Shown here piece after piece: positions 1 to 64,000 of a DNA stretch of 64,000 nucleotides. The notes under the pieces were generated by a model, which was not told where the DNA came from, did no database searches, and saw only the letters and a list, made by a program, of their open reading frames with translations. A program made the translations under genes and the position numbers. The number at the start of each line of letters is the position of its first letter. Position 1 is the first letter of the stretch. The stretch comes from Octopus sinensis (lineage: Eukaryota): NCBI RefSeq assembly GCF_006345805.1, contig NC_042999.1, positions 129,952,001 through 130,016,000 of the forward strand, given 5' to 3'.

Positions 1-235
1 AGATCAATTTCTAATCATTGTGGATTTCTTAAAAGATTAAAATATCTTCAAATTACATGGTTCAATGCAAATAGAGAATTGATTGTGCGTCAAAAGAAAC
101 CATTAAAATTTTTGCAAAGACTGATAGGGTGTTTTCTTTCTCATGTGAAGCAGAAGAAAACATGGCTTTACTGTTGACAGTGGACTTTTCTGGAAATGTT
201 GCTTCAATTCATTTATAATGGCAAGGTTTATTCAC
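1..235 (-). other. ANKRD27: Probable terminal (3'UTR or alternative C-terminal) exon of ANKRD27, running off the window
   Basis: TGTATTTTCAG acceptor at 236; non-repetitive sequence follows. Confidence 0.5.
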
Positions 236-334
236 CTGAAAATACAGATTTTATCTAATTATAATGTACAGATTTTATAAAGATACTTTTCACAAATCCT
301 ATAACAACAACAATAATAATAGGAATTACAGATT

Positions 335-1258
335 TGAGATGTATTCCAGAAGTTTTGAGACTTTTCAGGAGAGACATCTCTTTTACTCTTTTACCTGTTT
401 CAGTCATTTGACTGTGGCCATGCTAGATTACCACCTTTAGTCAAGCAAATCAACCTCAGGGCTTATTCTTTGTAAGCCAAGTACTTTTTCTATCAGTCTC
501 TTATGCCGAACCGCTAAGTTACGGGGACATAAACACACCACCATCGTTTGTCAAGAGATGTTAGGGGAACAAACATACACACACACACACATTATATACA
601 TATACACACGACGGTCTTCTTTCAGTCTCCATCTACCAAATCCACTCACAAGGCTTTAGTCGGCCCGAGGCTATAGTAGAAGACACTTGCCCAAGGTGCC
701 ATGCAGTGGGAATGAATCCGGAACCATGTAGTTGGTAAGCAAGCTACTTACCACACACAGCCACTCTTGTGCCTATTAATCTATTAATTTTAAAGAAGTA
801 CAAAATTAATTTCCTCCAACGCAGGATCCTCTGACTTCAGTGCACTTGTTTTAGTACTCTTGCTACTTCAAGAAGACTCTATGGAAGTCCTCCAAAACAA
901 AGGTATCTAGGACCCTTGTCACAGCCTCCTCCTCCTCCTCAATGAGGTTCTTTTTCAGCTTGGGAAAAAACAAAAAAGTCACATGGTCTGGGCTGTAGGG
1001 AGGGTGAGGGACAGTTTTGATGCCCATCCCTGTCAAGCAGTTGTTTACCAGGATGGAATTGTGAGAAGCAGTGTTTAGTAAGCTGTGACAAGTTGTGTTC
1101 AAAGTGTTGTTACAGCTGTCTCCTTCAATTTGGAATAACAAAAGTTGGCAGGTCAGCTTATTAGACGTATAGTAATGATATACTAAAATTACAATATTCT
1201 AGGAAAGTTATAACTTCCACTCCAAAAAATGTCTCAAAACTTCTGATATGCACCTCAT
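335..1258 (-). mobile_element. Internally deleted mariner relic with a CORE-SINE inserted
   Basis: Inverted ends (GAGATGTATTCCAGAAGTTTTGAGAC / GTCTCAAAACTTCTGATATGCACCTC); peptide KTVPHPPYSPD...FPKLK. Confidence 0.8.
380..775 (-). mobile_element. tRNA-derived CORE-type SINE
   Basis: Reverse complement of 43783-44140; CCTTGGGCAAGT core, internal (CA)n. Confidence 0.85.
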
Positions 1259-1690
1259 ATACTAACAGGTTTAATTTTCATTTGTGAACCAATTTGGGAA
1301 GTTTAGTTGAAACAATCATTTTTAGAGCTAGAGGCCATTTTGCTTCATTACTTCCCTTGAAGTAGAACGCAATCAATTAAGGAAACGAGCAGCCACAGTT
1401 AAATGTCTTATTAAAGAACACAACATAAGAAATAAAGTAGTAAGATTTGAACTTATGTGCCTCTTATGCTAAAGATTCTTTAAAATGCTTGTATTTGGTT
1501 GTATGGGTCAGCTGGAGGGTAAGGGTAAAGAGTACATTTTAGGTAAATATTGACATATTTTCATGAAGTATTATTAATAAAAACTTGCAACTTTAACTAA
1601 GTATTTTACAAAAAAATAAACTTTATATAGAAAAGAGAAAAATAAATTTCAACAATAAACTAACCTGGAATTAAACTGGAAGATTGAATA

Positions 1691-1765
1691 TTAAAAGATT
1701 GCTTCTGATCCTTGTGGTTCTTTAGTGTTTAGGAAACTCACCAATAAATGTTTAATACTTTGGTT
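1691..1765 (-). CDS. ANKRD27: ANKRD27 last coding exon (NQSIKHLLVSFLNTKEPQGSEAIF*); exon probably extends to a donor at 1665
   Basis: TTCCATAG acceptor; resembles human NSKIMELL; TAA at 1693-1691; CAG|GTTAGT donor 26 nt after the stop. Confidence 0.8.
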   Translation of the reverse strand, partial: NQSIKHLLVSFLNTKEPQGSEAIF

Positions 1766-4700
1766 CTATGGAATTAAAATAGAAAATGCAATTATGAGTT
1801 AGAATTTTTATTCTGACAAAAAAAAAAAATCTAACATCTAAAGTATGCGAGAACATGCTTTTATATTTTTGTATTCATCTGAATGGGTTTTCAGAATCCT
1901 CTCATTTTAGCTCTCCATATTTTATTTGTATTTTTTTCACAATAAATCAATAACTGAGACTTCTTAATAAGCAAAGTAAGTTCTTCAGGGAAATCATACA
2001 ACTTCTGTCACATTGCATTGGTGCTTATCATTGAACTAGAACTATAAATGATTCAAATACAGAAGCTTGAAATTTATCATTTACGAAGTCATCATAATCA
2101 TCATCATTTAACGTCCGTTTTCCATGCTAGCATGGGTTGGATGGTTCGACTGGGGTCTGGGAAGCCAGGAGACTGCACCAGGCTCTCATCTGATCTGGTA
2201 GTGTTTCTACAGCTGGATGCCCTTCCTAATGCCAACCACTCCGTGAGTGTAGTGAGTGCGTTTTACGTGCCACTGGCACATGGGCCAGAGGAGGCTGGCA
2301 AATACACAATCAGTTGGTGCTTTTGAAACAAAAAATTATAGTAATGTTAAGCAAGTCAAAGAGGGTATGGAATTAGCTTGAGGAATGAGGGAGAATCAAG
2401 GCTCTTGTTGCTTTGTAGTGCAAACTGGAATAGATTTGGAAACAAATACCTTAATGTTAGGCATCAGCTACATATATCTAGAGGTGAACTCAGATGTCAT
2501 CAGAGAGAAGTGTATCCTAATTGATGAAGGCACACTTGCTGTTACTACTGATGACAAGTGCTACAATGAGAGGTTGTTGAATGAAGAGAATGCATGGAAT
2601 AAAGAAGGGTTAACTCATGTTCACCCAACAGAGAGACCATCAATTCAAGTTGACAGCAGTGTGGTGGAACAACCAATTAAGGACATGAACTTTAGTCTAG
2701 AAGAAACTGTCCTCCCTCAATAAAATATGTAATATTTTTTTCAGAGCTTACTTCCTGTTCTCTTTGCATACTCACCTCTATCTCACATATCTCTCACTCG
2801 CTCTCCCCTCCTTGATTCTCATGTTTACATCACTCATAGCCTACACTTCCTCCAATCTTTCTTCTCTCCACCACCTTGCAGACTACATTATCCACTTCAC
2901 TTTACTGTGATTTCTTGCTTTTCTGAAGGTCCTTAATCACACTCACCCACCCCCTACCCAGTAGAGGTGGAACAGGTAATGGTGAGTGATGAGATAAAGG
3001 CAGGAGGAGAGTAGTGGCTGGTAATACAAAAGGTTTTTTTCAAAACCTACTTCTCGCTCTCTTTGCATACTTCAGAGTAAAGTGAAGTGGATAATGCAGT
3101 GTGCAAGGTGGTGGAGAGAAGAACGACTGGAGGAAATGCAGGCTATGAGTGACAAAAAGATGGGAATAAAGGAGGGAAGAGTGAGTGAGAGTTAGATATG
3201 TGAGATAGGGGTGAGTATGCAAAGAGAGTGGGAAGTAAGCTTTGATAAAAGCTGCTGTACTACCAGCCACCACTCTCCCTCTTGCCTTTATCTCATCACT
3301 CACCATTATCTATTCTACCTCTATTATCATCAATTCTTCCAACACTAACTCCAACCCCTAATTTTCTCTTATCCTTCCATCATACACTTGCTCCATAATC
3401 TCACTCATTCTGGCTTACTCTCTTCCTTTGAGGATCACGTGAGCAAATGCATATGCTCTAAGCTATTAAGTACTCTCTATACTTCAGTCCTACTTTCTTT
3501 CTCAATTTCTACCCATTTCTAGCATCATTGCTGCCATTATTCCCTCTCCTATTTCCTTTCTTCATCCACATGTCTTAGGTTGCTAAGTATTTAAAGAAAA
3601 GGCATCCAATAAACCTGTTGAAGTAGTTGGTGATAGGAAGGGCATCCAGCCATAGAAACCGAGCCAAATGATGCATAAGAGCATCAGTCTTTAGAAGCAG
3701 TAGCTTCCAATGAGAAATGATTTGGATCATGATGACTCATCCAATTCATGCCAGCATGGAAAGCAGCCATAAAATGATGATGAATATTTAAGACCAATTT
3801 TAATAAAAAAAGTAATGCCAAAGTAGCAAAAGGTATTTCCAATTCACAATACTTTAGTACATACCTCTGCTAAATGCACTGGAGACAGATTTAAAAGATT
3901 TACTAGACTGATATTAGCACCAGCCTCAAGTAGCAAGGCCACTAAATTTGCATTGTTGGTACCCACTGCCTCATGCAAACAGGTGCTTCCAATATGGTTA
4001 CGTTGGTTTACTCGAGCACCATGCTAGAAAAAGTACAAACAGAATATTAAAAAAAAACATAAATCAAATGCATTAATGTAGAACAGGAAAAGAATAAAGA
4101 AAATTTTTTAATATTTTGACTAAAATGGAAATGGCTGCCTGCAAATTTAAAACTATTTTCTAAAATAGAATTTAAAGTAAATATTTTAATTCACAAATCG
4201 ATGGAAAACAATGCAATGAGGATTGCAACAATTAACATACCACAAGTTAAATTTGTTTTACAAGTTTGGGATACTGTTACAGTTAAGTTATTTAATACTA
4301 GCTCGACCACGATTTACACACATCAGCAAGCATGCATTTGCTGTTCATAGCTGATGAATCAAAAGAACATAGAAATGCATGCATTATACAATTCAATGTC
4401 ATTCATAGCCCAATGCATTAACCATTCATCTAAAAGGAGACTTTTCTCACATTACTATTTCCACAACAGAAGTTCTCCACATGCCTGAGTATACTTGAAT
4501 GCATCAAATATAACTTTAAACAAATATACCTTATATATTTTAAATTTTAGTCCACAATAATGAATATTGATTGCTAACATTGTACAGTTACATATTGGTG
4601 TATGTGTCTAGGGAGTAAGGGAGATACAGTCAAATCTAACTTAGAAATAGTGGACAACTATTACAAAAATTTTTCTTCCTAAACATTTAAAAGGAGTGAA

Positions 4701-7700
4701 AAATAAAAACCTAATATCAGTGCTTCAACATGGCCTTAGCTGTAATAGTTAAAATGAATGCTAAAGAATTTTGAAAACACATACACACTTTTGAAATGAA
4801 AAAGTAAATACCTCTAGTAGCAGAGTAGCTAAAGGAATATTTGCCTTATGACAACTGTGATGTAAAGGACTATTCCCACAATGGTCAGCTAAGTTCACTT
4901 TGGCTCCATATGATAACAGTAACTCAACCATCTGCAAAGAAAAAAAAATACAAGCTGATATACCGCAAGTGTGTGTATGTGTGTATGATATGATATATGA
5001 AGATTGCCTCATCTTATTGGATGAAAGCTTGCTCACATTCAGCTTCATTGTTCCAATCTACCTTCATCCTTACAAGTGTGCAGATATGACTTTTACTATG
5101 TATCCATTACCATAGGACTTTATAAAATACGAAGCAGACCAGGATATGAAGCCTGGTGCAGGCTACTGGTATGCCAGTCCACAATCAAACTGTCCAACCT
5201 ATGCTAACATGGAAAATGGACATAAGGTTTCTTTTAATAAACTTATTCCTTTTCAAAGGCAAGAAAATACTAAAAAAGTGATGCAGATGATGGTGATTAT
5301 GATAATGGACAGATTTTCAGTTTGAAATTCTAATATTACAATTTGGATATTTTCTAATAAAATACAGATATTTTGAAATAATTATGAGACTATATCTTTA
5401 TATTTATTATATACTAATCTGAATAAGAACAGCAGTAGCCTGGGTAGTGCCAGGTCATTCAGCTAATATATAACATTCTGAGGTTGAAGAATTCTTGTCT
5501 TTTAATAAAGAAACTTATTCTTTATCAAAAGCAATAAAATACTAAAAAGGTGATGCAGATGATGGTGATTATGATAATGGTAATATAGTAAATTCTTTAC
5601 CTCTACATCATCATTCATGCAAGCCAAATGAAGTGGAGTAAAACCATCCTCTGACAAACAGTTAATGTGTGCCCCTGCTTCTAGCATAGTTTTTGCTAAT
5701 TCTAAGCTGTTCGCTTGGACTGTTAAATGAAGAGCTGTGAGTCCTTGACAATTGCGCTTGTTAATATCGATGTCATTCTGTTTCTTTGCTAACTTCTAAA
5801 ATAAAGAAAATACGAAAGATTTCAGAAAGAAAATACAATACGCCTTTTCAGGCCAGTAATTTTATGCAAATAAGGATAGCTTGATGGACAATAATAATAA
5901 TAATAATAATAAAAAGTAATACTTTTTATTTATTTAATATACAGGATGTCCCAGAGTTAACTATCTTTTTCAAGGAAATCAGGCAAATAAAAAAAAAAAA
6001 CTGACAGAATTTTATGTTTATTACTTAATTACAATAGCAAAACAAATAGATTTATAAATCTTATGTTAAAGCTTTATTGAAAATTTTCAACATGTTTTCC
6101 ATCTGTAAATCTATCCTTAGCTTTGCAAAACACAATTTGAAGCATTTCAGGATTTATCTCCTGCACTGCTAACTAAATTCATTCTTTAAGTTCAGCTAAA
6201 CTATTGCTCCATCCTAGGGATAGAGGTTGAGAAAATGATTGCAGCCAAAGTGAAAAAACGCTGTCACGGACAGATAAGCGGGATCCAACACAAGTGAAAA
6301 TAAAATTATAAAACAACAAGAGCACTCAGAGAGCGCAAACCTCTGCCAAGGCAGCACCAACATCATCTCAACGATTAGCCAGAGATGATTTTTAAAAGGA
6401 GACTATCTGAAATAAACTCGACTGCTCTCACAAATGAGAATACTAAAAATGAACCTGACCGTTCTCAAAAATTAAGTAAAAAAAAAAACGGAAAAATAAT
6501 TCAAAATCCTAGTCTGGTACCAGATCGATCCCAAAATCTAATCAGTTTGTGCCAGTCATGAGGCCAAACATCCTTGAAAGTTTCATATGAATCCATCCAG
6601 TGGTTCTTGAAATATCTTGTCCACACACAAACAAACACAACTGAAAACAATACCTCTGCCTTCCCTAAGGCAGAGGTGATTATAAACAAAATTTTAAATT
6701 TATACACTTTTAACACATGTTAAACACCTAAACATAAATAAAAGTGAATTTTTAAAAAATTGTTCGATTTCAATGAAAGAGAGAGTTAATTCTAGGACAG
6801 CCCGTATTTAATTATTTAATTTATGTGAGATTTTCCTAATTGAATTCCATGTAATTGACATGATTGCACATCTATGCATTCTCTCACCCAAGTTACGAGA
6901 GTTAAATTGATTTGATCAAAAGATGACATGTAACATCTGGCCTTTGTGCCAAAAACCTGATGCTGGCTATTATAACTACAAAACTAACTTTCTCTTAGAC
7001 ATGCTACACTTCATTAAAACATAAAAACAATAATGAATAAATGTTTGAATATCAAGATACATTAATTTATCCTTTTTACATCAATGCAATAAATAGTAAA
7101 ATGCTAAAACTTTAAAAACTATCCATCAACTAGTGATCAGTTGTACTGACTTCATGGAAGAGAACTGTTATGCTCTTTCTAAAAGCATTAACAGAGTAAA
7201 TGAAATAGCGAAAACTGTATGCAGAATTATCTATAATTATTACCATTTTGGATACAAAATCCATCTTGCAATGGAAGAAGTACTGATGATAAAATTGGCT
7301 GCAGTACCTTACTTCAGATACTAGAAATTCCATTGAATCTAGTTAGATTTAAATTGAACTTAGCCCTGGTGATACATAGAAACTAGACAAAGAAAAGATT
7401 AACCATAGCTCTCTACTGTGCTAGCTATCTCCGTTGCCCTGAATTATTAATTAATAAAATTTTCACTTGGAAAACACTAACATTCTGTATAGAGAAGTTG
7501 AATGGTTCTGAAAATTCACAAATTTGCATGAACTGCTAAAGTGATTACTACCAATGTAAATGAGTATTATTTACTCAACAGTAAAATATGAGCACAACCA
7601 ATTTATAGCTAGAAAGTAAAATGTAAAATAGAATGCCAAGAAGTATATTCCAACAGATAGTTATTAGGTTACTAGTAGAGTACCTTGCTATTCAGCCATT

Positions 7701-10700
7701 AAACCTCTTATACAAGTTAGCTTCTCAAAAGTTGATCTGTACATATTTCAATCAACTGCCCACTTCATTACTGAGTAGTTACAAGTACAAACCCGATATA
7801 CATTTTATCTCATTTTCTTTTAATCTTTTTGGCTTATTTGAGAGCACTTCTAGCCATCTCTTTGAGTTCAATAAGGATTTTGGAACACAGGTAGTTGTCT
7901 GTCCTCGATGTCACTTTGGAGGATGCAGAGGGGCTAGCATGGGACTGCCAGAAATAGAGAGCACTGGTGGATCTGGTCAGCTCTATGCATGATAACGTCT
8001 CTGGAACCACTAACCTGGGATGACCCAGCCCCATCAAATAACAGCATGAAGTTAGTAGTAGTCCATCAGGTCTCAGCCATCTCCTGTATATTATAGTTCT
8101 CTAGAATGTAATGAAGAAGTTCAAGACAAGGTGTCTGTGAGCACTGTTGTATACCAAAGTCCTAATTTTCATCATCAAATTAATCAAAGACTAAGAAGAA
8201 AAATTCCTACATTGGATGTAGAACATTAAATCAAGGCAACCTAGCAAAGACAATAGTCTTAGCAAGAAAAATACCATTTGAGAAGTGGCCATGTTTGATA
8301 TGCACTAAAAGGTGTAGATCAGGTATAGGCAACTATTTTTGAGAAGCAGGTTGCATGAGATATGGCTCGTTATGAGGTGAGTCACACTACTAAATAAATG
8401 CAAGATAATTTTTGCACTGGTTTGCCATTCAGAAAGTCCCGCAGGTTGCAGTTTGCCCATGACTGATGTAGATAGAAAGTCTATATCATGTAAACTATGG
8501 GTGCACAAGAGATGCAGTGGGATTACTTATAGACTGACAGAAAACAACAGTATATAGATGATATGCAGTAGTTTGCACTCATAGCATCCATATGTAGCCT
8601 AGACTGCTACCTTGAGAGTTCAAATTCCGCTGAGGTCGACTTTGCCTTTCATCCTTTTGGGGTAGATAAATTAAGTACCAGTTATGCACCAGGGTCAATG
8701 TAATCAACTTAATCCCTTTGTCTGTCCTTGTTTATCCCCTCTATGTTTAGCCCCTTGTGGGCAATAAAGAAATTAGAATGCTACCTTGAAGTAGTTAACA
8801 ACTTCTGTTACCTAGATAACCAATTTGGCAGCAAAAGTGAGGTACAGAAGTTACGGAAGCCAGAGTAAGAATAAAGTGAATAAGTTCAAGCTGTAACGTC
8901 TACTGGGAACAAATAAATTCTCTCAAGTGAAGGACAGTTTGTATGATGTTTGTATATGAAGTGTGATATTGTATGGTACATAGACACTGAATGCAGAGGA
9001 GATATGAAGGCTGAAAAGAAATAAGATGAGCATATTCTGTAGGATGTACATATGAAGGGTAGAGCACAAATGAGCTGAGATAAAAACTAGGTAGAAGAAT
9101 CAACAACAGTGTGCTAATACTGACATAAGACGTATATGAAGGATGACGCTTGGGCAAAGAAGTGCCAAGCAATCCAAGTGGAAGGAGCTTATAAAAGATG
9201 ACGATACCAAAAGAAAAGATGAAATCTGATCTCACAATATTGAATCCACATGAGGGAGATGACAAGAGAGTGCAACAAATGGTAAGATGTCTGGAGAAAA
9301 CCCATCCAACCCAAGCAAATAGGAAAAAATAAAGATAAAATGATGACATAACATTTCATAATTAAAATAGTTCAAAACAAATTTATTCAATTTACTGTTT
9401 GCAAATATTTTCCCAAGTTCTTATTACGAATCTTTTAAAATGCTTTTGATAAATCAAGTGTTTTCTTTTTTTAAAAAAAAAAAAACACCAATTAACTAAG
9501 AACATTTATGCTCCTGGCAGGAAAAAAAACCCCAATTAACTAAGAACATTTATGTTCCATGGCAGGAACATAAATGTGTCATGAACAGGGGCACAATACA
9601 ATGCAACAATATTACACATGAAAATTAATTTGAAAAGTTCTTTCATAAATTAAAAAAAGAGCTAGGAGCCTAAATTAACAAAAACATTTTATATAACATT
9701 CTAAAATTTCATAGAAAATTTGATATTTTCAGCATATATAATTGATATCATCATCACTAGTTTCCTATTAGATGTATATATACCTGTTTTCAAAAATATA
9801 AGTGGCAAGTTATAGTTTGAAATGATCAATATTTCTTATAATGTACTCAAAGGATTTAAGCAAAATTACAAACCTAATACCTGAATTTCTTCTGAATATT
9901 TTACATTAAGTTGACATGGCAGTTTGAAATGAGTGTACAGTGTGGATAGTTAGACAAGTATAAATTTACAGAGAACAGAACAATTATGGTTTATATAAAG
10001 TATAGTTTACATCAATGAACAGAACATATTACACTAGCTCACAGCAGTACACAATACATTATTTGTAAGATAAACAAGATCAATAAACAATGTATTAAAC
10101 TGACATCTGTATACAATGATTCAATGAACAAGATAAATGAACATGTGTTCAACTAACAACAATGAACAAGATCAATAGACAAAAGGTTTTAAGCTAACAG
10201 CAGTACACAGTAGCATCATAGATAAGAATGGTGAACCCTATGAATAGAACTAAAGTTTGTCTATTCAATCTTAATCTGAAGTAATATGAAATGTAGTGCT
10301 TGTTGATTGAAATAGAATATAGATAAAAACATGAGAAATTAAGTTGATAATCTGCTCAACTTTCAATCCTCAGTTCGGTTAGCTGAGATATATCAGGCAC
10401 TGACAAGTATTATCTTTGGTATGAAGATAAAACAAATGACTGTAATAGGTAGCATAGGTAAACTACTGTCAACATGATGTTGAGAATAAGTACAGAATAG
10501 ATGAGTTTTGGGACTTTTTCTTGAACATAAAGTTCATTCTAAGTATAGAATCTAGAGAGATTAATTTGTTGAAAGACAAACTGTTCTTCAAATCCCAACA
10601 CATAATCTTTCAAGGTGAAGAACTATATTTTGTCTAAAAGTTTCTTCTTAGAAGTATGTAAACATTGAGGGAAAACATATGCAACAGAACATGGTGAGAA

Positions 10701-12865
10701 ATACAAGTGCAACATATAAGAAAGTGTAGTCACTCATGCTGGCAGTTCTATAGAGTTTTAGAGAAATGAGATATAGGATAATCATTTCCATCAATGTCGG
10801 TTTGAAGGTAAATGTTAGTATTGAAAGCAATAAGAGAAGCACTTTTACTGGAGAGCAGTAACAAAGTGCCTTGACCAAAGACCACGCTATTTCAAAGATG
10901 GACAAAGTACTGTACAAAAATAATTAAGAAAAAAATTACTTTGGGATGGTGACATACACTATGAATAAAATATATTAGTACAGACTTGTAAGATAGATAT
11001 ATTAATTATAAAACAAACTGAATATGACAATGGAACTTAACTATCTGATTAAACAGAAGTTTTTCTAACTTAAATTCTACTTCACAATGTGGATCAGCTT
11101 AAAGTGATAATCTCCTGCTACAATGGAAAATAGTTTATCATTTGCAATTTATTTTCAAGGTAAATAATAAAAATAAATTGTACGTTTATTATTTCTGCTG
11201 TAAAAACTAGAATATTTGGTCAAGTACTTTAACTACTAAATGAGAGGAGTATGGGTGAATGATGTTTACAACAAAAGACAAATTATATGAAAAGGGAGAG
11301 GCAATGGAAGTGTCATGCAGTTGCCTAGTAATGAAAACACATTGAACCACAGTTGCACAATGTTACTTACATATCCTTGAGATAGCAGCTCTTTTAAAGA
11401 CTGAAGGAAAAATGCAATTTGGTTAGTGCTGCAATATATCTACTTTAAATGCATGCTTGCATTCGCAAATAACATTGAAATAAATAAAAAAAAGTACATA
11501 AAAGAGAAAAAGCAAACAAGCCTTCTTAAAATATCTACAACTGGCACAACCAATGTCTATAAGTTGCAAATAAAAACAAGAAATTCTAAACTAATTTTAA
11601 AACACAATAATATATATAAAAAAAAGAAATCCACTAGAAATATTTTAATGAAGATGGTTTATATAATTCTATGGCAGATATGGTACTGAATAATGATATT
11701 AATTATTGTCAATCTTGCAATGATGAAGATGTATTTAGTGCCTATAACAGAACTTTCTTTTAAGTACAAGGACGAAATAATTATGATGAAACATTTCAAA
11801 GAAAACTGGTTTGGTAAAATAGATTTTGTCTCATTTCTAGCCGTAATGCAGACCAAACCTTAGGTTTGATAAGAAATACTTCAGTTTCTAACATACATTA
11901 TAAAATTCATTACATATGAGAGAGAGAGAATAGAGATTGAGAATAAGAGAGAAAAAAATGTTTTTCCATTCTACTTTGAACTGAATTTCATAAATAAACA
12001 ACAGGTTGTGATACGCTACTCAAAAAAATATTTTCTCCTACTTATGTTTGTTATTCTTTTTCCTTAGTATTTACAAAAATATTAATACATCGATTTCTAA
12101 CATTAGCATGAAGTAAATTTTCATGGTTGGAGGGAGGTGGGGTATAATTGATAAAAATCTCAGTACCCGACAGACACTTTAGGTGAGGTTGACAGCGGTA
12201 GTGTTTAAGCCTTTAGCATTCAAACCAGTCATATTCAACTCAAATATATTTATCTGTTTTACGTTCAAACTAGCCAGACCTGATCTCTCACACCTACTCT
12301 ACAATGTCATTCTAAAAATGCAACAGTCACATTATTAAATTTTCAAAGGTATGAGATAATGCATAATTAATTCAAAGCAATGTGAATAAATAAACTTTAC
12401 ATTGGACAGAAAATTCTGAATAATAAAGGATTAAATGAGAGAGAGAGATAATTATGTTATGACCACAAAACTATATTTCAAGTAAAATTGTATTAGGAAT
12501 GATCTGCTGTGAGAAGGATCTAGTCCAACATATCAAGTCTTGCTTAGGATATGGAAAAAAAAATATTATCACTTAGGCTGGAGACAGACTAATAAATGCT
12601 TAACACTTTCCATGGCAAAGGAACTTTACCATCATTGACTTTTACCGATGCAGACATCATTATTTTCCTTGGATGTTGAATTTTAATATAAAACTAGGTC
12701 ATTACTCGTCACTATGCTGCTGGTAAAAATATTTGTTAATCATTCACGTACCTTCATAAATTGTTCAAAGTGAAATCTTTTTTTAAAGTCCATGTGGCAT
12801 TGTCTGCGTTGAAAGACATACAGAAACACACCCACACCCACAAAAATAACTATTATGTGTGTATG

Positions 12866-12928
<63 letters not shown>

Positions 12929-15900
12929 ATATTGTCTTTTTTTGAAGCCTGTGTTGCATTGTGTTGACAGACTTGCACTTAAAATTCTTGCATTTTTAAT
13001 CAAAACTTGTTAGTTACTATGGTGACAACACTACCTATTTATCTATCTTTTACACTCTCTTTCACTGTATTTCTTTCTCAAAAACAACTTGTTCTCTCTG
13101 ACTTCCCTCTCTCTACACAGATATTGTTACAGACAGATAGATGGAGATCAGATTCTCTTTTATAATATAAAATTGTAGTGTGTTTATCAGTGCAAAAACA
13201 ACATTGGATTCCCATTTTATCAAACATTACTAAATAGAGAGGAAAAGAATGAGGCAATAAAGCTGTATATTTGTTCAGTGGTTATGCCAACATCAATGGA
13301 ATTACTGCCTTTCTCCAACATCATTGACTCAAGTCAGTTTTTCCAAGCAAGCACCAGCTTGGTGAATCTTAAAATTCTTCTCAATCCTCAGTCAGCACTC
13401 AAACAGCACACTTGCAGGTTTTCTCAACCTTCAACTTTGTCCTCTATAATTCAGTCACTTTACATTTTTTTCATCCAATATGTATTTTTCATTCACAAAA
13501 TATGTCTATACCACTTTGGTTTAGTAGTTGATGCTTTAGACATTCAAATATTTATCTGTTCTGTAAAGCCAAAATTTTCTCTCTCATCAGACCATATTCA
13601 ACACATTCCTTTCCCAATCACTGCACAGTAGAATTTTAATAATTGAGTATGCTTATAAGATCTGAATAGAAATATTCTGCAGGTTTCTCGTGGCCTGTAG
13701 TTAAAATCTGGCCTTTTTAAGTTCCTTGCAGCTTTCCAACATTACTATAAGTCTTGTATATCATATAAGTCTGTCATTCACATTTCACTGCTGTGCAATA
13801 TCACACTTAATAAATGCATTACATAGTCTGCATTTATAAAGAAATCTTTGTTGCTAAGAGTCAAAAGTAGTTCCTTTAAACTTCTGGCTGCCTCAAACCC
13901 TGCCACTATGCTACATCTAACATCAATCACTCAGGAAATTAAATTTACTGACTGCTTGTAGTGAGTCTATAGCAAAAAAAATCTTAAAGGAAGGGAACAA
14001 ACATATAATAATAGTATGAAGCTAGTCAAACTAACTACCATGAACTAATAACTATAACTCCGGGCTCAATTAGTGCAAGAATATCCTATTAACCCTTTAG
14101 TGTTCAGATTACTCTGTTAAATGTAATATTTTTTTACTCAGATCGTTTTGAATTAATCATGCATTATCTTATAGCTTTGAGGTTTCAATGATGTGATTGT
14201 TTATATTTATGTCAATGTAGGTTAGGTGTGAGAGGCTAGATATCGCCAGTTTGAATATAAAACATATAGAATATTTGGGCCGGATATGGCTGGTTTAAAC
14301 ACTAAAGTGTTAAAGACAATCTGTTCTATTTCAGCCAAGGGGTATTAATAGGTCATTGAATATTTTGAATGAGTAGTAACTATTATGATTTCTCAAGAAA
14401 AATCTATGACAAATAGTTGCTAATTAAAAGAACTTCTTTTAAGACAAATTTTCATTCACATACCATTCTGAAAGTTAGTCTCAATCATTTCAAAATACAG
14501 TGCAGTTTAAAATGAAATTTATATTGCATGCAAGCTACTCAATACATATGCATACGTCAGGTACACACATGTATAACTTTGTTTTAAGTTTATTCAACTA
14601 CAAACAGAAGAGAATTTTAAGTTACTGAATAAAGAGAACAGAAATATCACTCTACCTTTTGTAAGACAGCACATTTTTCACACTGACAAAGTGGATGGCA
14701 GAGATTTTCAATACCCATTGCAGAATCCAAACTCTGCTGTGTCTTTAGTTTATTTTCAGAATCACTTGACAACCCGAGGTAGAAACGAACCTGAAGAGAA
14801 AGGTAATTCTTAGTAATTATATAAAACAAACAAAACTAAGAAATTTTGTAGATCATTAATAAAATCTCTAATACAAATATTGATTTCTTTCTTTATATAA
14901 AATCAATTTTTGCAGAGGAGCAGTACAATCAACTGAAACCATATAAGAAAAAAAAGAGATGACAAAGGAATAATTCTTTATCTCTTTTTTCTTACCACTC
15001 TGTACTCAACTAATGTCATTCAGAAGCATGCATCTATTGAGTTCTACATCAGGTTATTAATATCACAATGCCTAAGCGAAATATTAAAATGCGAAAATGA
15101 AAATCAAATCCAGCAAGAGTCTTACCAACTGCACATCATGGTTTTTAATAGCCTTGAATAATTTTTCCTGTTGTCTATATTTAGAATTGACAGTAGTCTG
15201 AGACTGTTCAACGTACAAATTTGAACTGGAAACAGAGGATGTAGCTATAGAAGATGAATATAATGGCACAGTCTTACGTTCTGGAGAATACTGCAAAGGA
15301 AACAAAAATAAAAGTATATAATGATTTGAAACAAGAGAAAACTTTGTGACAAACTAATACAGGATATTTATCATATCAAAACACAGAATCACTGTTTGAA
15401 TATACAAAAATGTGTAACTAGCTTTTTGTTAAAAGAAAGTTTCGATTCTATAGACAGAAATACAAACACACACACACGCATATATAATGAGTTTCTTCCT
15501 TGTTAGTTGAACACTTTTTTTTCTTCATGGAATATGTTTATTTCAGCAAAGTTTTAAATAATATAACAATGTAAACTTATTGAACTTGAGAGGCACTATC
15601 ATCATGTGAACAGTCAGTAATTTTGAGCATTTGGACTTTATAAAAATTAAACATATATTTTGTTTAATTTTATTTTTGTCTTTACATCTGTTTTTACTAT
15701 GTCAGCATGGGTTAGATAAGATTCCTTGGAGCAGTATTCTGTGGCAAGATGCTGTTCATGATGCCAACTCTTCATTGTTTCCATCTTAGATACTGTTGAA
15801 AAGTTGAAGTACATATTGTGTATGAGAGACATGATAAATGTCCTTGCAGCACAACTGTTGTCATTGTAAAAGCATAGGAAGCGGACACACACACATATGC

Positions 15901-18356
15901 ATCAATGCATATATATGTGGGTGTGTGCATATGCATGTGTATGTAAATGTGTGTCAATGTCTATATGTATATATGAATGCATGCATGTATATATAGAGAT
16001 GTGGGTACGAGACACATTAAGCCTTCAGCTTTTCTTGAACTCAGGCAATGTTTCTAGTATCCATTTTTGCTTTGTGTTGCTTGTCGATATCTTAGGACAT
16101 TCTGAGCAATCTCATATGCCTCAAAATTATCACTAATCAATTTATGGTAAGTTACATAGGTGAATCTTTTTGAAACACTCACCTTAACTCTCTTTACAAT
16201 TGGATTGTTACCCAGTAGCACTAGTATTGATACTAGAATCCAGTTTGAATAAATTTCCTTTGTTTAGATCTTGTTATTTCTAATTGGTTAAATTTGAAAA
16301 GAAATGAAGATTGAGTTGTCAGCTGTGGTATAGACATATGCATACTTTTTTTGAGTCACCCTGTATAATATATATATATATATATGGAAGTTTATATTTA
16401 GATACATACTGTGGGGGACAAAAGAGTTTGCAGACCTATTTTTTCTCAATTTCTTTATTAATTTTGCTTTTTTTTTTAGTTTCACCTCTTCCATCATTTG
16501 CTGGTTGCCATTCTGTTTTTTTTCATTACTACATTTTTAGAAAAAACCCAGAATTTAATAATTGTTAAACATTTTCCTCTTTTCAGGTGAGCCAAAAGTT
16601 TATGCAGGTAACATAAATTTATTAATAATGGCTAAAGGAAAGATGTTGACAGATAGCGAGAAGGGTGAAATTGTTAAATTACTTGCTGCAAAGAAGTCTA
16701 CAATAGAAATTTCAAAAATTTTGAAACGAGATCATCGAACTGTGAAACGTTTCGTCATTGACGGCAAAGATGGAAGAAAAAAAGCACAAAAGTGGCAGAC
16801 CAAAGGTGACTTCACCACGAGATTTTAGAAAAATCAAGAGGAGTGTGCTAGCAAACCCACACAGCACAAGCAAAGCTATTTTCGACCATGCAGGAGTGTC
16901 TGACATCTCTAAAAGGACCCGAAATCGGATTTTGAAACAAATAGACGACCAGAGAACACCGACAAAATGTCCTCCTTTGAGTGATATCAACTGTCAGAAG
17001 CGACTAGCATGGGCCACTAAATATTTGAAAACCAATTTTCAAAATGTTCTCTGGACTGACGAGGCTAGAGCAACCCTCGACGGTCCCGACGGTTGGACCA
17101 AGGGATGGCTTCTTAAAGGCAATAGCCCACGCTTGCGATTCAGACGTCAACAGGGAGGAGGGAAAGTGATGATTTGGGCTGGGATTATTGGAAGTGAGAT
17201 TGTTGGTCCTTTTCTTGTCCCTGAAGGTGTCAAAATGAATTCTGTGAACTACTGCGAGTTTTTGGAAGAGAATTTATTGCCTTGGTTGAATTCACAAAAT
17301 GATGCTGTCAACCAGAATCTCATTATTCAACAAGACAATGCCCCAAGCCATGCTTCTCGGTTCACAAAAGCTTGGCTTTCAGACCAGGGGATCTCTGGTG
17401 AACGTCTGATGGACTGGCCACCTCAGAGCTCGGATTTGAATCCGATAGAGAACCTCTGGTCGATTCTGAAGAGGAAGGTTTACGAAAACGGCCATCAATT
17501 CAACAGTAAAAAAGATATTTGGGAGAGGATCAAGGAGGTATCTTCTGAAATCACACCTCAACAAGTGCATAAATTAACATCCTCTGTTGATAGGAGGCTG
17601 ATGGATTTGATTAAGAATGGAGGAAAGCGTATAAAGGGTTAAATTGTTTTATAAATTTGTATTGTTTTGTTAATTGTTATTTGAGCAATAATTGTTGTTT
17701 TCTTGTAATATGTTATCAATATATGGTACTATTATCATAATGACACAATGTTTCAAATTATATTATGTTTAAAAATGTTATTTATTTCGAATAAATGAGT
17801 CTTGCAAACTCTTTAGGCCCATATTTCTTCCTGAATTTTTTTAAAAATCCATATTTTCCCCCCAGAATATGATTATTTGGTTTCCGTCTCTAGGAATTTA
17901 CTTTATATATTTGCATATCGAACAATGAGTAACATAGTTATTATATTGGAAAATATTGAAGCATAAATTTATCAATATATACAATTTACAAACACTTTTG
18001 ACCCCCACAGTATGTGTGTGTGTGTATATATATATGGCAGTTTATATGTATGTATATATGTGTGTGTACATATGTTTGTATGTGTGTAAATATATATATA
18101 TATATATAAGCACCAACCGATCGTGGCCGATGCCAGACCCCCCCTGGCACCTGTGCAGGTGGCACGTAAAAAGCACCCACTACACTCGCGGAGTGGTTGG
18201 CGTTAGGAAGGGCATCCAGCTGTAGAAACACTGCCAGATCAGACTGGAGCCTGGTGCAGCCCTGGCTTCCCAGACCCCGGTCGAACTGTCCAACCCGTGC
18301 TAGCGCGGAAAACGGACGTTAAACAATGATGATGATGATGATATATATATATATAT

Positions 18357-18404
<48 letters not shown>

Positions 18405-21400
18405 TTTTCTGCATACACATGATCAGTTACAAAGGAGCTTTCCATAAAGAAAGGTACAAATTTTACTTACTCGGCCTGCATAATAACTCTGCCTCATTTC
18501 ATCTGTCGGGGCACATAACAATAATTGCTGGATATGAGTATTGTGGGCACAATTCATGGGGAATTGCTTTTTCCTGTTACGAATGTCTGTGCGAGCATTA
18601 TTTTCTATTAGAGTTTCCACAATGTTCTCTGAAAGAAATTAAAAACCCCAAAAACACCACAATTATAAAATGGACAAGTCAAATCATCAAAGAGCATGAG
18701 AAAATCCCCCAATGAAAATACAACAATCTAGCAATAACATCATGAAGATATCCTCACTATAGATCTCAAGTAAACACCCTTGTACTACATTCACAGTATG
18801 CAGGGACATTCAGCTGAAACTGTCAAAATAACATCAAATCAAATGATTTCTGATGGCAGCCTCATATATAGTACTACAGCACAAACATTTGGTTTCTCTT
18901 GAAGGTTACAAAATACCTCAGCAATGATTAACTGTTGAGTCTACAAAGCTAAAGTACAATCCCATGAAAATACTGCATACATTTTGGATGGTAGTGTTAC
19001 TATAGTCACATCTAACACTTGGTAAAACTCATTCACCAGTATGCTATTACCACTAAACTATGGATATGCCGTTGTGTCTGGGAAGAGTCATTCTCTTTTG
19101 GTGCCTTATAATTTAACACACTCACCAGTAAAATTTCCACTTATTTCTTTTTTATATAAGAAAAAACAGCAACATATTTGTGCAGGTATGGTTGTGTCAT
19201 TAAAAATTTTGCTTCAGAAACACGTGGTTTCAAGTTCGTACCACAACGTGGCACCGTGTCTTCCATTTATATAAAACTAATATATCTTTTGTTGTGTCTG
19301 GGGAGAGTCATTCTCTTTTAGTGTCTTATAATTTAACACACTCACCATTAAAATTTCCATTTATTTCTTTATATTTTTCTAAAATTTTCGTTGTCTTGCA
19401 ACAGAAATTTTAGAAAAATAAAAAAAGAAATGTGGAAATTTTACTGGTGAGTGTGTTAAATTATAAGGCACCAAAAGAGAATGACTCTCCCCAGACACAA
19501 CAGAATATGCTTCAACACAAACTCACATAAAGAATCTTGCAAACCAAATCCAAAAACAAAATATGGATATGTTTCTTTCACCTTATCTTTTCTCCCACTA
19601 TTACAACAGATTCTTAGCTAGTAAGTTATATACCACATCTGCTCTAGATCACCAAGTGCACATACTTCATCACCTCTTATGATTTCTGCAGGCCTTACAC
19701 CAAATACTTTGCTCAATTATTTCTCTGGAGCAGTATAAAAAGCACTGGTGCTACATAAAAAGTACTCAGTACATTCTGTAAAGTGGTTGGCATTAGGAAG
19801 GACATCAAGCTGTAGAAACCAGGCCAAAACAGAATATGCTGGCATGGAAAACATGTTATATGTTGATGATGATTTTTGCAGCTATATAGAACTGCCTATC
19901 TCTATACACTTTCAAATATTTCAAGAGACCAAAACTATGTTAATACCAGCAGCCTATGAGCTAAAAGTCCAAGGGCTCTGACCCCAGCTTTTATTTAAAA
20001 ATTATCACCACCATTGTTAATTTGATATTCACTTTTCTGTCTTTGTGTTCTGAGTTCAAATTCCGCCAAGGTCAACTTTGTGTTTCATCCTATCGGGGTT
20101 GATCTAATCGACTGGCCCCCTCCCCCAAAATTTCAGGCCTTGTACCTAGAGTAGAAAAGAATATTTGTCTCTCATCAGATGGAGTACTCTTTTTAAGGCG
20201 GCAAGCTAGCAGAAACGTTAGCACGCATGGCAAAATGCTTAGTGGTATTTCGTCTGTCTTTACGTTCTGAGTTCAAATTCTGCCGAGGTCGACTTTGCCT
20301 TTCATCCTTTCAGGGTTGATAAATTAAGTACCACTTGCGTACTGGTGCTGATCTAATTGACTGGCCCCCTCCCCCAAAATTGTGCCTAGAGTAAAAAAGA
20401 ATATTCACTTTCCCATACTTGCAATGGCTCAGAAAGATTTTCTATGGCTAGATAGGTAATAATATGCTATATGGCAAACGCATTCAACAAATATTTATTT
20501 CTTTATTGCCCACAGGGGCTAAACATAGAGGGGACAAACAAGGACAGACAAAGGGATTAAGTTGATTATATCAACCCCAGTGCCTAAGTAGTACTTATTT
20601 AATTGACCCCGAAAGGATGAAAGGCAAAGTCGACCTTGGTGGAATTTGAACTCAGAATGTAAAGACAGACAAAATACTGCTAAGCATTTCGTCCGGCATG
20701 CTAACGTTTCTGCCAACACACCACCTTACATTCAGCAAATATTACCATAAGAAAAGTATTGTTAAAACAAGAATAATGATAATAACTATAAATTTTATAA
20801 AATATGTGAATCTTACCATATCCCCATTTGGCAGCTAAATGCAATGCAGTATCTCCAGCATCATTTACAGCATCAATATTCAATTTACCATTACCACAGT
20901 CACTGAAAACAAGAGCTTTCACACACTGGATAAAAGAAGGATAAAAACAAAGTTATTAGCACCAATGATAGCAGAGAATGTTAAATAACAAGCAAGTTAT
21001 AAGGCATGCCGGATGTTATACATCATCATCATCATCATTTAATGCCTGCTTTCCATACTGGCATGGGTGGACAGTTTCACTGAGGGCTAGCAAGCCAGAA
21101 GGCTGCACTAGTTTCCAATCTAATCTGGCAAAGTTTCTATAGCTGGATGCCCTTCTTAACGTGGGTGCTTTTACGTGCCACTGGCATGAAGGCCAGTCAG
21201 GTAGTACTGGCATCGGCCACACTCAAGTGGTGCTTTTTTAGGTGCCACCTGCACAGGAGCCAATCTGGCGGCACTGACAACGACCATGCTCAAATGCTGC
21301 TTTTTTTATGTGCCACCAGCATGGGAGCCAGTCAGCGGCCCTGGCATTGATCACGCTTTTAACATTCCACTAGCATGGGTGCCAATCAGGCAGTACTGTC

Positions 21401-24400
21401 ATCAGCCATGACAGCGATTTCACTTGCCTCAACAGGTCTTAGCAAGCATAGTTTATTGTCCAAGGATTGAAGGGTACACTTAAGTGGGCTGGTTATACAG
21501 CACTGGCATAGGCCACAGTTACAGTCTCACTTGGCCTACTGGGTCTTCTCAAGCACAGCATATCTCCAAAGGTTTCGGTCACTTGTCATTGCCTCAGTGA
21601 GACCCAATGTTCGAAGGTTGTGCTTCACCACCTCATCCCAGGTTTTCCTGGGTCTACCTCTTCTACAGGTTCCCTCAACTGCTGTCCTCATCCATTCACA
21701 ACACATGACCATACCAGCACAGTCATCTCTCTTGCACACCACATCTGATGCTTCTTAAGTCCAACTTTTCTGTCAGGGTGCTTACACACTGTCGTGTATG
21801 CACAGTGACATTACACACCCAGCGGAGCACACTGGCTTCATTCCTTGCAAGCTTACGTATGTCTTCAGCAATCACAGCCCATGTTTCACTGCCATGTAGC
21901 ATAGCTGTTCACAAACATGCATCATACAGTCTACCTTTTACTCTGAGTGAGAGGCCCTTTGTTACCAGCAGAGGTAGGAGCTCTATGAACTTTGCCCAGG
22001 CTATCCTTACTCTAGCAGCTACACTTTCAGAGCATCCACCCACCATGACTGACTTGGTCACCTAGGTAACAGAAGCTATGAACTACTTGTAATTTTTCCC
22101 CCAGGAATGTGACGGAGGCTGTTCTCTGCATGTTTTCAGTGTTTATTGCTCCTGAGCATTTGCCACACACAAAAGCTATCTTCCCTGTTAGCCTTCCTTG
22201 ATATTGCTTCACCTCTTATGTGTCCGTAGCTTACACTGGGTATATCTTATGGAGTTTCTACCTACACCTTTTCTATAGAGCAAGCAGGGCTGTCTACCTG
22301 AAGGGATTTGTGGTTTGTCTATCTTCCTACTTATTAAGACTTTGGTTTTTGCTAGGTTGACTCTAAGGCCCTTCAGTTCTAATCCTTGCTTTCACACCTG
22401 AAACTTCTCTAGTTATGATAGTGACTCAGCAATTAGAGCAAGGTCATCAGCACAGAGAAGCTTCCAGGGGCATCCTGTCTTGAATTCCTCTGTTATTGCC
22501 TGGAGGACTATGATGAATAAGAGGGAGCTGAGGACTGATCCTTGGTGGACCCCACCCCTACCCAGAATTCTTCACTGTACTCGTCGCCAACCCTCACCCT
22601 ACTGACAGCATCCCTGTACATGGCTTGAACAGCTCTCACTAACCATTCATCTATCCCTAGTTTCCTCAATGACCATCAGATAAGGGATCGGGGGACCCTG
22701 TCAAAGGATTTCTCCATATCAACAAAAGCCAAGTGCAGAGGTTTATCTTTGGCTAGGTATTTCTCCAGCAGCTGTCTTACCAGAAATATAGCATCAGTGG
22801 TGCTTTTCCCTAATGTGTGAAAGCTTAAAAATAAATAAAGATCTGAGAAATAGTGAAGTGAAGTGAATAAGCTGAAGAACCAGGAATACAACTGTTGGAA
22901 TATAAGACACAATTTCTGATGCAGGTGTAGTAACATAATAGAAGTTGAAAGAGTGAGGTGTCGATAGTTGTAGGTAAGTATAAAGACAGGTCACTGAACA
23001 CTATGGACATTTTTAGTTATAGATGAAGGATGATAATGATGAATATTGATGATCATAAAAGTAAAGGTCTTAGCGATATTGGGCTCAAAAGATTTATAAT
23101 GTAGTGACAATGAAAACAGCAACGTTTTAACAAATAGTTGTCTAGATTAAGAAAAATGAACTCACTTCCTCATGTCCATTGGCAGCACAAGAATGCAAAG
23201 GTGTGTTGCCATCATTGTCTGTTAAATGCAGGTTACACCCAAAATGAACCAGAAGCAACTATAAAAAGATATTACAAATACAAAATTGAGAAAAATGCCT
23301 CCAAATATGCAATTACAAAAACACACAGAAATATGCAAGGACACACATACATATACACATAAGCAAGCAAAAACATGCTTTAATGGCTTGGTGTCTGTTT
23401 TTCAAGTTAGCCTAACTTTTAGTTATTTTATATATCTGAAGTGTCAGACTAAGTCCCATCTTCCCCCAAAGCTGGAAAATAATGTCATTGACTGAGCCAG
23501 ACATTGAACCTATAAACTTTAGCTAAATATTTATATGGATAAAAAAAAATACAACATTTATATCACACTGGAAAACTTGATATATTTATTAGTTAGTCAA
23601 TTAATAGAAGAGAAACAAAAAAAACATACAGCTACACTCTGGAATCCTTTTTGACAAGCAAGGTGCATGGGGGTCAGTCCCATATAGTCTGTTGCATCAA
23701 CTGATGCACCATGGTATACCAAAATGTCGATCAATTCTGCATGGCCAGCCGCAGCAGCAACATGGAGAGCTAAACAACAAGACAATAATAGGATATTTTA
23801 AAGAGGTGTCACAGAAGTATCAAAGTGAAAAACAAACTATATATGTTATGTCATCAGGTTAAGCATTTATAGGGGTACTGTTAAATGATTTGATCAAGGA
23901 CATTTCTAAAACCTAATATTTTCAACCCTGAGGGCTGAAAGGTAAATAATCAGATTTATACTTGGAAATCTGAAAAATAAAAACTACTAGAAATAATTAT
24001 TCATTCCAACTTTTTCTTCCAGTGTCTTCACTTCATTTTCATCTGTATATTCTTTAATCATCTTCGGATACCTTATATATATATGTACATACATACACTG
24101 TTTGTGTTGAAATTTAAAGTTTCAATGCTATCATCATGCTTAATATGGTCAAAAGCTTTGATAATTAAAGAACATTTCAGACAATGAAATTTTAATACTA
24201 TGAGATACTGTTCTAGTTTACTGAATATAACTTTTTTATATTTTTTTCTATCATTAATGATTCAGACACACTGAGAGGAAAACTGACCTTCTCAACAGTT
24301 CTTAAACTGATAGATACCAGGCCCCATTAAAAAAAAAAAGTGAAATTTTTTTTGTCCTCATTCCCTTTTTATTAATGAGACCAAAGAATATACATCCATA

Positions 24401-27400
24401 AAATTCTTCTTCCTTTGTTAGACAAGTTTTAAAATGCTTAAAACCATTTTAATCTTATTAAACATGATCATTTGTCTGCTACCTCTACAATCCTCTCAAA
24501 CTTCCCTAATGAGAAATACTGAACTATATATGGTTAATTTGAAACAAAATTTTGTTATTGCATTTATGACAAAAATAATGACATACAGAGACTAGTTCAA
24601 GTGGAATGAACAAGTGGTGTCTCAAGTAGGAAATTAACAACCATTTCTCCAGGAAAACGGCAGTTGTAGTTAATCACCTTTTTTCAGATGATGAGAACAC
24701 CCATGATGATACTTTAATGCAAAGAAGGTTTCTGCTCTCATGAAGGAGGGACCTGCTAATGTCAGCTTCAATATATCTGTAGTGTGCATCAGATGGCAGC
24801 AATGGCAATGGAGTTGATGTAGAGTTCTCTACTCAGACAAAAGATGGATCTTTGCGAATGAGAGTGAAATATGAATTTTTTGTTTAACTAGCTTCCATCT
24901 CCCACTGATGTTCTTTCCAATTTGATGTAGAACAGTGACTACACTATACATTTCAATGCAGTCAGTTACAATGCTCCCATTGCATAAGTGAAGCTGAAAA
25001 GCATCTGAGAGGGAAGTTTTGCTTTCCTTAATTTCCAAATACAGTGAAGACACTATATAAGACCTTCTTTATTAAAGTATCTGATTACAATACCACAAAA
25101 CCTTCTGTAGTGTGAACACTATTATGTCTGAATCTGTAAGGAAGGGTGATAAGTTAGTAGTTGGCAAAGTCAGAGAGGTTGTTCTTTTTCTAGGATTGTA
25201 TATCTATAAATCTGGGTAGAAAGAGAGAAAGAAAAATGAAGTTTTGTAAGAACAAAGACCTGCTTCACAACACATTGAGCATGGTAAAAAAATACCAAGA
25301 GAACCAGTCATTTTGTTGAGCTAAAATGACCAGAGAAGTTTACACACCTGCTTACTATGTTTGTAAGGTGATGAAGTGAATGGATAAGAGAGTTCAACAG
25401 AGTTTTTATTGAGTGAGTAACAAGTAGAAGTGGGGAGAAAATAGCAAGTACAGTGAATATATATGTAGGAGTACTTGGGCAGATAAAATAATTGTTTTAT
25501 AGTTTCTAGAGAGACACTAGAACACTTATTGCAATTTGGAAACTAAAAAGCTTGCAGACTGCACAATGCATCATGAGAATGGCTTTTTTAAAATTTTGCT
25601 TTCCTGGTCATCATGTAAGTATTTTGACAGTGGAATATTTCATAGATTGTTATGGTAGAGGATTCCTCCTCCTGGTGTTGTAGGCTGTCCTAACCTGTAC
25701 ATCAGCAGCACAGCTGCAACAGAGCTACTTAGATTTGCATCTGTGACAAGAATATAAAAATAAGGGTGGTTTCAGGTACCTGCTTAGCTTTTATAGATGT
25801 TTCCAATTGAGACATTACCATATCAAACCAGTTTGAATTTGTGAAAATAATCTTTTTTCTAAATCATAAACATATTTGTAATAATATTCATGTGAGATAT
25901 ATGACTGAATAAAAATCTATTGCAAAGAAATTAAACTTTTAATTTCAACACCTTGGACTCTAAACAGAAATTATTACATAGAGAGCAACTCTAACCAATT
26001 TTCAAACGGATTAACTGATTTAATATTTTCCAATAATTTAAATACACCAAATGTGTTAATCTGCTTCTGATAATATAACCAAAAGTATCATCTAGCTTTC
26101 CTGAAACAGAGGGACTAAAGTGTATATAACAAATAATTTTTGGTTTAATGAAATTAATCAGGTGTCTTTACCTGTATAACCTCTATCATCTCGAGTAGAT
26201 GGAGTGACTAAACTAGAGTCACGGCGAGTTTCTCTCATCAGAGTTTCACATTTATCACATGAACATAAAGGGTGACAGAGTTTGCGGCGGGCTTGGTCAG
26301 CCATTTCATTCTGTCGATTTAGAAAGACTTTCACGGCATTTTCATCTCCACCTTCTATATGCTGCAAAATTATTTTTTAGAGAAGAAAAAAATAGAAACA
26401 TTCAGTTTCAATGAGGAATTTTATATTTGTAAATGAACGGATAACAAAATGGTAGGACATACACACATATACACTAATACAGAACAATGACAATGAGTGC
26501 TCAACACTGCATTTGTGGATATTCTTTATTTGTGAATTAACAAGGCAACCAGTGGTTTCATGTGAAAAGATCTTCACAATTATTCAAGCATTCAAATTCA
26601 ATTATTACTTCTTATCCATAAGCCTCTTGAACAAATTCATAGCATTCATGTAGTAATCATTTTACTGTCTATGACAAACACTCATATACAATCACACATA
26701 GATTCTAGATATATATATACCATATTCATAGACTTATATTCATATAAATAATGAACCAACTGAGCCTAGTACACAAATACATCTACAGTGATTGGTTGGT
26801 ATACCTCCTACAAACCATACAGATATTATATAGGCAGAACAGGCTTAGCCACCCCCAGTAGACTTAGACTAATAATTCCCACAGTTTCTTTAAATTCTTC
26901 ATTACACCATGCAGTGATGTAGGTTCTTTTAGTTCACCTGCACAGGTGAACTGAACAAATATACAACAAATACAAAGGGTTTTACTCAGAGAAGAGGAAT
27001 TTTGCAAGATGAAGAAAATCCAAATCTAAACCTTATTACACACTTCTTTAGTAAGCAAGGATATTGTCTAGATGTTTGGTGACAACAAGTCTTCTCAAAT
27101 TTCAAGACTCCTTAAAATTCCTGCAGAATACAAGATGGTGCTTTTCTGCTGGCTGACAATATAAGTCTAAATTCTAATATTCTTTAGCCTTTTAGGCACC
27201 AGTTTGGGTGTTGTGCCAAGTACACCAATTACCACAGGAATATTATCACCTTTATCTTCCACAATTTCTTCATCTCTCAGCTAAGTCCTTATATTTCTCA
27301 ATTTCTTTGATCATGAATATTATTATTATTATTATTATTAAGGCGGTGAGCAGGCAGAATCATTAGCATGCCAAGCAAAATGCTTCGCAACATTTCGTCT

Positions 27401-30400
27401 GTCCTTATGTTCTAAGTTCAAATTCTGCTGAGGTCAACTTTGCCTTTCATCCTTTTGGGGTCGATGAAATAAGTACCAGTTATGCACTGGGATTGATGTA
27501 ATCAACAAGCCCCCTCTGCCAAAATTTCAAGCCTTGTGCTTGTAACAGAAAGATTATTGTTATTATTAAGATAAAATAAGACAGCAAGCTGGAAGAATCG
27601 TTAGCATGCTGGACAAAATGCTATATGTTCTCTTCTTAAATTCTGCTTTATCTTTCATCCTTTTGGGGTCAATAAGTACCAGTCAAGTACTGAAGTCAGT
27701 GTAATTGACTTCCCCCTTCCCTCAAAAACTGCTGGCCCTGTGCCAAAATTTGAAACCATTATTAATATAAAATACAGAGTTAAGTTCTCTTGATTAACTT
27801 CTGCTTTATACTTACTTGGAAAAAGATATCTGTAGGACTGAGTTCTGGGGTTTTGTTACTTTCAAATATCGGAGAGGGTACAGTATCTGTAGTGTCACCA
27901 ATCACAACATCCACAGAAGAATCAAACCACTAAAAAGAAAGATGGTTATCTTGCAGGTTTACTCAAACATTAATCTTACCAAACATAATTACATCACAAA
28001 GCAAGACAGAACAATTTTTACTGCAATGTTGTAAATAGTGAAGAAAAACATACCTGAATATTGGATGAAGTAGAAGGTATAATCTTCACTTTACCACTTC
28101 GTATCTGTTCTAATGCAGCTTCAATTGTAGCCAGATAATAACTAAAAAAGACAGAATAGAAATGAAACTGGATAATATAGATAATATTTTCTTAATTTTT
28201 CTTTTATTGTTTCCTATCTCTTTTTCTATGGTTGCATAGGTCAAATGTCTTTGTTACAGTAATTGCTTGTACAGTTAATTTCTTTCTTACTAGTCAATTG
28301 TAAAGTAGCTATGATGCTTGTTTTTAGTTCAGCCAGTCAAACTCGAACGACTGAGGTTAAGTGGTTTGTTCACAATGGTAGTAATCAGATTGCATATGAT
28401 CAATAATTCAGAGGTACTGAACATAGTATATGTGAGAAAACAAAATACATAAGTCTCCTAAGTTAAGAAGACTTTGAAAGGTCAATATTATCTACTTAAT
28501 ACCATAAAATCTGAACTGAGATAAAACTAAGTTCACAGTTACTTGTGCAAAACTGGAATCCAGATAGGATACCAGTTTAGGACAAATAGCTGTGAGGATG
28601 AAAGACTTGAGGTATTTCGTGTTGCAAGACAGTGTGTGAGAGAGAATCGTGATGTGGTAGGAGAGAAGTGTGTTCGCATGGATGATGGTTCACTTGCGCT
28701 AAATGAGGATGCAAAGAGAGAGGTTTGGAGATGCCACTATGAAAGGTTGCTGAATAAAGAAAATGAATGGGATAAAGAGAGTCTGCCGAATGTCAACCCA
28801 ACAGAGGGACCAGCCATCAGAGTTGAAAATTCTTTGGTAGTTAAAGCAATTAGAAGCATGAACACAGGGAAAGCCCCAGGCCCATCAGGAATTACTGCAG
28901 AGATGCTCAAAATATCTGGCAGTGTCGGCTATAACCTAGTCACCCGTATAGTCAACCAGGTGATACACGAAGGAGTCATACCCAATGACTGGTGTAGCAG
29001 CATACTAGTCAACTGCTACAAAGGTAAAGGTGATGCCCTAGATACAAATAATTACAGAGGTATCAAGCTGTTGGATCAGGTAATGAAGGTTATAGAGAGG
29101 GTCATAGCCCAACTAATTAGAGAGAGAGTTAGTTTAGATGAGATGCAGTTTGGGTTCGTGCCAGGGAAAAGTACCACTGATGCTATATTCCTGGTAAGGC
29201 AGCTGCAGGAGAAATACCTAGCCAAAGATAAGCCTCTGTACCTGGCTTTCATTGACATGGAGAAAGCCTTTGATAGGGTCCCCCGATCCCTTATCTGGTG
29301 GTCAATGAGGAAACTAGGGATAGATGAATGGCTGGTGAGGGCTGTGCAATCCATTCACAATACGTCAGTCAGTCCAAGGCTATAGAAGACACTTGCCCAA
29401 GGTGCTACGCAGTGGGACTGAATCCAAAATCTTGTAGTTGAGAAGCAAGCTTCTTACCACGCAGCTACACTGATGGACTTTGGTCAGCCTCGAGCTATAG
29501 TAGAAGATACTTGCCCAAGGTGCCATGCAGTGGAACTGAACTCAGAAGCAAGTTTCTTAACCAAAGAGCCATGCCGGTGCCTATTATTAAAATGATAAAA
29601 TAAACTTGTAAAAATTTAAAAGTATGTCAGAAATTGTATGACTAGTTTTTAACTAACCTGTATTCATCTTTGTTTGACGCACGGGAAAAATTGAAATGCT
29701 GGACATAAGCTAAGTTGGAGCACCTAAAATATATTTAGATGAAAATATTAAGACACAATGATAAGGAGATAAAGTAGAAGGGAAGGATTTAAAGTTAAAC
29801 AAAGAAAAATATTTCTTTATTAAAATCAATACATACCAATTAGGAATTTCAGATTTAACAATTATAAAAATGAGCAATGGTAAAAGGTCATCGGAAGTCA
29901 TCACATCTGAAAGAGCTTCACTATCACCTAGATAAAGAGAAGGAAAATAAAGTTAAAAAGACACTTCAATGAGAAGCCAAATGTCAGAACGAAAAGATTC
30001 CAATGTCATAGAAAAGTAAGGATTTTAGAGATTGGTGTTTAACCCCAGGTCAGTCCTGATTTATGAGCAAAGACATTCAAGCCATGATCACCTCATCTTT
30101 GCAGAAGATATAATGTATCCAGGGCTACATTATCCTGGATGCATGTTCCCACATTTTAAGATAGTAGAGTGCGATTTGATGGAATTTAGCTGCTATTTCT
30201 AGCTGATCAAGGGATCACACAGTCTTTCCCTTCCAGCTTGTATATTTCTTTGGTGTTGTAAATATAGATAAATAGAATATAAAATTACACTTATGTATTT
30301 GTTTTGCAAGATTGCTGATGTGAAATTGTGTGTTGAAGCAGATATTGTTATATTTGGAGATGGTCATATTTTTGCCAATTATCCACATGCACTATACACT

Positions 30401-33400
30401 CATTCTTCATAACTTTACTATTATACTTATTATTAACATTATTTTAGTGTTCTTTGTCTGAAATCTTTTGTCACACATCCTATGACTTCTTCAATGACTC
30501 GCCATCCCATGTGTGTCCTGTTCTGTTTAGTCCATTCTGTCTTTCTCAGAATGGACAAAACAGAACAGGAGACACATGAGATGGAGAGCTGCTGAAGAGG
30601 TCACAGGATACATGACAAAAGATTTAGCCAAAGGACATTAAAATAATGATGATAATAAAATTGAAGTGAAGAATGAGTATATAGTGGTTGTAATAATTTG
30701 ACCACCCCCAAATATAACAATAACATAAAATTGTTTTTGTATAAAGGAAGGAATACCTTCAGGAGTAGATGCAGGAGATTTTGGAGAACGCATTAAAAAT
30801 GCAATTAACCGTTGGATACAATAGAGTTTTCCCATAGGTGTGCTGTATTTATTGAGACGGGCGATTTCTTTCCTTGCAATGGGAATATTATTGCTAAAAC
30901 AATAAGATGAAAATAAATGCATGAAAAAGAAAGACAAAATATAGCTTAACAAAACAAGAACATATTGTGAACATGAATTTTTAAAAATTGTTACTCTCAG
31001 AACATTTAATATATATATATGGATATCAAAATCTTATACAGAATTAACTTTAATCACAAATGTATAAATTGTTAGTAATTTACAAAATATTTCTTATAAT
31101 ATATTTTTTTCTCTAATTGAATTTGATCTAATATATTTCAAAATTAGGAAAGCAATAACAATTTCTTAATTCAGCTAAATTTTTGGAGGTATGGTATGGT
31201 CAATTAAACTGACCTCAGTATGTGATTGGTACTTTTTTTTATTTCCTCCAGAAAGATAAGAAGTGAGAATAACAAAGGATATAAATTAAATAGAAGGTAT
31301 TATTGCCTAATGTTTTACCAATTCTGTCATTAGCCTTTCCCAGGAAAATAATACTGAAATCATCACCCTCACCATTCAATGACATTTTCCATGCTGAAAC
31401 GGGTTTGATGGCTTGACAGGAGCAGGTAAACTAGAGGACTGCACCAAACACTACTCTCTGCTTTGGCATGGTTTCTACAGTTGGATGCCCTTCCTAATGC
31501 CAAACACTTTAAAGTGTATTGGGTGCTCTTTACATGGCATAAACACCAGCAAGGTCATCAAGTAATTTGAAAGACAAAGACGTCTCAACAGAGATGGGGA
31601 ATTGTATTAAGGGAGGTAGTTTTATGTCAGGTAAGAGATTGAAGTGTGACAGAGGGATAGAAACAAGTATCTTGAAATTATAATAAACAAACAAACCAAT
31701 ATTTAAACCAGAAACAATATAAAGACAGTATATGTAAACACTAATTAATGAGATAAAGTTTAATATTTCAAATAACAAGATCATTTACAAAATTGATATC
31801 AATTAACAATGCTGATATAATCTGATTTCAACCTGCTGAAATAAACCTAAATAAGATTATAATTTTTATCTTTACTCAATAGACAAAATTTCAATGCAAA
31901 AAAAAAGAAAAAGAAAAAGCAAATATCTTACATGAATGCTTCCCGAATGTCTAAATGATGACACTGCAGCTCTTTCAGATTTCGTGTACATTTGTTGATT
32001 TCAGCATCATCAGATGCCATGCAAAGTGTGAGAGCTCCAAAGAGACTTTTATGAAGCTGATGCAACACATAAGTCTGAAAAATAGTAACAAATGTTTTGG
32101 GTTTATATTATTTATTTATCAATTTAATTGCAATGATAACACATTTTAGGGGCAAGCATAATCTAATTGGTTTTGCTTTATTTACAAAGAATAAATTAAA
32201 ATGAACATTTGATATTTGTATCAGAGGTAAAAAAAATCCTTTTGCAACTAACTTTTATTATCTATTATATAAAATCTGTTTTGTCTGTCTGTGTGTGTGT
32301 CTTCTAGGATCTCGAGCATCCTCCATCAGATTGCACTCAAATTTGGTATGTAGATACTGACAGTATCAGGGCATGTGTAAGTCTTGAAAAAATTACAAAA
32401 ATCGATTCCAGGTCAGAATGCAACCGATAAAGCCATGGGAACATGCATTTGTATGCATGTCATCTTTCAGAAGTGTCAATCTGACCATCTCATTGGAGCA
32501 GCAAATGCTGGCAGGTTCAGCTGGCCACCTCATGGTGTTACAATGGAGGCAAACAGATGACATGGTACCAATGATCATGTGAGGATGAGATACATAAACT
32601 TCATGTGGATTGTAATGAAAAGCTTTGTTGTACCAAATAAAAACTTTATTTCTTCTTTTGCTGGAGTCTCAAATTTAGGTTAAATCAGTGTTTCTCAAAA
32701 GGGAGGCCTATGGAATGGTCGGACAAGTTGTTTTGAGAAAATTTGGCTTAAATGTTTAACAACTCAGCACCGTCCATTGGACGGGGGGGGGGGGTTGCTC
32801 ATATTAAATAGTTTATAAGTGAAATGTACTTTGAATCTTATATCTTGTCTGCCTCCAATGAATTCCTTTTGCAGCAAAATGATGGCACAGTTTATTAGTT
32901 TACTAATAAAGTGAAGTTCTAACTGGTTTCACAGCTTATTGTTTCAGAGATTATTTCCAGCCACAGGCAATGCTCTCGGTTACACAATGCCTTACTATAG
33001 TTCAATAGTTCTAAATCTGAACATCCCCTTTCAAATATTTGCAAAAGCTAAACTTTCACCTAATAAATTTCACAGCAGTTAATGACTCAATAATGATAGA
33101 ATTGTAAAAAAACTTATTCAAATAGAAAATCCTTATTCCCTACATATTTGCAAAAGCAATTACTCATAAGCAATTTAAAAAATTGACTAATTTTGATACA
33201 GACATATTTTTTAAATAATAAACATGAACAGAGCTAATTACTGCAAAAGAAGAACATGTAAACTTAATGCATTTAATGTAAACATGAATTTTAATCTTTA
33301 ATAATATTAAATTGTACAAAGGTCTTCCACTGACGAATGTGACAAAAATGTTCACTGTGATCTTTGATAACAGTGTACCACATTCACTCAGCGTCACAGT

Positions 33401-34858
33401 GTAGTGGTCACAAGAAATATTTTTTAATACCATGCAGCAGCCACCATGATTGTCATCAAGACTAGTTTTTGAAGGGATTAAAAATCATGATTGTGTAGTT
33501 GTTTAAAATTGAAGGATGTGATTGTATCAGTTCACAATTTTTTCTAATTCATTTTAGCATTAAGACATAAACAGAAGAACAAAAGAAAACCTTAAACTAT
33601 CTAATACAACACATCCTCCACTCCTAACACAAAAACAAAATAATTCTTAACCCATTACCACTTAAACCAGCCAGATTTGACCTCTCACACATACCCTACA
33701 ATGTCGTTCTAAAACTAAACTATTTGAAATCTTGAAGCAATAAGATAATACATGGTTCATTCAAAACAATTTGAATAAATAGCGTTACATTTTATAAAGT
33801 AATCTAAATGCTAAAGGGTTAATTATCCCTAAAAATAATCCCAATGATAAAAAAACTGGTTGCAGCCTCCAAACAAAGTGATACTATCTACATTTTGACA
33901 AAGTGAAAGTGGTACTCTATTGTCATAGATCACCTTTATAATTACTTTTGAAAGAGATTCTAGTGGCTACTAATATGTTCAATATTGTAAATAATGAAAA
34001 CATTAGTGGGAGAGGAAGTGAGGAGGTGCTACCATACAGGTTTAGAAATGCTGCTGAAGACGGACTATTTAAAAGACTGCCTGAAGCAAACCACTAAATT
34101 AGATCATTAAAAATCAGATAAGTGAATCACATTTTTTAATTTAAATATTGCAAAAGCTGTAATCAGTGGTTGTAGATTATCCTATGTGATAGCAAGAACC
34201 ATAATAGATCTCCCATATTGGGATAATGTTTAAAACTTTGTACAAGGATATAACCAATTGAATGTCTCCATTTCAGTAGCCTGGAAGGATGAAATTACAG
34301 GTAACCTTGGCAGAAATTAAACGCAAAACAAAGAGATAAAACAAAATACTGCAAGGTTTGGCTCGACCATTTCTAAACAATGTTAGCCAATATTCATTTG
34401 TTTATTCTAAAAGCAAATATAAAATCTTCAAAAGAAAACTTTTGGAGGTTATCATGTTTTTAACAACAATAATTCAATTCTTTGGCTTAATCACTTATCA
34501 AGTTATTATTGATGATGAAACAGAGAATATCTTGTTGGATACACTAATGCACAGTATGGCTGAATGGTTAAGAAGTTCACTTTGCAACCACAAGGTCCTG
34601 GGTTCAATCCTACTGCAGGGCATCTTGAACAAGTGTCATTTTTTTTAATTGACCCATACTGTTTTGTGTGAAACTGAGAAGAGAGAAATCAAGGTACAGC
34701 CATGTCACACATTGTGTCATCTGATTCTGCCCAAGAATTATATTAAGCATACTTGCATCTGTGGATTGTTAGTCACTTATATGTTAATTCAGGAGCAGAT
34801 AATTTGGTTTATGGAAGAACTATGTATATGGATTTGGTAGACAGAAACTGAAAAACCC

Positions 34859-34912
<54 letters not shown>

Positions 34913-37900
34913 GTGTACCCTTGTCTTGATATCAGATGGTGATTGTAAATGAACATCACCATCATGCAAGCAATGCTGTTCATTTCTAGTCTTCCATGAT
35001 AAACTTGTCTGGCCATGAAGGAATATTACTCCACTTGAAACAGATAAGGGCTGGCAACAGGAAGAGCATCAAGCCACAGAAAATCTGCCACAACAAATTC
35101 CGTCTGACCCGTGCAAGCATGGAAAAGTAGGTGGATATATATGTTGTGGTCATCATTGGTCAAAGAACAAATTCCTCACATTCTAAGAGATAAAGTCTGA
35201 ATGAATTGAAAACCAAATTATAATTTAATATGTATTATGTATTAAAGCCTCAAAATCAAAATTTTTGAAATGTAGATGATAGTTTAGTTTAGGAAATAAT
35301 TAGACAAACCATATATAAATATATGCAAAGCCAATTTTTATTAAAGAAAATAAAGACTGCTTATTTCTTCTAAGAAATGGGCTTGTCTATTTTTTCAAGT
35401 ACTAGCTTCTGTTACTGCTAGTATTTTGCTTTTAAAGAAGTCTATATTTGTTCAATTGATTTCTGTCTCAAAACAAAATTCAGTAGCAAATGTTAAAATG
35501 TTGAATATTAATACCACAAAGTAGAAATTTGAAGTAACTAACCTCTGCGGCAACTTTCAAACAGTCCATATAAACTGGATTGTGTCTTGCTCGATTTTTC
35601 TGTAAAAAAAAAAAAAAAATAGTTAGCACAATTATATTCACTAAATGATACACTGCTGAAGTTATTACTATATGAATATACTGTAATGATTCACACAAAC
35701 AGACCTTAATATACAAAAATGGATTGACTAAAGATGAAAGAGAATTGAAAAAAAAACTGCATATTCTATAAAACTTTCAAAAGATTTAGAGACAGTTTAA
35801 TTATTTATTGGAATGTAACTATGATGCATTTTACAAAAAATGACAGCTTAAAAGATAGTTAATAATGTTATACACTAAATAAGCAAGAAATTTTTGCTCT
35901 TTTCCACTATGTTATCTGAAATACATTATATTTATTACAGATGTGTCATCACATCAGTGAATGCCTTGCATAACTGAAAGTTTTCTCAAATTTTGTGATG
36001 TTTGTTTATTCTTTAAAGAAAATTCTTGGCTGAATCCATTTCACCCTATTTATATTGCTTCCCATCTCTTTCAAAAACACCCCTCGACTTGCTTTGTTTT
36101 TAGATTAATTTCTCACTTATTACCAAAATCTTACATTTATACATTTAAATCACTGTAATATTCTTTGTAAATGACTACACTTTAGCAGACAGGTATACTA
36201 GATACATTTATATATGAATACATATATTTAACAAGCACATACAACAAACTTTATACTGATACACACTGAATTTGCACTTACCAAAGTTGGATCCCGAAGT
36301 AGAAGCTGCATGGATTTTGTATACTGAGCACTAGCAACATCCTATTAGAAAACAAAGATTAATAAATAGGATATGACTACAAGTTTGACAATGACATTTC
36401 CTTTGTTTTATAATTTATCCTTGGATTACAATGATAGCAATGTTAATGAGATATATGTAGTTTATAAAAGTAAAGCAAGTTATTTTAAAATTAGAAAATA
36501 ATAGTCTAAACCTGTAAGCTGTTATTAATTACTTTTTCAGTTTTAAAACAAAATTCCTAAATATAGTGACAAGCCTTGATTGCAAATTTATGTATCTTTT
36601 CCTCAGTAACTTTTTATCACTGACAAAAATTAAATTGATTTCTAGGAGATATATATATAAAGTTTTGCTCACAACTCTCATATTACTAAGAGAGAAAAGA
36701 ATTTAAGGACTGTTTCTGGTCTAAAATAATTTGGCTTATGGTCCTTACAATAATCTTAACCAATAATTAAAAGAAAATATAATGAGAAAGATAAAATCAT
36801 TTAAAATCACTGTCTCTAATTAAAGAAATTCAGTGAAAAGAATACTTACAACAATGCTTCGAAAGTTATACACATCCAGCCTTTCATAAACATAGATAAA
36901 TTGCTGTAAAACTTTATCCAAGTTTTCCCTTGTTTTTCTATTGGCTGAAAAACAAAACAGCATGAAAAATATAGTAAACTATTTAATTGTTGATTACTCA
37001 TTTTATAACTTAAGTCTTAACAAAAGGAAATTAGTTTAAGGTTATCCTCACAACAGCTTCTTTCTTTCATCTTCAATCAACAGCAACATTAATATTTACC
37101 ACAACTGTTATCATTTCATAACTAAATAAGGAGAGAAATCATAAAAGGGTCAAAGTTTAATTCTTACTTGAGTCTCCCCAGAGCAGTTCTATACAATCTT
37201 TGTAAGTAGTTGGGGTTCTGTAGAATTGCGGTGTTGATTCACATTTGGCTAAATAAATAATAAAATAAAATAAAGAAATTAAAATTTAAAAAAAGTTAAA
37301 ACTACAGTTTTAATTTTTGTTTTAAATATGAAGATTATCACAAATTCTAACAAATATTTTTCATAAACTAGAGAGAACCACAACAACCAGACCATAAATT
37401 ATCTTAGGAAGAATGAAGCTTTTGGTTGTAAGTAGCGCTAACAATAATGACTAAATATTGCAATGAATTGTTCAAGATTATAATGGCACTGTGTAACAAA
37501 ATTTACATTTATTTTTGTCTTTGGTCAGTGTTATTTCCTATTTGCTCCTATCTAGAAATCAAAGGAAATTGACAACTATTCCCTTCAAACTTTGCTTTTG
37601 TGACCTGGACATAAATGTTTTAAAACTGACCTATCTTCCATTACATTTCAGACAGATTCAGCAGTGAGTTGCTGAAGCAGAAATATTGTTACAGCAAATA
37701 TTCTGCTCAATACCACAGATTTGCTTGTCTTTTGCTTGACCATAACCACTTGAGCACGTCCCTTAGTGGAAGACAATATGTGCATCCCTGATCATGAGCA
37801 GTGGGGGAGCATCTTAGCCATGTGTTGAGAAGGATTCTTTGTGGTTTGAATAAATGTAACAAAAGCAAAGTTTGAAAGAAATATTAGCTATTTTTCATAC

Positions 37901-40900
37901 TTTCTAAGGGTAGGTAACAGATGTTGATCAAGGGAAATAACAGTTGTTAATCAAGGGCAAAAATTGTGTTACACAGTACTATTGGTAGTACACGAAATTT
38001 CTACTAATTTTCGAACTGCAGGCAATTATTACAGTAGGTAAATCCTTTAAATACACAACAGCAACTACAAGCTAAAACTAAAAACTATAAAGACTATCAA
38101 ATTTAAAAGGAGTATGTCAGAAGATAGAAAACAGATTAAGACTTCAATCTTTTAAAAGTAGTTTTGCCATATTTTAGGTGCAATTAACAAGTATTTGAGA
38201 CAATTCATAATATCTAGTTAAGTAAAAAAAAAAATCTTAAACCATACTTTTATTAAATTCATTAAACAAGTAAAAGATATTGGAAATCTTATACTAACAC
38301 TGGTCGGAATTGAAAATTTGTTCAACACACAAAACACGATATGATTCATCGGCAGCATTGTAAAAGGTTTCTTCAAATAAAATGTTGATCTTCAGTTTAT
38401 TAGCAAAATTATCTTGTAAATGAATCTGCCCATTTGATATATATACAGTCTATAATAAAAGAAAAAAAAACATATAAGAGAGAAGAGATGAGTACTTGGT
38501 GGGAGGCAGGGAGTAAAAAAATATCTCATACACAGTGAGAGAGAATCAAGAGAGAGGAGGAGGAAATTAGAGTAGCTATGGCAGATAGATACATACATCA
38601 TGTAACATCTGCTTTCAAAATCGACATGGGTAGGATTGTTTGACAGGAACTGTCGAATCAGGAGGCTGCACCAAGCTCCTTTTGTTTGTATTGACATGTT
38701 TTCTATGTCTGGATGCTCTTCCTAATACCAACCATTTTACAAAATGTATTGGATGCTTTTTATGTAGCACCAGCACCAGTGAGGTCACCAAGTAACATGC
38801 AAGAGAAGAACCCCAACTGGATGTGGGGTAGTAATGAGGGACAGAAAGGTGTCTTGCATTAGAAGAGAGACAGGACTTCCTCAAATGGTGAAAGATATAG
38901 AGGAGAGAAAGATGAAGATGTGACAGAGAGGAGGCAAGGGACTTACACCTAAGTTTCAGGGTGGTGTAAATAATGGACTGGGGAATGGAGAAGGTGGTAG
39001 GAAGATGCATTTTAATATGGAAAGAATATTAGAAAGAGGAGAATGATCAAAAAAACCCTGCCCGTTATTCTAATGTTAAAATAATTGTAATGTACACCAT
39101 GGAAAATATATATTTGCAAAATTTCATTCAAAAATATGCAACAAATTTGGCAGGGCACTAAATTGTCTATGTGCCACACATATATACAAGGCATAAAAAT
39201 AAACTTGGATTTATTTAGATATTCAGGGATTCCACATGTATAGTGTAAATGGTTAACATGGAGTTTAGAGGTTTAAAAAATGAAAGTAAAAATTAACCAG
39301 AAGTGATAGGGACATCTGATAATTTCATGTCAGCAATCTTTAGCATAACCAATGTATAGAACATTTATTTTATATAACAAGTAAACCATACATATATTTT
39401 ATATAAGATGAAAACAACAACATTTATGGGAAAATATGAGTCATTGGTGATTGAGATGAGATTTGCAAATTAGTTTTAACAGTCTCTAAATCTGTTTCAC
39501 CAAATACACTCTTGAAGATATGATGTAAATAAAGCTAGCCACCAAATTGTCTCCTTAGTAGTGTTTGTTCAGAAAAACTTAAGATATCTCTAGAAAGTAC
39601 TGTACAAGTAAGTGCCTGTTAATGTGACAAAATGAGAGAGTTCTGCTAATGAAAATAAAGGATTCACCAGTTCTTTTTATGAAATTAAGGGATGAAATTA
39701 CTTCCATCATCATCATCGTTTAACGTCCGTTTTCCATGCTGGCATGGGTTGGACGGTTCAACCAGGGTCTGGGAAGCCAGAAGGCTGCACCAGGCTCCAG
39801 TCTGATCTGGCAGTGTTTCTACAGCTGGATGCCCTTCCTAACCCCAACCACTCCATGAGTGTAGTGGGTGCTTTTTACATGCCACCGGCACAGGTGCCAG
39901 GCGAGGTTGGCAACGGCCATGATTGGTTGGTGCTTTTTACATGCCACCGGCACAGGGATCACAACTACAATTTCCATTGATTTTTGATGTTGATGTACTT
40001 GACTCAATAGGTCTCATCAAGCACAGGGTCGAGACGGTGTTTCTCTCTAAACCGCTTGTTAACTGTGTAAATAATACTAGTGATTACTAAGATTAATTAA
40101 GCTGACTTAATTACCATTTTGTAGCACATTTTACAAAAAAAAAAAGAGCATACTTTACAGTTTCTTTGCCTCTGTTTCCTGTGTAACAGTTAGCCAGCCA
40201 AGGCAAGGCTAGAATGGGAGTGTCACCTGACTTCAACAGCAGCCAATATATTGTTAAAGCATAAGGTTTCCTTTCTATTTTTAAGATAGGGTATGAGTTG
40301 AAAGGTTTGGCTGCCTTTTCTAGTATGTCAATAAGCCATATAGTAGGTTAATAGGAGAGGAAGGCGTTTGAGAAGACACAGACAATATATTAATTAACTG
40401 AAAGTAAATATTAAGTTATTACTTTTCCAGAAACTGTTCTTTGCAACTGGTGACCATTTTGTCCCTCTTCATTTTCAGTGGGGATCAAAATGTGGTCTTC
40501 AAATTCAGCTTCATTCAGGTTTGCAGTTCGAGCAGCTCCATGCCGGGGGACACACACCTGTAAAATATTGAATATATCAAATTTTAAAAAATCCAAATAA
40601 ATATTGGTAGTTAATTAGTTATTGTGTTACAGTTCAAAATTTGAAATTAATATCATGTTCAACACTCTAGCTAAGATTATTAACTCTTTTAGCAATTTAA
40701 ACCGACCATATCCGAGACAAATATTCTGTTTTATATTCAAACTGGATAGATCATGCCTTTCACACCTACCCTACAATATCATTCTAAAAAAATAAACAAT
40801 TACATCAAAATGTTACAGTTACAAGATAATGCATGATGAATTAAAAATAATCTGAATAAATAAGCATTACATTTGACAGAATAATATGAATACTAAAAGG

Positions 40901-42049
40901 TTAAACTCAGCTGAAATGGCTGAGATAGGACATATGAGATGGTATCAAAAAGTTCCAAGAATAGTTCTGTAGCATTCTAATAAATGGCAGCACATGGTTG
41001 CATGCACAGTGAGAGCTAGCAGTGACTTTCATAAGACGGTATGCCAAGTGACATCACTGTGTTTACTTTGAAATTTATGTTTTTGTGATCATATGTATGC
41101 TATAGTCTGTGATTTTGTTGTAGACAGGAAGTTGTAACAAAGAGCCAACGTAAAATTTTGGGAAGTCTGCTACAGAGACATTGATTCCAAAAGCGGCAGG
41201 AATGCTGAGACCAGTGTATGGCTTCACAAGGTAACTATTTCAAAGGAGATGATGTTAAAACTTAGGTAGGATAAGTCCTCAGCACCTCTTATTCATCATA
41301 GTCCTCCAGGCAATAACAGAGGGATTCAAGACAGGATGCCCCTGGGAGCTCCTCTATGCTGATGACTTTGTTTTGATAGCTGAGTGACTATTAGAACTGG
41401 CTCCTGTGGTGGTGGTATTTAAAATGCAGCATATGAACGTGGATGATGCCAGTGTTGCTGGCACATGAAAAGCACCATTCAAGTGTGGTCGTTGCCAGTG
41501 CTGCCTAACTGGCTCCTCTGCCAGTGACACATAAAATGCACCATTCGAGCATGGTCAATGCCAGTACTGCCTGACTGGCCCACGTGCTGGTGGCACATAA
41601 AAAGCACCCACTACACCCTCAGTGGTTGGTGTTAGGAAGGGCATCCAGCAGTAGAAACCTTGCCAGATCAGATTGGAGCCTGATGCAGCCTTCTGGCTTG
41701 CCAGTCTTCACTTCCAAACCGACCAACCTATGCTAGCATGGAAAGCGGACATTAAATGATGATGATGATAACTAGTTTGGGTAATTTTTAATACCACCCC
41801 ACACTTTTGCAATTTGAGGCTTTATCAAAAATATTTGTTTTGACTGTCAAAAAATTGCAACATTCAGATATGAAATGTAAATAAATAAACCAATCTAAAT
41901 AGACACACAGAAAAAAAAAGGGGGGGGTAGTAACAGGTCAAACTTACAGTATATCTACATGTTGTTACAGTATCAAAGAGAGCTGAGTGTTGGTTCTGTA
42001 ATGCCGTAAAGAATGGATTGTCCAACAGATCCTCATCATACTTTTCCAT
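1691..42049 (-). CDS. ANKRD27: Ankyrin repeat domain-containing protein 27 (VARP; VPS9 GEF domain + ankyrin repeats), spliced gene, 24 coding exons, 952 aa (962 aa with microexon)
   Basis: Exons join in frame with GT-AG sites and matching phases: 41948-42049, 40423-40557, 38299-38449, 37168-37248, 36850-36944, 36282-36341, 35543-35599, 31932-32074, 30757-30893, 29837-29927, 29658-29723, 28054-28141, 27816-27929, 26172-26361, 23630-23769, 23166-23258, 20817-20925, 18471-18628, 15126-15290, 14656-14790, 5601-5795, 4812-4931, 3865-4023, 1691-1765. Motifs recognised from human VARP: MxxYDEDLLxNPF, ILFEETFYN, DDLL..KSEIPNW, two CHPLCxCxxC motifs, RDDRG, ankyrin TPLH repeats. Confidence 0.96.
2490..2690 (+). 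mobile_element. Decayed RTE LINE fragment
   Basis: DVIREKCI...YNERLLNEENAW matches the 28570-29356 ORF. Confidence 0.8.
3865..4023 (-). CDS. ANKRD27: ANKRD27 coding exon 23 (HGARVNQRNHIGSTCLHEAV...SPVHLAE)
   Basis: 159 nt, phase 0-0. Confidence 0.94.
4812..4931 (-). CDS. ANKRD27: ANKRD27 coding exon 22 (MVELLLSYGAKVN...GNSPLH...LLLE)
   Basis: 120 nt, phase 0-0. Confidence 0.94.
5601..5795 (-). CDS. ANKRD27: ANKRD27 coding exon 21 (KLAKKQND...GFTPLHLACMNDDVE)
   Basis: 195 nt, phase 0-0, ankyrin repeats. Confidence 0.94.
5942..6804. mobile_element. Decayed Tc1/mariner-like non-autonomous element carrying a nested insertion
   Basis: TA-flanked inverted ends CAGGATGTCCCAGAGTTAACT / AGTTAATTCTAGGACAGCCCG. 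Confidence 0.65.
6315..6682. mobile_element. Non-autonomous Helentron/HINE-like element
   Basis: Subterminal ACCTCTGCC repeat (6339) and perfect 11-bp terminal hairpin ACCTCTGCCTT-ccct-AAGGCAGAGGT (6652-6677). Confidence 0.6.
7850..9350 (+). mobile_element. Highly decayed RTE-like LINE remnants interrupted by a SINE (8615-8773)
   Basis: Scattered RT-like peptide pieces (KWPCLIC, LAWD..W) and a degenerate 3' tail near 9300-9350. Confidence 0.5.
11371..11400 (-). CDS. ANKRD27: Candidate alternative 30-nt microexon of ANKRD27 (SLKELLSQGY)
   Basis: CACTAAC branch point, TTTTTCCTTCAG acceptor, 10 open codons in phase 0-0 like the host intron, GTAAGT donor. Confidence 0.75.
12694..13170 (-). mobile_element. 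Decayed non-autonomous Helitron containing a (TA)n tract
   Basis: Minus-strand 5' TATATTATAAAAGAG..CTGTCTGT, degenerate subterminal hairpin, CTAG-T 3' end. Confidence 0.55.
14089..14313. mobile_element. ~225-bp TTAA-flanked MITE (piggyBac-like ends); copies at 12205-12434, 33647-33822, 40680-40904, 58498-58723
   Basis: TTAA-CCCTTTAG...CTAAAGGG-TTAA-type termini and shared internal sequence in five copies. Confidence 0.85.
14656..14790 (-). CDS. ANKRD27: ANKRD27 coding exon 20 (second zinc motif CHPLCQCEKC)
   Basis: 135 nt, phase 0-0. Confidence 0.95.
15126..15290 (-). CDS. ANKRD27: ANKRD27 coding exon 19 (Ser-rich linker; EKLFKAIKNHDVQL)
   Basis: 165 nt, phase 0-0. Confidence 0.92.
16409..18010 (+). 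mobile_element. Full-length Tc1-like DNA transposon, DD37E (TRT-type), 1602 bp, intronic and antisense to the host gene
   Basis: TA on both sides (16407-16408, 18011-18012); TIRs CTGTGGGGGACAAAAGAGTTTG / CAAACACTTTTGACCCCCACAG; transposase motifs VLWTDE, LDGPDGW, QQDNAPSH, 37 residues between second D and E. Confidence 0.95.
16628..17642 (+). pseudogene. DD37E transposase, 337 aa if one extra A in the A7 run at ~16777-16783 is removed
   Basis: HTH N-terminus MAKGKMLTDSEKGEIV...GRKK in one frame continues as HKSGRPK...DDE in the +1 frame; no other lesion. Confidence 0.88.
18108..18340 (+). mobile_element. Young RTE 3' tail copy in a (TA)n tract
   Basis: Close match to 43265-43500, ends in (ATG)n. 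Confidence 0.88.
18471..18628 (-). CDS. ANKRD27: ANKRD27 coding exon 18 (NIVETLIENNARTDIRN...YAGR)
   Basis: 158 nt, phase 1-0. Confidence 0.93.
19291..19501. repeat. Near-perfect ~210-bp foldback; third direct copy of the arm at 19071-19150
   Basis: GTTGTGTCTGGGGAGAGTCATTCTC... / ...GAGAATGACTCTCCCCAGACACAAC, loop ~19394-19398. Confidence 0.9.
20030..20727. mobile_element. Cluster of three copies of the second SINE family (+,+,-); others at ~8615, 27341, 27580, 45218, 45465, 48835(-), 56511
   Basis: Shared GTTCAAATTC...GACTTTGCCTTTCATCC block. Confidence 0.85.
20817..20925 (-). CDS. ANKRD27: ANKRD27 coding exon 17 (CVKALVFSD...GDTALHLAAKWGY)
   Basis: 109 nt, phase 0-1. Confidence 0.95.
21020..22812 (-). 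mobile_element. 5'-truncated RTE LINE: RT C-terminal half with Cys-rich insert, 3'UTR repeats and (ATG)n tail
   Basis: GKSTTDAIFLV...FDRVP, VHQGSVLSPLLF, ADDL, CGKC insert, RGRPRKTWDEVV, then 3'UTR ending in CATCAT on +. Confidence 0.92.
23166..23258 (-). CDS. ANKRD27: ANKRD27 coding exon 16 (LLLVHFG...DGNTPLHSCAANGHEE)
   Basis: 93 nt, phase 0-0, TAG/GTGAGT. Confidence 0.93.
23630..23769 (-). CDS. ANKRD27: ANKRD27 coding exon 15 (ankyrin: LHVAAAAGH...HLACQKGFQSVA)
   Basis: 140 nt, phase 1-0. Confidence 0.95.
26172..26361 (-). CDS. ANKRD27: ANKRD27 coding exon 14 (first zinc motif CHPLCSCDKC; RDDRG)
   Basis: 190 nt, phase 0-1. Confidence 0.95.
27080..27310 (-). mobile_element. 3' end of an R4/Dong-like (restriction-like endonuclease) non-LTR element
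   Basis: KEIEKYKDLA..MKKLWKIKV..PVVIGVLGT..KSTILYSA.IL with frameshifts. Confidence 0.7.
27816..27929 (-). CDS. ANKRD27: ANKRD27 coding exon 13 (WFDSSVDV...SPTDIFFQ)
   Basis: 114 nt, phase 0-0, TAG/GTAAGT. Confidence 0.88.
28054..28141 (-). CDS. ANKRD27: ANKRD27 coding exon 12 (YYLATIEAALEQIRSG...)
   Basis: 88 nt, phase 2-0, VPS9 C-terminal helix. Confidence 0.92.
28570..29356 (+). mobile_element. RTE-clade LINE internal fragment (linker + RT N-terminal half), open frame
   Basis: GKAPGPSGI, YKGKGDAL, NYRGIKLL, MQFGFVPGKSTTDAIF, FIDMEKAFDRV. Confidence 0.93.
29658..29723 (-). CDS. ANKRD27: ANKRD27 coding exon 11 (CSNLAYVQHFNFSRASNKDEY)
   Basis: 66 nt, phase 2-2. Confidence 0.9.
29837..29927 (-). 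CDS. ANKRD27: ANKRD27 coding exon 10 (VPS9 core: MTSDDLLPLLIFIIVKSEIPNW)
   Basis: 91 nt, phase 1-2; a second in-frame TTTCAG acceptor would start the exon at 29906. Confidence 0.9.
30445..30640. repeat. Imperfect ~195-bp foldback
   Basis: TCCATTCTG-tctttct-CAGAATGGA centre; arms pair to the ends. Confidence 0.85.
30757..30893 (-). CDS. ANKRD27: ANKRD27 coding exon 9 (VPS9: NNIPIARKEIARLNKYSTPMGKLYC...)
   Basis: 137 nt, phase 2-1. Confidence 0.92.
31932..32074 (-). CDS. ANKRD27: ANKRD27 coding exon 8 (TYVLHQLH...ASDDAEINKCTRNL...)
   Basis: 143 nt, phase 0-2. Confidence 0.92.
32263..32800. mobile_element. Helitron-derived element with RepHel N-terminal zinc-finger fragment
   Basis: 5' TCTATTATATAAAA, 3' hairpin CCGTCCA-T-TGGACGG; minus-strand peptide IGTMSSVCLHC..RWPAE..SICCSNEMVRL. 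Confidence 0.75.
35543..35599 (-). CDS. ANKRD27: ANKRD27 coding exon 7 (KNRARHNPVYMDCLKVAAE)
   Basis: 57 nt, phase 0-0. Confidence 0.9.
36282..36341 (-). CDS. ANKRD27: ANKRD27 coding exon 6 (DVASAQYTKSMQLLLRDPTL)
   Basis: 60 nt; resembles human DSANALYTKCLQQLLRDSHL. Confidence 0.92.
36850..36944 (-). CDS. ANKRD27: ANKRD27 coding exon 5 (NRKTRENLDK...FRSIV)
   Basis: 95 nt, phase 1-0, CAG/GTAAGT. Confidence 0.88.
37168..37248 (-). CDS. ANKRD27: ANKRD27 coding exon 4 (KCESTPQF...LLWGDS)
   Basis: 81 nt, phase 1-1, TAG/GTAAGA. Confidence 0.85.
37488..37978. mobile_element. MITE with ~120-bp imperfect TIRs (CACTGTGTAACAAAATT), possibly Chapaev3-derived, with an internal repeat insertion
   Basis: 37488-37610 is inverted relative to 37855-37978. 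Confidence 0.6.
38299..38449 (-). CDS. ANKRD27: ANKRD27 coding exon 3 (TVYISNG...ILFEETFYN...)
   Basis: 151 nt, phase 0-1, conserved ILFEETFYN. Confidence 0.92.
39706..40030 (-). mobile_element. RTE 3'UTR copy; further copies at ~2088-2325(-), 18108-18340(+), 31360-31680(-), 38600-38830(-), 41280-41770(+), 59425-59660(-)
   Basis: Shared TTTAACGTCCGTTTTCCATGC...GGATGCCCTTCCTAA sequence. Confidence 0.85.
40423..40557 (-). CDS. ANKRD27: ANKRD27 coding exon 2 (VCVPRHG...TVSGK)
   Basis: 135 nt, phase 0-0, CAG/GTAATA. Confidence 0.92.
41948..42049 (-). CDS. ANKRD27: ANKRD27 coding exon 1 (MEKYDEDLLDNPFF...CRYT); acceptor at 42109, so 5'UTR part is 42050-42108
   Basis: TTTCTTTTCAG acceptor, GTAAGT donor, 102 nt, matches the VARP N-terminus. 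Confidence 0.95.
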
Positions 42050-42675
42050 TTTCTTAACTCAACCAGCTGGGTTTCCATCACATCTAAACTACAAATTAAA
42101 CTAATCATCTGAAAAGAAATTTAATATACAAATTACTTGGTTATGTGATTATATTATTTTACACTTGACATTAAGTGACAAATTAAAACCCTTTCACAAT
42201 CATTTATTAGGTAAGATATACATCTCTACTTACCAGTCTAATTATTTGATGTTAAAAAGGAACATCTAATACTTTTACATCAGTTGATAAAACAGTTTGA
42301 ATTTGTTGAGTCATTTTTCAAAATTAACATTGAAAATGCTAAAAATATTGTTTAAAAATAATTTGTTTTCTATACTGTTAATACAAAGCTTTAATTACTG
42401 TATTTTCAGGCATACAAACTGAATTCTTCAGATCAAAATTTACAGCCAAAATAAATAAAACAACACTAAGATGACTATGGAGGACCAAAAATTTCATGTG
42501 AAATGCAGTAGGAGTTGGAAAGATAGAGATGACAGGCTCTTTATACATGCTTACATTATATACCACACTGATTTATATGCTGGAAAATACAGTACTTTCA
42601 TAATGTATTATACAAGCTGTGACAGTTCTTTTGAGGCCATTTGTATGAATTTAGAAAACAGCACATAGTTCACCA

Positions 42676-43502
42676 AAGAAAATCTGTGTGCAAGAGCGAC
42701 GCTTGCAATGGTATGGTCATGTACTGCGGATGGATGAGGAGACGTGTGAAGAAGTGCCACTCCCAAACAGTTGAAGGTATCAGGGAGAGAGGCAGACCCA
42801 GGAAGACATGGGATGAGGTAGTCAAGCATGACCTCAGAGCGTTGGGCCTCACTGAGGCAATGGTGAAGGACCGAGATCTCTGGAGATATGCTGTGACTGC
42901 AAAGACCCGGGCTGCTTCCTGCACCAGTTCCGCATAGCCCCCTGCCCATTCAAAGTACCCTGGATCCTGGAACGTCTCGCTGTGCTTGAGGAGACCTGTT
43001 GAGTCAAGTACATGAACATGAACATCGAAATAAATATCAATGGAAATAGTAGTTGTGATACCTGTGCCAGTGGCACATAAAAAGCACCATCCACACGTGG
43101 CCGTTGCCAGCGCCGCCTCGACTGGCTTCTGTGCCGGTGGCACATAAAAAGCACCATCCAAACGTGGCCGACGCCAGCGCTGCCCCGACTGGCTTCTGTG
43201 CCGGTGGCACATAAAAAGCACCATCCGAACGTGGCCGTTGCCAGCGCCGCCTTGGTTGGCTTCCGTGCCGGTGGCACGTTAAAAGCTCCAACCGATCGTG
43301 GCCGATGCCGGACCCCCCTGGCACGTAAAAAGCACCCACTACACTCGCGGAGTGGTTGGCGTTAGGAAGGGCATCCAGCTGTAGAAACACTGCCAGATCA
43401 GACTGGAGCCTGGTGCAGCCCCTGGCTTCCCAGACCCCAGTCGAACCGTCCAACCCGTGCTAGCATGGAAAACGGACGTTAAACGATGATGCTGATGATG
43501 AT
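42676..43502 (+). mobile_element. Young RTE LINE 3' end (RT C-terminus, ~65-bp tandem units, GGAAGGGCATCCAGC domain, (GAT)n tail)
   Basis: RGRPRKTWDEVVKHDLRALGL...DRDLWR followed by the same 3'UTR as other copies. Confidence 0.9.
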
Positions 43503-43782
43503 ATATACTTGCCAATGTGTGTTATTTTTCTCGGCATTTTTTTAATGTTTAATTTATGCAAACTATCAAATCATAAAAGTGTTCTGATTTTTTTTGTATA
43601 TATCTGTCCCTTGACTGCTGGAGATAGGATAGGACAAATGCCATGCTGATGATGTCTGTTGAGGTAGAAATGTGTGTCACAATTGTCCTCTTATCTCCAG
43701 ACAATAAACCTCTCCTTTTCCTTAAAGGCAAGATAGAATTAAATATTATTAGGAATGGTATTTAAAAATTGTTAAAATATTT

Positions 43783-44140
43783 TGCATAGGAGTGGCTGTA
43801 TGGTAAGTAGCTTGCTTACGAACCACATAGTTTCAGGTTCAGTCCCTCTACGTGGCACCTTGGGCAACTGTCTTTTACTATAACCTCGGGCTTACCAAAG
43901 CCTTGTGAGTGGATTTGGTACACAGAAACTGAAAGAAGCCCGTCGTATATATGTATATATGTGTGTGTGTTTGACAACCGATGCTGGTGTGCTTACATCC
44001 CTGTAACTTAGCGGTTTGGCAAAAGAGACCGATAGAATAAGGACTAGGCTTACAAAGAATAAGTCCTTGGGTCGATTTGCTCGACTAAAGGCGGTGCTCC
44101 AGCATTGCCACAACCAAATGACAGAAACAAGTAAAAGAGT
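43783..44140 (+). mobile_element. tRNA-derived CORE-type SINE; other copies ~29365-29583(-), 34549-35130(+), 57900-58030(-), 59690-59830(-)
   Basis: A-box-like GTGGCTGTATGG, B-box-like GGTTCAGTCCC, ACCTTGGGCAA core. Confidence 0.85.
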
Positions 44141-46296
44141 ATTGTAGAAGTATAACCAATTTATTACACAAATTTTAACAAAATCTTATATGGACCCCCA
44201 AGGATTATATGGATCCTGGTTGAGTACCACTGCTCTAGAGGCAGAGACAGTTTTAATAAATCAAGAAAGTATGCTGAATGTGTTTGAAATGTAAACACTG
44301 ATGTATCAGCATAAAGAAGTGAAAACGTGTTTTTCATTTTTTTTATATGATTTAAAAGATTTTACTTATTGCTTTTTCCCAGGTATTTATTATTTTCTCA
44401 TACTCTTTAGTTCTAACTATTTGCCTTTTCATATTACTTTGGCAATACTACTGTTTAAGGTTTTAAAAATTTCTTTCAGATAATTTTATAACAGAAAATA
44501 TCAAATATATTAAGCAAAAAGTTCCTTATCACATTAACAGATGGATTTTTCCATGCAGTAAAAAGTTTACCTTTAACACATCAAGATATTTTTGTTGCAG
44601 TTGTATAGTTTCTCATTTTTTTATAGAAAACTATGTGAATGTTGATTTTATAGTAACTTCAACCTAACACCAAATAAAGTTTCATTTATTGCATGTTAAC
44701 TTTGGAGAAAATCTAATTTGTCTTTTTTTTTAATGTACTTAAAACGTAAAAAAATGTCTTGTATTTTACAAGTTAGTTGAACAACCCCTCACCACAATCC
44801 ACCTCGACAATAAAGGGAGTTAACTAGTTATGTTAACAAGCCTTATGTGAAAATTGTTTTTTCAGTTAAAACATTTTCTAATAGAGATGTGACAATCTAG
44901 TTACTTTCAATAACAAGGAAACAGTCATGCACTATTCCAATCTAGTACAAATGAATAACAACTAAAATTCAAAGTTACTACAAATCTCTACTAAACCCTG
45001 GTCTCTCATTTTGACTGACCCATACATGTCTAAAACAGTATATCTAAAGCTTGTAATCCTTTTAGGTAAAGGAAATGCTCTACAACACCCAACAGTATCA
45101 GGGAGTCTAACTCACAATCTGGAGTGGTGCTACTGCTACACACAAAATATATGAGACTATCTGCTTATTAGCCAAATAAACAGATATCATCATCATCATC
45201 ATTATTATTATTATTAGGGTGGTAAGCTGGCAGAATTGTTTGCATGCCAGACAGAATGCTTAGAGGCGTTTCGTTCATCTTCACATGCTGAATTCAAATT
45301 CCACTGAGGTTAACTTTACCTTTCATCCTTCTGAAGTCGATAGAATAAGCACTAGTTGAACATTAAAGTCAATACAATCAACATACCCCTCCTCCTAAAT
45401 TGCTGGCCTTGTGCCAAAATTTGAAACCATTATCATCATCATTATTATTTTGTTAACATGTGAAATTCTGCTAAGCATTTGCTTGCAGAATTTGTTTTGG
45501 TTCTTTATGTTCCAAGTTCAAATTCCAATGAGATTGATCTTGCTTTGATAAAATAAGTACCAGCTGAGCACTAAGAATAATGTAATCAAAACCTCTCCTA
45601 CCCCACAAAACTGCTGCCCTTCTGCAAAAATTTGAAACCATTATTTTATTAAAACATTTTTCTATGCTATTTATCTTTTAATAAGTTTTGAAATGTATAC
45701 AAATAAAATATATAATTCATTTGATTAGCAAAGACTCACCAACAGCTGCAGCACTGTTTTTTCTTTGCATCTTCAACAGCTACTACCATAGTTTCTGCTT
45801 CTCAAATAAGTCTATTACCTCCATCAAAGCAACCCAATCAATGCTTCTCTCATTATCCTCATTGTGTCTTGCATTTCAAACCTTGTACTAAACACTTTGT
45901 CTAATCAGTTCTCTCCAGAACTACAGCCCTCTGTAATTCTCTTTCTGTCAATATTTTCCATACAATCTACAGAAGTCCAATCTGAGAGGATATGTAAACG
46001 TCACAGATATTACTTCTCCTTCTCTAACTAAAAACGGAGGGGGGATGACGTAAATAGAAAGAAAGGTTTTGTTAGAAGACCAGGGAATAATTACCAAACA
46101 GGATTTGAATATAGTTTCAGTCATTAATTACTCAGTACTGAAATAGTAATTAAAATGATGCTCAGAACCTATACATATGTAAAACTAGGTGCAATTGTCT
46201 GGCATGAACACTGAACAGGATTAAGATACAATGGTTTAAAAACAAAAATCAGAAATTAATAATAAAGTAGATGAATAGGAATGAATATATATATAT

Positions 46297-46328
<32 letters not shown>

Positions 46329-46825
46329 GCTTATAAATTATGTAAAAGAAAAGTGTGTACAATAATAGTCCTCTTAGCAAGTTAGTTCACGATGCACAGA
46401 TGGACCTTTGTTTCATTTGGAAGAAGACCAAAAAACTCAAGTTACTATAACAAAACATTGGCGAACATACATGAGCGACTGTCCTACACATTTTCTTACA
46501 CTAATTACGTAGCAATTGCGAATATAAAACATACAGAGCTAATTAGTATCGTTTTAACATTAGCTAGTCATTTAAAGTTAATTTTTATTGGTTTCTCTGA
46601 TAGAATTGCGTAAAATTATTCAAACTGCTATCTTAAGTTATTTTCTCCCATTCAATAAAATATAAGATGGGGAAAATTGATGTCTACTTCTGCGAAGATA
46701 AAATATATTTTCTAATATACAGAAGTTTAGGGTTCTAACTTTACAATAATTGTTACAAAAAATTTAACAAAAAATTTACAAAATATTTGTAAAATATTTT
46801 TTTTAAATGTAAGATTCAACCAATT

Positions 46826-46829
<4 letters not shown>

Positions 46830-46877
<48 letters not shown>
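46830..46877. repeat. (TA)n microsatellite; others at ~12870-12928, 18341-18398, 46286-46328, 59163-59201; (GT)n 34861-34916; (GA)n 62947-62988
   Basis: Read directly from the sequence. Confidence 0.95.
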
Positions 46878-46880
<3 letters not shown>

Positions 46881-47340
46881 AAGCTTGGGCAAATCGTCCC
46901 AAGGATTGCTATATCATTATATTCAGTTATATCAAAAGAGTATTTATCATTTAATATCAAACCTACTGACAAAAGTTGGTCAACTGTATTGTTGAAGTTC
47001 CAATCGAAATAGAATCGTAACTGCTGTCAATAAAGTGGGAGATAAATCATTAACATAAACAAAGTAATGGGTAAATAAAAGATTGCAAATTATAACAGTA
47101 AACAACCAAATACAAGTGTAAAAATTACAAGTAGGAACATGAAATAAAAAGTAAACAGGATGATTTAAAAAAAAGCAACATTGTATACGTGTTTGTCGTA
47201 CAAACAAACGTGTGTACAGATATATTTAGACTTATTTTAGGTATCAAGTTTCAATATAGGTATATTTTATGATATGATTTTAAAAATATATTACAACTTT
47301 CGTTCGAATAATGTAGAGAAACATTGTGTAATTTACTCAC

Positions 47341-47430
47341 CCAAATACATACGCCGTAAAAATCTGTTCCTAACAATCTATGGTTGCTCCAAACTATACG
47401 GTGTTCACCAAAGATGCGGTGTCGACTGAA
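47341..47430 (-). promoter_or_regulatory. Probable non-coding first exon / TSS region of ANKRD27
   Basis: G|GTGAGT donor at 47341/47340 in a locally CpG-richer unique segment; the ATG exon has an acceptor, so an upstream exon is required; 5' edge is a guess. Confidence 0.55.
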
Positions 47431-48099
47431 TATAATACACTTTAAAAAAGATTAAAATGTTCAGTTTATTTAACAGGACATCAGTATTCTGACGCATGTT
47501 AAATTCCTGTTTGAACAGGAATGGGAAATTGAACTTGTTAGGAAAATTATTACAGATTGTTTCCAAATAGCATATTTCATAATTTTTTATGTTTCTGTGG
47601 TAATAGCATTTTCTCAATGAGGATGCAAGTAATGCTCTTTGATAACGAATTTTTATCTGATTACACTCCCATATATCAGGGGTTGACGTAACAATGTTTT
47701 TGAGACCTTATAATAAGGATGTATTCTTACGGATTGTTTAAAATGGTTTTTGGGAGTTCAGATTATCTCATAAATAGTTGCTCTGTTGTATCTGTGTAGG
47801 TATTTTGTATCAAATAATACTCAACAATATGCTAGCTCTTATGAGCATCTCTTCAAAATGTTTGCATTTAATCTTCAACAATTTATAAAATGATGTTTGG
47901 GTATAATGTGTGTGTGTGTGTTAGGATACTGGTCTTGTGTCTATTTTTAAATCTGATTTTATCAATCCTGTTTATTTGAACCATAAGAATAATAATATGT
48001 AGGCTTGCATATTGACTTAATATATATATTCTTTTAATATACTTACCATGGCTTTAAAGTAATTTTATTCCTTTTTAAACTTCCTTTTCTTTGATTTCC

Positions 48100-48482
48100 T
48101 TCCAGCTTTTGGTAGTCGCTTGCAGTCTCTCTTTAGAGTCCAGCAGTAATCTGCCACCATGTTTACATTCCACCTTCCCTGGTATCTCCACTTCATTTCT
48201 TTAATGTCCTAGTGAAATTTTTCATCATGCTCTTCACTTAGATTGCTGAGGTTCTCTGGGAAATAGTTGAGGAGTGATTGAAGAAAGTACATTTTAACAT
48301 CCAAACTTTTTGAAGTTTTGCAATGTTATTAACTATGATTTTGTAATTTGAACACTTATTGTTTCCCAAAAAGTTCTTGACAACACACTTGAAGCTATAC
48401 CTGTATTTGAAATTCATTCATAGATTTCTCATAACCTGGGTCTTTCATTAGTTTACGAATGTCAAGACCAATAAATATCCTA
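48100..48482 (-). mobile_element. Decayed transposase C-terminus, Chapaev3-like
   Basis: GIFIGLDIRKLMKD...FPENL..LSEEH.EKFH.DIKEM..RYQGRWNVNMVADYCW; family name from memory. Confidence 0.65.
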
Positions 48483-50702
48483 TATTCCAGAAACAGCTAT
48501 AAGACTTCAAATTTACCCTAATTAAATTATTCTATATGTCTTGAGATACCTGTCCTGCCTTGGTTTTTGTTGTTCGTTTTTCCCCTCATATAATATATAA
48601 ATTCTACTATTCATCTCATTTATTAAAATTTATTTCCTGATTTATAATTTAAAAAAAATAAAGTGTTGGTTTCCAACACAGGCATAAGGTATCAAATTTG
48701 GAGAATGGGTTTTTGTCAACATCAGTACTTGAATAATACACCCTCCACCATAAACCGTCTTTGGCGAGATTCAGATTCTGAAGACAAAATACATGATATT
48801 TTATTAACTTTCTACTAATTCTATCAATATTAGTTTCAAATTTTGACACTTTTGAGGGCGGGTGTAACTCTATTACATCAAGCCCAGTGTTCAACTAGTA
48901 CTCATTTTATCATCTCCTAAAGGATGAAAGGCAAAGTTAACCTCAGTGGAACTTGAACTCAGAACATAATGACTGACAAAGTGCTGGTAAGCATTTTGCC
49001 TGGCATGGTAACAAATCTGCCAGCTTGCTGCCTTCCAATCTACCAATATTGACATGAAAAATGGTTTGTGGCAGAATAGGTAGAACAAAAGAACATTATG
49101 GCATTTAGTTGCATCGTTTTGAAATTTTAGTCCAATTCTTGTACAGGAATGATTCAATTTATTATATCTCTTCTCTACAAATTTGTGATGTTCTGCTAAA
49201 GTTAGAGATCCATATTATGTATGTGTATATGTGTGCTTACATACGAACATATGCTAATGTATATTCATAAGCTATCACAATATTTTCTCTAAATAAAATG
49301 TTTAAATTATTTCTGTTTTATTTATTTATTTATTAGTTATCAATGAATTACAAATCTATAATTGGTAGTTTATACTCAGAAACATAACTTTTTGTTGTGT
49401 GTGCATGTATTTTATAGTTATGAACAACAATTAAAATTGCTAAGCTTGTCACAAATATCAGGCTTCACAATTTCTAATACTCTCTCAAGGCAATCTCATT
49501 TGTATAACATTACCAAAACTGTATCACAAAACTAGGATTCCTCTAGAATAAGACAATAATTTTGCCTTGATCAGTTGCTGACCTGCTACAAAGTTCAAGT
49601 GATATCCATTTTGAAACACTACTCACATCTGTGGAATGGAATGATATTGTTGCTCTCCATACAGACATTCTGAGCCAAATCCAAAAGAAGGTCTTTTTAC
49701 TGACCAACAATGATAAACTCACTAATATTCTACAATACCTAACATACAACTACATGATTTCTTCTCTCTCACTCATTACTACAACAGCCTGCTCTTATGA
49801 ATTAGTAAATCACATACTCTTCACTCAATCCTATCCAACCCACCTATCTCTCTTCTTCCTTGTATTTCACTTTCTCCTCACATGATTCACTTTCCAGATT
49901 CTACACTAAATACATCACCCATTTCTTCCTTCCCTGAGTTGTAACCCTCTGAAAATTCATTTATGCCAACACTTTTCTGGACAATTTTAACCAAAGCTGA
50001 GCATCATCAGTTACTTCAACCACATTGCCCCTCCTCCCTGATTGATATAAAAACAATTATTGTATCTATGAGTGTGTATAACTTTGTGTTTACTTCTATT
50101 TCTATATTTTGTATTTATTTTCATCTAAAATATTGTTTTAGTTATGTATTGTTGATACCACAATTTTTTTTTAATTCATCCATCTCCATCCTCTATTCTA
50201 GAGAGGGTCATGGAGGGCAAAGTTATTGGGCACCTCCTCCATAATGTCCTAACAGGAGTAACCATCATTACACTTTCCAGCAAGATTCCTAAGTGTGATG
50301 AACTGAGACTATGGCTATTATCTAACTTTCTCCTTCTTGGTCTACTGCCAAGAATCTGTTTTGAGTACTAAGTGGTGATCTCCAGATAAAATATTTGCAT
50401 TAACCACTGAGATACCAACTTGCTTAAGACTGTCTTTAGTTCTAAATCATTCATCATAAGTTAATGTAAGAACATTTGTTAAATAATATTGCAAAGACTG
50501 GATAAATAATGAAAATGTGAGTTGTTTTACTAACTCCTTTCAAATTCTTAATTATTTTCTTAATCAATTTATTTACATGGACTGTATTTCACAAATGGGT
50601 TAATTGGAAAGAAAATCAAAAGGTTCACAGAAACATTACACACCTGGAATAAATGTCATACCATGTGTGGTCAGTCATCTAAATTCAAAGCTCAAATCTT
50701 GT

Positions 50703-52616
50703 TTTGCAAAGAAATACTCGAACACCAAGTCAACAATAGGACCTCTCCAGAGACAAAATGGGGATGTAGTGAATAACCCTATTGAAATGGCAGAAATGTT
50801 GGGTCAACAGTATGAAAGTGTCTTCAGTGAGCCATCTAAAACCATGAAGATCCATGACCCAGGAAAATTCTTCAAGGATATCGACCATTCTAAACCTACC
50901 CTATCCGACATTGATTTCAACCCAGAAGACATAGCAAGAGCCATAGACAAGCTCCCCATGCACTCGGCTGCGGGGCCTGATGGTTTCAATGCCATGATAC
51001 TTAAAAACTGCAAGGTACAATTGTCGAAACCCCTTTACATGATATGGAGGGAATCTATGGAGAATGGCAAAATACCAAATACATATAAAGAAGCACACAT
51101 AACTCCAATACATAAAGGGGACAGCAAATCAAAACCAAAGAACTACTGACCAATCTCACTGACATCACACATTATCAAGGTCTTCGAAAGAATAGTTCGT
51201 GGAAAACTGGTTGAGTTCCTGGAATCCAACAATCTGATGAATTGCAACCAGCATGGATTCAGGTTAGGTAGATCATGCCTTTCCCAACTACTGGCACACC
51301 ATGACCAAATCCTAGAAAATCTAGAGAATGGATACAACACAGATGTTATCTACCTCGACTTTGCCAAGGCATTTGACAAGGTAGATCATGGCATCCTGGG
51401 TCACAAACTTCGAAAGCTAGGAGTAGGAGGAAAAGTTGGTACATGGATACATGAGTTCCTTACAAATAGAACTCAAACAGTCACTGTGAATGGAACCCAT
51501 TCAACACCATCACCTGTGACCAGCAGTGTTCCTCAGGGTACAGTACTCGGCCCAATCCTGTTTCTCATCCTCATCTCTGACATAGATGAAGATACAACCA
51601 GCAACGTCTCATCCTTTGCTGATGACACCAGTGTCATGAGACAAATCAAAGACGAGGTGGATACAGAGGCCTTACAAAAGGACCTGACCACCATATATAA
51701 ATGGCAGGAAACAAACAACATGTTGTTCAATGATAAGAAGTTTGAATTAATTCGCTACGGAACAGATCAAGATCTGAAAAATACAACAAACTACAGAAAC
51801 CCATCAGGACAACAAATAATGGAAAAACAGTATGTGAAAGATTTAGGCATCCACATGGGAACCAACCTAAAATTCAGAGAACACCTTGACTCAGTCTGTC
51901 TTACTGCAAGAAAGTACAGCGGGTGGATCTTGCGCACCTTCAAATCAAGAGATACCTCAACAATGAAAACCCTCTGGAACAGTATGATACTTCCGAGGAT
52001 TGACTACTGTTCTCAGTTGTGGTCACCAACAACAAAGGGCCAACTATCTAAGATAGAATCGCTCCAAAGAAATTTTACCTCATACTTCTCAGAAACGAGG
52101 GACCTGGACTATTGGCAAAGACTCAAAACCTTGAGGATGTACTCAATAGAAAGAAGATTTGAGCGATACCGAATTATATACATTTGGAAAATGATAGAGC
52201 AGAAGGTGCCAAACTTTGGTATCAAAACCTACCACTCACTGCGCCACGGAAGACGCTGCCAGCTGCCACCAATCAACAAAAAGGCTGGCCAGGCAGCAAA
52301 AACCCTGCGAGAATCAAGTCTGTTGGTTCGAGGAGCACAACTGTTCAACTCCATTCCGGTACATGTCAGAAATCTATCAGGATGCAGTGTGGAATCATTC
52401 AAATTGCAACTGGATAGATACTTAAGCACCATTAGAGATGAACCCCATCTCCCAGGATATACACAACGAGCGCAAACTGACTCAAACTCGCTCCTACACA
52501 TGTCAAAATTAAGCAGAGAATACAACCTGGCAACCACACCAGACTCTGAGGGTGGAGTCTTCGACTTGGCCTGAGCATGGACTCAAACCCAAATGAAATG
52601 AAAATGAAAATGAAAT
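50703..52616 (+). mobile_element. 5'-truncated CR1/L2-group non-LTR retrotransposon (RT region of ORF2) with (GAAAT/GAAAAT)n tail
   Basis: Motifs AAGPDG, NY*PISLTS, QHGFR, YLDFAKAFDKV, VPQGTVLGP, FADDT; ORFs 50604-51149 and 51237-52574 share a frame, split by TGA 51147-51149. Confidence 0.93.
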
Positions 52617-52699
52617 ATTGACTTCTCTTTCATCTCCTCTATGGTCAACAAAATTAGTATCAGTAATCCAGCAGAGTCACAAATACAAAAAATTCCCTT

Positions 52700-53447
52700 C
52701 ATCATCATCATCATCATCATTTAGCGTCCGTTTTCCATGCTAGCATGGGTTGGACGGTTCAACTGGGGTCTGGGGAGCCCGAAGGCTGCACCAGGCCAGT
52801 CAGATCTGGCAGTGTTTCTACAGCTGGATGCCCTTCCTAACGCCAACCACTCCGAGAGTGTAGTGGGTGATTTTATGTGCCCCGACACAGGTGCCAGACG
52901 AGGCTGGCGAACGGCCACGCTCGGATGGTGTTTTTATGTGCCACCGACACAGGTGCCAGACGAGGCTGGCAGACGGCCACGCTCGGATGGTGTTTTTATG
53001 TGCCACCGACACAGGTGCCAGATGAGGCTGGCAGGTGCCAGACGAGGCTGGCAGACGGCCACGCTCGGATGGTGTTTTTATGTGCCACCGACACAGGTGC
53101 CAGATGAGGCTGGCGGACGGCCACGATCGGATGGTGTTTGTTACGTCCCCAAAGCACGGAGGCCAGTCTATGCGGTACTGGCTACGGCCACGTTCGGATG
53201 ATTTTCTTGTGTGCCACCGGCACTGGTACCACAAAGATACAAATTCCATTTATGTTCATCTATTTTGATTTGTTTTGATTTGATTTGATTTTCACTTGCC
53301 TCAACAGGTCTTCACAAGTGTCACTTGCCTCAACAGGTCTTCACAAGTGTCACAAGAAGGAAGGTATGCACAGGTGGACTGTCTACGTCGCCGGGTCTTC
53401 GGATGGTGTCTTTATGTGCCACCGACACAGGTGCCAGATGTGGCTAA
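52700..53447 (-). mobile_element. RTE 3'UTR copy with expanded ~60-bp tandem array
   Basis: (CAT)n on +, GGATGCCCTTCCTAAC, repeated TGTGCCACCGACACAGGTGCCAGA units. Confidence 0.88.
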
Positions 53448-56400
53448 TTATTTTTTCACAAGAAAAAAATTCAATAATTAAGGCTATTTTTCTTTTGGTG
53501 TGTGGAACACAAATTCTCAGTTCCTCTTTAAAGCATTTATTTATGTTGGTTATAGAATAAAACAATATTGTCTCAATTTCGTCATTTACTCACTGTTATA
53601 AACTTTAGACATCTTTCAAATTATTTTTCTGCTCATTTTACTCCAAATTAATGAGTTAAAACTATTATTGCCAGCCTAACACACAATCTTTCCTGATACA
53701 GCTGTCTATCTACAAGTACTTTTTAAAAAATAATTTAGATGTAAGGAAATAAATTATACTTAGTTACATAATTGCTTTTGTGTTTTTTTTTTGTTTTTTG
53801 ACTAGGCAGGGACAACATGTAACAATAAATGTTTGAGTCAGCAGTTACCAGTTGTAACAGTTGATGTAAATGTATCTTTTTACAATTAATGAATCTTTAC
53901 ATCAAGAAGCCAAGTTTAACGTAGTTGTTAGCAAAATGTAATGGGTGTGATGTTGATGATGTTAAAGAAGAGAAAGAACACTGATTGAAATTGATGTTGA
54001 CTCCAAATTTTATTTAGTTTATGTATAGTCACACATGACAGTGGGCTTATATAACTGAGAGTTAATTTTTCCTTGTACAAGTGTGTACATGTTCTTGTCA
54101 TTCTAGTAGTAGAAAAAAGGTAGATAAAGTGATGTTTGTTAGAAGAGAAAGATGAGCTTGTGAAAGCAAGAGAGAGCAGAGGTAAGTTGTATCATAGCGG
54201 CTGGCTTTTTGGCCATCAGCCTCCAGCAGTGGCTGTCTCTGGTTGTCCCTCTGGTGTCTGCTCTCAGCAACTCGTATTTATAAGAATATAGACCAGCCAG
54301 CAAAAGAGATATATCGTTTAAACAATGGATAAGTTAATGTAAGATGCTCCTTATCTATTTTAACTTTTCATGGCATAGGAGAGGTTAAAAGTTTAAGTGG
54401 AAGAGCCATAAATTGATCCGGTAAAGCCATTTGCTGAATGTAACTCTTGTCAACTATTGTTTTTCTGTAAGAAAAATGTCGAAATGTCAGGGGAAATTTT
54501 CCAATTCAGGTTTGAGTCTACTCTATGCCTAAATGAAGTCACTACAAACATATTACTGTTGTTCAGGCAATATTTATGGAAATAAAAGAGTTATTATAAC
54601 CCAAAAGAATGGTTTTACTAAGAAGACCATTCTATTTAGAAATCGAGAGATAATTGTATGCTTAGTTGGAAGATTATTGTAAATATTGACTTCAATGTCG
54701 TCCTTTAAAAAGATTAAAAGATTTACAGTTCTATATTTACCTTGCTATTCATATGTAGTACATTAGTCAACAGGGAGTTACTAATGAAACATTTTGATTA
54801 GATCAATTTCAATTATCTGCTACTGCATTAGTTCAGTATAGTTAATTGTCAAGACAAAAGTATATTTAACACATTAACCAGTCTATAAAGGATAGGCAAA
54901 ATTTCTGGGAAATATTATTTGAAACAGGAAAAATAACAATAGAACAAAAGAAATTTACCTTGCTAAACTTGTATACCTTTGTCTCTAAATAGCTACATAA
55001 ATATAGTTTGTTAGTATAATGACACATATAGTTTGAGGGAATTAAAGTAAAATTAGTGACATGGGATCACAGACAACTTATTTCTGGGGAAATAAATAGA
55101 AGAAATTGTGAAGAACATTTACTTGTGCTAACTGATCAATAAATATGTCCAACCAAAAATACATACATAGAAAGTATTTGAAGCCAATTAAGAAACCATA
55201 TAATCTAGATAAAATCAACAGGTTTGTGGCTCATAGAAAAAAAACAATTGAACCGTGTGATCTCATACATCATTCAGAACTTGCTTACAATAAAACAGTC
55301 TAAGTTACTATGGTGACTGCACATCACACAAGAAAAGACTGCACTTAACTTCCATTTTCATTAGACAAAAGTGTTTCAATATTGGACAATATATAATATT
55401 ATATAATGTTTAAATATTCTCAACTTTTGAGTATTACATCAACATCTAGAATGGTGAATACTAGCACTTATATTCTAGACAAAGCCAAACAGCCTCTAAC
55501 GGTGTTGCATTACTAACTGATTGATCCTGAATTCAATGTTGTGGGCATTTTGTTGTGTATTTAAGAATACACTTAATTCTATACATCACAGTTCATATAG
55601 AATATGTACCGAGTCCTTACATAGAAAAAGATTTAGCTCTGATCAACTCAATGTTATTAATATAAAATTAAAAAGTGACCCTTAAAATCACCCTTCAGTT
55701 TTCAAAGACAAGGTTTTTCATACATCTACCTAATAGTCTCTGCTCAATTGAATTCTTATTTTGTCTTGTACTCAAGCCAGAAAATGTTTAGCACCTTCTT
55801 GAGATGCTTTAAAGCTATTCTGGCCATCTCTGCTGTTGATGCATAATGCAGGGTTGGCATTGCTGGCCACTGTGCTAAACAGCAAGCCATATTGGATGTT
55901 ACATTTTGGAGACTTCCAAACCATAATAAAATATGAACACCACTCACATTGAGGGACTTACCAATGCTAATTGGAGAGTGAGATTCCTGGTGTAGACTAA
56001 TGAAATATGTCTCAGTTGTGGCTCCATGAAGAAGAAATAGGAGCCTATTCTTTAGTAATCTGTTACCTTGGTTTCCCTTTGTCTTGATACTTCGTTATTT
56101 TGTGAGTTCTCTCCAAGATAACATTTTGTCATCCAATCAATAGCATCACACCAGTTAGAATAAATTATTTAAAATATTGTGTTCACTTTCAGTACAAAGT
56201 ACACTGTAGCTTAGAATATGAGTATCACTGCTATGTAGATAAGTTTGGTCTTTAATACCATTTTATGACATTCATAAATGATTGGGTGTTAGGTGACTAC
56301 CAACACCTGGTGCTTTGTGAACTTCTAGCAGAGTACACTACTGTGAGCATTTGGACCAAACTTCCATATTTGTTCCATTCACATTTTTCCAGCAGTAAGT

Positions 56401-59157
56401 TGGGCATCAATCTCATCAGTTCAGAGTGCTTTGAAAGGTCATGGACATTGATTCTTCTCTGCTTATTAACTTATAATAAAATGGAAATATTTTAATATTG
56501 ATACCTGTCTAAGGCAACGAACTGGCAGAATTATTACTGCACCAGACAAAATGCTTAGTGGCATTTCATTCATCTCTGTGTTCTGAAGTCACATTCTGCT
56601 GAGGTCAACTTTTCCTTTCATCCATTTGGGGTCAATAAAATAAGTACTAAATGAGCACAGTGGTTGATGTAGACCTTGTGCTGAAATTTGAAACTAATAT
56701 TAATATCTATCTGCTGTATTAATGATATTGTTAGTTTGTTCATTAAAATGCTTTACCACAACACTCAGCATTAAAAAAGTTTGTAATAAATATTGTATTT
56801 CTTCATGATGTGTAATGTGTATTTATATTACAAATTTTTTGCCAATGCAAACTTACTCTCAATAGCCTAAAAGTAATTACAAAATTATTGGCATTAACTT
56901 CTGACTAAGCATTTTCAAGACTGTTATTGTTAACCAGTCCTTATCTGCAACCAGACAGTCCTTTGATAATACAAACAAATATTTCTGTAAATATCAAAGT
57001 ACGATTAATAAATCTGATGTTCTGTGGTCTTTTGTGACTGTCACATCTCTTCAACAATGAAACAGCTGAGTGTTTATGGATTGCACAAGTAAATCATCAA
57101 TCTTGAGTTCAATTTGATAAGAGGCATTTTATTGTTTATTTGAAAAAAAAAAATTCTGTATGACCAGCTCATCTAAGTGCTGTTAATTTGTGCTCAGTCA
57201 CTTAGGAGTGTTACTTGAAATAGGTTAACACTTTAAACAAGGAAATATTTATCACTTATCCATTTGACATTATTAACCCTTTTGTTACTGTATTTATTTT
57301 GAGATGCTCTGTGTTTCTTTCGATTACTTTAAAATATAACAAAGAATTTAGTAAAATAACTTAGTTATCATTAAGCTACTGTTAGGAACATAAATTGTGA
57401 CTAAGGTTTGGTGGAAGATTTTAATTCATTTGTACTACAGAGCCAGAGCCAGTTTCAACCAGGTTTGGTAATGAAATGGTGAAAAGGAAGTTAAAGACTG
57501 ACTTCTAAAATCTTTTTTAATCTTGAAAACAAGTTGTGTTTTTTTTTTTTTACACTGACTCAATAAAGCCAGTTCCTTTAATTCCTCAACTTCATACCAT
57601 CTCCATCTCTAACTCAACCCTTTTGTGTCTACAAAACAATCAGAAAAAAATCATCATCATTTAATGTCCACTTTCCAATGTTTGCATGGAATTTGTTGCA
57701 GTAGATTTTCTACAGCTGAGTGCCTTTTCTGTTGCCAATCCTCACTTCTTTCCAAGTATGATAATTTTTTCCCCAAGGCTGGACATTTTTTTTTGTAGAA
57801 GCATAGAAACAATGGACACCACTTGTATGACAGTGACACTCATTTACAACTGTCTTGCAATGTTGAGACAAGAAAAAAAAAATCAACTCACACATGAGTC
57901 AGGCTTCTTTCAGTTCCTTTCTACCAACTCCACTCATAAAGCATTGATCAGCCTATAGTAGAAGGCATTTGCTCAAGGTACCATGCAGTGGGACTGACCC
58001 TGAAACCAAGCAGCTGGGAAGCAAGCTTCTTACCCACACAGATAAGCCAAATATATGAAATGTCCTCCTCCTTTAGTAATCTTTGTTACATTGATTTCTT
58101 CTTCACTTTGATTCTTCTTTATTGTGTTAACATTTTCAGATGAAATACTTTTAATTGCCCAACCAATGGGTACAAGACTGCATGTAACTTTAACAACACA
58201 TGCATTATAGGTTAGAAATTAGTATGATGATTATATTGACCAGTTTGGTCTTTAGTGTCATCAATAGAACCTAATACTTTGTGTACCTTCAGTGGGATCT
58301 CTGTCATGAACATTTGGACCAGACTTCCAGTCCAGTCCACTTCAGGGACTTTTTTTAATTCTACAGCAAGTAGGTATCAGCTGCAATAATATCAGTTGGT
58401 TATCAACCACATCAGTCTCTCCAATGTGGAAAGGCTTGGAAAGGCCATGGGTACTACAGCTCACCTTCTGACTAACTGACGTTGAAAAAATTATTTCTTA
58501 ACCCTTTAGCATTTAAACCAACCATATCTGGCCAAAATGTTCTGTCTGTTTTGAGTTAAAACTGACCAGATCCAACTTATCACACCTACTACAATATCAC
58601 TCTAAAAATATACAATAACATCATTGCAATATTGAAGCTACAAGATAATGCCTGATTAATTCAAAATGATGTGAATAAATAAGCATTATATTTGACAGAG
58701 GAATCTGAATGCTAAATGGTTAAATTATCTATCTAATAAATAAATGAATTTCGATTAGAAAGAATTTCATGAGTATTCAGTTGTTTGGTCAACTAAATTT
58801 TCAGATTCACTGAATTAGCATGCTACTAGCTGAGTATTCTACAGACATATATATTTCAGACAGAGTCAAAGTGAACACAGTGTGACAAGATTGGATCTCT
58901 AATTACAAGTACAATCTATTTGATGAGTTTTTTTATGCAATTTGTATCTTCTTTTATTTTTACTTACATGTTTCAGTCATTAGACTGCAGCCATACTGGC
59001 AGATTACCTTGGATTTTAGTCAAACGAATCAACCCCAGTGCTTGTTATTTTTTTTAATGCCTGGTACTTATTATATCAATCTCTTTTACTGAATCACTAA
59101 GTCACAGGGACATAAGCACACGGACACAAAGACACACACACATACATGTATAGACAC

Positions 59158-59203
<46 letters not shown>

Positions 59204-61074
59204 ACGGACACACACACACATATAAGTATATAAGTTGAATTTAAAGAATTAAGGTTTAGAATGTAGGCATTAAATGCAGTATCTAAACCTTGTTTCAGGG
59301 TAAGTCCCAGGTAGTCTGTCTGCAGAGCATGTTCCCCACTTATGGCTACCAGGTGTCATTAGCGATACTGAGTGTTCATTGTTGGATCTACTTCTGCAAT
59401 TCCAAGGTGCACATAGGGTATATTATCATCATCACCATTTAACGTCCGTTTTCCATGATGGCATGTGTAGGATGGTTTGATTGAAAACTAGTGAGCTGGG
59501 GAGTTGCACCAGGTTCCGATCTGGTTTGGCAAGGTTTCTATGGCTAGATGCCCTTCCTAATGCCAACCACTCTGAGAGTATAGTGGTTGCTTTTTATGTG
59601 CCATTGACTTGACACCGACATTGGCCAATGACTATGGTCTCACTTGGTTTGACAGGTCTACACACACACACACAAATACACACACACATAACAGGCTTCT
59701 TTCAATTTCCATCTACAAGGTCCACTCACACAAGGCTTTGGTCAGCCTTAGGCTATAATAGAAGACACTGTCCCTAAATGTCATGCAGTGGGACAACTTG
59801 AGGCTATAGAATATGACTGTTGTCCAAGGTGGAACTGAAATTGAGATCTTGTGATTCAGCCATACTTTATTAATTATATTCAGCAATTTTCTTTATTAGC
59901 ACTCACAATTAATAGCCTTTATATATTTAAGCTGGTATGCTGGCAGAATCATTAGTACATCAGTTAAAATGTTTTGCAGCATTTTATCTGTCTCAATGTT
60001 CTAAATTCAAACACATTTTCCTTATCATTATTTCCTGATAAAGCATTTTTTAGACAATTATTATTAACTAACCAATCCTTGTTTGCATATAAGCTTGTCT
60101 TCTGACATAATAAACAAACGTTTTCTGTAAATTTCAAAATACAATTAATAATTGAATTACACACTGATGTTCTGTGTTCTTTTGTTATTGTTGACAACAA
60201 GACACTGAACTCAATATTGTTGCCATCCTACTCAAGACAATACAATATCATAAAATGATTGACAGAATTTTTTAGAAGCCAGCAAAACTTGTTTGTAAAA
60301 AATGAAAAATTGTTAGAAACTGTGCTGTCTTAAAATACGGGTAAACTGGGTAGTCGCCCTGGGATTCAATGAATCTAGGGGTCCAGTTCTGATCAATGTG
60401 TGCCATGGCTTGCGTTCAGTAAATTAATACTATAGAGGCCAGTGTATTGATTAGTCTGGGGTCCTGTAAAGCTCTTAAAACTGGTTAGAAATAGAAACTA
60501 ATGTCTACAAAATAATATTGTACACAACCGATTTTTCAGAACTTTTTGTTTTAGATCTGGGCAGGAACAAAAATGGATCTCACTTTGCCATACTAATGCA
60601 GGTTTTGAAGTAATACTTGAATTGGCCTTTTAATTTAAATATGGTTATACAGTTGATGAACCAATACCATATGTCTCACACAGTTTATATACAGAAACAC
60701 CATGATCAAATTCTCTCACCTTTCTATACCCTTCCTGCATTGATATAGACACATTTTTATGCTTTATACAATCACTATCACTTGCACTGTGATTGGCAGC
60801 TGGCATATATATGAAAGTAATACAGACTAGGAATTTCTTAAAATCACTGGGACTGCAGCAATGAAAGGTATCTAGTTATTGAGCTGATTGCAAATGACAT
60901 ACAATACCTTTTATGTCTGGTGTGTTGCGGGAAATTTATGTGTGCACTCATAAATATATTTAGATTAAAAGAGGTAACAAACTATCAGTAACTGGAAAAT
61001 TGGTAGTGTACCTGTAATATCCATATAAGGCTATGATTGCAATATAGTTGTTTCTTATAGCCAGTGATTTCTCA

Positions 61075-62566
61075 TGAAAATGAACAAAATTTGGTATCAT
61101 TGAGTTTTCAAGTATCTACAGAAAAATGGTTTGTCCCCTGAGGACATTCATGCTGACATTGTTGGTAGATTAGGAGATGACGCTCCAGCTTTATCAACAA
61201 TGCAAATGTAGGCAGCTTAACTTAGGAGAGGAAAGGAATCTTGAAAATAACCTAAGGTCTGGAGGTCCAGCAACTGCCACACTGGAGGAAAACATTTTTT
61301 GTGTTCACCACATAGTGATGGATGACAGGTGGATGGCTATAAATCAAATAGCCAATGCTATTAGCATATCCCATGAGAGAGTTGAGAATATTCTGCAGGG
61401 TGGTGAGCTGGCAGAATCATTAGCATGCCAGGCAAAATGTTTAACAGTATTTCGTCTGCCGTTACGTTTTGAGTTCAAATTCTGCCAAGGTTGACTTTGC
61501 CTTTCATCCTTTCAGGGTCGATAAATTAAGTACCAGTTACACACTGGGGTTGATACAATCGACTTAATCCGTTTGTCTGTCCTTGTTTGTCCTCTCTGTG
61601 TTTAGCCCCTTGTGGGTAGTAAAGAAATAGGTATTTCATCTGCCATTACGTTCTGAGTTCAAATTCCACCGAGGTCTACTTTGCCTTTCATTCTTTCGGG
61701 GTCGATTAAATAAGTACCAGTTATACACTGGGGTTGATGTAATTAACTTAATCCTTTTGTCTGTCCTTGTTTGTCCCCTCTGTGTTTAGTCCCCTGTGGG
61801 CAATAAAGAAATAAATAATCTGCACAATGAACTTGGTATGAAGAAAGTTTCTGCTCAGTGGGTGCCACATCTTCTGACATCTGATCAAAAGCACATCAGG
61901 CTGATCACATCACAGAAAAGTCTGACATTGTTTGAGGCAGATCCAGCTGGTTTCCTTGAATGTTTCCTAACTCAGGATGAGTGTCGGCTTCATCACTTTG
62001 GGTCAGAGGCAAAGAGACAATCCAGACAGTGGAAACACCCTTCCTCACCTGCTCCAAAGAAGGCCATCTGCAGGGAAGGTGATGGCCTCAGTTTTTTGGG
62101 ATTCAAAAGACATTGTGTTTATTGACTATCTGCAAAAGGACCACACCATCAATGGAAAGTACTATGCCAACTTGCTGAGGCATTTATGAAAAGCTGTCAA
62201 GACCAAATGCTCGGGAAAACTGATGAAAGGGGTGTTGTTTGATCAGAACAATGTTCTAGCACACAATTCCTTGGTTTCAATGGCTGTTGTGTGTGACTGT
62301 GGCTTTGAACTGGTTGATCACCCTCCCTAATCTGATTGGACCCCATCTGACTATCATCTGTACCTCATCATGAAAAAACATTTCTGCAGTTGATGACTTT
62401 TTTTGACCAACAGGATGAAAGCTTCTTCACCAATTGGATCCAAGTACTACAACACGGAAAAAGTGTGTTGACTGCAAGGGGGCCTATGCTGAAAAATAAA
62501 CCACATTTGGTCACATTCCATGAGAGTATCTTGGTCAGCCAATGAACTTTTCAGCTGACCCTCATA
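61075..62566 (+). mobile_element. Decayed mariner (irritans-like) transposon interrupted by a SINE dimer
   Basis: WVPHLLT, TQDE, SAGKVMASVFWD, HPP-S-D-PSDY motifs with stops and frameshifts; right TIR GAACTTTTCAGCTGACCCTCATA. Confidence 0.9.
61398..61812 (+). mobile_element. Same SINE family, dimeric body, inserted in the mariner
   Basis: Flanked by AATATTCTGCA / AATAATCTGCA (11-bp target duplication, 1 mismatch). Confidence 0.9.
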
Positions 62567-62955
62567 AATCTACTCTGAAGTTTCGAGTAGGTCACTCAAG
62601 AGATTCTTTGTGTTGAAATGCATGATTATTTTGTTTCAGTTAACCATGCTTGTACATATATTAGTTGTATGTAGATGAAAGGATGGATGGGTAGCTATTG
62701 AAATTCTTCCAAGTATACATCATTAGAAATTTAGAGACCAACGTCGCATGTTGGTATATTATTTAATATTGTCATGAACATAAATCTTTTCATGGGTGGG
62801 TGGGGGTGAATCTTGTGTCTCTTTAATACAAAAGAATGCTGCAATAGACTATGGCTTTTGATCACCATCAATTTCCTTTCTTGGTGTGTGCTTCACATTC
62901 CCCATATTAGTCTATTCCACTATGCACGAGAGATAGATAGATAGATAGAGAGAGA

Positions 62956-62988
<33 letters not shown>

Positions 62989-63230
62989 TACTATCTCACT
63001 TCCGTTTTTTTTGTCTTTCTGCATCTCTTTTCGTAACAGATAGTAAAACATGATTTGAAAATTTGACTTTTATTTCTCAAAATAAATGTTATACAACAGT
63101 TTCGTGTGATATGAATATTGGTTTTGAAGTTTCTAAATTCAAGGAGTTTCACGAACAATTGTGTATCAGATTTGGCGCTTTGTGTAACTTGAGCAGAACT
63201 CACTTTTGCAAACATTTGGACCAGACTTTC

Positions 63231-63832
63231 TTATTTCTTTATTGCCCACTAGGGGCTAAACATAGAGGGGACACACAAGGACAGACAAAGGGATTAAGTC
63301 GATTACATCGACCCCAGTGCAAAACTGGTACTTAATTTATCGACCCCCGAAAGGATGAAAGGTAAAGTCGACCTCGGTGGAATTTGAACTAGGAAAGTAA
63401 AGACAGATGAAATACCTATTTCTTTACTACCTACAAGGGGCTAAACACAAAGAGGACAAACAAAGACAGACAAATGGATTAAGTCGATTATATCGACCCC
63501 AGTGCGTAACTGGTTCTTATTTAATCGACCCCGAAAGGATGAAAGGCAAAGTCGACCTCGGTGGAATTTGAACTCAGAACGTAGCGGCAGACGAAATACC
63601 TATTTCTTTACTACCCACAAGGGGCTAAACACAGAGAGGACAAATAAGGACATACAAACGGATTAAGTCGATTATATCAACCCCAGTGCGTAATTGGTAC
63701 TTATTTAATCGACCCCGAAAGGATGAAAGGCAAAGTCGACCTCGGCGGAATTTGAACTCAGAACGTAACAGCAGACGAAATACGGCTACGCAATTCGCCC
63801 GGCGTGCTAACGTTTCTGCCAGCTCACCGCCT
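63231..63832 (-). mobile_element. Second tRNA-derived SINE family, one head plus three tandem ~185-bp bodies
   Basis: GGCGGTGAGCTGGCAGAA head, GAGTTCAAATTCC B box, CATCCTTTCGGGGTCGAT..AAGTACC central block repeated three times. Confidence 0.9.
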
Positions 63833-63936
63833 TTCTGCCCACACCTACGCGTTTTCGTCATTTTTTTTTTATATTGATTAGGCTAGGCTTCAAACAAATT
63901 TGTTTAGTAAAATGCTCTACCACGGCGCTTACTCAC

Positions 63937-63981
63937 TTGTCATTGATATCCTTGGTGAATTTCATAATCATTTCCTTGTTT
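63937..63981 (-). other. Candidate 45-nt exon of an unidentified minus-strand transcript
   Basis: TACTTTCAG acceptor, GTGAGTAAG donor, one open frame (NKEMIMKFTKDIND); no homology recognised. Confidence 0.35.
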
Positions 63982-64000
63982 CTGAAAGTACATTCATGTT

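Follow-up and report, generated by a model that had tools for sequence, protein, structure and literature searches.

The 30-nt exon at 11371-11400 on the - strand of the window (the complete stretch of 64,000 nt of the Octopus sinensis genome analyzed here) is almost certainly a real alternative exon of the gene ANKRD27/VARP. It encodes the peptide SLKELLSQGY and is located between the constitutive exons 20 and 21, with phase 0 on either side as resulting from the spliced match of isoform P0010. The exon is regarded as established because of annotated isoform pairs and not because of its motifs. In the RefSeq annotations of O. sinensis (XP_029633527.1/XP_036357217.1 with 962 aa and XP_029633528.1 with 952 aa) and O. 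bimaculoides (XP_014780065.1 with 962 aa and XP_014780066.1 with 952 aa), the ANKRD27 isoforms X1 and X2, which are automatic gene models, have SLKELLSQGY as their sole difference. The exon is thus already in public annotation and hence not undiscovered, although isoform X1 is known there by automatic annotation alone. The reading to which we incline, with modest confidence, is that of a frame-preserving, mostly skipped cassette, for which a preferential inclusion in neural tissue is likely and which would retune the linker from the second VPS29-binding zinc finger to the following ankyrin repeats rather than the contact to VPS29.

The host gene on the - strand was assigned to ANKRD27/VARP by tblastn, in which the RefSeq proteins of O. 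sinensis match the exons of the window nearly letter for letter. The 962-aa isoform P0010 could be spliced exactly onto the window, with 25 coding exons that extend between 42049 and 1694, and VPS9 and ankyrin matches of Pfam were found in the coding region. The gene and the surroundings of the exon contain the following features:

1694-42049, - strand: ANKRD27/VARP coding region, 24 constitutive coding exons and the microexon (tblastn, spliced match of P0010, Pfam)
14656-14790, - strand: upstream coding exon 20, 135 nt, donor GTAGAG (spliced match; join of exons 20 and 21 in contig 9 of run X12)
14671-14700, - strand: codons of the second CHPLCxCxxC zinc fingernail, the VPS29-binding motif (match to 6TL0_B and 4B93_B; PMC7539009)
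5796-14655, - strand: host intron, phase 0, 8,860 nt (spliced match)
11422-11428, - strand: CACTAAC, branch-point-like and putatively used as branch point (sequence)
11414-11416, - strand: TGC (UGC) from -16 to -14, behind the branch point and ahead of the pyrimidine tract, candidate eMIC site (sequence)
11401-11412, - strand: pyrimidine tract and AG acceptor (serves isoforms P0010, P0005 and P0011)
11371-11400, - strand: cassette microexon, 30 nt, SLKELLSQGY (RefSeq isoform X1 versus X2 in two Octopus species)
11365-11370, - strand: GTAAGT donor (P0010 and P0005 are spliced here, P0011 continues past it)
11314-11319, - strand: TGCATG at +52, Rbfox-type candidate (sequence)
5601-5795, - strand: downstream coding exon 21, 195 nt, running into the ankyrin repeats that follow (spliced match, run contigs)

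All elements named in the first-pass annotation (CACTAAC, TGC, the acceptor, the 30 nt, GTAAGT and TGCATG) were recovered at their positions on the - strand, and the in-frame VARP microexon claimed there is a real cassette, as shown by the annotated isoform pairs. That reading overlooked the RefSeq listing of the exon as well as an annotated, truncated read-through form (P0011, see below). With a length below the limit of 51 nt, AG and GT sites and a retained frame (30 nt, phase 0/0), the exon qualifies as a microexon, and its acceptor sequence on the - strand is TTTTTCCTTCAG. The CACTAAC at 11428 is the sole - strand copy in the whole window and the GTAAGT at 11370 the only one in the host intron. 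A branch-point word, a UGC within 25 nt, GTAAGT and a TGCATG within 150 nt occur together at the microexon alone (1 of 25 exons). The flank had also been described as poor in repeats, which could be verified: 11050-11700 has one genome match in a search that ignores simple repeats and very common words, and the repeat pile-ups of the run contigs are missing from about 8810-12119 and present elsewhere in the host intron. Highly transcribed or high-copy interspersed repeats of this intron are located at 8616-8773, 12224-12346, 14127-14314 and 6108-6683; for the element at 8616-8773 the summed contig depth amounts to 44,000-214,000 in all four runs.

Compared with chance, the motifs are only modestly unusual in the window. 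For the patterns, which were defined post hoc, chance predicts 0.25 and 0.08 occurrences per window, and 23 and 8 of 100 shuffles contained them. In the 2.7-Gb genome, the order of branch point, tract, AG, short gap and GTAAGT resulted in 19 matches versus 41 for the control read backward, the version with TGC in 29 versus 38 and a GTC control pattern in 45 versus 74. Frame-preserving lengths were obtained for 11 of the 29 TGC matches versus 14 of the 45 GTC controls. No genome-wide enrichment of the octopus UGC pattern was detected, which is a weak test of the code since the position of the UGC was fixed. The motif set alone does not prove an exon and the pattern is not diagnostic. Two 18-nt look-alike candidates on C5 and C8 were rejected, as both are located at the end of a shared 1.25-kb repeat with 72% identity. 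The copies of this repeat (L021:3740-4993 on C8 and L022:3743-4972 on C5) terminate in a mimic of a microexon that consists of UGC, tract, AG, 18 nt and GTAAGT.

The VARP protein cluster of the octopuses comprises 8 members, and SLKELLSQGY is identical in the entries of O. sinensis, O. bimaculoides and O. vulgaris. A pseudo-exon or an annotation artefact would be in line with the chance occurrence of the motif pattern at genome scale and with inclusion junctions that are not among the contig pieces listed. This explanation is extremely improbable in view of the same peptide annotated in two species and an acceptor that is also used in the annotation of a third species, O. vulgaris. Neither the single Argonauta model nor any of the 5 cuttlefish-cluster proteins contains the insert; the weight of this is low, since minor isoforms may go unlisted. 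At the nucleotide level, the surroundings of the exon were compared with organism C, represented by run X14:

11114-11403, - strand: unusually conserved segment, 3 differences in 290 nt in organism C (X14 contig 20)

In seven other intronic pieces of run X14, which are the longest listed and not all, 127 of 2,701 nt differ (Fisher p = 0.0013 against 3/290). Exon 21 shows 6 nucleotide differences between the window and organism C.

For the detection of the isoforms, 4 of the 24 listed runs (X1, X12, X14 and X21) were examined as contigs, which drop rare forms; the runs carry no tissue labels and their status as RNA is a guess. Of about 13,960 contig pieces, 32 were shown. In contig 9 of run X12, exon 20 is joined straight to exon 21 with zero letters in between (record letters 689 to 690), and thereby the skip junction 14656>5795, which had been proposed for checking, was seen directly. 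In run X14, a piece with exon 21 and a depth of about 25 reaches 2 letters into the acceptor, which probably reflects the skip junction as well; the exon-21 substitutions of organism C agree with protein P0005. Run X1 contains one contig with exon 21 and, judged by depth, exons 19 and 20, with no added depth at the microexon, and a separate unspliced contig spanning 11184-11424. Run X21 was uninformative on the microexon. The junction 11371>5795 from the microexon to exon 21 was not found among the 32 pieces listed of about 13,960 in the 4 runs, and none of the three splice junctions is among the 15 joints listed of 92, a list crowded with repeat artefacts. The skipped form predominates in the informative runs, and the exon is therefore alternative and not constitutive. 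Both forms exist, inclusion being known from the annotation and skipping from the junction in X12.

In runs X1 and X14, low-depth contigs were furthermore observed over much of the intron 5796-14655, at about 1/5 to 1/2 of the exon depth. Such a coverage fits slow splicing or retention of this intron, or the presence of DNA in the run. With a share of intron words of up to 0.36, a long alternative 3′UTR was considered and rejected due to the scattered, low-depth coverage of the whole intron.

A neural-microexon-like splicing code had been proposed for the exon. This applies insofar as a UGC, with the TGC at -16, is located between branch point and AG, but the UGC lies in front of a tract that extends right up to the AG, and the AG-exclusion zone measures 26 nt. 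Of the 24 internal or terminal acceptors, one more (exon 5) has a TGC at -20 to -10. In two human classes of SRRM3/4 microexons, 79% and 74% have a UGC between branch point and AG, which is typical of the targets and not obligatory (10.1101/2024.09.17.613571). The eMIC exons of the fly are characterized by long AG-exclusion zones, weak 3′ sites and UCUC tracts (10.1101/2021.02.24.432780). The octopus acceptor is not weak in this sense, having a 26-nt zone (shorter than in 20 of the 23 other internal acceptors), a tract directly at the AG and no UCUC. A long zone, a distal tract and branch point and UCUC are enriched in the class rather than a strict rule. SRRM4 microexons with the upstream intron removed first are longer and have stronger 3′ sites (PMC10250204). 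Due to its UGC before an AG-abutting tract and its 26-nt zone, the octopus exon therefore fits at best this longer, upstream-first minority with stronger acceptors (PMC10250204).

The exon resembles the neural microexons that depend on SRRM3/4 or the eMIC domain of Srrm234 in its short, frame-preserving length (below 51 nt by the definition in PMC10250204), the strong GTAAGT donor, the CUAAC branch point, the UGC before the AG, the host gene with a function in vesicle traffic and the presence of an eMIC domain in the genome. It differs from them, as far as sequence can be compared, by a UGC in front of the tract instead of the canonical position between tract and AG, by the short AG-exclusion zone and by the missing UCUC. 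With 30 nt it also exceeds the strict microexon class of 3-27 nt. The eMIC domain (SRRM_C, PF15230) was detected in the O. sinensis genome above the Pfam cut-off with 32.6 and 30.5 bits in two scans. It is located in an RS-rich exon on a small contig (L001:1486-1947, - strand; G000:C11337), where it follows an RS-rich stretch, and is likely part of the octopus Srrm234.

Downstream UGCAUG elements promote exon inclusion via Rbfox. A TGCATG within 100 nt has a chance of about 4%, three other VARP exons have one within 150 nt, and a GCATG is also located upstream of the microexon at 11456. Inclusion of the cassette would need an activator, most likely an eMIC isoform of Srrm234 acting at the UGC, and Rbfox at +52 would perhaps help. 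The upstream intron is probably removed first, and RNA reading through the donor would then be an intermediate or a side product. Alternative splicing in octopus is highest in neural tissue (PMC9699675). Enrichment of the microexon in neural tissue appears somewhat probable from these comparisons, and a dependence of its inclusion on eMIC appears possible, with the balance slightly against it.

The skipped form had been described as colinear with human VARP, and this agrees with the alignment up to CAPAQK. The octopus zinc motif and its flanks align with the human VARP Zn-fingernail 2 (6TL0) and the VARP-VAMP7 fragment (4B93). The insert follows five residues after the second CHPLCxCxxC, behind the equivalent of human K725. 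Its placement directly after the VPS29-binding motif is thus accurate to five residues, but these lie outside the ordered zinc core: the human CHPLCQCPKC (residues 711-720) is the only stretch ordered on VPS29, and the flanks of the zinc motif are predicted to be unstructured (PMC7539009). A measurable effect of the insert on the affinity for VPS29 is improbable. The VAMP7-binding mutant of VARP carries M684D/Y687S (PMC4059916), and M684 and Y687 align with L725 and F728 of the octopus protein, which precede the insert by 45 and 42 residues. The supposed position within the VAMP7-binding region consequently holds for the crystallized fragment but not for the mapped contacts M684/Y687, which are 42-45 residues away.

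The length of the linker at the zinc motif is 25 residues in 36 of 106 distinct VARP linkers. This is the mode and corresponds to the skipped form; the octopus linker with the insert amounts to 35 residues. With the insert, the helical hydrophobic moment increases from 0.07 to 0.45 over the 18 residues that follow the zinc motif. The insert is predicted to turn the stretch behind the zinc finger into an amphipathic helix, one face of which is LxxLL-like, and to alter the span from the retromer anchor to the VAMP7-binding ankyrin region. Both roles, as spacer or as helix, are predictions.

The same junction was searched for optional inserts in other animals using 29 aligned isoform pairs from 24 clusters, each with at most 15 of the members listed (15 of 287 for the oyster cluster). 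At exactly this junction, optional inserts of 10 aa in Ruditapes, 10 aa in Watersipora and 4 aa in Argopecten were found, so that, Octopus included, 4 of the 13 spiralian genera with at least two listed isoforms have one. All four keep the frame and three of the four are 10 aa long. In the listed isoform sets of amphioxus, ray, Xenopus and sea cucumber, of which ray and Xenopus represent the vertebrates, no insert at this junction was detected. Outside Octopus, 3 of the 12 small isoform indels are located at this junction (about p = 0.01 if introns are equally likely), a value that overstates the case, as linkers tolerate inserts better than domains do. Moreover, the Owenia isoform P0195 stops 3 residues past the same junction. 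Judging from the isoform alignments, this junction repeatedly serves as the site of short optional inserts and is not specific to octopus. The insert had been called lineage-specific, which is correct for the peptide but not for the junction with its other optional inserts in three further spiralian genera.

The inserts of clam, scallop and bryozoan probably represent separate exons, judging from their terminal residues: no insert has Val in first place or Gln, Lys or Glu in last place, and the use of alternative 5′ or 3′ splice sites is thus unlikely, assuming a conserved phase-0 intron. The four peptides have no recognizable sequence in common, which speaks against a single conserved binding motif. 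The hydrophobic moment is raised less by the inserts of clam (0.13 to 0.28), bryozoan (0.05 to 0.13) and scallop (0.31 to 0.37) than by that of Octopus. The recurrence may be due to convergence or to an old exon whose sequence was turned over. Recurrent gain of exons at one position was reported to be prominent only for neural and partly for muscle exons (10.64898/2026.09.05.749416). The Type I convergent neural exons of that study are likewise different short alternative exons at the same protein position in orthologues of distant lineages; for the four VARP inserts, neural specificity is putative.

An exon that is included at a low level, in a non-neural or not tissue-specific manner, and tolerated in a flexible linker would give a similar picture, with the recurrence explained by a permissive intron. 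The dominance of skipping in the informative runs, the predicted unstructured flanks of the zinc motif (PMC7539009), the unrelated inserts of the four genera, the varying linker lengths of arthropod VARP and the absence of the insert from the single Argonauta model and the 5 cuttlefish-cluster proteins are in accordance with it. We regard this explanation as rather unlikely, considering that the peptide is identical in two Octopus species although exon 21 differs at 6 nucleotides between window and organism C, that the flank is conserved above the intron background, and that the inserts at this junction are all in frame, with 10 aa in three of four.

During the survey, a 10-aa isoform difference of Lingula was rejected as a case of the same junction, since it lies elsewhere, at residue 125, and a profile search with 50% clusters was swamped by unrelated ankyrin proteins, with no isoform pair gained. 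VARP inserts at other positions were observed in amphioxus (4-5 aa near residue 643; P0162/P0158, P0132/P0165 and P0156/P0160), Babylonia (8 and 7 aa; P0150/P0148), Lingula (10 aa; P0216/P0193) and Pomacea (6 aa; P0188/P0210).

The O. vulgaris annotation includes a second product of the microexon acceptor: in CAI9720011.1 (P0011, 792 aa), this acceptor is followed by read-through of the donor, and the protein terminates in CLLL after a further 34 residues. The isoforms of this annotation were drawn from PASA updates on Iso-Seq and RNA-seq data (PMC10700109). The corresponding features of the window are:

11266-11370, - strand: read-through frame, 34 aa, CLLL followed by a stop codon; alternative terminal exon or retained intron (identical tail in P0011)
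11190-11185 and 11153-11148, - strand: two AATAAA hexamers after the stop codon, candidate polyadenylation signals (sequence)

Contig 20 of run X14 (317 letters, depth 5) maps to 11114-11403 with 27 letters left over upstream and continues unbroken through the donor and 257 nt beyond. The length of this leftover suggests exon 20 spliced to the microexon, with an expected overlap of 27+3 = 30 letters. The tail ends in Cys, two aliphatic residues and Leu. Of the 1,899 sense-strand frame ends in the gene, 4 have a strict CaaL (0.2%; 1% for a loose pattern), and so does 1 of 24 donor read-throughs, which is that of the microexon donor. A C-terminal CaaX with a final Leu directs geranylgeranylation.

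The selected product may be a composite terminal exon formed by read-through, which yields a truncated VARP with CLLL that would be geranylgeranylated and membrane-anchored, the cassette being a second output of the same switch. The truncated VARP would keep both zinc fingers, VPS9 and the first ankyrin stack and lose most of the second. This is suggested by the tail of P0011, which is exactly the predicted one, by contig 20 of X14 crossing the donor with leftover letters that seem to fit spliced exon 20, by the conservation of the segment (3/290 vs 127/2701), by the two AATAAA behind the stop codon, by the scarcity of strict CaaL ends and by the stop of Owenia P0195 three residues past the same junction. 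We consider it unlikely all the same. Splicing of the upstream intron first would also explain X14 contig 20, as its intermediate would look alike, and the low-depth intron coverage in X1 and X14 can be pre-mRNA or DNA; a poly(A) end near the AATAAA was not seen in the contigs of the four runs. Conservation of the flank is also expected of splicing elements, and the positions of the 3 differences of organism C are not listed, so that the tail is unread there. The CaaX motif was noticed post hoc, T-rich introns yield tails rich in C and L, and the tail of Owenia is without CaaX. A function of the read-through VARP as a prenylated form, as suggested by its C-terminus, is accordingly quite improbable.

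Alternative last exons of Cdc42 with CaaX or CCaX are a known case in which 3′ processing sets the C-terminal lipidation motif (10.1101/366369), as the read-through would do. Unlike in Cdc42, the CaaX form of VARP, which is a prediction, would truncate a scaffold that is normally not lipidated. Distinctly improbable is a combination in which VARP is switched between three forms (skipping, a 10-aa helix and a CLLL-prenylated truncation) and the junction is a regulated slot of Spiralia with turned-over sequence. In this case, the truncated form would keep both retromer anchors and the Rab-GEF and lose most of the ankyrin stack on the VAMP7 side, and the slot would span octopus, clam, scallop, bryozoan and annelid.

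As matters stand, the exon, which is already annotated, looks like an ordinary member of a thoroughly studied class. In literature searches, which largely left out subscription papers, no paper on ANKRD27 with a microexon was found, and neither the spiralian recurrence nor the read-through form was found in print. A regulated VARP/ANKRD27 isoform at this joint was not found among the titles and abstract openings of the papers listed. The main text of 10.64898/2026.09.05.749416 does not mention ANKRD27/VARP, while its supplements may list the exon for O. bimaculoides. VARP connects retromer, Rab21/Rab32 and the SNARE VAMP7. If the exon is neural, it is a concrete cephalopod target of the bilaterian microexon program, in papers on which octopus seldom appears. 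The inserts of 4-10 aa at one junction in four spiralian genera are a clean case for the question whether selection keeps the position and not the sequence, and if the read-through results in a real prenylated protein, splicing would change the membrane attachment of VARP.

Two further observations were made in the window. The 66-nt exon at 29658-29723 (- strand) in the VPS9 domain corresponds to 22 residues that are missing in the O. vulgaris models P0007, P0009 and P0011 and kept in other octopod proteins; the loss in O. vulgaris is due to exon skipping or an annotation gap. At 50604-52574 (+ strand), two adjacent long frames of 181 and 474 aa with one stop codon in between resemble a LINE reverse transcriptase by eye.
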